A stretch of DNA of 64,000 nucleotides from Gammaproteobacteria bacterium (GTDB taxonomy: Bacteria > Pseudomonadota > Gammaproteobacteria > Steroidobacterales > Foliamicaceae), in NCBI GenBank assembly GCA_028285945.1, contig JAPYNE010000010.1:1057-65056 (forward strand), written 5' to 3'. A program made the translations under genes and the position numbers. Under the pieces are notes generated by a model. That model made no database searches and was not told where the DNA came from. It worked only from the letters and a program-made list of their open reading frames with translations. Numbering within the stretch: position 1 is the first letter of the stretch; every line of letters starts with the position of its first letter. Below are positions 1-64,000 of the stretch, in pieces.

Positions 1-529
1 CGGCGATGCCGAGACCGGCCTGGGGGTGGAGATTGGCGGCGGATTCGCTTGGACCTCGCCGTCGCTCGGCCTCGCGCTCGATGTTTCGGGCCGCACGCTT
101 TTGATGCATGAGAACAGCGGCTTTAAGGATTCGGGCGTTTCCGTGGCGCTGTTCTTCGATCCGGACTCGACGACGGGCGCGGGGCCGTCGTTCAGCCTGC
201 GGCAGGACTATGGCGGATTGTCGCAAGGAGGGCTGGACGCCCTGTTCGCATCGGCGCCTCTGGAGCACCGCGCGGGCCTCGCGGCGGCAAGGCGCTGGGC
301 GATGGAGGCGGCCTGGGGCTTCGCGGCCTTCGGCGGCCGCTTCGCCGCCAGCCCGCATGTAGGGTTCGGGCACTCCCATCTGTCGCGCGACTACAGCATC
401 GGCTGGCGTTTGATGCCGGAAGCTGCCAACGCGCCCGACCTGTCGTTCGGGCTCACGGCAACCCGCCGGGAAAGCAGCGGGTATGCGCCCGAGCACATGA
501 TCGGATTCGAGATTCACGGTCGCTGGTGA
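1..529 (+). CDS. Autotransporter-type outer-membrane beta-barrel domain, C-terminal fragment (5' end outside window)
   Basis: ORF is open to the window edge. It is Gly/Ser/Ala-rich with an alternating beta-strand-like pattern. It ends ...GFEIHGRW, an aromatic last residue typical of OM beta-barrels. A GC hairpin follows the stop. Confidence 0.55.
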   Translation, partial: GDAETGLGVEIGGGFAWTSPSLGLALDVSGRTLLMHENSGFKDSGVSVALFFDPDSTTGAGPSFSLRQDYGGLSQGGLDALFASAPLEHRAGLAAARRWAMEAAWGFAAFGGRFAASPHVGFGHSHLSRDYSIGWRLMPEAANAPDLSFGLTATRRESSGYAPEHMIGFEIHGRW

Positions 530-535
530 ACATGA

Positions 536-571
536 GCGGGCGCCCGTTGGCAGCGGGCGCCCGCCTTCTTG
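536..571 (+). terminator. Putative intrinsic terminator after the autotransporter gene
   Basis: 11-bp stem gcgggcgcccg / cgggcgcccgc with a 7-nt loop, followed by cttctt (weak U tract). Confidence 0.4.
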
Positions 572-673
572 AAGGAGGGACTCGAATCCGGCGTTTGCCC
601 GCCTTGGGTTTCGGTGTGCTTCGCCCTCATTTTCGTTAGACTTGCGCCGCTATTGCCGATAAGGAGCATGCGA

Positions 674-970
674 ATGTCTGCATACATCGTTGTGGCGGCG
701 CGCTTGGACAAGCGCACCGAGGGATTCATGGAGTATTCGAGGCGCGCCGGCGAACTGACCCGCCGCTGCGGGGGCGAGTACATCGTGCGCGGTCCTGCGG
801 AAACGGTTCTGGAGGGCGATATGTGGAGCCAGCGCCCCTGCGTCATATCGCGCTGGCCCTCGCTGGAAGCCGCCAAGGCGTTCTGGAACAGCGAGGAATA
901 CCAAGAGGTGCTCAAGCCGCTGCGCGCCAATACCGGCCTCTACGACGTGGGCCTGTTCGAGGGCAGCTAA
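674..970 (+). CDS. DUF1330 family protein
   Basis: MSAYIVVAARL...YIVRGPAETVLEGDMW...ISRWPSLEAAKAFWNSEEYQEVLKPLR matches the DUF1330 pattern as I remember it. AAGGAG lies 7 nt upstream of the ATG at 674, so the longer ORF from 569 is unlikely. Confidence 0.8.
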   Translation: MSAYIVVAARLDKRTEGFMEYSRRAGELTRRCGGEYIVRGPAETVLEGDMWSQRPCVISRWPSLEAAKAFWNSEEYQEVLKPLRANTGLYDVGLFEGS

Positions 971-1156
971 CCGCCTTTTTGCCATGGCGCCCGCCCGGGG
1001 TGCCAGCAGGGCGGCGCCGAGAAGGCTTGGGACTGAGCGAAGGAGGCCCTCGGTCGATGCTGCGTGCCGGCGCGCCACTTCCACAGGCGTTTTCCATGTG
1101 CAACAGGGTTCCTGAATCCAGGGCCGCCGGGCCGATAAGGATTTTCTGACAGCGCA

Positions 1157-2251
1157 ATGAGCCAGCCTGCCCCGCATGTCGAGTACCTCGCAGTTCACAA
1201 GCGCTACGCGGATTCGGACTGGGTGGTGCGCGACCTCGACCTTGAGTTGAATCGCGGCGAGTTCCTCACTCTGCTGGGCCCGTCGGGTTCGGGCAAGACC
1301 ACCTGCCTGATGATGCTGGCCGGCTTCGAGCCGGCCACGACCGGCGATATTCGCATCGACGGCGTGTCGGTGGCCGGGCTGCCGCCGGACAAGCGCGGCC
1401 TCGGCGTGGTCTTTCAGAATTACGCGCTGTTCCCCCATATGAGCGTGGGCGCGAACCTGGCCTTTCCTCTGGAGGTGCGCGGCCTGAGCGCCGGCCAGCG
1501 CCGCGAGCGCGTCGCGCGGGCGCTGGAGCTGGTGCGCTTGGAGGACTTTGAGGACCGCCGGCCGAACCAGCTTTCCGGCGGGCAGCAGCAGCGCGTGGCG
1601 ATTGCGCGGGCGCTGGTGTTCGAGCCGGAACTCGTGCTGATGGATGAACCGCTGGGCGCGCTGGACCGGCGCCTGCGGGAGCAATTGCAATACGAAATCC
1701 GGCGCATTCAGCGGCAGCTTGGAGTGACCGTGCTGTACGTGACGCACGATCAGACCGAGGCCATGGCGATGTCCGACCGCGTGGCCGTTTTCCGGGCCGG
1801 TCGGATCGAGCAGGTGGCCACTCCGGAGGTTCTGTACGAAGAACCGCAAACGCCCTTCGTGGCCAGTTTCATCGGCGAGAACAACCTGCTGAAGGGTCGG
1901 ATTGCGTCGGTTGGGCGCGGCGTCTGCGAGGTGGAAGTGGCGGGACAGCGCTTGCAGGCCGCCCATATCTCGGATCTGCCTCCGGGCAGCGAAACGCTGG
2001 TTGCCATTCGCCCGGAGCGGGTCAACATCGCGCCGCTGCCGATGCGGTATTCCAACGAGTTCGAGGCCCTGGTGGAGGACATCAGCTTTCTCGGCGATCA
2101 TCTGCGCGTTCGCTTGGAGGTTTGCGGCAATTCGGATTTCATCGCCAAGATCCCCAACATCGTGGGGCATGGCGGCATTCTGCCGGGCGACCAGGCTCGA
2201 ATCGGCTGGGGCGCGCTGGATTGCCGGGCGCTCGAGGCTGCAAGCTATTGA
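1157..2251 (+). CDS. ABC transporter ATP-binding protein (PotA/spermidine-putrescine-like)
   Basis: Walker [13 protein letters not shown] signature [15 protein letters not shown] and Walker [15 protein letters not shown]-terminal TOBE-like region is present. First gene of a 4-gene importer operon. Confidence 0.9.
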
Positions 2252-2274
2252 AGAGAAGAAGACAGGAGCATGGC

Positions 2275-3390
2275 ATGAATGAGCATTTGCTGAAAATTTT
2301 CCGGCCGGGGGCTGCGATGTCGGCGGCGCCTTGGCTGGCGCTGTTCCTGCTGGCGCCGGCAGGCGCTGTTTCGGCGCAGTCGATCACGGTGGTTTCCTGG
2401 GGCGGTTCGTATGCGCGGGCCAGCCAACAGGCCTATCACAAGCCGTTTGCCGATGAAACCGGCATCGAGGTGCTGCTGGAGGACTACAACGGCGGATTGG
2501 CGCAAATCCGCGCGCAGGTGGATGCCGGCGCGGTGCATTGGGACGTGGTCGATATGGAGATGTCGGATGCGCGCCTGGCCTGCGACGAGGGGCTCATCGA
2601 ACTGATGGATCTTGCGGATCTGCCGGCGGGCGTGAACGGCGAAGCGCCTGAAGACGATTTTCCGGCCGAATCGGTTTCCGAGTGCGGCGCGGCATCGCTG
2701 TTCTACTCCACGGTCTTCGCCTATAACCGGAATTTCCTGCAAGGCCCTGCGCCGGAAACCATTGCGGACTTCTTCGATCTGGAGAAGTTTCCCGGCCGCC
2801 GGGGCATGCGCCGCTCGCCGCTGGTGAACCTCGAATTCGCGCTGGCGGCCGACGGGGTGTCCTTAGACGAGGTGTACGCGGTGCTGGATACGCCCGAGGG
2901 CCTGAGCCGCGCTTTCCGCAAGCTCGATACGATCAAGGACCAGGTGGTTTGGTGGGAAGCCGGCGCTCAGCCGCCCCAGTTGCTTGCCGACGGCGAAGTG
3001 ATGATGAGCACCGCCTACAACGGTCGCATCTTCAATGCCCAGGTGCTGGAAAACCAGCCGTTCGTGATTGTGTGGGATGCCCAAGTGCTGGACAGCGGGC
3101 TATTGGCGATCGTTGCCGGCACGCCGCGCTACGAGGCAGCCAGGCAATTCGTGCTGTTCGCTAGCCGTCCGCGCTCGATCAGCAATATCAGCCATTACAT
3201 CTCCTACGGCCCGGTGCGCGTTTCCGCCCGGGCGCTGGTGGACAGGCATCTCGAAACCGGCATCGTTATGGAGCCGCACATGCCCACCTCGCCGGAGAAC
3301 CTGAAGCGGTCCCTGGAGCTGGACTGGCGCTGGTGGAGCGAGAACCGCGACGAAATGCACGAGCGCTTCAGCGCCTGGCTGGCCCGCTGA
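2275..3390 (+). CDS. ABC transporter periplasmic substrate-binding protein (PotD/PotF-like family 1 SBP)
   Basis: Signal peptide MNEHLLKIFRPGAAMSAAPWLALFLLAPAGAVSAQS. AGGAG sits upstream of the ATG at 2275. Position is between the ATPase and the permeases. Confidence 0.85.
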   Translation: MNEHLLKIFRPGAAMSAAPWLALFLLAPAGAVSAQSITVVSWGGSYARASQQAYHKPFADETGIEVLLEDYNGGLAQIRAQVDAGAVHWDVVDMEMSDARLACDEGLIELMDLADLPAGVNGEAPEDDFPAESVSECGAASLFYSTVFAYNRNFLQGPAPETIADFFDLEKFPGRRGMRRSPLVNLEFALAADGVSLDEVYAVLDTPEGLSRAFRKLDTIKDQVVWWEAGAQPPQLLADGEVMMSTAYNGRIFNAQVLENQPFVIVWDAQVLDSGLLAIVAGTPRYEAARQFVLFASRPRSISNISHYISYGPVRVSARALVDRHLETGIVMEPHMPTSPENLKRSLELDWRWWSENRDEMHERFSAWLAR

Positions 3391-3397
3391 ACCCGCT

Positions 3398-4609
3398 TTG
3401 AAACGGTTGCTGCCCAGCCTCCAGGCGGCGCCGCCGTTGGGCGCTTTGGCGCTGGTTCTGCCGCTTCTGGCCTTCGTGACGCTCAGTTTCGTTGTTCCGC
3501 TGGCGACGCTGCTCAGCAAGAGCGCGTACCAACCGGAAGTCTCGGAGGTCTTTCCGGAGACGATGCACGTGCTCGCCCGGTGGAACGGCGAAGGGCTGCC
3601 TCCAGAGGCCGCTTTCGCCGCCATGGCCGGAGAGCTCGCGAAGGCGCTGGACGAGCGCGCGCTGCCGCGTGCAAGCGGCGCTATCAATCGTGTGCAAGGC
3701 GGCATGCGCGGAGTGCTCAATCTGACCGCGCGGCGGCTGGCGCGGACCGATTTCGCCGGCACTTGGCGGGAAACGCTGGCCGGAATCAGCGGCGACTGGC
3801 TTCAGCCGCGCACCTGGCTCGCAATCCGGGAGGCCGGCGCGCCGTTCACCTTGCGGCATTACCTGCAAGCCCTCGACCTTGAGCGCAAGGAGGACGGCAG
3901 CATCGGATTTCGCCCGGAAGACAGCCGCGTCTATACGCCGCTGATGTGGCGCACGCTGCTGGTGAGCCTGGGCGTGACGCTGCTATGCCTGCTCATTGGC
4001 TATCCCATCGCCTGCATGATCGCCAATTCGCCGCCGAAGCGCAGCCGGCTGCTGTTGCTGCTGGTGCTGGTGCCGTTCTGGACCTCGCTGCTGGTGCGCA
4101 CCACGGCCTGGATCGTGCTGTTGCAGCGCCAAGGCGTAATCAACGGCCTGCTGGTTGGCCTCGGGATCCTGCCCGACGATGCCCGGCTGCAAATGATCTA
4201 CAACATGACCGGCACCTTCGTGGCCATGACCCATGTGCTGCTGCCGTTCATGGTTCTGCCGCTGTACTCGGTGATGCGGTCCATTCCGCCGTCGCACATG
4301 CCGGCCGCCGTTTCACTGGGCGCTTCGCCGCTTAAGGCGTTCCGGCGGGTCTATCTGCCGCAGACGCTGCCCGGAATCGGCGCCGGTTCGCTGCTGGTGT
4401 TCATTCTTGCGATCGGCTACTACATCACGCCGGCGCTGGTGGGCGGGCGCACCGGGGAGTTGATTTCCAGCCAGATCGCCTACCATGTGCAGACCTCGCT
4501 GAACTGGGGGCTGGCGGCGGCGCTGAGCAGCATTCTGCTGGTGGCCGTGACCGTCCTGTATCTGATCTACAGCCGCGTGGTCGGCATTGAGCGCATGAGG
4601 CTGGGCTGA
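3398..4609 (+). CDS. ABC transporter permease (PotB-like, with a long periplasmic N-terminal insert)
   Basis: Multiple hydrophobic helices and an EAA-like loop region (SLGASPLKAFRRVYLPQTLPG). Start is TTG at 3398; the exact start is uncertain. Confidence 0.8.
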   Translation: MKRLLPSLQAAPPLGALALVLPLLAFVTLSFVVPLATLLSKSAYQPEVSEVFPETMHVLARWNGEGLPPEAAFAAMAGELAKALDERALPRASGAINRVQGGMRGVLNLTARRLARTDFAGTWRETLAGISGDWLQPRTWLAIREAGAPFTLRHYLQALDLERKEDGSIGFRPEDSRVYTPLMWRTLLVSLGVTLLCLLIGYPIACMIANSPPKRSRLLLLLVLVPFWTSLLVRTTAWIVLLQRQGVINGLLVGLGILPDDARLQMIYNMTGTFVAMTHVLLPFMVLPLYSVMRSIPPSHMPAAVSLGASPLKAFRRVYLPQTLPGIGAGSLLVFILAIGYYITPALVGGRTGELISSQIAYHVQTSLNWGLAAALSSILLVAVTVLYLIYSRVVGIERMRLG

Positions 4610-4610
4610 G

Positions 4611-5516
4611 ATGAGGAGCGCGCCGAGCGCAGGCAAGAGCCTTGGCAGCGAGGGCATCCCGCCCTCCACGAAGGCTGCGGCGCCTTCGTTCCTAGGCAGG
4701 CGGTTGGGCCGCTACGGCTTCAATGCGCTTTGCGTTGCGGGCTTCGTGTTCCTGCTGGCGCCGATCCTGGTGATCGTGCCGCTGAGTTTCAACGCCGAGC
4801 CCTACTTTACTTTCACCGAGGGCATGCTGCGCCTGGACCCGGATGCTTGGTCCCTGCGCTGGTACAACGCCGTCCTGAACGACGAAGCGTGGGGCCGGGC
4901 GCTGGTCAACAGCCTGCTGATCGGCGTTGCATCCACGATACTGGCCACCGCCTTGGGCACGCTCGCGGCGCTGGGCCTGGCCAGCCCGTCCATGCCGGGG
5001 CGCAGCTTGGTGACCGCGGTGCTGATATCGCCCATGATCACGCCGATCGTCATTGTGGCAGTGGGCGTGTTCTTCTTCTACTCGGGCCTCGGTCTGGGTC
5101 AGACGCACGCCGGATTGATCCTTGCCCATGCCGCGCTGGGCGCGCCGTTCGTGGTGATCACCGTGACCGCCACGCTGGCCGGGTTCGACCGCACCGTGCT
5201 GCGCGCGGCCGCCAGTCTCGGCGCCGGGCCCATGCGCCGCTTCTTCCGGATCCAGTTGCCGATCATCTCCCCGGGGGTCTTTTCCGGGGGCCTGTTCGCA
5301 TTCGCCGCTTCGTTCGATGAGGTGGTCGTTGTGCTGTTCCTAGGAGGACTGGAGCAGCGCACCATACCGCGCCAGATGTGGGCCGGCATCCGCGAGCAGA
5401 TCAGCCCCGCGATTCTGGCCTTGGCCGTGTTCCTGATCGCTTTCGCCGTTTTGGCCCTGCTCACCGTTGAATGGCTGCGGACCCGTTCCGCTTCCGCGCC
5501 AAGATCGGCGGGCTAG
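4611..5516 (+). CDS. ABC transporter permease (PotC-like)
   Basis: Six predicted TM stretches and an EAA loop AASLGAGPMRRFFRIQLPIISPG. The ATG comes 1 nt after the preceding stop. Confidence 0.85.
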   Translation: MRSAPSAGKSLGSEGIPPSTKAAAPSFLGRRLGRYGFNALCVAGFVFLLAPILVIVPLSFNAEPYFTFTEGMLRLDPDAWSLRWYNAVLNDEAWGRALVNSLLIGVASTILATALGTLAALGLASPSMPGRSLVTAVLISPMITPIVIVAVGVFFFYSGLGLGQTHAGLILAHAALGAPFVVITVTATLAGFDRTVLRAAASLGAGPMRRFFRIQLPIISPGVFSGGLFAFAASFDEVVVVLFLGGLEQRTIPRQMWAGIREQISPAILALAVFLIAFAVLALLTVEWLRTRSASAPRSAG

Positions 5517-5708
5517 CCCCTCGCGGCTGAAGGCAATGTGAGCATGCGGGGGCGGTTCGTTGCCGCCCGGCGGCGCCGGTTCCTTCATCATCGCCCGCCG
5601 TGAAGAACGTGCGGGCGATGCGAGAGCGTAATCCAATACGGACATGAGTCTGAAGCAGAATGCGGGCGCCGCATTGGCTTTGATTTGCGCCGTTGCGGGT
5701 TGGCGTAT

Positions 5709-6716
5709 ATGATCCGGGGCATGGATCAGGCGCTCCACAGTAAGGATGTGGCGCGGCCCGCAGTTTCCGGCGGGCCGGAGCATCCCCAGTTTCCCGGCTG
5801 CCATCCGGTTCGCATTTCGCGCGACGAAATCAGGACTTGGGAAGGCCGCATCGAATTTTGGGACGCGGACACCGAAATCGCCATGGTGTGCGAACCCACC
5901 ACCTGGTACCACGAAGTGCCGGGGCAGCGGCTGGCCCGGCTGGCGGGGCTGATCGCCGCAGCGCGGGGTTCGCAGATCGAGGCGGCGGGGTCGTCCGACC
6001 TGCTGCTGCGCAACGCCCGTCGCGAGTGGTGGCGGATCATGCAGCCGGATCAGATGCTGTTCCTCAACCAACAGGAATCCGAGCCGGAGGCGCTGGCCGT
6101 GGAAGTGGGGCTAGACCGGCTTCCCGATGTGGCGCTGGAGGTGGATAACACCACGGATGCGCGGCGGGGCAAGCTGGGCCTGTACGAGGCTTGGGGCTTC
6201 CCGGAGGTGTGGGTGGAAGTGCCGGAGCATTCCGCGCCGAGCCGTCCGGCCTCGCTTCGCCCGGGCCTTACGATTCACCTCGCCTCCGAGAGCGGTTTCC
6301 GGCAGTCGCCGGCGAGCCGCGCTTTTCCCGGCTGGACCGCTGCGGAAATCCATACGGCACTGAATGAGCCGACGCTATCCGCGCAGACGGCGACGGCCCT
6401 GCGCCGGGTGGGCCGGGCCATGGGCGAGGCCGAAGGCACCGGGCCGGATGATGATCTGTTCCTGCGTGAAGAAAGGGCCGAGGGGCGCGCCGAGGGACGT
6501 GCGGAAGGCCGCACGGAAGGCATCGCCCGGGGGCGGATTGAAATGCTTCAAACCGTTGTGGCGCAAGTGTTTGAGTCGCGCGGCCTCACCGCTACTCCCG
6601 CCATCCTCAAGCAAATGGAGCGGATGAACGGCGTTTCCCCTGCGGCTGTGACACAAGCCGCCCTCACCTGCCGCGACGCAAAAGATTTCCTGCGTAAACT
6701 CGCTATCAAATCCTGA
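5709..6716 (+). CDS. Uma2/DUF820-like PD-(D/E)XK nuclease fused to a DUF4351-like C-terminal tail
   Basis: The core PDVALEVDNTTD...KLGLYEAWGFPEVWVEVP resembles the Uma2 motif PD..vEVlSpst...K...Y...GvpeyW. The C-terminus EGRAEGRAEGRTEGIARGRIEMLQTVV..RGL resembles the (EGRQ)n tail of Rpn/YhgA-like proteins (DUF4351). Start is uncertain (TTG 5685, ATG 5709 or ATG 5721). Confidence 0.55.
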   Translation: MIRGMDQALHSKDVARPAVSGGPEHPQFPGCHPVRISRDEIRTWEGRIEFWDADTEIAMVCEPTTWYHEVPGQRLARLAGLIAAARGSQIEAAGSSDLLLRNARREWWRIMQPDQMLFLNQQESEPEALAVEVGLDRLPDVALEVDNTTDARRGKLGLYEAWGFPEVWVEVPEHSAPSRPASLRPGLTIHLASESGFRQSPASRAFPGWTAAEIHTALNEPTLSAQTATALRRVGRAMGEAEGTGPDDDLFLREERAEGRAEGRAEGRTEGIARGRIEMLQTVVAQVFESRGLTATPAILKQMERMNGVSPAAVTQAALTCRDAKDFLRKLAIKS

Positions 6717-6842
6717 TGTCAATCTTCCCGCCGCCAGCCTCACGTAACGCTCCGCCGCCCCCACCGCAGGTCTTGCCAAACCTAACGGCATGGCCCTCAC
6801 TCTTTGATTTCAAAGAACCGATCCTGTCCTAACGAACTCGGC

Positions 6843-7190
6843 TCAAGCCGCCCGCACCTTCACGAGCGTTTTCCCAAGGTTGCTCCTCAGCGCTGAGACA
6901 ACCTTCGGAACCAGCGGCTGCAGGTCTTCAAGCAAATTATTGGGTGGTGCCTCCAGCAGCACAATCGCGATTGGAAGACGACCTAAATTCTGTTGGCTCC
7001 GGATATTGCGATCAATCGTGATGAACGCGGTAAATCCGTGGTCCGCGGCACACTGAAGTAATTCTCCGTTCTCCAACCCGCCCCATCCCATCTTAGGCGC
7101 GGTTGTGACCTCAACGTTGTATGGAAAACTGGCAGCCAGTTTCCTTGGCACGCACTCGTCAAGTAGCAGCTTCGGCGGCAACGGGGTCAA
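6843..7190 (-). CDS. DUF5615 family PIN-like putative toxin
   Basis: N-terminal LLLDECVPRKL is typical of DUF5615. It overlaps the upstream DUF433 gene by 32 nt, a toxin-antitoxin-like arrangement. Confidence 0.7.
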   Translation of the reverse strand: MTPLPPKLLLDECVPRKLAASFPYNVEVTTAPKMGWGGLENGELLQCAADHGFTAFITIDRNIRSQQNLGRLPIAIVLLEAPPNNLLEDLQPLVPKVVSALRSNLGKTLVKVRAA

Positions 7191-7413
7191 TGGTTGGCTC
7201 CGACAATCGCTTGTTAGCCTGCTGGATCAGCCACATTGCCTGCTCCCGCTTGACCGTAGGAAATTGGTCCAGATACTCTTCCAGACTATATCCCGCTTCC
7301 AGATAATCCCACAGGCTCCGGGCCGGGACACGTGTGCCGATGAACACCGGAGCACCATGCATTATGTTGGGATTCGACTGTACGACTTTGTTGTCCATAG
7401 CCGCCTCGATCAT
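7159..7413 (-). CDS. DUF433 domain protein (putative antitoxin partner of DUF5615)
   Basis: NPNIMHGAPVFIGTRVPARSLWDYLEAGYSLEEYLDQFPTV matches the DUF433 signature (G.P.i.GTRipv..v......G.s.eei...yP). Confidence 0.75.
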   Translation of the reverse strand: MIEAAMDNKVVQSNPNIMHGAPVFIGTRVPARSLWDYLEAGYSLEEYLDQFPTVKREQAMWLIQQANKRLSEPTIDPVAAEAAT

Positions 7414-7578
7414 AGCATTGCCTCCTCACTGGCACTTTCTTCTCCCGTCAGCGAATTGCACCCCAGTATCTTTTCAGGATTATTGGATGCCGTGAAAGGC
7501 ATGAAGAATTGCGATTCAAGGTCGAATCCGCACAGACAGTTTATTTTATGGGTGAAGGCGCTAGGATGGCGCGGTGGC

Positions 7579-8304
7579 CTATCGTTCCGTATAGTGCTGG
7601 TTGAGTACTGCATTGCTCTTCAGAAACTTTATAAGAATTTTCTCCAGCTGTTTCCTTAGATCATCATCGGGCACTTTAATGTAGGCACCCTGTTTAACGA
7701 TGGGTTCTTTGAACCAGAATTTATCCTGATGGTTTTTGATGCGGTCGCAGATACTTTCCGACTGTCCAACGTAAATCGGTCGATCGGCTATGTCGTACAG
7801 GACGTAAACGCCCGCGCAATCCGGTATTTCGTCTTTCACATGCGGTGAGAAATTCTCAAAACTGCCTAAACCGGGAATCTCGTTGTTTCTTTTCGTTTCT
7901 TCGATCACTTCGCTTGCTACGCTGTCTTTCTGGCTATGTCCCAAGGCTTCAGCCAACTTTCTCATCGTTTCGCTGCGGGGATTTGCGACCTTGCCCATAA
8001 TGAGGTTGTCGATTGTGGCTGGATGAACGCCTGATTTCTGAGACAATTTGATGCGGTTAATGGGCTTCTTTCTCATTTCTTGATCAAGCCACTTGCCGAA
8101 CTTCTCGCCATCAAAGCCGCTTCCTGCATCAATTGGCTCAAACAGTTTCTCAAGTTTCTTCCGATATTCTGAGCTCGGCGATTTACCATTCTCCCAATGG
8201 GAAACCATCCCCGAGCTCGCATCAATTTCTTTTTCAACTGCGGCTTGCGTCAAACCGGCTTGGAGGCGGGACATCTTTATCCAATTGCCAAACTTGTTAG
8301 TCAT
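7579..8304 (-). CDS. Double HTH (XRE-type) domain protein with a C-terminal GIY-YIG nuclease domain
   Basis: Two XRE-like HTH segments: RLQAGLTQAAVEKEIDASSGMVSHWENG and RIKLSQKSGVHPATIDNLIMG. The C-terminus is GVYVLYDIADRPIYVGQSESICDRIKNH...LEKILIKFL...LNQ, i.e. GIY..YIG..R..H..E..N. The gene is markedly low in GC (22/60 G+C counted on line 7581-7640). Confidence 0.75.
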   Translation of the reverse strand: MTNKFGNWIKMSRLQAGLTQAAVEKEIDASSGMVSHWENGKSPSSEYRKKLEKLFEPIDAGSGFDGEKFGKWLDQEMRKKPINRIKLSQKSGVHPATIDNLIMGKVANPRSETMRKLAEALGHSQKDSVASEVIEETKRNNEIPGLGSFENFSPHVKDEIPDCAGVYVLYDIADRPIYVGQSESICDRIKNHQDKFWFKEPIVKQGAYIKVPDDDLRKQLEKILIKFLKSNAVLNQHYTER

Positions 8305-8360
8305 GTATGTTGGGTCTCCAGAATTAGCAATAGCAAGTAACTATAAAGTGGGGCGATTAA

Positions 8361-8612
8361 CTACTTCCTCCGAGTGATCTTTCTGATGATGAGACCGTGC
8401 AAGAGAGCGCGCCTGATTTCGCTGTTGCCGGCTTTGCTGATGAAACGAGTTGCGAGTTGCACCAGCTCACCTAACCCCAACAGCAGTAATAACGCAACGA
8501 ATACGAACGCGCCTGCGGTAGCGCCAAAGATCAACGCGCAAAGGCTGGTCACACCGAAGACGAATCCGGCATAACCAAGCAGCTTCAGCAGCCCATCATT
8601 CACTCTCGACAT
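8361..8612 (-). CDS. Small membrane protein with two predicted TM helices, hypothetical
   Basis: GYAGFVFGVTSLCALIFGATAGAFVFVALLLLLGLG is hydrophobic and the tail IIRKITRRK is basic. AAGGA lies 4 nt upstream of the ATG. Same strand and same low-GC block as the HTH-GIY-YIG gene. Confidence 0.5.
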   Translation of the reverse strand: MSRVNDGLLKLLGYAGFVFGVTSLCALIFGATAGAFVFVALLLLLGLGELVQLATRFISKAGNSEIRRALLHGLIIRKITRRK

Positions 8613-8687
8613 GTCATCCTTCGTTGATTGAGGTGTTGGCGAGCCACTGCGTGATGAAAGGTAAGCGGCGGGCCAGTGCCATGCGGA

Positions 8688-9566
8688 TCAGGGGAGGTAT
8701 TGGAGCCAGTCGTGTTCGGGGGCGCCGCAGGCGATGAATGGCGGGTTTTTGGTGGATAGCTTGCGGTAGCGGAGAGGCTGGCCCTGAAAATCGATCACCG
8801 CGCCGCCGGCGCATTCCAGCACCGCTTGGCCGGCGGCGGTGTCCCATTCGGAGGTGGGAAGCATGCGCGGATAGACATCCGCCTCGCCGCACGCGATCAG
8901 GCAAAACTTCAAGGAGCTGGACATGGCCCGCTGCCGCGACGCGCCCAAGGCGCCCACGTAGCGATCGTAGAGTTCGACCTCGGAGTCGGCATGCGAACGG
9001 CTGCACAGCACCCGCAGCGGACTTGAGGGCGGCCGGCGAACGCCAATCCTCTCGGCAGGGGCCAATCCGGGACGGCAACGGAAGGCGCCGCCGCCTTCGC
9101 GGGCAAAGTACATTTCCTCCTTGGCTGGCGCGTACACCACGCCGAGCACCGGCCGGTCCGCCTGAATCAGCGCAATGTTGACGGTGAATTCCTCGCCCCC
9201 GCGCACGAACTCCTTGGTTCCGTCGAGCGGATCCACCAGCCAGTGCCGCGGCCAATTCGACCGCTGCCCGCCGTTCGGAGCGTCGCCTGATTCCTCCGAC
9301 AGCACCGGCATGGCGGGCTTAAGCTGCCCAAGCCCTGCCGCGATGTGCTCGTGCGCGGCGCGGTCCGCAGCGGTGACGGGGCTGCTGTCGGATTTGTAAT
9401 CCACCTCGATGCCCTCTTTCCGCCATAAGCGCAGTGCGAGTTGGCCCGCTTCCCGGGCCAACTCGCACGCCGGGCGGATCAATGCGGCCAGATCGGGAAT
9501 CTCGCTGGCCTGCATGCGTGGGCTGCCCGGCTTCCGCAGTGGTTGAGCGGCCTTGGCGGTCATCAC
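8688..9566 (-). CDS. cysQ: 3'(2'),5'-bisphosphate nucleotidase
   Basis: Inositol-monophosphatase-family motifs PVLSEESG, WLVDPLDGTKEF and WDTAAG. Collinear with E. coli CysQ from memory. Start is uncertain (GTG 9566, ATG 9563 or ATG 9515). Confidence 0.85.
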   Translation of the reverse strand: MMTAKAAQPLRKPGSPRMQASEIPDLAALIRPACELAREAGQLALRLWRKEGIEVDYKSDSSPVTAADRAAHEHIAAGLGQLKPAMPVLSEESGDAPNGGQRSNWPRHWLVDPLDGTKEFVRGGEEFTVNIALIQADRPVLGVVYAPAKEEMYFAREGGGAFRCRPGLAPAERIGVRRPPSSPLRVLCSRSHADSEVELYDRYVGALGASRQRAMSSSLKFCLIACGEADVYPRMLPTSEWDTAAGQAVLECAGGAVIDFQGQPLRYRKLSTKNPPFIACGAPEHDWLQYLP

Positions 9567-9574
9567 TGACTAAA

Positions 9575-9754
9575 TTACTTGAACCAAGCCGGAGGCTTTG
9601 GTGTGCCTGTAGGCCCACACACGAATTTAACGTTCTTGCCGTATTGGGCTTGAATCATTTTCTTCGCGTCGGAAGGGTTGCCGGCGGTAGTTGCAACGCA
9701 TACCGGAGTAGCGGTTCCAGGTACCCGTATCTTGGCGTAGTGCTTCTTTGCCAT
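9575..9754 (-). CDS. Small hypothetical protein (59 aa)
   Basis: AGGAGA lies 6 nt upstream of the ATG at 9754 (MAKKHYAKIRVPG...). Lys/Pro-rich with two Cys. I recognise no family. Confidence 0.4.
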   Translation of the reverse strand: MAKKHYAKIRVPGTATPVCVATTAGNPSDAKKMIQAQYGKNVKFVCGPTGTPKPPAWFK

Positions 9755-10023
9755 TCTGGTTCTCCTCATTTTGTTGTTGGCGCTTTCTTCCCGCCGAGCG
9801 GCAGGCTTAAGCGGCTATTGGCGATGCGGCCCTGATGTCCTCGATCAGGGCCATTTCCTCAGGCAAGCAGGAGCTTCAGCACTCCGCCGCTTGAGTTCAC
9901 CATGCATGATATGGAGTCAATGCGACAAAATGCGTCGCCTGAAAACTGCCGCATGGGTGGCCAGAAAAAGGCGCTGCGCCTCGAAGCGGAAGCGGCGAAT
10001 ATCAGGCTTTTCAACGCAGCCGG

Positions 10024-10665
10024 TCAGGTGTTGCCGGGAGGAAGCCAGAGGTCGGCGAGGCTGAATGTGATGGCATCGAAGGGGGGCAAGGATGCATCGG
10101 CATCGCCAACCAGCTTGCGTAGCAGGGCGTAGCGGCGACCGCGCAAAGCGAAAGCGGCCAGCGAGCGGGCTTTAGGATCGACAAGCCACAGGTGCGCCAC
10201 GCCTTCGCGGGCGTAGATTTGCTGCTTTGGGCCTTCATCCAAGGCCCGGGTGGACGGCGAAAGCACCTCGCATACCCAATCCGGCGGCTGCGAGAAATAG
10301 GGCGTGTCGGCAAGTTCAGGCATATTCTCCCGGCGCCAGCCCGACAGATCGGGCACCACGATGTCTTCGCTCAAATGCAGCTCGGGCTCGTCGAGAATCC
10401 ACCAGCCCCCGGGATCGCCTTGATCGGAATCGAAAGGGTCGCCGAGCCGCACGCCCAGCCTTGATGCGGCGCGCAAGTGCGGCGAAGCGGGCTTGGGACG
10501 GGTGTGGAGCGCGCCGCCCAGCACCTCGGCAACCCTATTGGGCGGCGCGTCGAGCACATCCTGGTAGGTGGCGCGCTTTTCCCCGTGTTTTGATTTTCGC
10601 GCACTCGGCGCGAATGCCTCCAAGCGGTCTGGCGCTTCTGGATAGTCGCTTGAATCGCTGGCCAT
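10024..10665 (-). CDS. Uma2 family (DUF820) endonuclease
   Basis: PDLSGWRRE...PDWVCEVLSPSTRALDEGPKQQIYAREGVAHLWLVDP is the canonical Uma2 PD-(D/E)XK motif. AAGGAG lies 9 nt upstream of the ATG at 10665. Confidence 0.85.
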   Translation of the reverse strand: MASDSSDYPEAPDRLEAFAPSARKSKHGEKRATYQDVLDAPPNRVAEVLGGALHTRPKPASPHLRAASRLGVRLGDPFDSDQGDPGGWWILDEPELHLSEDIVVPDLSGWRRENMPELADTPYFSQPPDWVCEVLSPSTRALDEGPKQQIYAREGVAHLWLVDPKARSLAAFALRGRRYALLRKLVGDADASLPPFDAITFSLADLWLPPGNT

Positions 10666-10871
10666 GAGATTCCACTCCTTGAAAAACCGGCTGCTGGTGC
10701 TGCGCATCGTAGCACACGGCGCAAAGCTAGCCCTTCGGCTGTCTGCGGAGCCATGCTCCGCCCGCCATCCTTGCTGCTTTCGCAATCCGCCCTCCCCGGG
10801 TGGTTCTGTGCTGAACAATGAAAACAATAGTGCGCTTGAAGAGACTTCAGGCGCACTATAATTCTCATTTC

Positions 10872-11204
10872 ATGCCCGATAAGCCCATCACCCGCTTGGC
10901 CGAGGAAGCGCTCGAACTGCTCGCCATGCGGATTCGTCTGCATCGTCGGCGTCTGTGCATGACCCAGCAAGAGCTGGCCGACCGCTTGGGCGTCACCCGC
11001 CGCACTGTGCGGCAAATCGAAAAGGGCGCGCCCTCGGTGGCCATCGGCCGTGTGCTGGAGGCGGCGGCGCTGACTGGCGTGGATTTGTTCGTGCCCGAAG
11101 CCACCACGCTCGCACCGCAAATCGACCACGCCCGCAATCAGCTGGCCTTGCTGCCGACATCGGTGCGCGGCGGTCCGGGAACGGATTTTGACCCCGGGTT
11201 TTAG
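10872..11204 (+). CDS. XRE-family HTH antitoxin (HipB-like)
   Basis: LCMTQQELADRLGVTRRTVRQIEKGAPSVAIGRVLEAA is an XRE HTH. It sits immediately upstream of, and overlapping, the HipA-like ORF. An alternative start is at 10818. Confidence 0.75.
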   Translation: MPDKPITRLAEEALELLAMRIRLHRRRLCMTQQELADRLGVTRRTVRQIEKGAPSVAIGRVLEAAALTGVDLFVPEATTLAPQIDHARNQLALLPTSVRGGPGTDFDPGF

Positions 11205-11217
11205 CAGTCCTGGCGGG

Positions 11218-12588
11218 ATGGATAGTCGGTCGAAAGCGGCGGGCCTTCCGCCACGGGCCGCCAAGGGTGCGTATGTTTGGATTTGGCTGCCCGAGCAGGC
11301 TTCACCCGTGCCGGTCGGTCGCATCGTCAAAACGGGTTCACGCTATGGCTTCGCGTACGGCGCCGCCTACCTTCAGCGTCCTGATGCGATTTCCATATAT
11401 ACGCCCGAGCTGCCGCTGAAAGATGGTCCGCAGCTGCCGCGGCCCCCGCTGGCGCTGGCCTCGGCGTTGCGCGATGCGATGCCGGATGCTTGGGGGCGGC
11501 GGGTCATCGCCTACGACATGCGGCTTGAGCGGGCGGCCAGGAAAGGTGGCGCGCAAGCCGCTTGGGGGGCCGCCGACTCGCTTGATGAAATCGACGAGCT
11601 GGCCTTCATGCTCCGCTCCGGCTCCAACCGCTTCGGAGCGCTGGATTTTCAGTGCTCGGCCGAGCACTACATACCGCGAGAGGCTGAGCCAACGCCGCTC
11701 GCGCATCTGGCGAGCGCGGCGGAGCGGGTCGATCGCGGCCTGCCTATGGCGCCCGATCTGGCCGCCTGCCTGCTGCACGCCACATCGATTGGCGGGGCGA
11801 TGCCTAAGGCGCAGATTCGCAGCGAAGACGCGCAGCACATCGCCAAGTTCGGGCGGGCCGACTCGCATGTCGATGCCTTCAATCCGGTCAAGGCCGAGTA
11901 TGTGGCAATGCGTCTGGCGTTCGAGGCCGGCCTCGATGTTTCGCGAGTGCGCCTCGATAGCGCGATGGACACCGATGTTCTGCTGGTGGAGCGGTTCGAC
12001 CGGCCCGGCTCCTCAAATGAGATGGATCACGGCGAGCGCCGGATGGCGTTATCGGCGCTGACCCTGCTAGGTTTGGATGAAATGCTTGCGCGCTATGCAA
12101 GTTACGAGGATTTCGCCGAAATTCTGCGCGTACGCGGTGCCGGATCCGCCAAGACGACGCTGGCCGAGCTGTTCGGCCGCATGGCCTTCAATGTGCTGGT
12201 TGGCAATACTGACGACCACGCCCGCAATCACGCCTGCTTTTGGGATGGCGGGCGGTTGGTGCTAGCGCCCGCCTACGACATCGCTCCGCAGAACCGCGTG
12301 GGCCGGGAAGCCTCTCAGGCAATGCTGGTTTGCGGGCAGGACCGGCGAGCGCGACTGGCGACCTGCTTGGATGCCGCGCCGAAGTTCCTGCTGTCCAATA
12401 AGCAGGCCCTGTCCATCATGGAGAAGCAAATCGGCGTTATCGCCCGGCGTTTCGACGCGGTATGCGAAGAAGCTCAGGTCAGCGCTGCGGACCGCCGCCA
12501 TCTGATGGGAAGGCAATTCCTGAACGAACTGGCGTTCGACGGCCTGGAAGCGGAACTGAGCGTCGCGTCGTCTCGTCTCCCAATCTAA
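11218..12588 (+). CDS. HipA-family serine/threonine kinase toxin
   Basis: Catalytic loop GNTDDHARNHACFWDG plus LAPAYDI (HipA_C). N-terminal coupling domain VPVGRIV..YGFAYGAAYL. Start is uncertain (TTG 11188 or ATG 11218). Confidence 0.85.
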   Translation: MDSRSKAAGLPPRAAKGAYVWIWLPEQASPVPVGRIVKTGSRYGFAYGAAYLQRPDAISIYTPELPLKDGPQLPRPPLALASALRDAMPDAWGRRVIAYDMRLERAARKGGAQAAWGAADSLDEIDELAFMLRSGSNRFGALDFQCSAEHYIPREAEPTPLAHLASAAERVDRGLPMAPDLAACLLHATSIGGAMPKAQIRSEDAQHIAKFGRADSHVDAFNPVKAEYVAMRLAFEAGLDVSRVRLDSAMDTDVLLVERFDRPGSSNEMDHGERRMALSALTLLGLDEMLARYASYEDFAEILRVRGAGSAKTTLAELFGRMAFNVLVGNTDDHARNHACFWDGGRLVLAPAYDIAPQNRVGREASQAMLVCGQDRRARLATCLDAAPKFLLSNKQALSIMEKQIGVIARRFDAVCEEAQVSAADRRHLMGRQFLNELAFDGLEAELSVASSRLPI

Positions 12589-12623
12589 CCAATCAATGGT
12601 GATTGGCGCGCGGAATAAGCAGG

Positions 12624-13151
12624 CTATTGACTAACCAATAGGCCATATAGTCTGCTAACTCCTTTTCTGCGGCGATCCTGATGGTTGTAGAACCCTTCGA
12701 CAACGAGGTCACGTGCATTCCTGGTGCCTTGCTTGTTTCGAATATCGTTGTTTTTCTGATATCCCATCGTTATAAACATTTGTTCTACATGGTTAATTGA
12801 AGCATGGCCATCTTTATTGGAGGGGCTTGACATGCGGCGCTTGTCCGGTGTCATCCGCACTAAGAAATACATCATTGGCGTTCCTTTGCTGATTTCTAGT
12901 GCTTCGTGATACCTAACAATTTTGTGAGAAGTGAAGCATTCTTTGGAAAAACTCTGGTTCTTCGCCTTGCCAACATACCAAGGCTTTTCTTGGGAGTTTT
13001 TCTCAATTGAAAAAACGTACACCCCGCAAGCGCCTTCCAAACCTGCATCAGCACTATTCCAAAATTTCTCAATGTCTTTTTTGTCAATCCTTCTCTTAAA
13101 TTCTCCCTCTTGCAAGGGAATTTCATAGGGACCGTGAATTTTGTAATACAT
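12624..13151 (-). CDS. Hypothetical low-GC protein with a GIY-YIG-like motif
   Basis: GACGVYVFSIEKNSQEKPWYVGKA is a GxY...YxG arrangement, followed by HVEQMFI (candidate catalytic Glu). AAGGAG plus a 6-nt spacer precedes the ATG. It lies 84 nt downstream of the AAA+ gene on the same strand. GC is low (22/60 and 27/60 on two counted lines). The nuclease assignment is inference. Confidence 0.55.
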   Translation of the reverse strand: MYYKIHGPYEIPLQEGEFKRRIDKKDIEKFWNSADAGLEGACGVYVFSIEKNSQEKPWYVGKAKNQSFSKECFTSHKIVRYHEALEISKGTPMMYFLVRMTPDKRRMSSPSNKDGHASINHVEQMFITMGYQKNNDIRNKQGTRNARDLVVEGFYNHQDRRRKGVSRLYGLLVSQ

Positions 13152-13235
13152 TTTTTTCTCCTTGTTTATTTCAGCGGGTGGAGCGCACCGAACGGGATGC
13201 GCCCGTGAGGGTTGAAGATATAGGGGGGGGGCAAG

Positions 13236-15395
13236 TCAATGCACGAAGCCGATGGCGCGGGGTTGGTTGGGTTTGGCTTCGCACTCGGCTTTGAGGAGGG
13301 TGTAGAGGGCGGACGGGTTGTCGAGCTGGCCTAGGATTTCGGCTTTCTGGCGGGCTACTGCGAAGTCGCCGGGGGTTAGGGTTTGCAGCGAGCTCAAAGC
13401 CGCGGGAGGCGGCAGGTCGAACCAGGCGCGGAACATGGCGTTGGCGCGGCTCGCATCCATGTAGCCCACGCTGATTTTGAAGACGAAGCGGCGCAGGGTG
13501 GCCGGGTCGAGCTTCTCGATCAGGTTGGTGGTGCAGGCGAACGGCAGCGGGTGACGCTCCATCCAAGTGAGCATTTCGTTGACTTGGCTGATTTCCCAGT
13601 TGCGCTGCGCGCCGCTGCGGTCGGCCAGCAGCGAGTCGGCTTCGTCGAACACTAAAAAGGAGCCGTCGTCGGCTGCTTCGCGGAACGCCCGGGCGATGTT
13701 CTTCTCGGTTTGGCCCACCCACATGCTCATCAGGTCCGAGGCGCGCTTCTGGGTAACCTCCAGGCCCAGCCGGTCGGCCAGATAGCGGATCCAAGCACTC
13801 TTCCCGGTGCCAGGCGGACCTTGAAGGCACAGCGAGAAGCGCTGCTTGCCGGTGGCGCACAGCCGGTCGGCAAGCGCTTCCAAGTCCTCCTCCGAACGCA
13901 TAAACGCTGGGTTGAAGCCCTTTGGAACGCCCTGACAGGCCTTCTCGCAACCCAGCAGCCGGGACAGGCTTTGCACGCCGCGGCGCACGGCGCCTAAGTC
14001 GCCATCGCGCAGCAAAGCCACGGCGGAGACGGCCCCGGCGGCCACGCCCGGCGTGGCATCGAATTCGTAGGCCAGCTCACGGGCATCCTCCGGGCTCGCT
14101 TGGATGCCGTTGCGCTCAAGTTGGCGCGCCCAGATGCGCTGGCGAACCGAAGGCGGCGGCTGGCGCAATTCGATCGCGAACATCATCCGCCGCAAGATGG
14201 CGCGGTCGATGCTGCTTGCTTCGTTGACGGTCCACAGCGTGGGCGCGGGGTTTTCTTCCAGCAGGCGGTTCATAAACAGCCGCGATGGTGCCCGGGTGCG
14301 CCTGCGTGGCCCCGGAAAGCCGAAAAGGCTGAACGGCGAGGACGATCCCTGACTGAGCAGGTCGTCCATTTCGTCGAACAGGAGCATGGCGCCGGCTTCC
14401 CGCCGCAGCAGGCTCTGCCCCAGCTTGAGGTCTGCCAGACGCTCGCTGCGCGAAGGCTCGTCGCCGGTCTCGTCCGTTTCGCCCACGCTGAACAGCGCAA
14501 CGCCCAAGCGGGCCGCCAAGGTGCGGGCGAACTCCGTCTTGCCGGTGCCGGGCGGCCCGTACAGCAGCACGTTAACGCCTTTGGCGCGCTTGCTGAGGGC
14601 GCCGCGAACGATGCCCTCCACATCGGCGCGCCGCTGTCCCAGATGGTCGAAGTCCTGCCATTGAAGTTCGGCTTGCGCGGGGGCGCCCAGCAACAGCGGC
14701 AGCGGATCGGCTTGTTCATCGGGCGCCGAGCCCAAGCGGCGCAGTCGCGATGCCACGGACATGTCGCCATCATCGTCCACCGCCAGCAGGCCGGAGCGGA
14801 CCAGCGGCGCGTCAGGAGCGCAACGGGACAAAAGGGTGTTCCGGGAAATACCGAGCAGATCCGCGAACGCGGCGCTTTTCAGACTTTGGCCGCTGACACC
14901 CCGGCTGAAGCTTCCTGACTCGCTGCTGTACACATTGTCAAGCAGCGATTCCAGCGCCGGCTGGGTCTGGTAGCGCAGCAGCATTTCCACAATTTGCAAG
15001 TCCGTGTTTTCCAGGCGCGTAATATGAGCCAACTGCCGCAGCCGCAGCGCGGTCGCATCGGGCTTGATGGCTTGCTTTGCGTCGCTAGCCCGGCGCAATG
15101 CCGTGCCTAGGCGCTGCCAGACCTGCCGGCCGCTTTTTCCGCTATCCTCCTCCGCTTGTTCTGCGTGCGCCAAGCGCCGGCGGTTTGTCAATAGGTCTTC
15201 GCATTCTCCGGCGATTTCAGCGATAACTGCGGCGTGTATGCCGCCGCCGCGACCGGCAAGGCCAGCCTCCAGCACTTCCGCGTTTTCGGCCACCCATTCG
15301 GCCAGGGACGCGGCCTCCGGGCGGCGCCAGCGGATGCGGCTGGCGGCATTGGCGATCCATAAAAGGCCCAGGCGACTTTCGTAAGGCGTAAGCAT
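13236..15395 (-). CDS. Tandem AAA+ ATPase (two classical AAA modules) with a roughly 260-aa unassigned N-terminal region
   Basis: Module 1: VLLYGPPGTGKTEFARTLA with Walker B MLLFDEMDDL. Module 2: LCLQGPPGTGKSAWIRYLA with Walker B FLVFDEADSL, then TTN (sensor-1-like) and ATLRRF (Arg-finger region). GGAGA lies about 6 nt upstream of the ATG at 15395. Confidence 0.85.
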   Translation of the reverse strand: MLTPYESRLGLLWIANAASRIRWRRPEAASLAEWVAENAEVLEAGLAGRGGGIHAAVIAEIAGECEDLLTNRRRLAHAEQAEEDSGKSGRQVWQRLGTALRRASDAKQAIKPDATALRLRQLAHITRLENTDLQIVEMLLRYQTQPALESLLDNVYSSESGSFSRGVSGQSLKSAAFADLLGISRNTLLSRCAPDAPLVRSGLLAVDDDGDMSVASRLRRLGSAPDEQADPLPLLLGAPAQAELQWQDFDHLGQRRADVEGIVRGALSKRAKGVNVLLYGPPGTGKTEFARTLAARLGVALFSVGETDETGDEPSRSERLADLKLGQSLLRREAGAMLLFDEMDDLLSQGSSSPFSLFGFPGPRRRTRAPSRLFMNRLLEENPAPTLWTVNEASSIDRAILRRMMFAIELRQPPPSVRQRIWARQLERNGIQASPEDARELAYEFDATPGVAAGAVSAVALLRDGDLGAVRRGVQSLSRLLGCEKACQGVPKGFNPAFMRSEEDLEALADRLCATGKQRFSLCLQGPPGTGKSAWIRYLADRLGLEVTQKRASDLMSMWVGQTEKNIARAFREAADDGSFLVFDEADSLLADRSGAQRNWEISQVNEMLTWMERHPLPFACTTNLIEKLDPATLRRFVFKISVGYMDASRANAMFRAWFDLPPPAALSSLQTLTPGDFAVARQKAEILGQLDNPSALYTLLKAECEAKPNQPRAIGFVH

Positions 15396-15486
15396 GCATA
15401 TTCTCCGCGTCTTGGATTCGCTGTGCATGGTATGGGGTTAATACGACATAGTGCGTCGCATGAGAATTGCGGGATAGAATGGCGCC

Positions 15487-16506
15487 ATGCGAAAAGCCGT
15501 GGACACCGTGTTCCGCTACTTGGCGGTGCTGCAATGCGTGCCGGCCCATCCGGCGCGCAAAACCACCACGCGGATACTCGCCGAACTGCGCGAAAAAGAT
15601 CCCGAATTCAATGTGAGCGCCCGCTCCATGCAGCGCAGCTTGGAGCAGCTGTCCGCCCGCTTCCCCATCACTTGCGAAACCGTGGGCAGAACCAATCACT
15701 GGTACTGGATCGACAGCCACGCCATGACGCAACTGCCGGCCATGACCGAGCACACGGCCTTTGCCCTGCGCTTGGCCAACGAATACCTAAGGCCGCTCAT
15801 GCCGCCCGCCACGCTGCGGCTGCTGGACAGCTATTTCAACCACGCCAATCGCCTGCTGAAAGGCTCCGCCTTGGGCCGCTGGGCCAACCGCGCGCGGATC
15901 GTTGCTCGCGGCCCTTTGCTCACGCCGCCGCCGGTGAAAGAGGATGTGCAGCGCGCGGCCTACAACGCCCTGTTGAACGACCGCCTGTTGGAAATCAACT
16001 ACCGGAGCCGCTCGCAACAACGCTCGCAGCGGGTCGCGCTCAATCCGCTGGGCCTGGTTTTCCGCGAAACCGTGGCCTACCTAGTGGCCAGCGCGTGGCA
16101 CTACCCGGATGTGCGCCACTATGCGCTGCACCGCATGAGCAAGCCGCGGCTGCTGGATCAACCCGCCGGAACGCCGCCGGGATTCCGGCTGGCCAGCCAT
16201 ATCCGCGACGAGTTGCGGTTCTCCTATCCGCTGGCCAGCGGCAACATCCCGCTGCGCGCCGCCGTGTCGCCGGAAGTGGCCGAGCACCTCGCTGAACGCC
16301 GGCTGTCCGGCGACCAGCGCATTGCGCGCCATGCCGATGGGCGCATCGTAGTCGAGGCAAGCGTCGCCAACACGCAGGAGCTTCGCTGGTGGCTTTTGGG
16401 CTTCGGCAGCGCGGTGGAGGTTCTGAGCCCGGCCTCGCTGCGCGAGGAGTTCGCCGCTCAGTCCCGCGCCATGCAGGCGATGTACGAAACGGAAGCGCCG
16501 TCCTGA
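15487..16506 (+). CDS. HTH-WYL-WCX transcriptional regulator (YafY/BrxR/CapW-like)
   Basis: N-terminal wHTH: VFRYLAVLQCVPAHPARKTTTRILAEL...SARSMQRSLEQL. Central WYL-like region: LEINYRS....RVALNPLGLVFRETVAYLVASAWHYPDVRHYALHRM. C-terminal region: ELRWWLLGFGSAVEVLSPASLREE. Divergent from the AAA+ gene across 91 bp. Confidence 0.8.
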   Translation: MRKAVDTVFRYLAVLQCVPAHPARKTTTRILAELREKDPEFNVSARSMQRSLEQLSARFPITCETVGRTNHWYWIDSHAMTQLPAMTEHTAFALRLANEYLRPLMPPATLRLLDSYFNHANRLLKGSALGRWANRARIVARGPLLTPPPVKEDVQRAAYNALLNDRLLEINYRSRSQQRSQRVALNPLGLVFRETVAYLVASAWHYPDVRHYALHRMSKPRLLDQPAGTPPGFRLASHIRDELRFSYPLASGNIPLRAAVSPEVAEHLAERRLSGDQRIARHADGRIVVEASVANTQELRWWLLGFGSAVEVLSPASLREEFAAQSRAMQAMYETEAPS

Positions 16507-16796
16507 TGCGGCGGCGGCCCCCCGGCATAGCCGGGCGCCGGGTCCGGCCGCGCCGCCAAGCCTTCCCGGATCGCATCGCTTAGCCTTAGTGTCCTGTCCG
16601 GAAAGGATGCCACAAACCTCCGCTCCTCCCCCGGCGCATTTGGGCGGAAACCGCCCCTCCATCACCCGTCGGGCCCCTCCCGCAGGCATCCTAACCCGGA
16701 CGAATGATGCGCTCCCTGCGGAAATCCTCCCATTCGCTGTTGGCAGCAAGCGGCAGTGCGTGGCGCGGGGCAATGCGAAGTTATAATGGCGCCACA

Positions 16797-17054
16797 ATGA
16801 TGGTTCAAACGCAAATATCCATTGAGGCGGAACTTCGATCGCGCATTCGCGCGCGCGCAAGGGCGCTGGGGATTTCCATGGCGGAGTATTTTCGCCAACT
16901 TGTGGAGCGGGACCTGTCTGATACGACGCGGAACATGGATTTATCGGTCGTTTTCAATCTGGGTGCTTCGGGCGGTGCCGATGTGGCGACCAATAAGGAT
17001 CGCATGGCCGCCGAGGCGGTCGGCGCTGAGAAAGCTCGACGGACAGCACCCTAA
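16797..17054 (+). CDS. Ribbon-helix-helix antitoxin (VapB/CopG-like)
   Basis: ISIEAELRSRIRARARALGISMAEYFRQLVERDL is an RHH pattern. Its stop is 3 nt before the VapC GTG. A TATAAT at 16782-16787 sits just upstream. Confidence 0.7.
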   Translation: MMVQTQISIEAELRSRIRARARALGISMAEYFRQLVERDLSDTTRNMDLSVVFNLGASGGADVATNKDRMAAEAVGAEKARRTAP

Positions 17055-17057
17055 TCC

Positions 17058-17471
17058 GTGCGCGTATTCGTTGACACGTCGGTGTGGTATGCCGCCGCAG
17101 ACCGCAGCGATGCCAGCAACGCCCGCGCAATAGAACTTCTGTCCGCCGGGGAAGCGCTAGTGATCAGCGACCACGTGTTGATTGAAAGCTGGCGGCTGAT
17201 ACACCATTTCCTCTCTCCCCGGGCTGCCGATCAGTTTTGGGACGGTCTCCGAATGGGCGCTGCGGCCGTGGAGCAGACCACGGAGGCGGATTTGGCCGAA
17301 GCATGGGCCATTGGCGAGCAATTCCCCGATCAGGACTTCTCCATTGTTGACCGAACCTCGTTTGCCCTTATGCGGCGGCTGGGTATATCGCGCGCGCTGT
17401 CGTTCGACAGGGATTTCGCGGTTTTCCGGTATGGCCGGGGACGCAGGATGGCCTTCGAGGTGGTGAACTGA
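17058..17471 (+). CDS. vapC: PIN-domain ribonuclease toxin VapC
   Basis: VFVDTSVWYAAADRSD (first acidic residue), ISDHVLIESW and DFSIVDRTSFALMRRLGISRALSFDRDF give the PIN acidic quartet pattern. GTG start. Confidence 0.85.
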   Translation: MRVFVDTSVWYAAADRSDASNARAIELLSAGEALVISDHVLIESWRLIHHFLSPRAADQFWDGLRMGAAAVEQTTEADLAEAWAIGEQFPDQDFSIVDRTSFALMRRLGISRALSFDRDFAVFRYGRGRRMAFEVVN

Positions 17472-17568
17472 CGAGCTTCCGATGCCGAGGAATGGATGCC
17501 AAAGGCCGCTCCCGCCGGCATCCCCTATTGGGGCATGAGGCGCTTTCGCTGAACAGGCTGCCAATCTA

Positions 17569-17596
17569 TTGACGGACGGTGGAATTGCCATACAAT
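17569..17596 (+). promoter_or_regulatory. Sigma70-type promoter upstream of the tRNA-23S-5S operon
   Basis: TTGACG (17569-17574), a 16-nt spacer, then TACAAT (17591-17596). It lies about 110 nt upstream of tRNA-Ile. Confidence 0.45.
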
Positions 17597-17633
17597 TGCC
17601 AATCCCCCGGCGCATGGGCGCGCTGCGGGGTTT

Positions 17634-17646
17634 TGTTCTTTTACAT
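17634..17646 (+). promoter_or_regulatory. boxA-like antitermination element in the operon leader
   Basis: tgttcttttacat versus the consensus TGCTCTTTAACAA gives about 9/13 matches by eye. It sits between the promoter and tRNA-Ile. Confidence 0.3.
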
Positions 17647-17707
17647 TCGGCACGCATCTTTCGCGCGTCCGCCTCGGCGGGCCGGCATAGAAGCGTGCAT
17701 CGTGCGC

Positions 17708-17784
<77 letters not shown>

Positions 17785-17899
17785 TCTAACTGATCGCAGA
17801 CCGCACTTGAAGGAGTGGCCGGGAGAGAGGATACGCTGTCTTTTGCGGGATTCTTGCGCGGAGGCTTTGCCCGCCTCCATTCCCGGGCCTCGCTCCCCC

Positions 17900-17975
17900 G
17901 GGGCTGTAGCTCAGCAGGGAGAGCATCTGCTTTGCAAGCAGAAGGTCGTCGGTTCGATCCCGATCAGCTCCACCA
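17900..17975 (+). tRNA. tRNA-Ala (anticodon UGC)
   Basis: ggggctgtagctcagcagggagagcatctgctttTGCaagcagaaggtcgtcggttcgatcccgatcagctccacca. It has the G3:U70 identity pair and CCA is encoded. Confidence 0.95.
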
Positions 17976-18163
17976 GATTCAATCGCGCGGCCTTGCCGCC
18001 GCGCGGCACTTTTAAAAACAGGATTGTTCCATTGCCAACAAAGGCGGAGTCAGCTCCCAATGGGCGGATTCCCGCCGGCAATGTTGAACTTGTGGGAACT
18101 GCATTCGCGTGGTTATTTCAAGCGCCCCGAACAGTCTCTAAACGGGAATGTTTCGGGTGACGT

Positions 18164-20657
<2,494 letters not shown>

Positions 20658-20712
20658 ACGTCACACCGAAGCATTCCCCAACGTTCAACGAGCAAAGCAT
20701 GGAACAATTCTG

Positions 20713-20744
20713 GGCGCGTCCTTAGGTCGAACTAAGGACGCGCC
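20713..20744 (+). other. Perfect 13-bp hairpin in the 23S-5S spacer (processing stem candidate)
   Basis: ggcgcgtccttag gtcgaa ctaaggacgcgcc, followed by atcttttt. Confidence 0.5.
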
Positions 20745-20751
20745 ATCTTTT

Positions 20752-20872
20752 TCGCCTGGTGGCAATAGCGGACGGGTCCCACCCGATTCCATTCCGAACT
20801 CGGAAGTGAAAACGTCCAGCGCCGATGGTAGTTCGGGGCCTCCCCGTGCGAGAGTAGGTCACCGCCAGGCAT
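20752..20872 (+). rRNA. rrf: 5S rRNA
   Basis: tcgcctggtggcaatagcgg...ccgaactcggaagtgaaaacg...gccgatggtagt...ccccgtgcgagagtaggtcaccgccaggcat is collinear with E. coli 5S from memory. Confidence 0.9.
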
Positions 20873-20881
20873 CCCGCACCG

Positions 20882-20917
20882 CCGCCCCGCCGCGCAAGCG
20901 CCGGGGCGGTTTTTTTT
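20882..20917 (+). terminator. Intrinsic terminator of the rRNA operon
   Basis: GC-rich hairpin ccgccccgccgcgcaagcgccggggcgg followed by T8 (20910-20917). Confidence 0.75.
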
Positions 20918-21212
20918 GAAAGGAAGCTCAGACCAGCTGCGAGAGAAATGTTTTGGCGCGTTGACTCTGTCGGGTCAAGCGCCTATTGCGGGATGATGGG
21001 TATCGTTCCACTCGGAGCCTGAGTGCGATAGAGGGACATTATGAGCGGTTGGCAGATTTTCGGCGTTATCAGCACCTTCGCGGGGGTGCTCGCCGTGATT
21101 TTGCATTTATGCCTTCAATCAAGTGCATATAATCCCCTCCCATTGAAATCAAACGGGACTTGCCATTATTACAAGAAAGACCACGCTGCTCGCGTCGATA
21201 GCAGGCGCCGCA

Positions 21213-23510
21213 TTGATTGCCGTTTCCTACCACCCCGCACCTGCATTCGCGCAGGAACTCGCTTTAGAGGAGATCATCGTCACCGCCCGAAAACGGGAAG
21301 AGAACCTGCAGGATCTGCCGCTCACGGTAACGGCGCTGACCAACGAGGATATCTACGAACGCGGGGTCGATAACATCCTCGATCTGTCCGACTACACGCC
21401 CGGGTTCTACACCGAAAACGTGGGCGGCCGCGACTCCAATCCGTATTTCCGCAGCCTGGTCGTGAACACGCCGGTGGTTGACCGCCAGAATTCCTCCGTT
21501 TTCGTGGACGGATTCTTTGTTCTTGGCACTGCGGCCACTTTCGGCTTTAACAATATCGAACGGGTGGAGGTGCTCAAGGGCCCCCAATCCGCCCTGTTCG
21601 GTCGTGCCACTTTTGGCGGCGCGGTGAACTACATCACTAAAACCCCGGGCGACGAACTGGAAATCGACGCCAATTTGGACCTCGGCGAACATAGCCGCTC
21701 CGATATCGCCTTGACCGTTTCCGGCCCGCTGTTCCAAGACACACTGAAAGCCATGGTGAGCATTCGCTCCTACAGTTTTGGCGGTGAGTGGAAGAACGTG
21801 GCCGCCATGGAGGACAACGCCACCATCGGCGACGAGGAATCCGTGGCCATCTCCGGCAAGCTCCTGTGGGAACCGACGGAGAGCCTTGCGCTGACTCTAT
21901 TCGCATCCTACGCCGAGGACGATGACGGCTCGCCGCCCACCGTTAGCCTGCCCGCATCGCTGGACAACTGCCTTTTCTACAATTCCACCATCCCTCTGGG
22001 CTACATTTGCGGGGAGCTTCCGGACGATCTGGATACGGTCAAGGCCAACAACAAGCGCGTCGAGGAGCGTTTCGGCGAACCGGTGGGGCAGCTCCAGACC
22101 ACGCGCCGCTACACGGCCCATCTGGATTTCACCGCCCCCAACGACTGGGAAGTGGAACTGCGCGCCGGCACCAACCAGCAAACGGTCGGTGCCATTCTGG
22201 ATGCCAGTTATGACGACAGCGTTGGCCTGCCCAACGGCATCGGCGGCGCAGGCGGGCTGGTGTTCGGCACCGTGGGCCTCGTGGAAGCGAACAGAAACCA
22301 CACCGGCTTTCAGGACATGAGCCTGCAATTGAAGGTGAGGGCCCCGGGATCCGAAAAGCTTTCGGCCTTTGCGGGCGCCTCGTATTACGAGCATGACATT
22401 CTGGAACGCAACCTGCGGCTTACGGCCCGCCGCCCCCACGGTCGCGCCGAGAGCTCCCGCCATATCGAGAACGTATCGGTTTTCGGCAGCATCGCCTATA
22501 GCCTGACTGAGCAGCTCGCCCTAGGCTTGGACGTGCGCTGGCAGAGGGACGATGTGCGCGAGTCCACCGCCGAGTTCGACCCGCAGTCGCCCGCCGATAT
22601 CCCGCGCCTGGGCTCAAGCAGGAACCTCGACGCGTTCGCCTTCGACACCGAGAGCTTCGAGCGCACCCTGCCGCGCTTCATCGTCGATTACAAACCCAAC
22701 GAGGACATGACCCTCTACGGCGTTATTTCGCAGGGCAACAAGCCCGGATTCTTCAACAACCGCGAAACCGCGGAAAATCTCGGCATATCCCCCACCGTGA
22801 AGGAGGAAACCATCTGGAACTACGAGGCCGGGGTCAAGAGCCTGCTGATGGACGGGCGATTGCTGCTGAATGCTGCCGTGTACTACCTTGACTGGTCGGA
22901 CCAGCAGATCCGCCAGACCTTCCTCGACACCCAAGGGCAGGATTCGCAAATCACCACCAACGCGGGCGAAACCGAGGTGTACGGATTCGAGCTGGAGTCC
23001 AGCTTCGTGCTGTCGGAGCGCTGGCGGGCATCCGGCTCCATCGCCTTTGCGGACCCCGAGTACAAGTTCTTCGTGGAGGAAACCTTCGCGCCGCAACTGG
23101 GCGTGGACCCGGACCTGGCCGGCAACGAGCCGTACCGCTATCCGGATTGGCAGGTCCAGCTTTCGGTCGATTACAACAGGCCGCAGGCGCTCGGCAACTG
23201 GGATTTCTTCGCCCGCAGCGATCTGAACATGACCGGGAAGCGCTACTCGGAAATCTACAACCTGTCCTACTTGGGCTGGGAATACAAGTGGAACCTGCGC
23301 GCGGGCCTGGAAAGCGGGAACTTAAGACTGGCGGCCTACGTTAACAACATCCTCGATGATCTGACGCTGGCCGGCTCATTCCGCTTCCGCGACCTGCGCC
23401 GCTTCGCCCGCTTCGATCAGACCACGGGCAACAACACCTTCCCGTATGCCCAGTTGGCCAACCTCAACCGCAGCCGCCACTTCGGCGTGAACGCAAGCTA
23501 CAGCTTCTAA
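21213..23510 (+). CDS. TonB-dependent receptor
   Basis: Plug region EEIIVTARKREENLQDLPLTVTAL and NIERVEVLKGPQSALFGRATFGGAVNYITK. The C-terminal barrel ends ..NASYSF. The true start is probably upstream of the TTG at 21213 (see finding). Confidence 0.85.
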   Translation: MIAVSYHPAPAFAQELALEEIIVTARKREENLQDLPLTVTALTNEDIYERGVDNILDLSDYTPGFYTENVGGRDSNPYFRSLVVNTPVVDRQNSSVFVDGFFVLGTAATFGFNNIERVEVLKGPQSALFGRATFGGAVNYITKTPGDELEIDANLDLGEHSRSDIALTVSGPLFQDTLKAMVSIRSYSFGGEWKNVAAMEDNATIGDEESVAISGKLLWEPTESLALTLFASYAEDDDGSPPTVSLPASLDNCLFYNSTIPLGYICGELPDDLDTVKANNKRVEERFGEPVGQLQTTRRYTAHLDFTAPNDWEVELRAGTNQQTVGAILDASYDDSVGLPNGIGGAGGLVFGTVGLVEANRNHTGFQDMSLQLKVRAPGSEKLSAFAGASYYEHDILERNLRLTARRPHGRAESSRHIENVSVFGSIAYSLTEQLALGLDVRWQRDDVRESTAEFDPQSPADIPRLGSSRNLDAFAFDTESFERTLPRFIVDYKPNEDMTLYGVISQGNKPGFFNNRETAENLGISPTVKEETIWNYEAGVKSLLMDGRLLLNAAVYYLDWSDQQIRQTFLDTQGQDSQITTNAGETEVYGFELESSFVLSERWRASGSIAFADPEYKFFVEETFAPQLGVDPDLAGNEPYRYPDWQVQLSVDYNRPQALGNWDFFARSDLNMTGKRYSEIYNLSYLGWEYKWNLRAGLESGNLRLAAYVNNILDDLTLAGSFRFRDLRRFARFDQTTGNNTFPYAQLANLNRSRHFGVNASYSF

Positions 23511-23543
23511 CCGATCCGCGCCTCGTGGGCCGAAAACCTCGGA

Positions 23544-23570
23544 CTGAAAGCCCCGGACCGAGGCTTTCAG
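23544..23570 (+). terminator. Hairpin after the TonB-dependent receptor gene (weak terminator candidate)
   Basis: ctgaaagcc / ggctttcag is a 9-bp stem with a 9-nt loop. There is no clear U tract. Confidence 0.3.
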
Positions 23571-23670
23571 AGAACATCAGGGACGAGAACATGAGCAGCG
23601 CGCAAAGCGCCAGAGATGTGGTATTTGGGCGATTTCGGCAGCAAGATGATTCGATACTTGAAGAAGGGCA

Positions 23671-25227
23671 TTGCCGCCGGGCAGCAGGATGAGCGCGCCG
23701 CGCGCATCCAGTCGGCGGATGAGGTTCGGAGTGTCCTGCATTAAGCGTGGACTCCTTCGGAGCAAGGCGCTGGGCGCGACAACCGCCCTGATTATTTTCG
23801 CTTTTTTGGCGCATTGGGCTTGGAGGGGCGGCGCAGGCCCAGAAAACCCGGGTGCGGTCGCCAGCCCTGATGCCGGCAGAGCTGGGATAGCGGAGTTCCA
23901 CGCGCAAACGCTCCGGCGGCCCCTGATCCTGCAAGAACCGCCCGGCAGGCCCGGCTACATCGCTCCGCTTTCTCCGGAAGAGGCGATCGGCAATCCGGCA
24001 TGCCGGATGACGATGGGTGTCGGCGCTGCCGCCAGCCTCGCCGCAGTCGCTGTGCAAGGCAGCAGCGAGACCAGATTCTCTGTCCTGGACAGCACGGGCG
24101 CACTTTTTTCCGATGTCCTGCCTTTCCGATCCCATCGCTCCCGGCTCGGAATGAGCCGGAACGGAACGGTTGTTGCCGGTTTCGGCGGCATGCACCTTAA
24201 TCCCGCCTGGTCCCAGTTTTACGATGAGAAGGAGCCCTTGCGAATTTATGTGGACGGTCAGGTGGCGTATGAAAACGATGATATCTGGTTGTTTGATGTG
24301 GCTGATAACGGGGGTTCCTATTTTTTCATTGAACCCTTGGGAACGGAGTTCTCCTCACGGCTGGTCATTGCGAGTCTGGAAGATGGCACGCTGGCGGAAC
24401 ATGATCTTGGCAAGCTTTTTCGGGTGCCTTCCCGTCGCGTTCCGTACCAGGCCGCCTTTACTCAGGATGGCGAGGAAGTGCATTTGAAGCCCGATCATTT
24501 TGATTTCTCCGAAGGCGTTGGATCGCATTATTTCTTCCCGGTCGCGGGAGGCGGAAACGGACGCAAGATTACCGTGCCGAACACGGGCCACGATGATCGC
24601 GCCTATTTCCTGTCTTCCGAGGAAGGCTATTTCTTCCACGGCGGCATTGAGGGAATCTCAGGTTTTCGAGTGGTGAAGAAAAAATTTGACTGGGACAAGA
24701 GGACGGCATCATCCGAATGGGAATTGGAGGCCCCCGCCAGCATGCGGGCCACGCTGTTCGATTCTTCCCCGGACGGAGAGTGGATTCTCTTCGCAACGGG
24801 CACGTCCAGTTCGGTTTCGCGTCCTGCCATGGCGGCGGACTGGATGCTCTTTGTGGTGGACACGAACACCGGGCAGCCTGTCTTTGAGTTTCCGACGGAC
24901 GATGCAGCGCTGCAACTCAGCCGGCTTGCCAGTGTGTTGCCGCCGCAAGCCACCGAAGAGGACGCGGGGATTTTTCGCGCCGCCTTCTTTGTTGGCAACG
25001 AGAAATTCGCGTTACAGCATTACCCTGAGACGCCTGAGTCGGCCGACATGAGGAACAGCGTGCTTGACATTTTCGATATGGGTTCAATCGGGCTGGATAG
25101 CCAACCCTCCCGGAGGGTCGCGATTAACCGGCACGCCATGAATGATTGCGCATCGGAGAACTTTCCCTACCGGCTGGAGGCCGACCGGCGCGGCGCGCTT
25201 GCCTATTCTCCGGTAGAGCCGGATTAA
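23671..25227 (+). CDS. Hypothetical membrane-anchored or secreted protein
   Basis: N-terminal basic segment plus hydrophobic helix LGATTALIIFAFLAHWAW. Later SPDGEWILFATG resembles a TolB/DPP-IV-type propeller blade. No family recognised. Start is uncertain (internal Met MRFGVSC...). Confidence 0.55.
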   Translation: MPPGSRMSAPRASSRRMRFGVSCIKRGLLRSKALGATTALIIFAFLAHWAWRGGAGPENPGAVASPDAGRAGIAEFHAQTLRRPLILQEPPGRPGYIAPLSPEEAIGNPACRMTMGVGAAASLAAVAVQGSSETRFSVLDSTGALFSDVLPFRSHRSRLGMSRNGTVVAGFGGMHLNPAWSQFYDEKEPLRIYVDGQVAYENDDIWLFDVADNGGSYFFIEPLGTEFSSRLVIASLEDGTLAEHDLGKLFRVPSRRVPYQAAFTQDGEEVHLKPDHFDFSEGVGSHYFFPVAGGGNGRKITVPNTGHDDRAYFLSSEEGYFFHGGIEGISGFRVVKKKFDWDKRTASSEWELEAPASMRATLFDSSPDGEWILFATGTSSSVSRPAMAADWMLFVVDTNTGQPVFEFPTDDAALQLSRLASVLPPQATEEDAGIFRAAFFVGNEKFALQHYPETPESADMRNSVLDIFDMGSIGLDSQPSRRVAINRHAMNDCASENFPYRLEADRRGALAYSPVEPD

Positions 25228-25247
25228 GGGTTTCCTGCATGCCCGCG

Positions 25248-25277
25248 CCCGCACGGGCTAGACCCGCACGGGCTAGA
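25248..25277. repeat. Tandem 15-bp direct repeat, two copies
   Basis: cccgcacgggctaga occurs twice back to back. The second copy contains the stop codon of the convergent receptor gene. Confidence 0.7.
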
Positions 25278-27777
25278 AACGCGCGGTGAGTTCCAGGCCC
25301 ACGCGGCGCAGGTCCGCCGGGTGGATGAAGGTGCCGCCGAACTCGGGCGCCGGGATCACTTCCTCCAAGTACGCCTCCTCGGTGGCGTTCTTGGCGAACA
25401 CCACTGCCGAGAGCCAGTCGTTCTCCACGCCTGCGCGCACGTTCAGCACCGTATAGCTGTCGCGCCGGGTGGGCGTGAAATCGCTGGGGGCGCCCTCGAA
25501 CAACGTGGCGCGCTGCTGGTCCTGGACCACATGGAACCACGTTTCGCCCACTGCGGACACATCCGCCGAGGCGGCGAACCGCCAAGCGCCCGCCAGCGGC
25601 ACCACCACGCGGGCCCCGGCGCTGGCGGTCCAGTCCGGCGTGTAGGGGGACTTGTTGCCCACCGTGTCCGGGCGCACGCTGTTGGCCTCGATCTCGCTAT
25701 CGACATAGCCCCAGCCGGCATACACGTCGAGAATGTCCGTCACCGCCCAGCTTGCGCCCACTTCGGCACCTTGCAGGCTCACTTCATCCACGTTGCCGTT
25801 CAAACGCAGCAGGCCGAAAGGCCCCACCATGAACTCGAAGAACTGCATGTCGTCCACCTGCACGTTGAACGCGGTGGCCTCCAGCCTCAAACGGTCGTTG
25901 AGCAGGCTGCCTTTCACGCCCACTTCCAGCGACACGGAAGTTTCCTTGTCCACGTCGTCGGCGATGCCCACGGGCACTTGGGGCGGCGCGCCCGCGTCCG
26001 CTAGGAACACGTTGTTGATGAGGCCGTTGATAAAGATATCGACGGTGGCCTTGGCGCCTTGGTTATTGAAGCCGCCGCTTTTGAAGCCCACGCCGGCGCT
26101 GCCGAACATCGTCCAGTTGTCGGCCACGTCCCAGGTGAGCGACAGCTTGGGTTGAAGCTGGCTGAAAGTGCGCTCCTTGGGGGCGATGCGGCCTTCGGGG
26201 TTCAAGCCCGGGCAAAGTCCCGGATTGATCGGCGTGCCGCCGGTGTAGGGCGGGCCATCGCAATCGATATATTGCGACATCGCGTTTACTGGCACCAGGT
26301 TCTCCACCTCGCGCCGCTCGCTATCGAAGCGCAGTGCCAGCGACACCTCGGTGGTTTCGGTTATTTCGTAGGAAAGCTCGCCGAAAGCCGCCAGCACCCG
26401 GTTGCTGAAGCGGTCGTGCACAAGCTGCTCGGTGGGGTTGTCGCCGCCTTGGGGCACATACAGCTCCATAGTGATGCCGTTGCCCAGATCCAGTCCGGTG
26501 TTCACGCCGACCTCGCGGTCGATGTCCAGCACGTAGGCGCCGGCCAGCCAACTGAGCGGGCCGTCGCTGGTCGAATTAAGGCGCAGCTCGAAACTGTAGT
26601 CGGTTTGCTTGCGCTCCTGGTACTGGGTGCCATCGCAGGCGATGGGCGTGTAGGGTCCCAGCAGCGACACCGGGAAGGTGGGCGTGGGGCCGAGATAGGT
26701 GGGCGCCGGCAGTCGCACTCCGGCGTTGAACGCCTCGGTGACCGAATCCAAGCAGTGCTGGTTGGCGTTGAAGAAGCCGAAGGCGCCGCTGGTGCCGTCG
26801 GCGCTCAGGTTGTTGTCGATCTTGCTGAACAGGAACCAGGCGCGCAGGTCCGCCCAGTCGAGCGCGTGATCGACGCGCGCGGAAAACTCCATGGCTTCCT
26901 GTTCGTTGGTTGGGTCGATATTGCTCTGGAAGGCGAATTCGTGGTCGTTCACGTCCTCGAAGAATTGGGGAACGCTGAACGCTTGCGCGAATCCCGGCAG
27001 GTGGAAGGCGGCGTTGAAGGTGATCGACGCCCCGCTCACTTCGCCGTAACGGAACTTGAAGTCCCAGTTCGTTTCGTCGGACTGGTCCCAAGCGACCCGC
27101 GCGTTGAGGTTGTAGCCGCGATAGTCGTCCACGATGTCATCGCGGTTGAGGTAGGTGTTCTCGTAGAAGCCGTCGGTGGTGCGGTAGTCGCCCTGCAAGC
27201 GGAAGTTCAAGCCCTCGGCCAGCGCGCTCTCCACGGCGCCGGAGTACATCTGGGTGTTGTCGCCCGCGCCGCTGGCCTTGAAGTAGCCGCCGGTTTCGCC
27301 GGCGGGCTTGTCGGTGGTGATGATGATGGCGCCGGCGGCGGCGTTGCGCCCGTACAGCGCGCCCTGCGGCCCCTTGAGGATTTCGATCTGGCTCAGGTTC
27401 GCGTATTCGCGGTTCAGCGCCGCCGGATTGGTCATCAGCACGCCGTCCACGATCAGCGCATAGGAGTTCTCGGCGTCGCGCGCGCCGTTGATGCCGCGAA
27501 TGTTGATTTGCGTGTCGCCCACTTCCGCCGTATCGACGATGGAAACGCCGGGGGTCATGTACACGAAGTCCTCCGCCCGCTGGATGCCGGAGCGCTCGAT
27601 ATCCTCGGCGGTGAGCACCCGCACCGTTCCCGGCACATCGCGCAGCGTTTCCTCGCGCTGGCGAGCGGTCACGATAATTTCCTCGATGGCGTCCTGGGCC
27701 GGGGCGATCGGCGCTAGCAGCGCCGTGGCGATGGCCGCCAAGGCAAAGCGTGTGGGAAGATTCGGATTCATTGTCAA
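25273..27777 (-). CDS. TonB-dependent receptor
   Basis: Signal peptide MTMNPNLPTRFALAAIATALLAPIAPAQD. Plug region IEEIIVTARQREETLRDVPGTVRVL and IEILKGPQGALYGRNAAAGAIIITT. Terminal ..LELTARF. Confidence 0.9.
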   Translation of the reverse strand: MTMNPNLPTRFALAAIATALLAPIAPAQDAIEEIIVTARQREETLRDVPGTVRVLTAEDIERSGIQRAEDFVYMTPGVSIVDTAEVGDTQINIRGINGARDAENSYALIVDGVLMTNPAALNREYANLSQIEILKGPQGALYGRNAAAGAIIITTDKPAGETGGYFKASGAGDNTQMYSGAVESALAEGLNFRLQGDYRTTDGFYENTYLNRDDIVDDYRGYNLNARVAWDQSDETNWDFKFRYGEVSGASITFNAAFHLPGFAQAFSVPQFFEDVNDHEFAFQSNIDPTNEQEAMEFSARVDHALDWADLRAWFLFSKIDNNLSADGTSGAFGFFNANQHCLDSVTEAFNAGVRLPAPTYLGPTPTFPVSLLGPYTPIACDGTQYQERKQTDYSFELRLNSTSDGPLSWLAGAYVLDIDREVGVNTGLDLGNGITMELYVPQGGDNPTEQLVHDRFSNRVLAAFGELSYEITETTEVSLALRFDSERREVENLVPVNAMSQYIDCDGPPYTGGTPINPGLCPGLNPEGRIAPKERTFSQLQPKLSLTWDVADNWTMFGSAGVGFKSGGFNNQGAKATVDIFINGLINNVFLADAGAPPQVPVGIADDVDKETSVSLEVGVKGSLLNDRLRLEATAFNVQVDDMQFFEFMVGPFGLLRLNGNVDEVSLQGAEVGASWAVTDILDVYAGWGYVDSEIEANSVRPDTVGNKSPYTPDWTASAGARVVVPLAGAWRFAASADVSAVGETWFHVVQDQQRATLFEGAPSDFTPTRRDSYTVLNVRAGVENDWLSAVVFAKNATEEAYLEEVIPAPEFGGTFIHPADLRRVGLELTARF

Positions 27778-27920
27778 CTCCTAGTGCGGAACCATGGCCA
27801 GCCTTCCGTTGGCCGACCGCTTGAGCTGTCGGCCATATTAGGCCCGCCCTCCGTTCCGGTCAATGCGCGTTGCCCGGCATGATAGATTAGCGCCCTTTTG
27901 GGACAAGGGCGGGATTTTCG

Positions 27921-28730
27921 ATGGCGGATGCGAGAACGGTGGTGGTGACGGGCGGCACGCGCGGCATCGGCAAGGGCATGGCGCGCGAGTTCCTCAAACG
28001 CGGCCATCGGGTTGCCGTGTGCGGGCGCAGCGACAACAGCGCCGCCGCCGCCGCTGCGGAGCTCGCGGAGTGCGGCGAGGTGCTGGGCCAGGGCTGCGAC
28101 GTGAGCGATTACGCCAGCGTGCAGGCTCTCTGGGACGCGGCGGTTGAGCGCTTCGGCGTGGTGGATATCTGGATCAACAACGCCGGCATCGCCAACCGCC
28201 GATCCAACGTGGATGAGCTCCGGCCCGAAGAAGTGGCGGATGTCGTGAACACAAACCTGACCGGTTCGTTCAACGGCTGCCGGGTCGCGATCGAAGGCAT
28301 GCGAAAGCAGGAAAACGGCGGCGCGGTGTACGTGTTCGAGGGCTTCGGCAGCAACGGCATGACCGCGGCGGGCCTCGCGCCCTACGGATCCACCAAGCGC
28401 GCCATCGCCTACATGGCGAAATCGCTGGCCAAGGAAGTGCGCGGCAGCAAGGTGATTGTGGGCGCGCTGAGCCCTGGCATCGTGATCACCGACATGGCGA
28501 TGCTGGCGGCCGGGCGCGACCCCGAGCGCGAGGCGCAGGCCCGCAAGGTCTATAACATCCTCGGCGACAAGGTGGAGCGGGTCACGCCTTGGCTGGCCGG
28601 GAAGGTGCTGGCGAACCGCAGGAATGGCGCCAGCATCCGGTGGCTCACCAGCCTCCGCGCTGCCGGTCGCTTCCTTTGCCCCGTGTACCATCGCCGCGAC
28701 ATCGTCAGCGACTACACCCCCGCGGCGTAG
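27921..28730 (+). CDS. SDR family oxidoreductase
   Basis: Cofactor motif VVVTGGTRGIGKGMA, NNAG, and catalytic YGSTKRAIAYM (YxxxK). Confidence 0.85.
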   Translation: MADARTVVVTGGTRGIGKGMAREFLKRGHRVAVCGRSDNSAAAAAAELAECGEVLGQGCDVSDYASVQALWDAAVERFGVVDIWINNAGIANRRSNVDELRPEEVADVVNTNLTGSFNGCRVAIEGMRKQENGGAVYVFEGFGSNGMTAAGLAPYGSTKRAIAYMAKSLAKEVRGSKVIVGALSPGIVITDMAMLAAGRDPEREAQARKVYNILGDKVERVTPWLAGKVLANRRNGASIRWLTSLRAAGRFLCPVYHRRDIVSDYTPAA

Positions 28731-28748
28731 TGAAGTGACGGACGGCGT

Positions 28749-28857
28749 GCGCTTTCTCACGTTCCTTGAACCTAGGACTGTCTGAGCCAGGATGGCGAAG
28801 CCAAGCTCCATGGACGGGTTGATGCGTGTCCTTGGCGCAAGGAACGTGAGAAAGCGC
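28749..28857. repeat. Palindromic intergenic element, family 1 (divergent copy, reverse orientation)
   Basis: 19-bp perfect arms gcgctttctcacgttcctt / aaggaacgtgagaaagcgc. They enclose a core whose reverse complement (ggacacgcatcaacccgtccatggagcttggc) resembles the family-1 core. Confidence 0.6.
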
Positions 28858-28901
28858 CGCGCCCGCCGCATGGATACTCACTGGGAGCTCTGAACTCAAA
28901 G

Positions 28902-30560
28902 ATGCCGCCGCAGGATTTCGTTCGCAGAATCATCGCCGAGGACTTGGCCGCAGGTCGCCACGAGCGCGTGGTGACCCGCTTTCCGCCGGAGCCCAACGGC
29001 TTCCTGCACATCGGCCACGCCAAGTCCATCTGCCTGAATTTCGGCGTTGCGGCGGAAAACCGCGGCGTGTGCTACCTGCGCTACGACGACACCAATCCCG
29101 TGGCCGAGGATCAAGCCTACGTGGAGGCCATACGCCGCGATGTGAACTGGCTGGGCTTCAACACGCCGCTGATCACCCACGCCTCCGATTATTTTCCGCG
29201 CCTCTACGGCATTGCCGAGCACATGATCCGCAGCGGCCATGCGTTCGTGGACAGCAGTTCCGCCGAGCGCATTTCGGCCGATCGCGGCACGCTGACCCGC
29301 CCCGGCCGGCCCAGTCCCTTCCGCGGCCGCAGCCCGGCGGAAAACCTCGACCTGTTCCGGCGCATGCGCGGCGGAGAGTTCGCCGACGGCGAGCAGGTGC
29401 TGCGCGCCAAGATCGACATGGCCTCGCCCAACATCAACCTGCGCGACCCCGTGCTCTACCGGGTGCGCCATGTGCAGCATCCGCGCACCGGGCGGGACTG
29501 GTGCATTTATCCGATGTACGACTTCGCCCACGCCCTGAGCGACGCGCTCGAAGGCATCACCCATTCGCTTTGCACGCTGGAGTTCGAGGACCACCGCCCG
29601 CTTTACGAATGGCTGCTCGATCACTGCGGCCTGGAACTTAAGACCCGTCCGCGGCAGCACGAGTTCGGGCGCCTCAACCTGGGCCACTCCGTTACCAGCA
29701 AGCGCCGCGTCGCCGACCTGATCCGGCTCAAGGCCGTGGACGACTGGGACGATCCGCGCCTGGTGACGCTCTCGGCTTTGCGCCGCCGGGGCTATCCGCC
29801 GGAAATTCTGCGCGAGTTCTGCGCCCGGGCCGGCGTGACCCGCTCCGAGCAGATGATCGGCGCCGAGCAGCTCGAAAGCGTGCTGCGCGAGGCGCTCAAC
29901 CGCGACGCTCCGCGCGCCATGGCGGTGGCCCGGCCGCTGAAGGTTGTTCTCGCCAACCTGCCTTCGGACCATTTCGAGGAGCTGCCGGCGGCCAATCATC
30001 CGCAGCGTCCCGAAATGGGTCGCCGCCTCGTGCCTTTTTCGCGCGAAATCCATATCGAAAGCACCGATTTCATGGAGGATCCGCCGCGCCGCTTCCGCCG
30101 TTTGCGCCCCGGCGGCGAGGTTCGGCTGCGCCACGCCTACATCATTCGCTGCGATGAAGTGGTGCGCGACGCGGCGGGCGAGTTGGCGGAGCTGCGTTGC
30201 AGCGTGGATCCGCAATCCCGAAGCGGCGGCGAGGGCGCGCGGCGCAAGGTGGGGGGCACCATCCATTGGGTTAGCGCAAAGCATTCGGTTCCGGCCGAGT
30301 TGCGCCTTTATCGTCCGCTGTTCAATGTGGAGCGCCCCGACTTGGATTCGGGTTCGCCGCCGCTTGAGAAGCAAGTGAATGCGGAGTCGCTGGAGGTGGT
30401 GCCATCGGCCCGCGTTGAGCCTTCGCTGGCCAGCGCGGGCGTTGGCGGCACTTGGCAGTTCGAGCGCCTCGGCTACTTTACGCCCGATTCCGAAGATTCA
30501 TCCGCCAGCGGCCTCGTATTCAACCGCATCGCCCCCTTGCGAAGCAGCTACTCCGCCTGA
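28902..30560 (+). CDS. glnS: Glutamine--tRNA ligase
   Basis: HIGH motif PEPNGFLHIGHAKS and KMSKS-type VTSKRRV. The full length is collinear with E. coli GlnS from memory. Confidence 0.95.
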   Translation: MPPQDFVRRIIAEDLAAGRHERVVTRFPPEPNGFLHIGHAKSICLNFGVAAENRGVCYLRYDDTNPVAEDQAYVEAIRRDVNWLGFNTPLITHASDYFPRLYGIAEHMIRSGHAFVDSSSAERISADRGTLTRPGRPSPFRGRSPAENLDLFRRMRGGEFADGEQVLRAKIDMASPNINLRDPVLYRVRHVQHPRTGRDWCIYPMYDFAHALSDALEGITHSLCTLEFEDHRPLYEWLLDHCGLELKTRPRQHEFGRLNLGHSVTSKRRVADLIRLKAVDDWDDPRLVTLSALRRRGYPPEILREFCARAGVTRSEQMIGAEQLESVLREALNRDAPRAMAVARPLKVVLANLPSDHFEELPAANHPQRPEMGRRLVPFSREIHIESTDFMEDPPRRFRRLRPGGEVRLRHAYIIRCDEVVRDAAGELAELRCSVDPQSRSGGEGARRKVGGTIHWVSAKHSVPAELRLYRPLFNVERPDLDSGSPPLEKQVNAESLEVVPSARVEPSLASAGVGGTWQFERLGYFTPDSEDSSASGLVFNRIAPLRSSYSA

Positions 30561-30591
30561 GAGTGGCGCAGCGCGGTTGGCGGCTGGCGTT

Positions 30592-30698
30592 GCCGCGATA
30601 TTGGCCCTGCCTCGTGGGAGACGCATGAACCCATCCATGGGGCTCGGCTGGGGCATCCTGCCCCAGACGCTCCCACGAGGCAGGGCCAATATCGCGGC
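30592..30698. repeat. Palindromic intergenic element, family 1 (complete copy)
   Basis: 29-bp perfect arms gccgcgatattggccctgcctcgtgggag / ctcccacgaggcagggccaatatcgcggc. They flank the 49-nt core acgcatgaacccatccatggggctcggctggggcatcctgccccagacg. Confidence 0.8.
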
Positions 30699-30748
30699 GC
30701 ACAGTGGGCACCGCACGAGAGCTGACTATGCGCTGCGGCTGTTACCCC

Positions 30749-30815
30749 CGGCTTCGTGGGAGACGCATGAACCCATCCGTGGGGCTCGGCTGGAGCCAAT
30801 ATCGCGGCGCACAGT
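30749..30815. repeat. Family 1 element, internally deleted copy
   Basis: cttcgtgggagacgcatgaacccatccgtggggctcggctgg is joined directly to agccaatatcgcggcgcacagtg, which is the right-arm sequence of the neighbouring copy. Confidence 0.65.
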
Positions 30816-30843
30816 GATCACCGAACAAGAAGCAGCCTATGTG

Positions 30844-30949
30844 CAGCGACTGCTGTCCCCGCTTCCCGGGAGCGTCGGCGGCAGGAGCCGCCGCCGAGCC
30901 CCATGGATGGGTTTATGCGTCTCCCGGGAAGCGGGGACAGCAGTCGCTG
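30844..30949. repeat. Palindromic intergenic element, family 1 (complete copy, reverse orientation)
   Basis: 29-bp perfect arms cagcgactgctgtccccgcttcccgggag / ctcccgggaagcggggacagcagtcgctg. The core is the reverse complement of acgcataaacccatccatggggctcggcggcggctcctgccgccgacg. Confidence 0.8.
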
Positions 30950-30969
30950 CGACGCCAGCCTTAGGGCTT

Positions 30970-32922
30970 TTAGTCGTCCTGGGTGAAGCTGCGCAGGCGC
31001 TCGGCGTGGTTGGGATGGCGCAGCTTGCGCAGCGCCTTGGCCTCGATTTGCCGGATGCGCTCGCGCGTGACGTCGAACTGCTTGCCCACTTCCTCCAGCG
31101 TGTGGTCGGTGTTCATGTCGATCCCGAAACGCATCCGCAGCACCTTGGCCTCGCGCGCGCCCAACGAAGCCAGCACGTCGCGCATCGTTTCCTCCAGCCC
31201 GCGCGTGGTGGCCACATCCATGGGCGAGGTGGCGTTCTGGTCCTCGATGAAATCGCCCAGGTGCGAATCCTCATCCTCGCTTAGCGGCGTTTCCAGCGAA
31301 ATGGGCTGCTTGGCGATCTTCTGCACCTTGCGGACCTTTTCCTCGGGCATCTCCATGCGCTGCGCCAATTCCTCAGGCGTGGGATCGCGGCCCATCTCCT
31401 GCTGCATTTGCCGCGAGATCCGGTTGAGCTTGTTGATGGTTTCGATCATATGCACCGGCACCCGGATGGTGCGCGCCTGATCGGCGATCGAGCGGGTAAT
31501 CGCTTGGCGGATCCACCAGGTGGCGTAGGTGGAGAACTTGTAACCGCGGCGGTACTCGAACTTGTCCACCGCCTTCATCAGGCCGATGTTGCCTTCCTGG
31601 ATCAGGTCGTTGAATTGCAAGCCGCGGTTGGTGTACTTCTTGGCAATCGAAATCACTAGGCGCAAGTTGGCCTCCACCATTTCCTTCTTGGCGTCCTTGG
31701 CCTTGAACTCGTTACGCGAGATTTCCCGGTACAGCTCCTTGATCCCCCAAGCCATCGGCATCGGTTTGCTGTCTTCGCCCTTGGGGATGGCTTTGGAGCG
31801 AGCATTGATCGGCAGGCAGCAGTTGTCTTCGAGCCTGCGCAAGCGCCGGGTGAGCTGCCTTGCCTCCTCCATGTGCGGCGCCAGCTTGGCCCCGTGCTCC
31901 TCACTCGCGAGCAAGCTCTCCAGCCAACTGTCGCTGCTGGGATCGGTGGTGAAATACTGCTTGAAATCATTGACCGGAACCTTCGCGGCGCGCACGTAGA
32001 TGCGCCGCAGCCGGTTCTCGCAGCCGGCCACCGACGACGGGAAGAGGGCATCGTGGTCGTCGGAAGGGGCCCGCATGGCGCTGTGCAGCACATCAAGCAT
32101 GCCGTCGAAGGCCCGGGGCGTGAACTTCAGTTCCAGCAGCATTCGGCCGAGCACCTGCTGGGCATGGTTCAGATTGCGGCAGGAGAGCTTGAAATGGTCC
32201 GGCGCTTCGCCGGATTGGACCTTCAGTTCCTGTGCGCGAACGCGGCGCAGCGCCCGATGCACACGGGCGCACTGGGCCTTGAGCGCCAGCATCCGCCGCT
32301 CGAGCTCCTGCGGATCGGGCGGCGTCTTGCGGTTGGCGTTTTCCGCCGGATCGCGCTCGGCGGCCGGCCGCAGATCCTCGGGTTCGTCCGGGTCGATGAT
32401 GCCGGCCACTAAGTCGCTCAGCTTCATCTGACCGGTCCGGCAGTCCGCAAAGCGGTCCGTCAGGTATTGCACGCAGGGGAGGTAGTAGGCCATCAGGCGC
32501 TTGATTTCCGCGCGGCTTTGCTCGATTCGCCGCGCGATGCTGATTTCGCCCTCGCGGGTGAGCAGTTCCACGGAACCCATTTCGCGCATGTACAGGCGCA
32601 CCGGATCGGTGGTTCGGCCCAGCTCCACCTCGAAGGCGCTGATCGCGTCCTCCGCTTCCTCCATGTCGGAGTCGTCGCTGGCTTCGCCCTCCGACAGCGC
32701 CAGGGTGTCGGGGTCGGGAACCTCGTCTTCCTCATACACCTTGATGTCCATATCGCGGAGCACGTTGATGATCTCCTCGATCTGCTCCATTTCGACGATT
32801 TCGTCGGGAAGCTGGTCGGTGAGGTCCGTATGGGTAATGTACGAGCGCTGGCGCCCGATCGAAATCAGGTTTTTGAGCCAGTTGCGCTGCGGGGCGCGCT
32901 GGGTGGTGGAATCTGCGGTCAT
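30970..32922 (-). CDS. rpoD: RNA polymerase sigma factor RpoD (sigma-70)
   Basis: Region 2: [27 protein letters not shown]. Region 4.2: [30 protein letters not shown]. An acidic region 1.1 is present. Confidence 0.95.
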
Positions 32923-32980
32923 GGCCGGCTGGAGCCTCCGCTAAGGTTAACCAACCAATTATCCCTCATATGTCAATACT

Positions 32981-33394
32981 TTAATAGCGGCTGTCGGCGA
33001 GGTTGCGGTTCTCGCGCAGCGCGCGGCGGGCAAAGAGCACGGCCAGCGCCGCCGCGATGCCCTCGAACACGATCACGATGCCCTGATTCGCGTTGATGCC
33101 GGGGGCGCCCGAGAACACCTCCGCCGCCAGCCGCGTAAGCACCAAGCAACCCATGCCCAGAACGGTGCTCAGCAAACCGGCCAGCGCGAAGTTTTTCGAC
33201 CACACGCCCGCCGCCAGCACCAGCCCGCTGCCCAGCACCAGCCCGCCGTAGGTGGCGCGGATCTCGGTATGGCCCGAGTCGGTCAGCGACGCGATCCCGA
33301 GCCATTCCCCCAAGGCCGCGGGGTCCAGGTAGGCATAGAGGGCCGAGGCGAAGTAGAGCGCTGCCATCATGCCCAAGTAGATGCGTTGCGCCAT
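32981..33394 (-). CDS. Small 4-TM membrane protein (DUF4345-like; family assignment from memory)
   Basis: Four hydrophobic segments (YLGMMAALYFASALYAY, GGLVLGSGLVLAAGVW, LAGLLSTVLGMGCLVL, IVIVFEGIAAALAVLF). Located between dnaG and rpoD. Confidence 0.55.
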   Translation of the reverse strand: MAQRIYLGMMAALYFASALYAYLDPAALGEWLGIASLTDSGHTEIRATYGGLVLGSGLVLAAGVWSKNFALAGLLSTVLGMGCLVLTRLAAEVFSGAPGINANQGIVIVFEGIAAALAVLFARRALRENRNLADSRY

Positions 33395-33447
33395 TTAAGA
33401 AGCTCCGAAAGAACGCGGGTTGTTGATGATACAGGCCGTCGGCGGTT

Positions 33448-35130
33448 TCAGCCCGGGGTGCGGGCCGCCATTTGACGCAGCGCGTTCTCCTTGGCGAGCC
33501 TTTCGATGCCGCCGCTCAGTTCGCGCGCCGCTTGCTGCGGGCTGAGTCCGGAATTCTTCGACAGCAGTCGGGCGATCAGTTCGCGTTCCGGACGATCCCG
33601 ATAGCGTTCCAGCAGCTTGGCCGCATTGGCCGCCGGCGTGGCGCGGGCCTGCTCGAACAGTTCGCTGAACAGGGCCACGCGCGGTTCGGAGAGGTGAGTG
33701 AATTCCGGCAGAGGGCCGCTGGCGGAAGCCAGCTCGGGGAAGTGCAGGATCAGTCCGGCCAGATGTTCGCCCAAGGGATCGAAGGGTCCTGTTGCGGCGG
33801 GCCGCCCGGCCGCCGGTCGCGCCGGTCCTCGCTGTCCTCTCCTGCGCCGTCCCGGCACCGCTTGCAGGAGCTGGCGCAGCCTTTCCTCCTCAAGGCCCAC
33901 CTCCTTGGCCAAGCGCGCAAAAAGCAGGTCGCGGTACACGCCAATGGGTGCGGCGCTTTCCCCGCTTACCCACGGCCTCGCCAGTTCGGCCATCCGGGCG
34001 CGTCCCTCGGCGGTTGTCGGATCGCATTTCTGCGCGAGGGTCATCATCATGAATTCGGACATCGGCGTGGCTTGCTCGAGGATTTCACGGAAGGCGGGCG
34101 CGCCTTTGGATTGCACGAAACTGTCAGGGTCCTCGCCTTCGGGAAGGAAGGCGAAACTGATTTGCCGGCCCGCGCGCATCTCCGGAAGCGTCCGCTCCAT
34201 TGCGCGTTCAGCGGCGCGGCGGCCTGCGGCATCGCCGTCGAAGCAGAACACCACGCTGGGAGCAATGCCGAACAGCCGCGTGAGTTGCCGCGGCGTCACC
34301 GCAGTGCCCAGCGTGGCCAAGGCGCCTTTCACCTCGTGCTGCGCCAGCCCGATCACGTCCATGTATCCTTCCACCAGAACGCACTGCGGAACCTTGCCCC
34401 GGGGCATTTCGTAGAGGCCGTAGAGTGCTCGTCCCTTGTGGAACACTTGGGTTTCAGGGCCGTTCATGTACTTGGGCTGCGCCTCGCCCATGGCGCGCCC
34501 GCCGAAGCTGCTTACGCGGCCTTGGCGGTCGCGGATCGGAAACATGATGCGGTCGCGGAACCGGTCGTAGAGCTCGCCGGAATCGTTCCTGATCGCCAGT
34601 CCGGCATCAACCAGGCGGCGGCGGTCCTCCTCCGTTTGCCCTAAACGGGCCAGCAGGCTGTTGCCCTTGGGCGAGTAGCCGAGCGCGAAATCGCGCGCGA
34701 TTGCTCCGGTCAGCCCGCGGCCCTGCAGGTATTCCTTGGCTGCGGAATGGCTCTTGAGTTGTTCGATGTAGTGCCGCGAGGCAGCCTGAAGCAACTCGTA
34801 AAGCCCCTTGCCCGAGGGCCTGGAAGGCCCTGTTCGCGGCACTTCCAGGCCGTAGCGGTCGGCCAGCGCCTCGACAGCAGCGGGGAAGTCCAGCCGGTCG
34901 TGCTGCATCAGGAAACTCAGGGCGCTGCCGTGGGCGCCGCAGCCGAAGCAGTGGAAAAAGCCTTTGGCCGGGCTTACCGTGAATGAGGGCGTTTTTTCTT
35001 GGTGAAAGGGGCAAAGGCCCTTGTATTCGCGCCCGGCGCGGGTGAGTTTGACGCGCTCGCCGATAATTTCAGCGACATCCGCGCGATCCAGGAGATCGTC
35101 GATAAACTCTCTCGGAATGGGCCCCGCCAT
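33448..35130 (-). CDS. dnaG: DNA primase
   Basis: Zinc-binding motif CPFHQEKTPSFTVSPAKGFFHCFGCGAHG and TOPRIM LVEGYMDV...DGDAAG. Confidence 0.95.
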   Translation of the reverse strand: MAGPIPREFIDDLLDRADVAEIIGERVKLTRAGREYKGLCPFHQEKTPSFTVSPAKGFFHCFGCGAHGSALSFLMQHDRLDFPAAVEALADRYGLEVPRTGPSRPSGKGLYELLQAASRHYIEQLKSHSAAKEYLQGRGLTGAIARDFALGYSPKGNSLLARLGQTEEDRRRLVDAGLAIRNDSGELYDRFRDRIMFPIRDRQGRVSSFGGRAMGEAQPKYMNGPETQVFHKGRALYGLYEMPRGKVPQCVLVEGYMDVIGLAQHEVKGALATLGTAVTPRQLTRLFGIAPSVVFCFDGDAAGRRAAERAMERTLPEMRAGRQISFAFLPEGEDPDSFVQSKGAPAFREILEQATPMSEFMMMTLAQKCDPTTAEGRARMAELARPWVSGESAAPIGVYRDLLFARLAKEVGLEEERLRQLLQAVPGRRRRGQRGPARPAAGRPAATGPFDPLGEHLAGLILHFPELASASGPLPEFTHLSEPRVALFSELFEQARATPAANAAKLLERYRDRPERELIARLLSKNSGLSPQQAARELSGGIERLAKENALRQMAARTPG

Positions 35131-35200
35131 AACCGCGCATATTGCACCATCCGCCCCGCTTCCCCAAGCTGCTCAAGGTTTTCTGGCAGCCGTGCTTTCT

Positions 35201-35387
35201 CGCCCTCTGCTTGCTCCTGCCTCTTGGGAGGCGCATGAACTCGTTCTTGGGGATTGGGTGGGGGCGCTGTCTTGTTTCCCCGCCCTCTGCTTGCCCCCGC
35301 CTCGCCGGAGACGCATGAACCCGTCCATGGGGCTCGGCGGCGGCTCCTGCCGCCGACGCTCCCGCGAGGCGGGGGCAAGCAGAGGGC
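35201..35387. repeat. Family 1 elements: one degraded half copy (35201-35280) plus one complete copy (35281-35387)
   Basis: The complete copy has 24-bp perfect arms gccctctgcttgcccccgcctcgc / gcgaggcgggggcaagcagagggc around the core ggagacgcatgaacccgtccatggggctcggcggcggctcctgccgccgacgctcc. The preceding half copy repeats cgccctctgcttgc. Confidence 0.8.
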
Positions 35388-35426
35388 TTTAGCGGGCGCG
35401 GGCCCGGGGGATTGCGCCTGCTAAAG

Positions 35427-35537
35427 GCTGCTGGTTCATTCCCTTGTCCCGGAACTTGTGGAGGCAGGGATGCCTCCACAGAGCCCATAGGGATGTGCTT
35501 GTCGGCGTTTCCGGGACAAGGGAATGAGACCAGCAGC
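35427..35537. repeat. Palindromic intergenic element, family 2 (complete copy)
   Basis: Arms gctgctggttcattcccttgtcccggaa / ttccgggacaagggaatgagaccagcagc (one indel). The core cttgtggaggcagggatgcctccacagagcccatagggatgtgcttgtcggcgt has its own inner hairpin. Confidence 0.75.
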
Positions 35538-35554
35538 CGAGGAATCAAGCCACG

Positions 35555-35690
35555 CGCCAAAAACCCGCAGGGATGCGCTTGCCGGCGTTTCCGGGGAAGC
35601 AGGACGGGAAAGCAGCCGAAGGGCTGGCAGCTTTCCACGGAGCCCGCATGGATGCGTTTGCTGACATCTCCGAGGCAAGTAACGAACCGA
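35555..35690. repeat. Degenerate partial family 2 copies
   Basis: cgcagggatgcgcttgccggcgtttccgggg and ccacggagcccgcatggatgcgtttgctg both resemble the right half of the family-2 core. Confidence 0.4.
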
Positions 35691-35734
35691 AGGGTTGGCA
35701 CCCTCGGTTCAAGCTGTTTTGCGGGAGTTGGGGG

Positions 35735-35950
35735 CTAGTAGAGGCGGCGGCGGCGATTGGTTTCGCGGCTGGTGCGTTTGGCTTGGCGCTTGACTGCGGC
35801 CGCTTTCTGGCGCTTGCGGATCTGAGTCGGCTTCTCGTAGAACTCGCGCCGACGAACCTCGGCCAGGATGCCGGCCTTTTCGCAGGCGCGCTTGAAGCGG
35901 CGCAGGGCCGCGTCAAAAATCTCGTTCTCTTTTATCCGTACGGTCGGCAA
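35735..35950 (-). CDS. rpsU: 30S ribosomal protein S21
   Basis: (M)[58 protein letters not shown]...RRRLY is collinear with E. coli S21. Start is TTG at 35950 with GAGGA 7 nt upstream. The longer ORF reaching 36007 is rejected. Confidence 0.9.
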
Positions 35951-36155
35951 GCTGGTTTCCTCGCTGCAAGGCGCGAGGATTGTAGCGATTGCCCACCCCC
36001 ATTGCAATTGCCTGATGTATTGCCAAGCGTATCAACCATGAAGGCACACAACCGGACCGCGCCAGCAACATCGGGCAGAGGAATTCGCTTTCGGGTGTGG
36101 CGTAATATCCGGGTTGAACGGTCCGCCGAAACCACTTAAGGGGAAACCACCCATC

Positions 36156-36920
36156 ATGACATTCAAACGCATTATTCTTGCCTTTCTGGCAGTCATCGCC
36201 GTGCTGGTGCTGTTGTCGCTGCGAATCACCCAGTACCCCGTTTACGAAATGACGGCGGCCTCTCCGCCGGAAGGCGGCCACCATGTGCTGCTGTTCGGCG
36301 GCACCCGAAATACCGGCTTGGAGGTGGCGAAACTGCTCGTTGCGCGCGGCGACCGGGTCACTGCGTTTGTTCGGCCCAGCTCCGACCGCTCCGGGCTGGA
36401 GCCGCTGGGCGTGGAGTTTGCGGTGGGCGATGCGCTCGATTCCGACAGTGTTCGCGCGGCCTTCGGAGTTGGCGAATATACGGCGGCTATCACCACCGTC
36501 AGCTGCTTTAGATGCGATCCGCCGCCCGACTACCTAGGCAACGCGAATATCTTCGACGCGGCCGCCGAAGCCGGCGTTGCCCGGATGCTGCTGGTCACAA
36601 CGATAGGCGCCGGCGACAGCTATGAGGCCGCGCCCTGGCCCGCCCGCATATTTCTGCGCGATATGCTGCCCTTGAAGACGCAGGCCGAAGAGCACCTGGT
36701 GGCCAGCGGCTTGGATTACACCATCATCCGCCCGGGCGCGCTGCGCTCCGACCCGTCCACCGGCAACGGCTACCTGAGCGAAGACCGCGAAGCCTTCGGC
36801 ATCATCAACCGCAGCGACTTGGCCGGCCTGATCGTCGAAGCGCTCGACGATCCCTCCACCCAAGGCAAGATATTCGCGGCGATGGATTCCACTCTCAACT
36901 ACCCTTGGGACCTGTTCTGA
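36156..36920 (+). CDS. NAD(P)-binding (NmrA/SDR-atypical) protein with an N-terminal TM anchor
   Basis: MTFKRIILAFLAVIAVLVLL, then the Rossmann motif VLLFGGTRNTGLEVAKLLVARGDRVTAFVR. Confidence 0.8.
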   Translation: MTFKRIILAFLAVIAVLVLLSLRITQYPVYEMTAASPPEGGHHVLLFGGTRNTGLEVAKLLVARGDRVTAFVRPSSDRSGLEPLGVEFAVGDALDSDSVRAAFGVGEYTAAITTVSCFRCDPPPDYLGNANIFDAAAEAGVARMLLVTTIGAGDSYEAAPWPARIFLRDMLPLKTQAEEHLVASGLDYTIIRPGALRSDPSTGNGYLSEDREAFGIINRSDLAGLIVEALDDPSTQGKIFAAMDSTLNYPWDLF

Positions 36921-37270
36921 CCTTTGATCTTGCGCTTACGCATGTCGTGCCCTCGCCAGTCGGGAACCTGCGCGGCGAGGAGCGCCTTGAACAGCTTTCC
37001 GTGGTTGGGCACGCGCAAATGCAGCAACTCGTGCGCGATGACGAAATCCTGGAAGCCGGAAGGCTGGTCGGCGAGATCGGCAGCTAGCGTAACGGTCCCG
37101 GAAGTCGAGCAGGAGCCCCACTTGCGCGTCATGCGTTGAACGCGGATCAGCTTCGGCTGCACGTTCAGCCGCCGGGACCAGCGCTCCACGCGCCTCAGGA
37201 TGGCCTGCCGCTTTTTCTCAGGCCGATTCGCCGGCGCCGTCATCCAGCAGGATTCCCAGAATGCGCTCAA
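36899..37270 (-). CDS. Short DUF45/M48-family (YgjP-like) metallopeptidase
   Basis: [18 protein letters not shown]....[23 protein letters not shown] has the HExxH motif in the YgjP context. It overlaps the hsdR 3' end. At about 120 aa it is about half the usual length as I remember it. Confidence 0.7.
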
Positions 37271-40169
37271 CGATGCGGCTTCGTTCCGTGCCGTCCAGCA
37301 TCAGCAGCGGCAGGTATAAAGCCGCTCGGAGCCGCCTGTGCTCATCGGCGCTGACCGCCGCGTTAGGGAAGCGTTCCATCAGTTTTTCCGCTTCCTTGGC
37401 CAGTTCCAGCGCCGCCACGCCAGCCGTTCTCAGAGCGTGATCGTCCTTGAGAACCCAGTGGACCCCAAAGGCGCGCCGCGATAGCCCGCTCTCCTTCGCC
37501 GCGTTCATGGCCGCTTCCTTTTCCTCCGCGAGAACGGCCAGCATATCCATCGCTTCAAGCCCGGTTTGCTTGCGCTCCTGAAGATCCCGGATGATCCGCT
37601 CAGCGCGCTCCTTGAGCGGCAGCAGCACCGCGCCAAGTTCCGGCTCGCTGTCGATCTCCCGATTCAGCCCGCGAACCAAGTTGAACACCTTGGCCTCCTC
37701 CGATCCCTTTTTCTGTTGCAGCGCCTTGAGCGAAGCGACATCAAAAGTCGCCGTTTTCGGCGTCTCTCCTAATCCTTCCTGTGCCGCGCTCTCCTGCACC
37801 ATGCGGCGCGTCTTTTCGCCCAGATCCACTTCGTAGTTAACGCGGCCGGCGTAAGCGTTGCGCACGCTGGCGTACAGGCGCGCGAGCTGCTTGTAGGCGG
37901 GTATGTGATCGCGAAGATCGGGCGAGGGGGACAGAATTTCCCAAAGCGCCTCGATTTCCTTGTAGGCTTCAAAAAACGCCTTGCGGGGTTCCGGCTCCAG
38001 AAAGCGTCCGTAGATGATCTGCTCAAGTTGCTGATCCGCGCCAAGGCTTTCCTCCACGGTCAGATACTCTGTTTTCGCGTTTGCGAGCTTGTTGCGGAAA
38101 TCCCGGCACAGCGTATCGAGATCTTCGATCACGCCGCTCACGTCCGACGCATCGAAGGCCAGCGCCTTTTTCAGTTCGCGCAGAACGCCTACGAAATCCA
38201 CCACCAGTCCAATTTGCTTGCGATTGCCTTTCGCGTCCGAATGCGGACGGTTCACACGGGCGATGGCTTGCAGAAGCACATGGTCCCGCATCGGCTTGTC
38301 GAGGTACATGCAGTACAGCAGCGGCGCGTCGAAGCCCGTAAGCAGCTTGTCGGTCACGATGAGGATTTGCGGGTTCATTCCGGCCTTCTTGAACATCAGG
38401 CGGGTGTCAGCCTCCCGCTCCTCCGGCAGCTGAAGCGCCGCGACGAGCGGTCGATCAACAATGTCGGCATCGTTTCTCGTATAGACCGGCACGCTCCATT
38501 CCTTCGGCAGATACTTATCAAGCGCCTGCTTGTACTTGGCGCAAGCCTCCCGGTTGACGGCCACTAGGAAGGCCTTGTAGCCCCGCGGCGCCACGTTCTC
38601 CTGGAAGTGCTTGGCGACGAACGCGGCGACTTTATCGATTCGGTCGTCGGAAGTAAGAAAGGTCCGCAAGCTGACCGCCCGTTCAAGCACCTTGTTGAGT
38701 TCCTCCACATCCGTAATGCCTTCGGACTCGGCCATCTCGAAGAATTCCTTGTCCAGCCGCTCCGCCGGAACGGTCATTTCGCTTGGAGCCATCGTGTGCT
38801 GGATCGGCAAAGTCGTCTCGTCCCCGATCGATTCGGCGATCGGGTACTTGTCGAGATAGCCTGAATCGTCCTGGGCGCCGAATATCTTGAAGGTGCCCTC
38901 CCCATGTTGCGTCCGGGCGATCGGCGTGCCGGTGAATCCGATGATCGTGGCGTTGGGCACGGCCGCCATCAGATAGGTGCCCAGGTCCTTGGCCACCGAG
39001 CGGTGCGCCTCGTCGATGAATACATAGATGCTCTCGCGGGCATTGGCGCCCTTCTCCAATCCTTCGAACTTATGGATCATCGACAGAATCAGCCCGCGTT
39101 TGTCGGTTTTGAACAGATCCCGCAGCGCGTTCTTGCTTTTAGCGCGCCAGACCGGGATGTCCTGCTGCTGCATTTCGCCGAGCAGCCTCTCAACCCATCC
39201 GCTCAGTTGCCCCTCTAATTCGATGCGATCCACGACCACAAGGACGGTAGCGTTCAGGAACCGCTCCTTGCGCTCCAGGATCAGGCGCGCGGCGGTGAGC
39301 AGCGTGAAGGTCTTGCCGGAACCCTGCGTATGCCAGATAAGCCCTCGGTCCTTCGACGGCTCGGCGCAGCGGTCGATAATGCGATCAACAGCCCGGCGCT
39401 GATGCTGGCGAAGCACCGTCTTGCGCGTTTCACCGTCTTGCGCATAGAACAAAATCCATTCCCGGAGCGTCCGCAGAAATTCCGTCGGCTCGAAGAACGA
39501 CTGCACCGCGAACCGGTAGCTCTCCTCCGGCTGTTCCTTCCAGCGCGCCATGAATTGGCGCGAAACGTTCCAAGTGACGCCGTACCAGTAGTCGAGGAGA
39601 TGCGTAACGTTAAACAGTTGCGCCGAGGCGATCAGTTCCGGCGTCTCTTTCTCGTAGCGCCGCATCTGCCCAATGCCCTGTTTGATGGCATCCCTATCCG
39701 CCGGATTCTTGTGCTCCACGATGGCCACCGGAATGCCGTTGACGGCGAACACCACATCCGCCCTGTTCCCCTTGCGCGCCGGCGGCTTGATTTTCCACTC
39801 CCAAGTCGCATGAAGCGCGTTGGCCGATGGATTGTCGAAATCAACAAGCCGCACTCGCCGATGACGCTTCTCCGCTTCGTCGTGCCACTGCCGATTCCCC
39901 CGCAGCCAGTCGAGCATTTCGCGGTTGCCCTCGATCGTGGCCGGAACCGCTTCCAGTCTTTCCAGCACCGCTCGGATGGCGCTGGTCGTCATCCACGGAT
40001 TGAATTTGCCCAGCGCCTGCTCAACCTCGCCACGAAACAGCATCCCCGCCTCGCTGCCCCGCTTCTTCAGCGCCTGCTTTGGCGATAAAGGCTTCCAGCC
40101 GATCTCGGCGGCATGCCGCACCATCGGAAACTGCACGGAAACCGCCTCGCCGATCCTCAACTCATCCAC
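37218..40169 (-). CDS. hsdR: Type I restriction enzyme R subunit
   Basis: SF2 helicase motif [13 protein letters not shown] and motif [12 protein letters not shown]-terminal nuclease region [14 protein letters not shown]. Preferred start is the GTG at 40169, preceded by AGGAG plus a 6-nt spacer. The ORF is open up to 40364. Confidence 0.9.
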
Positions 40170-40511
40170 GGCGCGCTCCTGCCGTTCGGCACCGCTCGTG
40201 CCCGTCCAGACGCAGCCAATGCGAAAGCCCGACTCATGGAAGGGCCGGGTATCGATCGGCCATAGCTTCTTCGATCCGCCTCCGGATGAAGAGTTGAGGG
40301 CTTGGGAAGGCCAGTAAATCGAACGTTTGCCGGGCATTTGCGCCCGCCTCGCGATCCGGCGCACGCGTTGGCATGTGCTGAAATACCGGGTCGGCGCGTG
40401 CTATCATGGCCATCAAAGGTTCCCCCCCGATGACAAGAGTGCCAAGGGTGCTCTCTCCTGCAAAGGAGTAGTCGGGGGGGTCATTTTTTTGGTCGCATTG
40501 CTCATCGCTCA

Positions 40512-41174
40512 TCAGTGTCGGCGTTCTTGCTTGACGCGGAATAACTCAAGCTCGCGACGCACTGCGGGCCTGATTCGATCGTACCAATCCCGCTCGCCTG
40601 TTTGCCATTTTCGGAAAATCGCCCAAGAGCAATAGTCCGCCACCTGCAATCCAAAGTGGGAACGGGATTGGTGGTGCAAAACGCGGTATCTCATTCCCGG
40701 CGGCAGTGTGTTGCGCAACGCGGTCCGCACGGCTCTTTCGATGGTTTTCCGCTTCTTATTTACCGGAATAGTGTCGGTGATGACAACGACCTTTTCCACG
40801 TCATCAGCGCCCAACTCCATTGGCAGGACCAACTGTAGAAGCTGGCTCAAGAGCTCCGGATAGAAGCGTCGATCCTCCTGCAACGCAGGATCGACCGTGG
40901 CCTTTTCGGCCACTAGGAAGTCAATACTCATGCCATCCAGATGCTTGGCGATCAAATCAAACACGCAACGCCGCACATCCTTGCTGTCGCGGTAGCAATG
41001 AAAATACTCAAGGTCCAACCCGCATTCGAGCAAATCATGCTTGTAGGCATCCATTGGCATCGCCACCGGAAACGGGCGCCTCATGCTGATGCTAGTCAAC
41101 ACAAAGTAGCGGGAACCGCTCGCGCTAAAGTCGAAGTTCCCGGACTCGTCAAGAAAGATGTAGGCGCAGCTCAT
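40512..41174 (-). CDS. DUF3800 domain protein
   Basis: N-terminal YIFLDESGNFDF and C-terminal GLQVADYCSWAIFRKW are the two hallmark DUF3800 segments. It lies between hsdS and hsdR. An alternative TTG start is at 41180. Confidence 0.8.
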   Translation of the reverse strand: MSCAYIFLDESGNFDFSASGSRYFVLTSISMRRPFPVAMPMDAYKHDLLECGLDLEYFHCYRDSKDVRRCVFDLIAKHLDGMSIDFLVAEKATVDPALQEDRRFYPELLSQLLQLVLPMELGADDVEKVVVITDTIPVNKKRKTIERAVRTALRNTLPPGMRYRVLHHQSRSHFGLQVADYCSWAIFRKWQTGERDWYDRIRPAVRRELELFRVKQERRH

Positions 41175-41195
41175 AGCCAAACGGTCACCTGATCC

Positions 41196-42456
41196 TTACG
41201 GCATGCCCGCTGTCATGGCCAAGTTGCCCACTTGTATCTCGCCGGTCATCAGCTTGTGCAGCAGCGTCTTGAAAAGGTCTTCAAGCACGGCGCGCTTCCT
41301 GCGGTGCAAGTCGATCTTGCGATCGATGGCATCGAGGATGGCAACGATGTCGCGCTGTTCGGCTTGGCTTGGCAATGGAACCAGCTGTTCCTTGACCATT
41401 CGGTCGGTCACAGCAGGGTAGCTCGCTCCCGTTTCGATTTCGCCGAGTTGTTGAACAAAACGGTCGCGCTGCACAACGTAGTAAATGAACTTGGCCGCTA
41501 CGTTCTCCCGCTCGTGGCGCAGCACGCAAAATGCGGTGGAGCAGACTTGGCCATTGAGATCTTCGGGCACAACGGCCACGCGCAGCAGGGTAGGCCGCAC
41601 CGTCGCAAAAATTACGTCGCCAGCTTGAATGCGCTTTCGGGCGCGTCCGGGGGCCTCCTTAAGCACGTGTCGAGAAGTTGTGTTGATTCGCAAGTATTCG
41701 CGGGAAATGGATGACACGTCCACGTATTCGATAATGCGGTGCCCCTCGGATCGGAGATCAACTGAATCAGTATCAACGCATAGCGCTCCCAGCGGCTGCA
41801 ACCGCCAACTCTCCGGCATCGGGCCGATTTCTGTTTCCTTTTGCGCTTCACACCGCAAACCGCGCGTGAACAGGGTTTGCATGACAGCGCGTTTAAGGGC
41901 GGTCGCCGTCTGAGCGGATTTCGTCTCGGTGGCCATTAGCCGCTGGATCATCTCTAGTGAATTCGAGATTGCGACCTGTTCTCCAAGATCAAACCAAGGG
42001 AAGGGCAAATCCAAGAGCACGCTCTCTGCCACGCGCTGTCGTCCGGTCGTGCCTTCCATGTGCTCTGATATGTGATGGCGAATGTCTGGATGCAATAGAT
42101 AAAAGAAAAGCAACCGACGATCGCTTTTGTCATTGCGCGGTCGGAGTGGGATAACCTCCGTAGTTGCGAAGCCGAAAAGTGTTGGCAGTCTAGTTGCGAG
42201 TGCCTGTTTGCCGTTTTCAAATGAAGGCGTAATTTTCGCAACGAGAATGTCTCCGCGCTCGAAATAGGTTCCACTTCTGATATCGGTTGGAGCCTTTAAG
42301 GTAAATCCGGGGTCGTAGTCGCCTCCTTGGGGAATGGATGCCATCGGCACAAACGGGATTGCTGTAAATGCGGAAGCATCAAGCCCCCGAGGTTTTTTCG
42401 TAACTTCGTAGATATCACCCACCCGCAACCATTGGCGACGATCAGCGAATTGCGCG

Positions 42457-42470
<14 letters not shown>
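41196..42470 (-). CDS. hsdS: Type I restriction enzyme S (specificity) subunit
   Basis: Two TRD halves, each followed by a conserved helical region (..LPPLAEQ-like [24 protein letters not shown]..). The ATG at 42470 overlaps the hsdM stop by 14 nt. Confidence 0.85.
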
Positions 42471-44295
<1,825 letters not shown>

Positions 44296-44301
44296 ATCGC
44301 G

Positions 44302-44330
44302 CTTATAACAGAAATATAAATCTTGATCAA
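44302..44330 (-). promoter_or_regulatory. Candidate promoter of the hsdM operon, possibly giving a leaderless transcript
   Basis: On the minus strand: TTGATC (44330-44325), a 17-nt spacer, TATAAG (44307-44302), then 6 nt to the ATG at 44295. There is no Shine-Dalgarno sequence. The -35 element lies inside the palindrome ttgatcaa. Confidence 0.35.
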
Positions 44331-44421
44331 TTCGCGCTTGGCTTTATTCAAGCGTGACTGCGGCATTGGGTTTCTTGGAATGCTCGCTGTGGGGCGGCGG
44401 ATGCGGACGCAGCCTGAAAGG

Positions 44422-45222
44422 TTAGTTGGTTTTGAGGGTGTCGTTCAGGGTGGCGCGGCCTTGCATGCGGGCTTGGATGAGGTCGAGGCCGGCTTTTACG
44501 CGGTCGTAGAAGCCCACGGCCAGGAGTTCGCGGCGCAGTTGTTCGTTGATTCCGGCGCGGGTTGCGTGTTCGGCGACCAGTTCCGCGAAGCCTTCGCCCG
44601 AGGGCTGGGTGGATTTTTCCGCGATGCCGCGAAACAGCGAGCCGGTGTAGGTGTCCGCCTGGGCGGCATCGATGCCTTGGGCGCGCAGCCAAGCGGATAC
44701 CGATTCCAGCAGCTCGAAGTAGGGGGCCATCATCGCGGAGGCGGAGAAAAAGGCATCGAGTTGCGTTTCATCGCTCACCTGGATCACGGTGCCGATGGGG
44801 CCGAGCAATTCCGCCAACTGTTCGTTCGGCGGGCACATGGCGATGGGGCCTTTGCGCTGCGCCGCCGGCGGGACGGGCGCAACCCGTCCGATGAGCAGCC
44901 CTGGCCGGACAAGCCGGGCGACTTCCGCCGAGTCCAGCGTGGCGATGAAGCTTGCGACCCGTTGCCCTTGGCGGAACCTCAGCGCCGTCAGCACTTCCGC
45001 CGCAACCTGCGGCCTCACCGCAAGGAAGACCAGCTCCGAGCGGTCCGCCACCTCTTGGTTGCTGGCGGCCACCTCCACGACGGCGTAGCGTTCGGCCAAG
45101 GCCCGCGAGCGTTCGCGGCTGCGGGGCGACAGCAGAATCGAAAGCCCTGGCGCACTCGCCTCGCAAAGGCCGGTCACGACCGCCTCGGTGATGGCGCCGG
45201 CGCCGATGAATCCTAGGCTCAT
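44422..45222 (-). CDS. Pyrroline-5-carboxylate reductase family NAD(P)-binding protein
   Basis: N-terminal Rossmann motif MSLGFIGAGAITEAVV, central VFLAVRPQV, and a C-terminal dimerisation-like region. Confidence 0.7.
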   Translation of the reverse strand: MSLGFIGAGAITEAVVTGLCEASAPGLSILLSPRSRERSRALAERYAVVEVAASNQEVADRSELVFLAVRPQVAAEVLTALRFRQGQRVASFIATLDSAEVARLVRPGLLIGRVAPVPPAAQRKGPIAMCPPNEQLAELLGPIGTVIQVSDETQLDAFFSASAMMAPYFELLESVSAWLRAQGIDAAQADTYTGSLFRGIAEKSTQPSGEGFAELVAEHATRAGINEQLRRELLAVGFYDRVKAGLDLIQARMQGRATLNDTLKTN

Positions 45223-45382
45223 TGTCCTGCCTTGCCGCCGGCATGGCGTTTTGCAAGCTTCCTGCTCCTCGGTCGATCAGCGCGGCGGAAGTCCCGGACG
45301 GACGGCTGGCTGGCGCGGCATCCCATAAGCTTCCCGCCCTTCATAGGCCCTGATACGCCGCCGCGACGGTGCCGTGCGCGCA

Positions 45383-46534
45383 TCAGGGCTTGTCCGGCAG
45401 CAGGCGCTCCATGATGCGCGAATACACGCGCCTCAAGCCCGTCACGTCGCTGGCGCGGACCCGCTCGTTGATCTGGTGGATGGTGCGGTTGATGACGCCG
45501 AACTCCACCACGTCGGCGCCATGCAGGGCGATGAAGCGGCCATCGGAAGTGCCGCCGCCGGTGGATAGCTCCGGGTCGATTCCGCATTCCTCGCGCACGA
45601 CCTCGCGGGCGTTTTCCACCAGCGGGCCGCGCGCGGTGAGGAAGGGCTCGCCGGCCGGCCGCCATTCGATTTCGTAGTCGATGTCGTGGCGGGCAAGCAG
45701 TTCCGCCACCCAGGCCTTGATTTCATCGCTCTTCCACTGGTTGGTGAAGCGGAAGTTGAAGCGCGTGACCAGCTCGCCGGGAAACACGTTGGTGGCGCCG
45801 GCATCGGCATGCACCTTCACCACTTGGAAGCCGGTGGGCGGGAAATGCTCGTTGCCTTCGTCCAGCGGCGTGGCGTACATTTCGGCGAGAACCGGCGCGA
45901 AGCTCTGGATGGGGTTGCGCGCCAGCGCCGGGTAGGCCACATGGCCCTGTTCGCCGCGCACCGTCATGGTGGCGCTCAGTGAACCGCGCCGGCCCACCCG
46001 CAAGGTGTCGCCGAGCTTCTTCGAGCAGGATGGCTCGCCCACCAAGCACCAGTCGATGGCTTCGTTCCGGGCGCTGAGCGTGTCCATCACGCGGCGGGTG
46101 CCGTCTCTGGCCGGCCCTTCCTCGTCGCTGGTAATCAGAAAGGCCAGCGAACCCTTGTGGCCGGGATGCTCGCCGGCGAATTTGATTCCGGCGCGAACCA
46201 TGGCCGCGATGCCGGACTTCATGTCGGCGGCGCCGCGCCCTTTCAGCCAGCCGTCGCGCAGCTCAGGCTCGAAGGGATCGTGCTCCCAGGCTTCCAGAGG
46301 GCCGGGGGGCACCACGTCGGTGTGGCCGGCGAAGCACAGCACGGGCGAATCGCCGCCGTGGCGCGCCCAGAGGTTGGACACCTCGCCGAAGGGCATGTGC
46401 TCCACGCTGAAGCCGGCCTCCTCCAGCATTCCGGCGAGCAGTTCCTGGCAGCCGCAGTCCGCCGGCGTGACCGAGCGTCGGCCCATCAGCTCCAGCGCCA
46501 AGTCCAGCGTTCGCGTGCCGGCGTTCTCAGACAT
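45383..46534 (-). CDS. dapE: Succinyl-diaminopimelate desuccinylase
   Basis: M20 peptidase motifs [11 protein letters not shown] and GRGAADMK..., of DapE length. Overlaps dapD by 8 nt. Confidence 0.9.
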
Positions 46535-47381
46535 CGCGCAACAGCTCGTTTAAGGAAGTGCGCCGCCGGGTGCGCTCGTCCACCTGCTTCACGATCACGG
46601 CGCAGTAAAGCTGCGCGCGGCTCTTGCCGTCGGGCAGGCTGCCCGGCACCACCACCGAGCCTGCGGGCACCCGGCCGTACAGAACCTCGTCGCGGTCGCG
46701 GTCGTAGATGCGGGTGCTCTGGCCGATGTACACGCCCATCGCGATGACCGCGCCGCGCTCCACGATCACGCCTTCCACGATTTCCGAGCGCGCGCCGATG
46801 AAGCAGTCGTCCTCGATGATGGTGGGCGCGGCCTGCAGCGGTTCCAGCACTCCGCCAATGCCCGCGCCCCCGGAGAGATGCACGTTCCGACCGATTTGCG
46901 CGCAGCTTCCCACCGTGGCCCAGGTGTCGATCAGCGTTCCGCCATCGACGTAGGCGCCGATATTCACGTAGCTGGGCATGAGCACCACCCCTGGCGCGAT
47001 ATAAGCCCCGCGCCGCGCCAGCGCGTCCGGCACCACGCGCACGCCGAATGCCCCGATGTCGCCGCTGTCGAACTTGAGCGGCACCTTGTCGAAGAAGCGG
47101 GCGTGCCCGCCGGCCATTGCGCGGCTGGGCGTCACGGCGAAATACAGGAGCACGGCCTTCTTGAGCCATTCATTGACCTGCCAGCCGCCATCCGCCGGCT
47201 CAGCCACCCGCGCCTGGCCGCTGTCGAGCAGGGCGATGGCTTGTTCGAGGGCATCGCGCAGCTCGGCGGAAGCACTGTCGGGCGACAGCTCCGCATGGCG
47301 CTCGTACGCGGCTTCGATGGTTTTGCGCAGGTCCTGCACTTTCAGCTCTCGAGGCGAATCCCGCCGCTCATCCAGCGGCAA
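46527..47381 (-). CDS. dapD: 2,3,4,5-tetrahydropyridine-2,6-dicarboxylate N-succinyltransferase
   Basis: [82 protein letters not shown] is near-collinear with E. coli DapD from memory. The start may be a few codons downstream. Confidence 0.9.
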
Positions 47382-47520
47382 AGCTAGTAATTATCGCATC
47401 CCCGCCGAGCTCATTCGCATAGCGCGCCCGTCCGGCTGCAATCTCTTTGCGCCGGAACAGGACGGAACAGCCGAGATGCCGCAAACCGGCGTGCTTGTAT
47501 TCGCCCTGCCTTTCCCCTCG

Positions 47521-47617
47521 CCTCTTTCGGCCCCTTCCCTTCCGGGAGACGCCATCCTTGGCTTGGTTCCGCCATCCTTGGCTCCAACACTCCCGGAAGG
47601 GAAGGGGCCGAAAGAGG
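47521..47617. repeat. Palindromic intergenic element with family-1-type arms and a different core
   Basis: 28-bp perfect arms cctctttcggccccttcccttccgggag / ctcccggaagggaaggggccgaaagagg. The core contains gccatccttggct twice. A family-1 right half (cagacgctcccgcgaggcgggaacaagcatagggc) follows at about 47641-47675. Confidence 0.7.
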
Positions 47618-47714
47618 CTTCCGCAGCGCCCTTCCTGCCTCAGACGCTCCCGCGAGGCGGGAACAAGCATAGGGCTTCAGCTGGCGCAGTCCGGGGGATC
47701 GCACGGGCTAAAAG

Positions 47715-47824
47715 CCTTCCGGCGCATTCCCTGATCCCGGAACTTGTGGGGGCAGGGATGCCCCCACAGAGCCCACAGGGATGTGCTCGTTGGCGTTTCC
47801 GGGATCAGGGAATGCGCCGGAAGG
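47715..47824. repeat. Palindromic intergenic element, family 2 (complete copy)
   Basis: 28-bp arms ccttccggcgcattccctgatcccggaa / ttccgggatcagggaatgcgccggaagg. The core cttgtgggggcagggatgcccccacagagcccacagggatgtgctcgttggcgt is nearly identical to the copy at 35455-35508. Confidence 0.8.
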
Positions 47825-47905
47825 CGAGGGACTGGCAGCCCGTGGAAGAGCCGCACGAAGGCGGAGGAAGCAGCGCGGCCGGGGAATTGGCGCCGACGTG
47901 CTTGT

Positions 47906-48931
47906 TTACGCGGGTGAAGGAGAGAGGTTGCGGATGAAGCGGCGGGCGCAGCGTTCCCAGCTGAACTGTTCGGCGTAGCGCCGGCAGTCGTCGCGATTTA
48001 GCGTAAGGGCTCGCGCCACCGCTGCCGCAAGGTCGTTGTGCATCGCGGCGGCGCGGTTGTCGCGCAGCACGTCCTGCGGCCCTGGAACCGGGAAGGCCGC
48101 CACCGGCGTTCCGCAGGCCAGCGCTTCCAGCATCACCAGGCCGAAGGTGTCGGTGCGGCTGGGAAACACGAAAACGTTCGCGGCGCCGTAGTGCGCCGCC
48201 AAGTCCTCCCCGAACTTCGCGCCCGTGAACAGGGCTTCCGGATAGCGGGCCCGGTACTTTTCGAGGCGCGGGCCGTCGCCCACCACCACCTTGCTGCCCG
48301 GCAGTTCAAGCTCAAGAAAAGCCGGAAGATTCTTCTCCACCGAAACGCGGCCCGCATACAAATGGATGGGGCGCGGGAGGGCCTCAAGCGCCGCCGGAAC
48401 CGGGGCTCCCGGGCGGAACAGCTTCGTGTCCACGCCGCGCATCCACGAGCAGGCATTGGTAATGCCGCGCTCATGCATTTCCCTGCGCAGCGAGGGCGTG
48501 GCCACCATGACCCCGCGAGCCGGCCCGTGAAACCAGCGCATTGCCTTCCAGCCCCAGCGGATGGGCAGTTTGCAGCGGGCATGGAGGTACTCCGGGAAGC
48601 GCGTGTGCAATGAGGTGGTGAAGGAGCGGCCGTGGCGCAGGCACCAGCGCCGCGCCGCCAAGCCCAGCGGCCCCTCGGTGGCGATATGGATGCGGTTGGC
48701 CCTGAGGGCTTCGAGGCGTTTTCCCAGCTCGCGCCATCCGGTCGCCGCCAGGCGGATTTCAGGGTAGCCGGGGCAGGGCAGGGTCCTGAACTGGCCCGGA
48801 TGAATGATGTGGATCCGGTGCCCGAGCGCCTCGCTTTCCCGGGCGACCGTCTCCAGGGTTCGGACCACGCCGTTCACCTGCGGTTTCCAGGCATCGGTCA
48901 CGCAGGCAACGCTCAATGCCTGCGCGCTCAT
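47906..48931 (-). CDS. Glycosyltransferase family 4/GT-B (group 1)
   Basis: N-terminal VTDAWKPQVNGVVRTL and C-terminal EGFGLV-type motif TDTFGLVMLEALACGTPV. The ATG at 48931 overlaps the upstream stop as ATGA. Confidence 0.85.
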   Translation of the reverse strand: MSAQALSVACVTDAWKPQVNGVVRTLETVARESEALGHRIHIIHPGQFRTLPCPGYPEIRLAATGWRELGKRLEALRANRIHIATEGPLGLAARRWCLRHGRSFTTSLHTRFPEYLHARCKLPIRWGWKAMRWFHGPARGVMVATPSLRREMHERGITNACSWMRGVDTKLFRPGAPVPAALEALPRPIHLYAGRVSVEKNLPAFLELELPGSKVVVGDGPRLEKYRARYPEALFTGAKFGEDLAAHYGAANVFVFPSRTDTFGLVMLEALACGTPVAAFPVPGPQDVLRDNRAAAMHNDLAAAVARALTLNRDDCRRYAEQFSWERCARRFIRNLSPSPA

Positions 48932-49839
48932 GCCGCCTTCCTGAATTCCCTCGGCCCCGGCCATTGCTCGCCGGAATCATCCCCGCGCAGCAGCTTGAGT
49001 TCGCCCGCGTGAGTTTCGCACAAGGCCGTGCAGCTCTCCACCCAGTCGCCGTCGTTGCAATACAAAACGCCGTCAATCATGCGGATTTCGGCTCGGTGCG
49101 TGTGCCCGCATATCACGCCCTGAAGACCGCGCCTGCGGGCCTCGGCGGCCAGCCGTTCCGGATAGCTGCGGGCGCCGGACACGAACCGCTTGATGATGCG
49201 CTTGAGCCCTGCCGACAAGGAGCGCTCGCGCAGCCCCGCTAGGCGCATCAGGCGCATGAGCGCCGTGCTCAGCCGCAGCAGCCACTCATAGAGCACGCCG
49301 CCAAGCGCCGAGAGCCAGGGGGCGTGCTTTTGCACGGGATCGTATTCGTCGCCGTGGCATACCAGCATGCGGCGGCCGTCCCGGCAGCGGTGCAGGTGCT
49401 CGCGGCGGATTTCAATGCCCTTGAAGCGCAGGCCGGAGAGGCAGCGGAACACCTCGTCGTGGTTGCCGGGGATAAAGACGACCCGCATGCCCTCACGGGC
49501 CAGCCGCAGGATGCGCCGCACCACTTTTCCGTGCTCGCTGGGCCAGAACCACTTCCGGCGCAGCGCCCATACGTCGAGGATGTCGCCCACGAGGTAGAGG
49601 GTGTCGCATTCGATTCGTCCGAGGAATGCCAGCAGCCGGGCGGCCTTGCATCCCCGCGAGCCGATATGCGTGTCGGAAAGGAACACCGTGCGGCAACGAA
49701 TGGCCGCTTTCTCCCTCGTGGTTCCGCCTTGCTGTGCTTCCCGCCTTGCGGGAAACAACGGTGTGGGCTGGTTTCCGCCCCAGGGGTTGGTCAAGGAACA
49801 GCTCCGGCGTTGCTCACGCTTGGCTATTCTGGCCCCCAA
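48928..49839 (-). CDS. LpxH-family metallophosphoesterase (UDP-2,3-diacylglucosamine diphosphatase-like)
   Basis: VFLSDTHIG, LYLVGDILD, GNHD and GHTH are calcineurin-like phosphoesterase motifs in LpxH order. The true start is probably well downstream of 39839-style ORF openings, i.e. downstream of 49839 (possibly the GTG just before FLSDTH). Confidence 0.75.
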   Translation of the reverse strand: MGARIAKREQRRSCSLTNPWGGNQPTPLFPARREAQQGGTTREKAAIRCRTVFLSDTHIGSRGCKAARLLAFLGRIECDTLYLVGDILDVWALRRKWFWPSEHGKVVRRILRLAREGMRVVFIPGNHDEVFRCLSGLRFKGIEIRREHLHRCRDGRRMLVCHGDEYDPVQKHAPWLSALGGVLYEWLLRLSTALMRLMRLAGLRERSLSAGLKRIIKRFVSGARSYPERLAAEARRRGLQGVICGHTHRAEIRMIDGVLYCNDGDWVESCTALCETHAGELKLLRGDDSGEQWPGPREFRKAA

Positions 49840-49875
49840 ACTTTTCTTTGATATGACAGATACTTGACGTTTCCA

Positions 49876-50463
49876 CTACGGTGCGAGCGCCTGGGCGAGC
49901 GAAGCCAGGCGGCGGCCGAGCGCCTCGGCAAGCGTTTTCTCCTCTCCTGTAAGGCCGTTTTCGCTGGCGCGCTCCACATGGGATGCACCGTAGGGAGAGC
50001 CGCCCGATAGGGTCTTGCGCAGCTCCGGTTCGGTGTAGGGGATGCCGGCCAGCACCATGCCGTGATGCAACAGCGGCACCGCCAGTGATAGCAACGTGGC
50101 CTCCTGGCCGCCGTGCATGCTGTTGGACGACGTGAACACCGCTGCGGGCTTGCTGGCCAGCGCGCCAGACACCCATTCGGCGGCCAGACCGTCGAGAAAA
50201 TGCTGAATCGGGGCGCTTGGAGCCCCGAAGCGCGTGGGGCTGCCCAGCGCCAAGCCGCCGCAATCGCGAAGATCGTCTTTGGCGACATAGGGCGCTCCGC
50301 TGTCCGGCACTGCGGGCAGGCTCTGGCTGGACTGCGCGGCCACCGGCGGAGCGGCGCGCAGCACGGCCTCGCAGCCGGATGTCATCTCGATGCCGCGGCC
50401 GATGGCGCGCGCCAACGCCTCCGTGGCGCCCTTCACCGAGTAATACACCACCAGAATCTTCAT
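49876..50463 (-). CDS. wrbA: NAD(P)H:quinone oxidoreductase, WrbA-type flavodoxin-like protein
   Basis: MKILVVYYSVKGATEALA..., GSPTRFG, and of WrbA length. Confidence 0.8.
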   Translation of the reverse strand: MKILVVYYSVKGATEALARAIGRGIEMTSGCEAVLRAAPPVAAQSSQSLPAVPDSGAPYVAKDDLRDCGGLALGSPTRFGAPSAPIQHFLDGLAAEWVSGALASKPAAVFTSSNSMHGGQEATLLSLAVPLLHHGMVLAGIPYTEPELRKTLSGGSPYGASHVERASENGLTGEEKTLAEALGRRLASLAQALAP

Positions 50464-50519
50464 TCCACGATCCACCTTCGGGGCATTCTAACGCGGCCGG
50501 AACAGGTAAAATATCGGTG

Positions 50520-50804
50520 ATGACCGAGGAAATCTGCCGCCGATACATCGTGTCCGGGCGCGTTCAGGGCGTGTTCTTCCGCGCCAGCACGGCCAGCATG
50601 GCCCACCGTCTCGGGATCAGAGGCAGTGCAACAAACATGAACGACGGCACGGTCATGGTGCTGGCGCTGGGTCAGGCCCAGGCGGTGGAACAGCTTGGCG
50701 AGTGGCTGCATCAGGGGCCGCCGTCGGCGCGCGTGGAGCAAGTTCAGGTGAGCCAGGAACAGGCGCAGGACTGGGCCCACCTGGCCGATTTCCGAACCGC
50801 CTGA
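50520..50804 (+). CDS. acyP: Acylphosphatase
   Basis: VSGRVQGVFFRAST...G.A.N..DG.V matches the acylphosphatase signature. 94 aa. Confidence 0.85.
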   Translation: MTEEICRRYIVSGRVQGVFFRASTASMAHRLGIRGSATNMNDGTVMVLALGQAQAVEQLGEWLHQGPPSARVEQVQVSQEQAQDWAHLADFRTA

Positions 50805-50880
50805 CGCCCCCCGCGCAAACAGGCGGAACCGAAACGCCCTAGCCCGCATAGGCTTGCTGCGCCATAGGCACGGCTACGCC

Positions 50881-52584
50881 TTAAGCACACAGCTGAAGCC
50901 ATTCCCCGCCCCCCTTTTCCGGGAGTATCGGAGGCAGGGTGAGCGCCGATGTCCCGGCGCGAACGAAGCAAGCTACGAGGCCGCGCGCGCTCACCACCAC
51001 CCGGTGCGGAATGCCGATGAGGTCGGCATCCGCCAGCTTCACGCCGGGGCTGGCGTCGCGATCGTCGAACAGCACCTCCACGCCCTGCGAACGCAGCGAA
51101 TCGTGCAGCTGCTCCGCGGTGGCGCGCACGTTCTCGTCGCGGGCGGCATTCAGCGCCACCAGGACCACGCTGAAAGGCGCCATCGCTTCCGGCCAGATGA
51201 TGCCGCGCTCGTCGTGGTTCTGCTCGATGGCCGCCGCCACCGTTCGCGTCACGCCCAGGCCGTAGCAGCCCATCTGCATGTGCCGCTCGGCGCCGTTCTC
51301 GTCCAAGACCGCGGCGTTCATGCAGCGGCTGTACTTGTCGCCTAGTTGGAAGATATGGCCCACTTCGATGCCCCGGGCAATCTCCAGCGTTCCGCCGCCG
51401 CCCGGGCTCAAATCGCCCTCCACCGCGTTACGCAAATCGGCCGTTTCCGGTTCCGGCAGGTCGCGCCCCCAGTTCACGTCCACTAAGTGCTTGTCGCGGC
51501 GGTTGGCGCCGCACACGAAATTGGCGCGGTGGGCTGCGGCATGGTCCACGTAGGTTTTCACGCGCAGCCCCACGGGGCCTAGGAAACCCGGCGGGCAGCT
51601 CGCCGCCTGGGCCACCTCCTGCGCGTTGGCCAGTTGCAGGGGTTTGGCGACTTCCGGCAGGGCGGTGGCCTTCAGTTCGTTCACTTCATGCTGGCCGCAA
51701 AGCACCAGCGCCGCCACGCCGCCGCCCTCGGCCTTCACCAGCAGCGTCTTGAGGCAGTCCTCCGCCGGCCGGTCGAGGTGCGCCGCGACTTGGCGGATGG
51801 TCCGCATGCCCGGCGTGTGCGCCTCGCTCATGGCCGCGCCCGGCGCCGCGCGTTCCCCTTCGGGCGGCAGCGCCGGCGCCAGCTCCAGGTTGGCGGCGAA
51901 ATCGTCCCCGTCGCACCAAGCGATGAGGTCTTCGCCGGAATCCGCGAGCACATGGAACTCCTGCGACCTCGACCCGCCGATTTCGCCCGAATCCGCCTGC
52001 ACCACCCGGTACTTCAGGCCCAGGCGCTCGAACACCCGTTTATAGGCTTCGCGGTAGTGGCCGTACACCTCGCGCAGGGACTCTTCGCCCAAGTGGAAGG
52101 AGTAGGCGTCCTTCATAAGGAATTCCCGCGACCGCATCACGCCGAAGCGCGGGCGGATTTCGTCGCGGAACTTGGTCTGCACCTGGAAGAAGCTGACCGG
52201 CAGCTGCCGGTAGCTCTTCAGTTCGCGGCGCGCGATGTCGGTGACGACCTCTTCGTGCGTGGGGCCGAAGCAGTACTCGCGCTCGCCGCGGTCGCGCATC
52301 TTCAGCAGCAGGTCGCCGTAGTCCTGCCAGCGACCGCTCTCGCGCCACAGCTCGGCCGGATGGACCGCGGGCATCAGCAATTCATGCGCTCCGATCCGCT
52401 CCATTTCCTCGCGGGTGACGCGCTCCACGATGCGCGCCACGCGCCAGCCCATCGGCATCCAAGTGAACAGGCCCGATGCCAGCCGCCGCACCATTCCGGA
52501 GCGCAGCATCAGGCGGTGGCTTACGATCTCGGCTTCCGCCGGGGTCTCCCGCAGGGTGGCTATGGGCAGCTTGGAAAGGCGCAT
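50881..52584 (-). CDS. proS: Proline--tRNA ligase
   Basis: MRLSKLPIATLRETPAEAEIVSHRLMLRSGMVRRLASGLFTWMP..., class II motif 2 FRDEIRPRFGVMRSREFLMKDAYSF, and motif 3 GCYGLGVTR. The start is the ATG at 52584. The 235-codon upstream extension of the ORF is rejected. Confidence 0.95.
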   Translation of the reverse strand: MRLSKLPIATLRETPAEAEIVSHRLMLRSGMVRRLASGLFTWMPMGWRVARIVERVTREEMERIGAHELLMPAVHPAELWRESGRWQDYGDLLLKMRDRGEREYCFGPTHEEVVTDIARRELKSYRQLPVSFFQVQTKFRDEIRPRFGVMRSREFLMKDAYSFHLGEESLREVYGHYREAYKRVFERLGLKYRVVQADSGEIGGSRSQEFHVLADSGEDLIAWCDGDDFAANLELAPALPPEGERAAPGAAMSEAHTPGMRTIRQVAAHLDRPAEDCLKTLLVKAEGGGVAALVLCGQHEVNELKATALPEVAKPLQLANAQEVAQAASCPPGFLGPVGLRVKTYVDHAAAHRANFVCGANRRDKHLVDVNWGRDLPEPETADLRNAVEGDLSPGGGGTLEIARGIEVGHIFQLGDKYSRCMNAAVLDENGAERHMQMGCYGLGVTRTVAAAIEQNHDERGIIWPEAMAPFSVVLVALNAARDENVRATAEQLHDSLRSQGVEVLFDDRDASPGVKLADADLIGIPHRVVVSARGLVACFVRAGTSALTLPPILPEKGGGEWLQLCA

Positions 52585-52641
52585 GGTGAGGTCCGGGATC
52601 GCAAGCGGCAATTGTAGAGGAACGCGCCCAAGCGCGCTTGC

Positions 52642-53481
52642 TTGCGCCGGCGGCCCAAACCGGCTTGTGGCACACTTGCCTGCGTGGAGGCCAATCGCCG
52701 CAAAATCGAAAGGGGCAGGGATAACATCCGCAAGCGCGGGATTTATCTTTTCCCCAACCTGCTTACCAGCGCTGCGCTTTTCGCCGGGTTCTACGCCATC
52801 GTTGCGGGGGCGGACGGCGAGTTCGCGCGGGCCGCAGTATCGCTGTACGTGGCCATGATCCTGGACGCGCTGGACGGTCGGGTGGCCCGCCTCACGGGCA
52901 CGGAAACCGAGTTCGGGCGGCAGTACGATTCGCTTTCCGACGTGATCGCCTTCGGCTTGGCGCCAGCCGTGGTCACGTACCAGTGGGGCCTCAAGTACAT
53001 GGGGGACTACGGCTGGGTCTGGGACAAGATCGGATGGGTGATCGCTTTTCTCTTCGCTGTGGGAACGGCCCTGCGCCTGGCGCGCTACACGGCGCGCGGC
53101 TCCACTAGCAGCAAGAACTATTTCGAGGGTCTGCCGTGTCCGGCGGCCGCGGGATTCGTGGCCGGGTTCGTGTGGCTGGCGGCGGATTTCCAGTGGAGCG
53201 GGCTGCCGGTGCTGATGCTCTCCGGACTCGTGACGCTGGCGGCGGCGGTGCTGATGTGTGTGCGCATCGCCTATCCCAGCTTCAAGCACTTTGCTGCCAA
53301 CCGCCGATTGCGCTTTACCCAGATGGCGGCGATCCCGGTGTGTTTTGCGCTGATCGCGCTGGACCCGCCGCGCATGCTCTTTACGCTGTTCGGCGTTTAT
53401 GTGGGGCTGGGCCCGGGCCTTTTGCTGTGGCGCTGGATATACAAGAGCCGCCGCGCCCGGCTAACCGAGGCAGCCGACTGA
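52642..53481 (+). CDS. pssA: CDP-diacylglycerol--serine O-phosphatidyltransferase
   Basis: CDP-alcohol phosphatidyltransferase motif DALDGRVARLTGTETEFGRQYDSLSDVIAFG. Multiple TM helices. Confidence 0.85.
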   Translation: MRRRPKPACGTLACVEANRRKIERGRDNIRKRGIYLFPNLLTSAALFAGFYAIVAGADGEFARAAVSLYVAMILDALDGRVARLTGTETEFGRQYDSLSDVIAFGLAPAVVTYQWGLKYMGDYGWVWDKIGWVIAFLFAVGTALRLARYTARGSTSSKNYFEGLPCPAAAGFVAGFVWLAADFQWSGLPVLMLSGLVTLAAAVLMCVRIAYPSFKHFAANRRLRFTQMAAIPVCFALIALDPPRMLFTLFGVYVGLGPGLLLWRWIYKSRRARLTEAAD

Positions 53482-53482
53482 A

Positions 53483-54307
53483 ATGAGCCGGTCGCCGAGC
53501 GGCTTGAGCACCGCGCAGCGCGACCTGCTCCATCTGATGGATGTGCGCGTATGGAAGCGGCGCCCGCCCGAGGAGCCCGCCGCCCATGCCGAGCCGCCGC
53601 CGCTGGCGCCGCCCGCAATATCCGGCGGATTCTCTGCCCATGCCGAATCCGCCGAGCGGAGCGCGCCGCCTGCGGCTGCGCCCTCCGCCTCGCCGCCTTC
53701 GCCCCCCGCCTCGCCGCTTGCGGCTGCGGCGGGCCCGCCCGAGCTGGAGGCGCTGAAAAGCACAGTGGCGGCATGCACGGCCTGTCCGCTGCATTCCGGC
53801 CGCCGGCAGACAGTGTTCGGCGTGGGCAACCCGAACGCCGAGTGGATGTTCGTGGGCGAAGGCCCGGGCGAAGAGGAGGACCGTCGCGGCGAACCCTTCG
53901 TGGGCCGTGCTGGCAAGCTGCTGGACAACATGCTGCGCGCCATGGAACTCGACCGCGCCACGGTGTACATCGCCAATATCGTGAAGTGCCGCCCGCCCGG
54001 CAACCGCAACCCCAGCCCTGAGGAAGCGGCGGCCTGCATCCCCTACCTGCACCGCCAGATCGAACTGATCGGGCCGCGCCTGATCGTGGCCCTAGGCGCG
54101 GTGGCGGCCCAGCGCCTGCTGGACACCGACCAGCCGGTGGGCGCGCTGCGCGGGGCACTCAGGCGCTCGGCGGCGTTGGACCGCCCGGTGCTGGCCACCT
54201 ACCACCCCGCCTACCTGTTGCGGTCTCCCGGCCAGAAACGCAAGGCCTGGGACGACCTGCAACTGGCGATGCGGGAAATGGAGGCGTTGCGGGCGGGCGG
54301 CGGGTGA
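53483..54307 (+). CDS. Family 4 uracil-DNA glycosylase with a Pro/Ala-rich N-terminal extension
   Basis: CTACPLH (Fe-S Cys), motif A FVGEGPGEEED, VKCRPPGNRNP, and motif B HPAYLLRSP. Confidence 0.85.
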   Translation: MSRSPSGLSTAQRDLLHLMDVRVWKRRPPEEPAAHAEPPPLAPPAISGGFSAHAESAERSAPPAAAPSASPPSPPASPLAAAAGPPELEALKSTVAACTACPLHSGRRQTVFGVGNPNAEWMFVGEGPGEEEDRRGEPFVGRAGKLLDNMLRAMELDRATVYIANIVKCRPPGNRNPSPEEAAACIPYLHRQIELIGPRLIVALGAVAAQRLLDTDQPVGALRGALRRSAALDRPVLATYHPAYLLRSPGQKRKAWDDLQLAMREMEALRAGGG

Positions 54308-54383
54308 ACCCGCATATTGCGCCAAGGGGGGCGGAGGCCGCGCGGGATTTTGCCCGTCTGCGCGTGCTTGCGAGCGGAGGCGT

Positions 54384-55658
54384 ATGCGGGTGAAGGCCTT
54401 AAGGAAAATCCGTTTCGCATGGCTCGGGGCCGTGTCCGGCCAGGCGTGGCGCTGGGCCCTGTACGACTGGGCTAATTCGGCCTTTGCCCTGATCGTGATG
54501 ACCTCGTTTGTGCCGCTTCTGCTGCGCGAGCACTGGACTGGCGGCGAGGCTTCCACGGAAATCACGTTCCTTTGGGGCGCGGCCAACAGCGTCGCGGCTT
54601 TGCTGCTGGCGGTTGCCGCGCCGATTCTGGGCGCGCTCGCCGACCACGGCGGGGATCGTCGGCGCTTCCTCGCGATATGCATCGCGTCCGGCGCGATTTG
54701 CACCCTGCTGCTGGCGCTGCCCGGCAGTGGCGGCTGGCTGTGGGGCTTGGCGCTGTTCGTGATGGCCTGGCTGGGCTATTCCGCCGCCAACGTGTTCTAC
54801 GACGCGCTGCTGGTGGAGGTGACGGAACCGAAGCAATACGACCTGGTGTCCTCGCTGGGCTTCTCGCTCGGCTATATCGGCAGCGCCCTGCTGTTTACCT
54901 TGTGCGCGCTGGTGGCAGTGGATCCGCAACGCTTCGGCCTGGCTTCGGGCATTCAGGCCATGCAGATCAGCATGCTGCTGGTGGGCGTGTGGTGGATCCT
55001 TTTTTCCATTCCGCTGCTGCGCGGCGGCGCCCGTGCGGCGCCGCCGGCCCGCCGGACAGGCTTGGGGGCAGTCTGGCGCCGGCTGGGCAACACCCTGCGC
55101 GAGGCGCGTCGCCATCGGCAGTTGTGGCTGTTTCTGCTGGCCTACTTCCTGTATATCGACGGAGTCCACACGATCATCAAGATGGCCGTGGATTTCGGGG
55201 CCGCGATCAACCTGCCGCCTTCCCACTTGGTGCTGGCTATCCTAGTGACCAACTATCTGGGGTTTCCGGCCACCCTTGCATTCGGATTTGCGGGACGGCG
55301 CTTCGGTCCGCGCCGCTGCATCTACGTGGCGCTGGCAATCTACTGCGTCGTGACCTTTCTCGCCAGCATGGCCAGCCAAACTTGGCATTTCTACCTGCTG
55401 GCGGCCATGATCGGCCTGGCCCAAGGCGGCGTGCAGAGCCTGAGCCGCTCACTGTTCGCGCGTCTGGCGCCGCCGGAGAAAACCGCCGAGATGTTCGGCT
55501 TTTACAACATGTTCGGCCGCTTCGCCGCCATTCTCGGGCCGATCCTGGTGGGATACACCTCCCTGGTGCTGGACAGCCAGCGCCTCGGCGTGCTCGCCAT
55601 CCTAGTGCTCCTCATAGCCGGCTTCGCCCTCCTCACCTGCATCGAACAAACCCGGTAA
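54384..55658 (+). CDS. MFS transporter (UMF1/Atg22-like)
   Basis: The N-terminal WALYDWANSAF motif is typical of the UMF1 family. About 12 TM segments. Confidence 0.75.
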   Translation: MRVKALRKIRFAWLGAVSGQAWRWALYDWANSAFALIVMTSFVPLLLREHWTGGEASTEITFLWGAANSVAALLLAVAAPILGALADHGGDRRRFLAICIASGAICTLLLALPGSGGWLWGLALFVMAWLGYSAANVFYDALLVEVTEPKQYDLVSSLGFSLGYIGSALLFTLCALVAVDPQRFGLASGIQAMQISMLLVGVWWILFSIPLLRGGARAAPPARRTGLGAVWRRLGNTLREARRHRQLWLFLLAYFLYIDGVHTIIKMAVDFGAAINLPPSHLVLAILVTNYLGFPATLAFGFAGRRFGPRRCIYVALAIYCVVTFLASMASQTWHFYLLAAMIGLAQGGVQSLSRSLFARLAPPEKTAEMFGFYNMFGRFAAILGPILVGYTSLVLDSQRLGVLAILVLLIAGFALLTCIEQTR

Positions 55659-55822
55659 CGAGGGAACGATCACTCAAGCCCCCGGAAGTCAGGCCCGCCC
55701 GGCAGCACTTGACCGGCAGTTGGCCAGAGTCTAAATTAGCGCAAAACAATAATAATTCGGGCAGATAACCCGTGCCTGCGGTTTATTTGTTATGTGCAAA
55801 GTTTACGTTTTGGAGGCTCTTG

Positions 55823-57427
55823 ATGAAAAAGAGCATTATTGCAGTTTCAGTCATTGTTCTTGTTGCGGTCGGCCTCGTTGCGCCGGCGGGTTACTTTGGC
55901 GAGGCGACTGAGAGGATACTCAGGGAACGGGTTGCGAACATGCCCTACGGCATTGAGGTGGAGATTGCCGAATACGAGCGCGGCTGGTTCTCTTCCACGG
56001 CGCGGCTCGAATGGGACCTGCTGGGGGAAGCGATTCCGCCCGAAGCGCTTGAGGAGGTGTCGGCCTCCGGCCTTCCGCCTATGCTGACGACGCTGATGTC
56101 CGGGCCGATTGCGGCGGACCTTGAAATTGCGCATGGCCCCGTGTTCTTCGCAGTGGGCCTTGGCGCAGGGCTGTTTAGCGCCCGCGGGCGCATTGCGCTG
56201 GGCGCCGGGGCGCCGGATGCCCCAAGCAATGATATTGAGGTTCTCCTGCGCTCTTTTTCCGGGCAAACCGTCCACAACCGCATCAAGGCGCCGCGTCTTT
56301 CACTGAATCTGGGCGAAGTGTCCGAGGGATCCCGGGGGACCGGCGTGGCGGTGGAGCTGGATGGCGTTTCGCTGGAATTGGAGGACTTGCTCATGGAAGG
56401 CGAGTGGGCTGGGCCCGGCTCCTTTCAGCTGCAGAACGCGGCGCTCGGGAGCTTGGAGATCATTGCCGCGGATGAAGGCGAGTCCATGCGCCTTGGCCTG
56501 ACGGACCTTGAGCAGAGCACTGAGTTTCCCAAGGGCATCGAGGAAGGCGCGCTGATCATGGACTCGAACTCGGTGTATTCGGTGGGGGAGTTGCGGCTTG
56601 AATCCACCGGCGGCGATACCATGCTGCATATGGCCGGCGGTGAGTCGCAAAGCGCCACAGCGTTGACCGACGAAGGCGTTTTTGTGGCTGAGAGCAGCGC
56701 GAGTTTCAACGTGCTGGACATCCTCGGGCATGAGTTTGCGCCCGCTCGCTTGGAGGCGAGCGTGGGCGGCCTCAGCGAGGAGGCGATCCTCATGCTGGCC
56801 GACGAGTTTGTCCGCGTTTCGGAAGCGGCGGAGGATGGCGGCGCGGCGGGAGGGCCAGCGGCGGGGATTGATGAGAACGGCCAGCCGACGCTGGTTGCCG
56901 GTCTTGCGCAGCCGACCCCCGAACTGCTGGAGGCCTTGCACCTGCTGCTGGCGGGCAGTCCGCACTTCAACCTGGACGCTACCCTGACCTATGGCGGCGA
57001 GCACCCCCTTGCCTTCACCCTTCAGCAGACGTTTGACGGTGAGCGTTTGCCCGCCACTGCGGCGGACCTCAACATTGAGTCATTCCTTGCCGGCGCCGAT
57101 CTGTTTGTGAGCATCGAGATGCCGATTGTGGCGGCGCGTGAACTGGCGGGAGAGCAGCTGCTTGACATGGGCCTGTCGCAGGGGCTGCTGCAAGAGCAGC
57201 GCGAGAACTACGTTTTCATCGCGTCACTGCGCAACGGCGAGCTCGAACTGAACGGGAATACGGTGCCCATGCCACTTGGCCCGGCATCTCCTCCGCCCGG
57301 CGAGGCGGATTCATTTTCTCCGTTCGGTGATCCCGGGGAATCACCGTTTGAGTTTGAGGGGCCTTCGCCCTTCGACGATCCGGGGCCTTCTCCGGTCGAA
57401 GAGGCGGCGGCGGATTCCTCGGACTGA
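55823..57427 (+). CDS. YdgA/DUF945-like secreted or anchored protein
   Basis: GGAGG lies upstream of the ATG at 55823. MKKSIIAVSVIVLVAVGLVAPAGYFG is an anchor, and ERGWFSSTARLEW resembles the DUF945 N-terminal motif (from memory). Acidic Pro-rich tail. Confidence 0.55.
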   Translation: MKKSIIAVSVIVLVAVGLVAPAGYFGEATERILRERVANMPYGIEVEIAEYERGWFSSTARLEWDLLGEAIPPEALEEVSASGLPPMLTTLMSGPIAADLEIAHGPVFFAVGLGAGLFSARGRIALGAGAPDAPSNDIEVLLRSFSGQTVHNRIKAPRLSLNLGEVSEGSRGTGVAVELDGVSLELEDLLMEGEWAGPGSFQLQNAALGSLEIIAADEGESMRLGLTDLEQSTEFPKGIEEGALIMDSNSVYSVGELRLESTGGDTMLHMAGGESQSATALTDEGVFVAESSASFNVLDILGHEFAPARLEASVGGLSEEAILMLADEFVRVSEAAEDGGAAGGPAAGIDENGQPTLVAGLAQPTPELLEALHLLLAGSPHFNLDATLTYGGEHPLAFTLQQTFDGERLPATAADLNIESFLAGADLFVSIEMPIVAARELAGEQLLDMGLSQGLLQEQRENYVFIASLRNGELELNGNTVPMPLGPASPPPGEADSFSPFGDPGESPFEFEGPSPFDDPGPSPVEEAAADSSD

Positions 57428-57481
57428 GCCGCCAAGCCGCTTTGAGAGCCGCTTTTGCCGGCGCGTTGGGCGGGCTTTGAA

Positions 57482-57518
57482 GCCACATTGAGAGCCTCTC
57501 AAAGGCTCTCAATGTGGC
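57482..57518 (+). terminator. Perfect 15-bp hairpin downstream of the ydgA-like gene
   Basis: gccacattgagagcc tctcaaa ggctctcaatgtggc. There is no strong U tract. Confidence 0.45.
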
Positions 57519-57702
57519 TCTCAAGGCTCCCAGGCTCCTAGGGGCGCAGCAGCTCGCACTCCGGCTGCACCGTGGTGTTGGTGGACGGCACGGCAATCCC
57601 GATGCGAAGCCGGTGGCCGTGGAAGTCGGTCGTGTGATTCTCCGGGGCCGCTGGGAATGCCGGGATTGTAATTGGCGGCGAAATCGTTGAGTATCCGTTG
57701 CC

Positions 57703-59046
57703 ATGCCTCCATCAGCCGATTCCTCCGGCGGCGTTTACCGGCTGCTCGGCTTCATTCCCCTGCGGCTCGAGGAGGGTGTGCGCAGCCGCCATGTGAACGC
57801 GCTGTACTTCGGTGCCTTCTTCTCCATTGGCCTGCTCACCTTCATCAACGTTCAGCAGGGCTACCTGTTCACCAATCTGGGCATTCCCGAAAGCGAGTGG
57901 GGCGGGGTGGCCGGCCGGCTTGTTCTGATCAACGAAATCGTGGTTCTGGCCACGGTGTACCTGCTGGGAACGCTGTCCGACCGGGTGGGGCGGCGCGTGG
58001 TGTACGCGCTGGGCTTCAGCATGGTGGGCATTTGCTATGTGCTCTACCCGATGGCCACGGCGGTCGAGCACCTGTACTTGGCGCGGCCCCTATTCGCGTT
58101 CGGCGCCGCGTGCATTTCGGCCATGCTGGCCTCGGTGATCAACGACTATCCGGACGAGGCCTCCCGCAGCCGATTCCAAGCGGTGGCCTTCATACTCAAC
58201 GGAATCGGCATCAGCGTGGTCAACGGGCTGGGCGGCCAGTTGATCGACTGGTACAAGGACTGGGGGCTGGAATCGGTGATGGTGGGCCGGGCCACGTTCT
58301 GGACCGCCGCCGGCACCTGCCTGGCGGTGGCCCTTGTGCTGATGATCTTCCTCAAGCCGGGGGCGCCGGCCCAGGTGTCGAAGCGGGAAGGACTGTTCAA
58401 GACCTGGGGCGTGGCCTGGCGCGCGGCGCGCAACCCCCGGGTGGCCCTGGCTTATGTGGGCGCGCTGGTCTCGCGGGGCGATCTGGCGGTGGTGAGCGTG
58501 TTCTACTCGCTTTGGCTGCGCCAGGTGGGCATTGAGCAGGGGCTGTCGAGCGAAGAGGCGCAGAAGCGCGCGATTCTGTTCTACATTGTGGCGCAGGCTT
58601 TTGCGGTGCCCTGGGCGGCCATCATGGCGCCGATACTCGACCGGATCGATCGCGTGGCGGGCATTGCCATCGCCATGTTCCTGGCCGCCTGCGGTTATCT
58701 CGCCATGCCGTTCTTCCCCGATCCCATCAGCAACTGGATGTTCCTCGGCGCGGCGCTGATCGGCATGGGCGAAATGTGCGCGCAGCTTTCGGCCATCGCG
58801 CTGATCGGCAAGGAGGCGCCCACCCGAGGCCGCGGCGCCGTGATCGGCCTGTTCAGCTTTTTCGGCGCTGTGGGGATCATGAGTTCCGGCGTCTTCGGCG
58901 GCTGGCTGTTCGATCACTGGGCGGCGTACGGACCGTTCGTGATGGTGGGCATCGGCAACGTGATCGTGTTTTTACTGGCCTTGATCCTGCTGCGGCGGGA
59001 GTCGCAGCGCCGCAAAGCGGCTGCCGGGGCGGCCTCACAGCCTTGA
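57703..59046 (+). CDS. MFS transporter (paralog of 60452-61819)
   Basis: About 12 TM segments. The loop motif LSDRVGRRVVYALG is MFS D-R-x-G-R-R. Confidence 0.85.
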   Translation: MPPSADSSGGVYRLLGFIPLRLEEGVRSRHVNALYFGAFFSIGLLTFINVQQGYLFTNLGIPESEWGGVAGRLVLINEIVVLATVYLLGTLSDRVGRRVVYALGFSMVGICYVLYPMATAVEHLYLARPLFAFGAACISAMLASVINDYPDEASRSRFQAVAFILNGIGISVVNGLGGQLIDWYKDWGLESVMVGRATFWTAAGTCLAVALVLMIFLKPGAPAQVSKREGLFKTWGVAWRAARNPRVALAYVGALVSRGDLAVVSVFYSLWLRQVGIEQGLSSEEAQKRAILFYIVAQAFAVPWAAIMAPILDRIDRVAGIAIAMFLAACGYLAMPFFPDPISNWMFLGAALIGMGEMCAQLSAIALIGKEAPTRGRGAVIGLFSFFGAVGIMSSGVFGGWLFDHWAAYGPFVMVGIGNVIVFLLALILLRRESQRRKAAAGAASQP

Positions 59047-59052
59047 AGCGCT

Positions 59053-59105
59053 ATCCCAAGTGCTTCGACGCGCCGGAAACCTATTCGCCCGACACACGCC
59101 CAGCC
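59053..59105 (+). pseudogene. Relic of the 3' end of a DUF1838-type gene
   Basis: atcccaagtgcttcgacgcgccggaaaccta... is nearly identical to 60253-60284 inside the intact gene. It translates YPKCFDAPETYSPDT versus HPKYFDAPETYDPET. Confidence 0.55.
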
Positions 59106-59333
59106 TCTCCGGCCCGGAGAGGCCCGCCATCGAGCAAACACCCGCGCCCCCGAAGCAGTGAACCTGAGCCCGGTCGCCGTCGTCCTTGGGCGCCATTCAA
59201 GCCCGCTGTTCGCAAGCCGTATGGCGCACAACGGCGATGTGCTGTTATTCTTGCCCGCCACGCGCCCGCAGCGGCAGGGTCCAACAGTTGAGGGAACTGG
59301 CCGCGGCAGGGCAGGGAACTTGGGAGCATCTGA

Positions 59334-60365
59334 ATGAAGGAAACAGCCATGCAATCGCAACGGCGTGATTTCATCAAGGGTTTTGGGGCCGTGGGCGCAT
59401 TCGGCGCCGCCGCCCTGAGTTTGGGCGCTTGCGCCAACCGCGCGCCGTCCGGTGGCGAGGCGCCGGCGGAAGAGGCTTCCGGTTCGCAGGATTACCTGTC
59501 CGGGCCGTATGTGGATCTGGGCACGGGCGAGGGCAACAAGATCGCCTACGCGCGCACCCAGGGCAACCTCGACGAGAGCCAACAGAAAGTCGGCTGGTTC
59601 AAGGGCTACGTGATGGGCGTTCGCCCCGGCGAGGCGATCCGCAACCTAGTCGGCTTCGCTGGCTTCGGCGTGTCGCGCCTGCAGCGGAACGAGGATGGCT
59701 CCATCGCCAAGATCCTGCGCGAAGTGGGCTATTACACCGATCTTCGCAGCGGCGAGGTGCTTGAGGAGTGGGAGAACCCCTACACCAACGAGACCGTGCC
59801 CGTGGTGCCCATCGCCAACGATCCGTTCAACTACGTGATCAGCGAGCACTTTCCCGAGCCGCCGGAATTTGGCGGGCTCAACGAGGAGAAGCCGCCCAAG
59901 GTGCCCTTCGTTCTGCCCTGGATGCAGCGCGGTCCCCGCCTCGACATGGAAATCCATATCCACCTTTACTACCCCAACGCGCTGGATCCCGCCAAATGGG
60001 CGCGCGAATCCAGCGGCCCGATGGTCCGGGTGTCCGAATTTTTCGCCTTTCACGCGGACGGCGCGCAAATGCAGAATGCCGAAATGACCACCCTGCCGTA
60101 TCACGGCACGTGGAACCGCGCCACGCCGTGGCTGCCGTGGATGCTGATGGGGCAAACCGACGGTTTTTGCCAGTACGCCTGCTTCATGGGCTCAGGAGAA
60201 GATCTCGAACAGGTGCATGACCGGGCGCTGCTCGACTATGCGGAGAAGCATCATCCCAAGTACTTCGACGCGCCGGAAACCTACGATCCGGAAACGCCCA
60301 GCCTGTCCAGCCTGGAGTGGTATGCGATTGAGCGCACGCCCGCCCCGCCGAAGGAAGAAACCTAG
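59334..60365 (+). CDS. DUF1838 family protein with a Tat signal and lipobox-like Cys
   Basis: The twin-arginine motif QRRDFIKGFGAVGAFGAAALSLGAC was seen directly. The family assignment is from memory of DUF1838 sequences (W.NP.T.E.V.V....NDP). Confidence 0.65.
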   Translation: MKETAMQSQRRDFIKGFGAVGAFGAAALSLGACANRAPSGGEAPAEEASGSQDYLSGPYVDLGTGEGNKIAYARTQGNLDESQQKVGWFKGYVMGVRPGEAIRNLVGFAGFGVSRLQRNEDGSIAKILREVGYYTDLRSGEVLEEWENPYTNETVPVVPIANDPFNYVISEHFPEPPEFGGLNEEKPPKVPFVLPWMQRGPRLDMEIHIHLYYPNALDPAKWARESSGPMVRVSEFFAFHADGAQMQNAEMTTLPYHGTWNRATPWLPWMLMGQTDGFCQYACFMGSGEDLEQVHDRALLDYAEKHHPKYFDAPETYDPETPSLSSLEWYAIERTPAPPKEET

Positions 60366-60451
60366 GCCGAAGCGCCCACTTCACATAGCCTGCGGCCAAA
60401 GCCGGCCGGCTGCGGGCTGCGCCAATTCGCCGGCAGGGGAGCGATGCACAG

Positions 60452-61819
60452 ATGGCCCGCGGAATCAGCGAAGCGCCAGCGACCGGTCTTGAGCCGGATC
60501 AATCCGGCATCCGCCTTTTCGGCCTGTGGTTCATGCCCGGCCTTACGCGCGGCCATAGCTGGTCTTTTGTCGCTCTTTCGTTCACCACAGTGGGCCTGCT
60601 CACGGCCATTACCGGGGTTCAGACCAATGTCTTAAGCGAGAATTTCGGCATTCCCGCAAGGGATCAGGGCCAGTGGATCAGCGCCCTGGTGCTGTGGACG
60701 GAATTCGTGCTGATTGCCGTTTTCGGCCTAGTGGGAGTGGCCGCCGACCGCATCGGCCGGCGGCAGCTTTACGCGGCGGGCCTGGTTTTCATGGGCCTGA
60801 GTTACGTGTTCCACGCCTACGCCGGCGAAATATGGCAGCTTTTCGGCGCCCGCGTGCTCTATGCCATCGGCATCGGCGCCGCCACCGGAATGCTGGGCAC
60901 CATCCTGGCGGACTATCCGCAGGAAATATCGCGCGGCCGCGTGGTGGCCATCAGCGGCGCGCTCACCGGCCTGGGCGTGGTGCTCATCAAGCTGATGTTC
61001 GGCGACGGCGCGCGAGTGGTGGTGGGCCGCCTCGGGATGCCGGAGAGCTCGGCGCTTTCGGTGGGCCTGTTCCTGATCGCCGCAGTGGCCTTCGTGGCGG
61101 CTGCGGTGGCGGCATGGGGCCTGCAGCCCGGCACGCCCACCAAGCGCGAGGAGCGGCCTCCGGTTAAGGAATTGCTGACCGCCGGCGTCCGCGAGGCCAT
61201 CAAGAACCCGCGCATTGCCGTTGCCTACGCCGGTGCCTTCGTGGCCCGCAGCGACCTCGTGATTCTGGGCAGTTTCCTCACGCTTTGGGGCCGGTTTGCG
61301 GTGGAGAGCGCCGGAATCTCCGGGGCCGAGGCCCAGGCGATGAGCGTGCGCCCTTTCGTCATAGCGCAGGCCGTCGGCCTGGTCTGGATCGTGCTGCTGG
61401 GCTTCATGCTGGAGAAGCGCGACCGGCTGCTGGCGCTGGCGGTGGCCTTCACGGTGTCCACGATCGGCTACTTGGGCATGTGGTTCGTGGACGACCTGCT
61501 GGCGCCGGGATCGATTCCTTTGCTGTGCATGCTGGGGGCAGGGCAGATCAGCGCCTTCTGGGGCGCCACCACGCTGATAGGGCGCGAGGCGCCCAAGGCA
61601 TCGCGCGGAACGGTGGTTGGCGCTTTCAACCTGAGCGGCGTGCTGGGCATTCTCATGTTCGTTGCGCTGGGCGGCGTGCTCTACGACCGGCACGGCCCGG
61701 CGGCCCCCTTCATCATGGTGGGCTTCGCCAACCTGCTGGTTATGGCGGCAGCCGGAGGGCTGGCGCTCAAGGAATCGCGCGCAGCCGCTGCCGCGAAACG
61801 CGCCGAAGATGCCGCCTGA
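60452..61819 (+). CDS. MFS transporter (paralog of 57703-59046)
   Basis: About 12 TM segments. AADRIGRRQLYAAG is the MFS motif. Confidence 0.85.
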   Translation: MARGISEAPATGLEPDQSGIRLFGLWFMPGLTRGHSWSFVALSFTTVGLLTAITGVQTNVLSENFGIPARDQGQWISALVLWTEFVLIAVFGLVGVAADRIGRRQLYAAGLVFMGLSYVFHAYAGEIWQLFGARVLYAIGIGAATGMLGTILADYPQEISRGRVVAISGALTGLGVVLIKLMFGDGARVVVGRLGMPESSALSVGLFLIAAVAFVAAAVAAWGLQPGTPTKREERPPVKELLTAGVREAIKNPRIAVAYAGAFVARSDLVILGSFLTLWGRFAVESAGISGAEAQAMSVRPFVIAQAVGLVWIVLLGFMLEKRDRLLALAVAFTVSTIGYLGMWFVDDLLAPGSIPLLCMLGAGQISAFWGATTLIGREAPKASRGTVVGAFNLSGVLGILMFVALGGVLYDRHGPAAPFIMVGFANLLVMAAAGGLALKESRAAAAAKRAEDAA

Positions 61820-61917
61820 CCTCGGCCCGCTGCGCGCGAATAACGCCCTCAAGCCATGAATCAAGGCGGCAGCGCCCTTGCTTCATGTGCGGCCTGACGG
61901 TCCAGGCCGGCTGGCGC

Positions 61918-62748
61918 ATGACTCTTGCGGCCGGTGTCGCGTGCGCGGCGCTCTTCGCTGCGAATGCCGCCGCCGCCCAAACGCGGGACGTGAATTTCGC
62001 CGTGGTCGGTAAGCATGCCGGGTATGAGCAGGTTGGCGAGCGTGCGCCCGAACGCCAGTTCTACTCGTTCTTTTCGGAGATTTTCTTGGCTGAGGACACG
62101 CCGCTCGGCGAGGCCACTCTGATCCGCCCGGACGGGCTTGAAGTGGCCTTCACCGATCAGCGCGGGGCCATGGGGCCCACGCGGGATCGGATTCTGCTGG
62201 TGCGGGGCGGACGCCGCTACGACAGCGCGGCGGAGCTGGATGCGGAATGGCCGAACGGGGAGTACGTCTTCCGTTATTCGCTTCCCGGTGCGGATGAGCC
62301 TGTTTCCATCAGCGTCCGGCTCGGCGAGGGCGAGTATCCGGCCGGCCCCGCCGCATGGCTGGAGCAGAACGGCGCGAAGGTCGCTTTCGACAGCGTGGAC
62401 CCTATGCAGGACCTGGTGGTGAATTACACGCCTTTTGAATCCGGGCGCGCTGATCCGCGCGAGATCTGCGATGACATGATTTTCGTGATCCTGCGCGATG
62501 AGGACGATTACAAGGTGGATCACAGCGGCCGGCCGTTCCAAGGCCAGCGCTTCATGCTCTGGTCCGATACCCGGCGGGTCATCCCGGCCTCCGCGCTGGC
62601 GCCCGCCAGCCGCTACACCTTGAGCGTCGAGCACGCCACGCTCGAGGAAACCGCCCGTGGCGCCGGCGTGCCGGTGATGTCAACCCGGGCGGTCACCACG
62701 GCGCTTGAGATTCACACGCTGCCGCCGCTTCCGCAGATTATGAACTAG
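61918..62748 (+). CDS. Hypothetical secreted protein
   Basis: Signal peptide MTLAAGVACAALFAANAAAAQT. The 5' part of the long ORF (61285-61917) overlaps the MFS gene and is rejected. An alternative ATG is at 61885. Confidence 0.55.
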   Translation: MTLAAGVACAALFAANAAAAQTRDVNFAVVGKHAGYEQVGERAPERQFYSFFSEIFLAEDTPLGEATLIRPDGLEVAFTDQRGAMGPTRDRILLVRGGRRYDSAAELDAEWPNGEYVFRYSLPGADEPVSISVRLGEGEYPAGPAAWLEQNGAKVAFDSVDPMQDLVVNYTPFESGRADPREICDDMIFVILRDEDDYKVDHSGRPFQGQRFMLWSDTRRVIPASALAPASRYTLSVEHATLEETARGAGVPVMSTRAVTTALEIHTLPPLPQIMN

Positions 62749-62998
62749 GACCTAGTCCTTGTAGTCTTCGATATCGGCCGGGTTCGGCTGCCGTCAGTGC
62801 GCGGTTGTGATTGCGCTTAGTATGCCGCGCATGCCGGCAACCCATCGCTCTCGGCGGCGCTGGTGGATCGTGGCGGTGGCTGTCTTGGGGCTGTCCACCA
62901 GCCCCGGCCAGTTCGCCTACGGCGGTGACCCAGCGGTCCCAGCAGACGGGCAATCGCCCGATCCTGTTCCGAAACGTTAGGGGAGCGCGGCTTGAGGA

Positions 62999-64000
62999 CT
63001 ATCTCACCTGCGGCAGCAGGATGTAGGGCCAGGGGCTGGGCATTTCGCTGACCGGCATTTCGATCAGCCCCGGCGCGTCGGCCTCCAGCGCTTCACGCAA
63101 GGCAACGCGCAGCTCCTCGGGCGTGCGGGCCCGCCAAGCTCCCAGACCGAACGACTCGGCCATGGCCTTGAAATCCGGATTGGTCAGATCGGAGGCGAGT
63201 GCGCGACCGGAGTATCGCTGGGCCTGGTCGCGGCGCACGTTGCCGTAGGCGTCGTTGCTGAACACGATCACCACCACGTTCAGCCCGTGCCGCGCAGCGG
63301 TGGCCATTTCCGCGCCGGCGTAGAGGAAGCCGCCGTCGCCGGCGAACGCGACCACCTTCCGGTCGCGGTGCGCCGCCTGCACGCCCAGCGCCGTGGGATA
63401 GCCGTAGCCCAGGTTGCCTTGGAAGTTGCTGCTGATGAAATGCCTCGCCCGGTAGCAAGGGAACGCGAACCAGGACGTATAGGCCATTTGCGTGACCTCA
63501 TCCACCAAAAAGCCGTCTTCGGGCAACTCCTCGCGGACCACTTCGAGCACCGCGACCTGCGGCGCATTGTTGCGGGCGAATTCCCTCTCGAAGCGGCGTT
63601 TCAGCCCCAGCAGTTCCTTCTTGCGCGTCCTGCGCTTGCGGTTGACGCCCTCCAGCGCGTCCGCCAGCCCCGCCAGTCCCGAGCCGGCATCGGCGCACAG
63701 GGCAACGCTCGGCGCCCGCCCGCGCTTGAAAGCGCTGTCGTCCGCTTCCAAGCGCACCACCGCCAAGTCGTCGTCCAAACCCCACTCCAGCTCCGGTTCA
63801 GTGAACCGCGTGCCCACCGCCAGCACCGCGTCCGCGTCGCCCCAAAGCGCGTGGGCCGCCGGAAGGTTGATTCCCAAGTAATGGCGCTCGTCGATCACTC
63901 CTTTGGCATTGAAGCTGGCGGCCGCGGGCGCTTGCAGCATTTCCGCCACGCGCATGAGTTCCGCTCCGGCGTCCAGCGCGCCGGGCCCGGCGATGATGAC
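62999..64000 (-). CDS. Thiamine-diphosphate-dependent enzyme (acetolactate-synthase-like), C-terminal part; 5' end outside window
   Basis: TPP-binding motif GDGGFLYAGAEMATAARHGLNVVVIVFSNDAYGNV. The reading frame stays open to the window end. Confidence 0.8.
   Translation of the reverse strand, partial: VIIAGPGALDAGAELMRVAEMLQAPAAASFNAKGVIDERHYLGINLPAAHALWGDADAVLAVGTRFTEPELEWGLDDDLAVVRLEADDSAFKRGRAPSVALCADAGSGLAGLADALEGVNRKRRTRKKELLGLKRRFEREFARNNAPQVAVLEVVREELPEDGFLVDEVTQMAYTSWFAFPCYRARHFISSNFQGNLGYGYPTALGVQAAHRDRKVVAFAGDGGFLYAGAEMATAARHGLNVVVIVFSNDAYGNVRRDQAQRYSGRALASDLTNPDFKAMAESFGLGAWRARTPEELRVALREALEADAPGLIEMPVSEMPSPWPYILLPQVR

Follow-up and report, generated by a model that had tools for sequence, protein, structure and literature searches.

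A mobile tandem AAA+ ATPase and WYL-WCX regulator cassette with a DriD-like promoter box, and an independent low-GC gene downstream of the ATPase

BrxR and CapW, two regulators of the WYL-WCX type, repress BREX and CBASS operons, respectively (PMC9122589, PMC9122588). DriD from Caulobacter crescentus, by contrast, is an activator (Gozzi et al. 2022, PMC9186387; PMC13004042). Its published site is ATACGAC-N7-GTCGTAT, which in DriD-activated promoters overlaps the -35 element at a fixed distance from the -10 element (PMC13004042). The driD gene lies at a bidirectional promoter, and its product activates the divergent operon, which encodes a protein of unknown function and a TonB-dependent transporter (PMC13004042).

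The type II unfoldases Cdc48, p97, and VAT contain two classical AAA modules in tandem. The IetA (or IteA) ATPase of the IetAS system, which contains a single AAA module in about 370 residues, is an anti-phage protein reported by Gao et al. in 2020. The GIY-YIG nucleases are exemplified by the N-terminal domain of UvrC and by I-TevI.

Described here is a locus within a window of 64,000 nucleotides from a gammaproteobacterial contig. In a first-pass annotation, three of its genes were taken as one candidate defence module, namely an ATPase and a GIY-YIG nuclease under the control of a WYL repressor. In our assessment, with a probability of roughly 0.6, two unrelated things were merged in that description: a mobile ATPase/WYL cassette predicted to be induced by single-stranded DNA (ssDNA), and an independent gene of 175 codons. 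The relevant features are as follows.

12624-13151, minus strand: small reading frame, 175 residues, a solitary mobile low-GC gene outside the cassette
13152-13235, minus strand: 84-nt spacer from the ATPase stop codon to the small reading frame, with AAGGAG and a 9-bp GC hairpin
13236-15395, minus strand: tandem classical AAA+ (type II) ATPase, 719 residues, N-domain-D1-D2 (PF00004 twice, homologs)
13479-13496, minus strand: D2 LRRF arginines
13524-13538, minus strand: D2 sensor-1, ACTTN
13632-13655, minus strand: D2 Walker B, LVFDEADS, residues 581-588
13713-13724, minus strand: D2 pore loop, M-W-V-G
13797-13820, minus strand: D2 Walker A, GPPGTGKS, residues 526-533
14361-14384, minus strand: D1 Walker B, LLFDEMDD, residues 338-345
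14535-14558, minus strand: D1 Walker A, GPPGTGKT, residues 280-287
14640-15395, minus strand: N-terminal domain, residues 1-252, modeled as a helical bundle with a small winged-helix-like element (AlphaFold2)
15401-15406, minus strand: ATPase Shine-Dalgarno sequence, GGAGAA, invariant in six loci
15427-15432, minus strand: -10-like hexamer of the ATPase promoter, TACCAT, 10 nt past the box
15441-15461, no strand assigned: DriD-type box, ATACGAC-ATAGTGC-GTCGCAT, in the 91-bp divergent promoter region
15487-16506, plus strand: DriD-like WYL-WCX regulator, 339 residues (Pfam WYL and WCX, PDB matches to DriD)

The sequence features of the first-pass annotation all lie where it placed them. All three reading frames are real genes, and the homologs of the ATPase and of the small reading frame place them beyond chance.

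The regulator and the divergent promoter

The WYL gene starts 91 bp from the ATPase start and diverges from it, as had been annotated. Its product matches the Pfam families WYL (1.8e-13, residues 157-221) and WCX (1.6e-19, residues 255-329). The helix-turn-helix of the original description was not recovered by any HTH model, and we infer an N-terminal DNA-binding domain. In the PDB, the C-terminal part of the protein matches the DriD entries 8tp8, 9pfq, and 7tzv with E-values of about 1e-12 and PafC at 6e-5, and no BrxR or CapW structure was returned at E<0.01. Judged by sequence, the nearest relative of known structure is the activator DriD, and not BrxR or CapW as first proposed. The N-terminal 110 residues have no detectable match among PDB sequences, the DriD winged helix included; because of this, recognition of the box by the WYL protein is proposed from co-occurrence only.

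The box in the window, ATACGAC-N7-GTCGCAT, shares 13 of its 14 half-site positions with the published site of DriD and is conserved in six orthologous loci. When the region 30-110 nt 5' of the ATPase start was scanned in 81 loci, 58 had an exact RCGWC-N7-GWCGY box, usually between -59 and -70, versus 0.72 expected by chance. The other 23 loci, several of which carry the box before the preceding gene instead, have no exact match immediately 5' of the ATPase. In Latescibacterota loci the ATPase-type box precedes several genes, one of them encoding a DnaB-like helicase.

Given a 17-nt spacer, the -35 position of the ATPase promoter falls inside the box, and there is no recognizable -35 element in this promoter, its place being occupied by the box. 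The pattern T-A-n-n-n-T recurs at a fixed distance of 10 nt after the box, with the first T present in 51, the A in 59, and the last T in 57 of 59 promoters. From its sequence, the ATPase promoter thus looks like one that is switched on by a DriD-type ssDNA sensor. Repression or autoregulation of the WYL gene through the box would also be possible, because the WYL start codon follows the box by only 25 nt.

As in Caulobacter, the regulator gene in the window faces the operon that it is predicted to activate. The systems differ in that the target here is a tandem AAA+ ATPase, that the ATPase/WYL pair is mobile and present in multiple copies, and that the WYL gene in most relatives of the cassette lies 3' of the ATPase in the same operon. 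Both ssDNA binding and activation by the cassette protein are predicted by analogy with DriD.

The ATPase and the distribution of the cassette

The two AAA modules annotated in the 719-residue protein are confirmed by two PF00004 matches, and more than 1800 homologs align over its full length with identities of 50-85%. The start codon is considered fixed on the basis of the GGAGAA sequence and its conservation in six orthologous loci. No variation in the AAA motifs or the D2 pore loop is seen among 25 homologs. Like Cdc48, p97, and VAT, which provide the best PDB sequence matches for D2 (E about 1e-20, spanning only about 130 residues of that module), D2 contains an aromatic-hydrophobic-Gly pore loop, a sensor-1 asparagine, and an arginine pair. 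Unlike these enzymes, the cassette protein has no aromatic pore loop in D1, where SVGE is found instead. Its N-terminal domain, in the AlphaFold2 model (pLDDT 80.3), appears helical with a winged-helix-like element at residues ~175-214, containing FADLLGISRNTLLSR (residues 177-191), rather than a double-psi barrel. No PDB fold matched this domain below E = 0.4, and the N-terminal ~250 residues matched no family in Pfam or NCBIfam, in keeping with the earlier remark that the region could not be assigned.

The D2 module (residues 518-658) also matches IetA models, with values of 1.2e-29 and 2.8e-30. The cassette ATPase, however, carries a second AAA module and a 250-residue N-domain, scores 105.7 bits against an equivalog cut-off of 510 for IteA (NCBIfam NF042959), and is not adjoined by an IetS-type protease. 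PADLOC reports a partial IetA match on D2 only. The initial impression that the genes belong to no named system agrees with these results.

Of 82 loci, about 62, from at least seven phyla, have a WYL-family gene beside the ATPase; the two form a conserved functional pair, and in this part the first-pass annotation is supported. The WYL gene is mostly located immediately downstream on the same strand; the divergent arrangement occurs only in the clade of the window. In cultured Fuscovulum, Pantoea, Diaphorobacter, and Sphingobium, plasmid annotations show this gene pair as well. Copies from Latescibacterota and Gemmatimonadota are up to 89% identical, and one genome harbors three paralogs with identities of 80-85%. 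The ATPase and its WYL-WCX partner apparently constitute a widely transferred and undescribed two-gene cassette.

The neighborhoods of the cassette are variable. Nucleases, toxin-antitoxin genes, and Abi genes are abundant, and housekeeping genes (FIST, GcvT, MFS) are also present; given this heterogeneity, the enrichment in defence genes appears modest. The nucleases that recur beside the pair in other genomes are PDDEXK_4, DUF2779, and RecB-like proteins, and further neighbors include a DnaB-like helicase, RtcB, an ADP-ribosylglycohydrolase, and DRT.

The 175-residue reading frame

The small reading frame follows the ATPase by 84 nt on the same strand and is preceded by AAGGAG, both as annotated. 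The absence of a terminator also holds, for the 9-bp GC hairpin, which lacks a U tract, is all that the gap contains. Transcription from the ATPase promoter may therefore continue into the gene and lead to its co-expression with the ATPase in the window, whatever the origin of the gene. Its GC content is 0.42 versus 0.64-0.65 in the flanks.

There are 38 close homologs and 1335 representative clusters. The GC content of the homologs is always below that of their flanks, and DNA conservation ends at the boundaries of the reading frame. In none of the 80 ATPase loci fetched does the small reading frame adjoin the ATPase, the sole trace being a 47-residue fragment in one of them (L007), and in none of ten loci of its homologs, which represent ten different solitary contexts, is an ATPase adjacent. 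In the nearest relative of the window (L001) a homolog lies ~4 kb from the ATPase on the opposite strand, and close relatives have a 129-residue reading frame or an inositol-phosphatase-family gene in the slot that follows the ATPase. The gene is an unrelated mobile insertion that landed by chance directly 3' of the ATPase, and its proposed role as the effector of a module is not supported, given the lack of conserved linkage in either direction.

The motifs GVYVF (residues 43-47), YVGKA (residues 59-63), and HVEQ (residues 121-124) are present. GVYVF and YVGKA are separated by 11 residues rather than by the 13 first given. Invariant in the superfamily are G-x-Y, Y-x-G, Glu, and Asn, and the hairpin with G-x-Y, 11 residues, and Y-x-G-K-A followed by later Glu and Asn residues recalls the GIY-YIG domain. 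The predicted order of secondary structure is beta-beta-alpha-alpha-beta-alpha. Differences from GIY-YIG proteins include an additional N-terminal strand and helix and a nearly invariant glutamate (E71) where the catalytic arginine is expected. With hhalign only the beta-hairpin motif aligned with GIY-YIG (probability 37-40%; UvrC P = 3e-4). The Pfam GIY-YIG model matched none of 22 + 58 family members, permissive thresholds included, PDB sequence profiles gave no match, and Foldseek returned nothing significant; several GIY-YIG-labelled viral proteins are among its weak matches. The GIY-YIG core was thus not confirmed by these searches. The family is large and unannotated, with a GIY-YIG-like pattern of motifs and that fold as a candidate, and the protein is probably a divergent GIY-YIG-like nuclease.

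Proposed function and alternative explanations

As far as can be judged from sequence, the cassette is most likely an ssDNA-induced mobile unit that drives a p97-like unfoldase in defence or damage tolerance. The WYL protein would bind the ATACGAC-N7-GTCGCAT box and, by analogy with DriD, would be activated when its WYL domain binds ssDNA arising from DNA damage or from invading or replicating foreign DNA. The activated protein would then recruit RNA polymerase and switch on the ATPase, which is predicted to form a hexamer. A protein substrate would be threaded through and unfolded by the D2 ring, in which both Walker motifs are intact and the pore loop is canonical; D1, with no aromatic pore loop of its own, would serve in assembly or regulation, and the novel N-terminal domain would select the substrate or bind DNA. 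In this reading the ATPase would be a p97-like segregase, removing or unfolding a protein in response to ssDNA, with a role in conflict or the damage response.

The three-gene anti-phage operon, in which a WYL repressor controls the ATPase as sensor or motor and the nuclease as effector, is very improbable. The same-strand order with a terminator-free gap, the invariant residues of the small-gene superfamily, the UvrC hairpin alignment, the island with HipBA, VapBC, and Uma2, and the nucleases that recur beside the pair elsewhere all speak for it. Against it stand the 0 of 80 and 0 of 10 linkage counts, the foreign GC and sharply bounded conservation of the small gene, the different occupants of its slot in close relatives, and a GIY-YIG assignment unsupported by Pfam, the PDB, or Foldseek; moreover, the WYL protein is DriD-like, with the promoter geometry of an activator. 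Unlikely as well is a BrxR/CapW-style repressor that silences a toxic abortive-infection ATPase until phage infection, with the box as its operator. In its favor, occlusion of the WYL promoter by the box is conceivable, given how near the box is to the WYL start, and IetA, to which D2 is similar, is an anti-phage ATPase. The cassette likewise places a WYL-WCX gene beside an accessory operon in a toxin-antitoxin island, with a palindromic site in the promoter region. Members of the BrxR/CapW family share the wHTH-WYL-WCX arrangement and bind palindromes beside defence operons, and CapW also senses ssDNA (PMC9122588, PMC11662680). The PDB matches, however, are to DriD, the box has the DriD consensus sequence and the placement of a DriD-activated promoter, and the cargo is neither BREX nor CBASS.

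A third alternative, less likely than the favored reading, is that the cassette serves only in the repair or tolerance of DNA damage and has no part in immunity; the ATPase would clear trapped or cross-linked proteins off damaged DNA or remodel repair complexes. This would place the cassette in a DriD-like, SOS-independent regulon. Both regulator and box resemble those of DriD, the repair and nuclease genes recJ, dnaG, and bapE belong to DriD regulons, and the RecB-like, DUF2779, DnaB-like, RtcB, and ADP-ribosylglycohydrolase neighbors are consistent with such a role, as are the Latescibacterota boxes. Patchy occurrence, multiple copies, cross-phylum transfer, and plasmid carriage are nevertheless atypical of core repair genes, and toxin-antitoxin, Abi, and DRT genes are neighbors, too. 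Nor do the two roles exclude one another; in Moraxellaceae, damage-response genes and anti-phage genes alike are under the control of one WYL activator (PMC12392091).

Of the toxin-antitoxin and nuclease genes annotated in the surrounding island, the RHH antitoxin gave only a weak Pfam match (E about 0.007-0.009) that falls short of the curated cut-offs, whereas HipB/HipA, Uma2, and PIN are clear Pfam matches.

The tandem AAA+ ATPase and its WYL regulator

The features under consideration are as follows.

12624-13151 (-), the small ORF, 175 aa, 84 nt after the ATPase and provided with an AAGGAG site
13236-15395 (-), the ATPase, 719 aa, with two PF00004 modules, D1 (Walker motifs at residues 280-287 and 338-345) and D2 (Walker motifs at residues 526-533 and 581-588)
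15441-15461, the DriD-type box ATACGAC-ATAGTGC-GTCGCAT, in the ATPase-WYL intergenic region
15487-16506 (+), the WYL gene, 91 bp from the ATPase start; WYL match 1.8e-13, WCX match 1.6e-19

The start codon of the ATPase was assigned from its GGAGAA site and from its conservation among six orthologous loci. As the first-pass annotation had proposed, the protein carries two AAA modules, each with a PF00004 match and Walker motifs, and with its sensor-1, arginines, and pore loop it is a type II (tandem) classical AAA+ ATPase. The pore loop is confined to D2. That module has intact Walker A and B motifs, M-W-V-G as its pore loop, a sensor-1 Asn, and a pair of arginines in LRRF, none of which varies among 25 homologs. 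D1 retains its Walker A and B motifs and is devoid of an aromatic pore loop. The closest solved relatives of D2 are the Cdc48/p97/VAT/AFG2 modules. For the N-terminal 252 residues the predicted model is confident (pLDDT 80) and shows a helical bundle with a small winged-helix-like element, for which Foldseek returned no fold match in the PDB. We infer that the ATPase is a hexameric unfoldase, with the D2 ring serving as the motor and the N-terminal domain selecting the target.

The ATPase matches no complete system component in PADLOC or NCBIfam. The only model in PADLOC 2.0 and NCBIfam 20 that covers any of it is that for IetA/IteA (NF042959), which aligns solely with D2, at 105.7 bits where the cut-off is 510. 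The IetS serine protease was not found adjacent to the ATPase, and on the basis of the low score and the missing protease, an identity with IetAS (IteA) was ruled out.

The gene on the opposite strand, 91 bp from the ATPase, does encode a WYL-WCX regulator, as first described. Residues 1 to 110 of this protein match no HTH model and no PDB sequence; the PADLOC WYL model spans residues 40 to 318. Its best PDB matches are entries for DriD, the Caulobacter WYL activator (8tp8, 9pfq, 7tzv, and 7u02, with E-values of 8e-12 to 1.6e-12), and it matches PafC at 6e-5. The regulator had originally been compared with BrxR and CapW. In the PDB search neither of these was matched at E<0.01, and by sequence the protein appears to lie nearer to DriD than to other WYL clades. 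A BrxR/CapW-regulated defense system was accordingly rejected, given also that the ATPase fits no complete component.

The promoter box and the conserved gene pair

The 91-bp intergenic region is strongly conserved around the palindrome in the six orthologous loci. The DriD site has been reported as ATACGAC-N7-GTCGTAT (PMC13004042), with its core given as CGAC-N7-GTCG (PMC12392091). The box in the window matches the published site at 13 of 14 positions. Of 81 loci, 58 carry an exact RCGWC-N7-GWCGY box in the interval 30-110 nt before the ATPase start codon, with most boxes at -59 to -70; from the box density in the same 81, 0.72 loci would be expected by chance. It precedes the ATPase regardless of the position of the WYL gene. 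The boxed loci belong to the Alpha- and Gammaproteobacteria, Nitrospirota, Acidobacteriota, Latescibacterota, Gemmatimonadota, and Binatia.

Alignment of 59 promoters on the box yields the pattern AT[A/G]CG[A/T]C-CGnATnT-G[A/T]CG[C/T]A, followed after 10 nt by T-A-n-n-n-T. In this predicted -10 element the A is present in all 59 promoters and the last T in 57. Given a 17-nt spacer to the predicted -10, the -35 position falls inside the box. According to the cryo-EM study of DriD, no -35 element can be recognized; the site overlaps that position, and its spacing to the -10 is constant. The driD gene lies at a bidirectional promoter from which the divergent operon, rather than driD itself, is activated (PMC13004042). 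In the ATPase promoter, too, the site overlaps the predicted -35 position and keeps a fixed spacing to the predicted -10. Judged by sequence, then, the WYL protein is DriD-like and the ATPase promoter has the geometry expected for activation. The gene divergent from driD in Caulobacter, CCNA_01149, was considered as a counterpart of the ATPase and rejected, being annotated as a TonB-dependent transporter.

Latescibacterota loci with no box directly before the ATPase display four to seven near-identical boxes before several genes, one of which immediately precedes the ATPase. In L076, L043, L083, and L061, from this phylum, the boxes (GCGACGCGATCTGTCGC) fall within ~10 kb and precede, among others, a DnaB-like helicase gene and a small collagen-repeat-like gene that itself precedes the ATPase. 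The cluster looks like a compact multi-promoter regulon island.

The window contains a second exact DriD-type box, GCGACGCATTTTGTCGC, at 9922-9938 on the minus strand. It belongs to a unit (9575-9941, -) in which the box is followed by the ATPase promoter and leader in a paralogous copy and then by a 64-aa ORF (9575-9769). The leader contains a perfect 9-bp hairpin (GGCCCTGAT...ATCAGGGCC). This unit is kept in L010 (13313-13672; 87% amino acid identity); in L009 (9838-9920) what comes after the second box is a truncated copy of the ATPase N-terminus. A third exact match to the pattern, GCGACATCAAAAGTCGC at 37735-37751, lies within a 1048-aa ORF (37218-40364, -) and is probably a chance occurrence.

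The ATPase family contains more than 1800 members, full-length with 50-85% identity, and no fewer than 509 loci occur in species-representative genomes. With an HMM built from the neighboring WYL proteins, a WYL gene was detected next to the ATPase in ~62 of 82 loci, and the association proposed at the outset thus holds. Typically the WYL gene is on the same strand directly downstream of the ATPase; the divergent upstream arrangement is seen only in the clade of the window (L007-L010) and in L037. The pairing of the ATPase with a "WYL domain-containing protein" is also annotated in RefSeq on plasmids of Fuscovulum, Pantoea, Diaphorobacter, and Sphingobium, among them pRsa of Fuscovulum blasticum (B6K69_RS17550/55) and pPAT9B03 of Pantoea sp. 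At-9b (PAT9B_RS26030/35). Copies of the ATPase in different phyla are up to 89% identical, one genome carries three paralogs with 80-85% identity, and the cassette has clearly been transferred between phyla. Phages as its main habitat were rejected because of the rarity of the family in viral collections: there is one full-length match among 50,697 phage records, and the 2.9 million contigs of IMG/VR yield five relatives, of which three come from 460-560 kb contigs that may not be viral.

A third conserved component was sought in the ATPase neighborhoods, and none is consistently present. PDDEXK_4, PDDEXK_1, RecB-like (RecB-like/RNase_H_2), and DUF2779 nucleases, an MBL hydrolase, and an ADP-ribosylglycohydrolase occur in only 4-8 loci each, with HEPN and RtcB proteins as further sporadic neighbors. 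Some neighbors match Abi, DRT, PARIS, or candidate PADLOC models, and others are housekeeping genes. The conserved unit is the ATPase plus the WYL gene, which we class as a regulon unit of the DriD type whose conserved effector is new; literature searches found no described AAA and WYL pair or system.

The ADP-ribosylglycohydrolase gene recurs beside the ATPase or the pair, directly after the ATPase in L046, L069, and L083, and also in L094 (Fuscovulum pRsa). In some cases a PDDEXK_4 nuclease or HEPN protein comes next, and NADAR-domain genes are also nearby. Two or three WYL genes are found within 10 kb in L089 (Sphingobium p-A-Sy), L097 (Diaphorobacter), L071, L053, and L013, each with its own, different partner gene of nuclease type (TM0106 RecB-like, DUF2779), which suggests WYL-rich islands.

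The small open reading frame

Several features first noted for the small ORF are indeed observed: it lies 84 nt downstream of the ATPase with an AAGGAG site, its GC content is 0.42 versus ~0.64 in the flanks, and no terminator separates the two genes. The 84-nt gap contains only a 9-bp GC hairpin (z-score 0.24) without a U tract and no terminator-like site. Its proposed membership in the module did not survive comparison with other genomes. Among 80 fetched ATPase loci the small ORF was found near the ATPase in none, apart from a 47-aa remnant in L007, and no tandem ATPase adjoins the small-ORF homolog in any of ten loci. In L001, a close relative, the homolog is ~4 kb from the ATPase and on the opposite strand, and the ATPase is followed by a 129-aa ORF and then an inositol-phosphatase-family gene.

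The small ORF has 38 close homologs (56-79% identity), all unannotated. Those in the ten loci are found in ten different contexts. One adjoins HipBA and a RecB-like nuclease, another is flanked by HNH and Schlafen-like genes, and a third has two integrases before it and an MmeI enzyme after; others neighbor an ankyrin protein together with OLD-like ATPases, lie between copies of IS3, adjoin a sheath gene on a phage-like contig (L105), or sit among plain metabolic genes. Similarity between copies at the DNA level is limited to the ORF, and its GC content is below that of the flanks in every host; the small ORF is therefore viewed as a solitary, horizontally moving gene. Mobile-element structure was looked for and a transposable unit rejected, since conservation ends at the ends of the ORF. 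In the window the gene landed downstream of the ATPase and is no part of the module. Read-through from the ATPase into it is possible and does not constitute evidence of partnership.

A profile search delineated a superfamily of 1335 representative clusters at 50% identity, a large and unannotated family of solitary mobile genes. Most members are ~175 aa in length; roughly ten are tandem duplications of ~380 aa with two domain copies, and one relative is fused to a RAMA (restriction-enzyme/methylase-associated) domain. Across 58 diverse members, Gly 43, Tyr 59, Gly 61, Glu 123, Asn 134, and Asn 139 are invariant, and Tyr 45, Pro 57, Phe 68, and Glu 71 are nearly so.

The first-pass annotation had also found this protein compatible with a GIY-YIG nuclease core. 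Both cited motifs, GVYVF and YVGKA, are present, although separated by 11 residues rather than 13. The residue pattern and the order of elements in the model described below fit such a core, and hhalign places the hairpin containing G43-x-Y45 and Y59-x-G61 on UvrC/I-TevI with a probability of 37-40% (P = 3e-4) over 21-26 columns only. Against it, the small ORF and sets of 22 and 58 relatives gave no match in Pfam (including PF01541), NCBIfam, PADLOC, or PHROGs, and sequence and profile searches of the PDB were likewise negative. The AlphaFold2 model, with the order strand-helix-hairpin-helix-helix-strand-helix (pLDDT 67, ~80 in the core), gave no significant Foldseek match, the best E-values being 0.13 (PDB) and 0.012 (BFVD). 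The catalytic Arg following the YIG motif was not found; when the hhalign alignment is extended past its end at K70/K41, Glu 71 occupies the position of the UvrC Arg. Glu 123, Asn 134, and Asn 139 were aligned by no tool with the metal-binding Glu and the structural Asn that GIY-YIG nucleases have in the C-terminal helix. On balance, we lean slightly toward a divergent GIY-YIG-like protein.

Proposed function and genomic surroundings

In the best-supported reading, single-stranded DNA, whether from damage or of foreign origin, would activate the DriD-like WYL protein, and the latter would bring RNA polymerase to the promoter of the ATPase, whose product would remodel or unfold a protein target. 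Tentatively, with a probability of roughly 0.3, the cassette may be an undescribed, widely transferred two-gene system in which a single-stranded DNA sensor directly switches on a p97-like unfoldase as its sole effector. Such a cassette would amount to a bacterial segregase, extracting or unfolding a phage protein or one bound to DNA in the course of DNA damage or infection; among the cis-targets of DriD-family activators it would be the most conserved, spanning at least seven phyla.

What the cassette accomplishes for its host can be viewed in two ways. Its mobility, carriage on plasmids, and island context speak for a role in conflict or immunity, and the type of regulator and the repair-like neighbors for one in damage tolerance. 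Note that a single WYL activator has been reported to control both damage-response and anti-phage genes (PMC12392091). The initial proposal was correct in part: the three ORFs grouped as a candidate defense module are real and the ATPase-WYL pair is conserved; the small ORF proved unlinked and the regulator DriD-like. An operon of all three genes is less likely in light of the lack of conserved linkage between the small ORF and the ATPase. Repression by the WYL protein is also the less likely mode, considering its resemblance to DriD, the missing BrxR/CapW match, and the activator geometry of the promoter.

Known WYL regulators are either repressors of phage-defense operons or activators of damage responses triggered by single-stranded DNA, and beyond a few model species most of their targets are, to our knowledge, unknown. 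In the present case a DriD-type box and its promoter geometry are kept before one gene, encoding a tandem AAA+ ATPase whose N-terminal domain is new, in those 58 loci. The pair is concrete and easily testable, with culturable sources in the plasmids of Pantoea, Fuscovulum, Sphingobium, and Diaphorobacter, and its candidate effector would be of a new type, an unfoldase and not a nuclease. The analysis also corrects a plausible-looking but wrong call of a three-gene system.

The island is much as first described, with HipB/HipA, Uma2, and a PIN toxin as flanking genes; the RHH partner of the PIN toxin is a weak match. In the close relatives L001, L007, and L010, the ATPase is followed by an inositol-monophosphatase-family gene, with or without a 129-aa ORF in between. 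In the window (8688-12588), ~3.5 kb holding the small ORF, HipBA, and Uma2 are inserted at this point, which indicates a recent rearrangement of the island. Judging by their MAG names, the source genomes may be linked to sponges.

An rRNA operon with tRNA-Ile, tRNA-Ala, 23S, and 5S genes extends from 17708 to 20870. No 16S/SSU rRNA gene was found anywhere in the 64-kb window, and the toxin-antitoxin/ATPase island lies directly upstream of tRNA-Ile, the usual place of the 16S gene. The 23S match covers the whole model (1-2925) in only 2494 nt and thus looks ~400 nt short.
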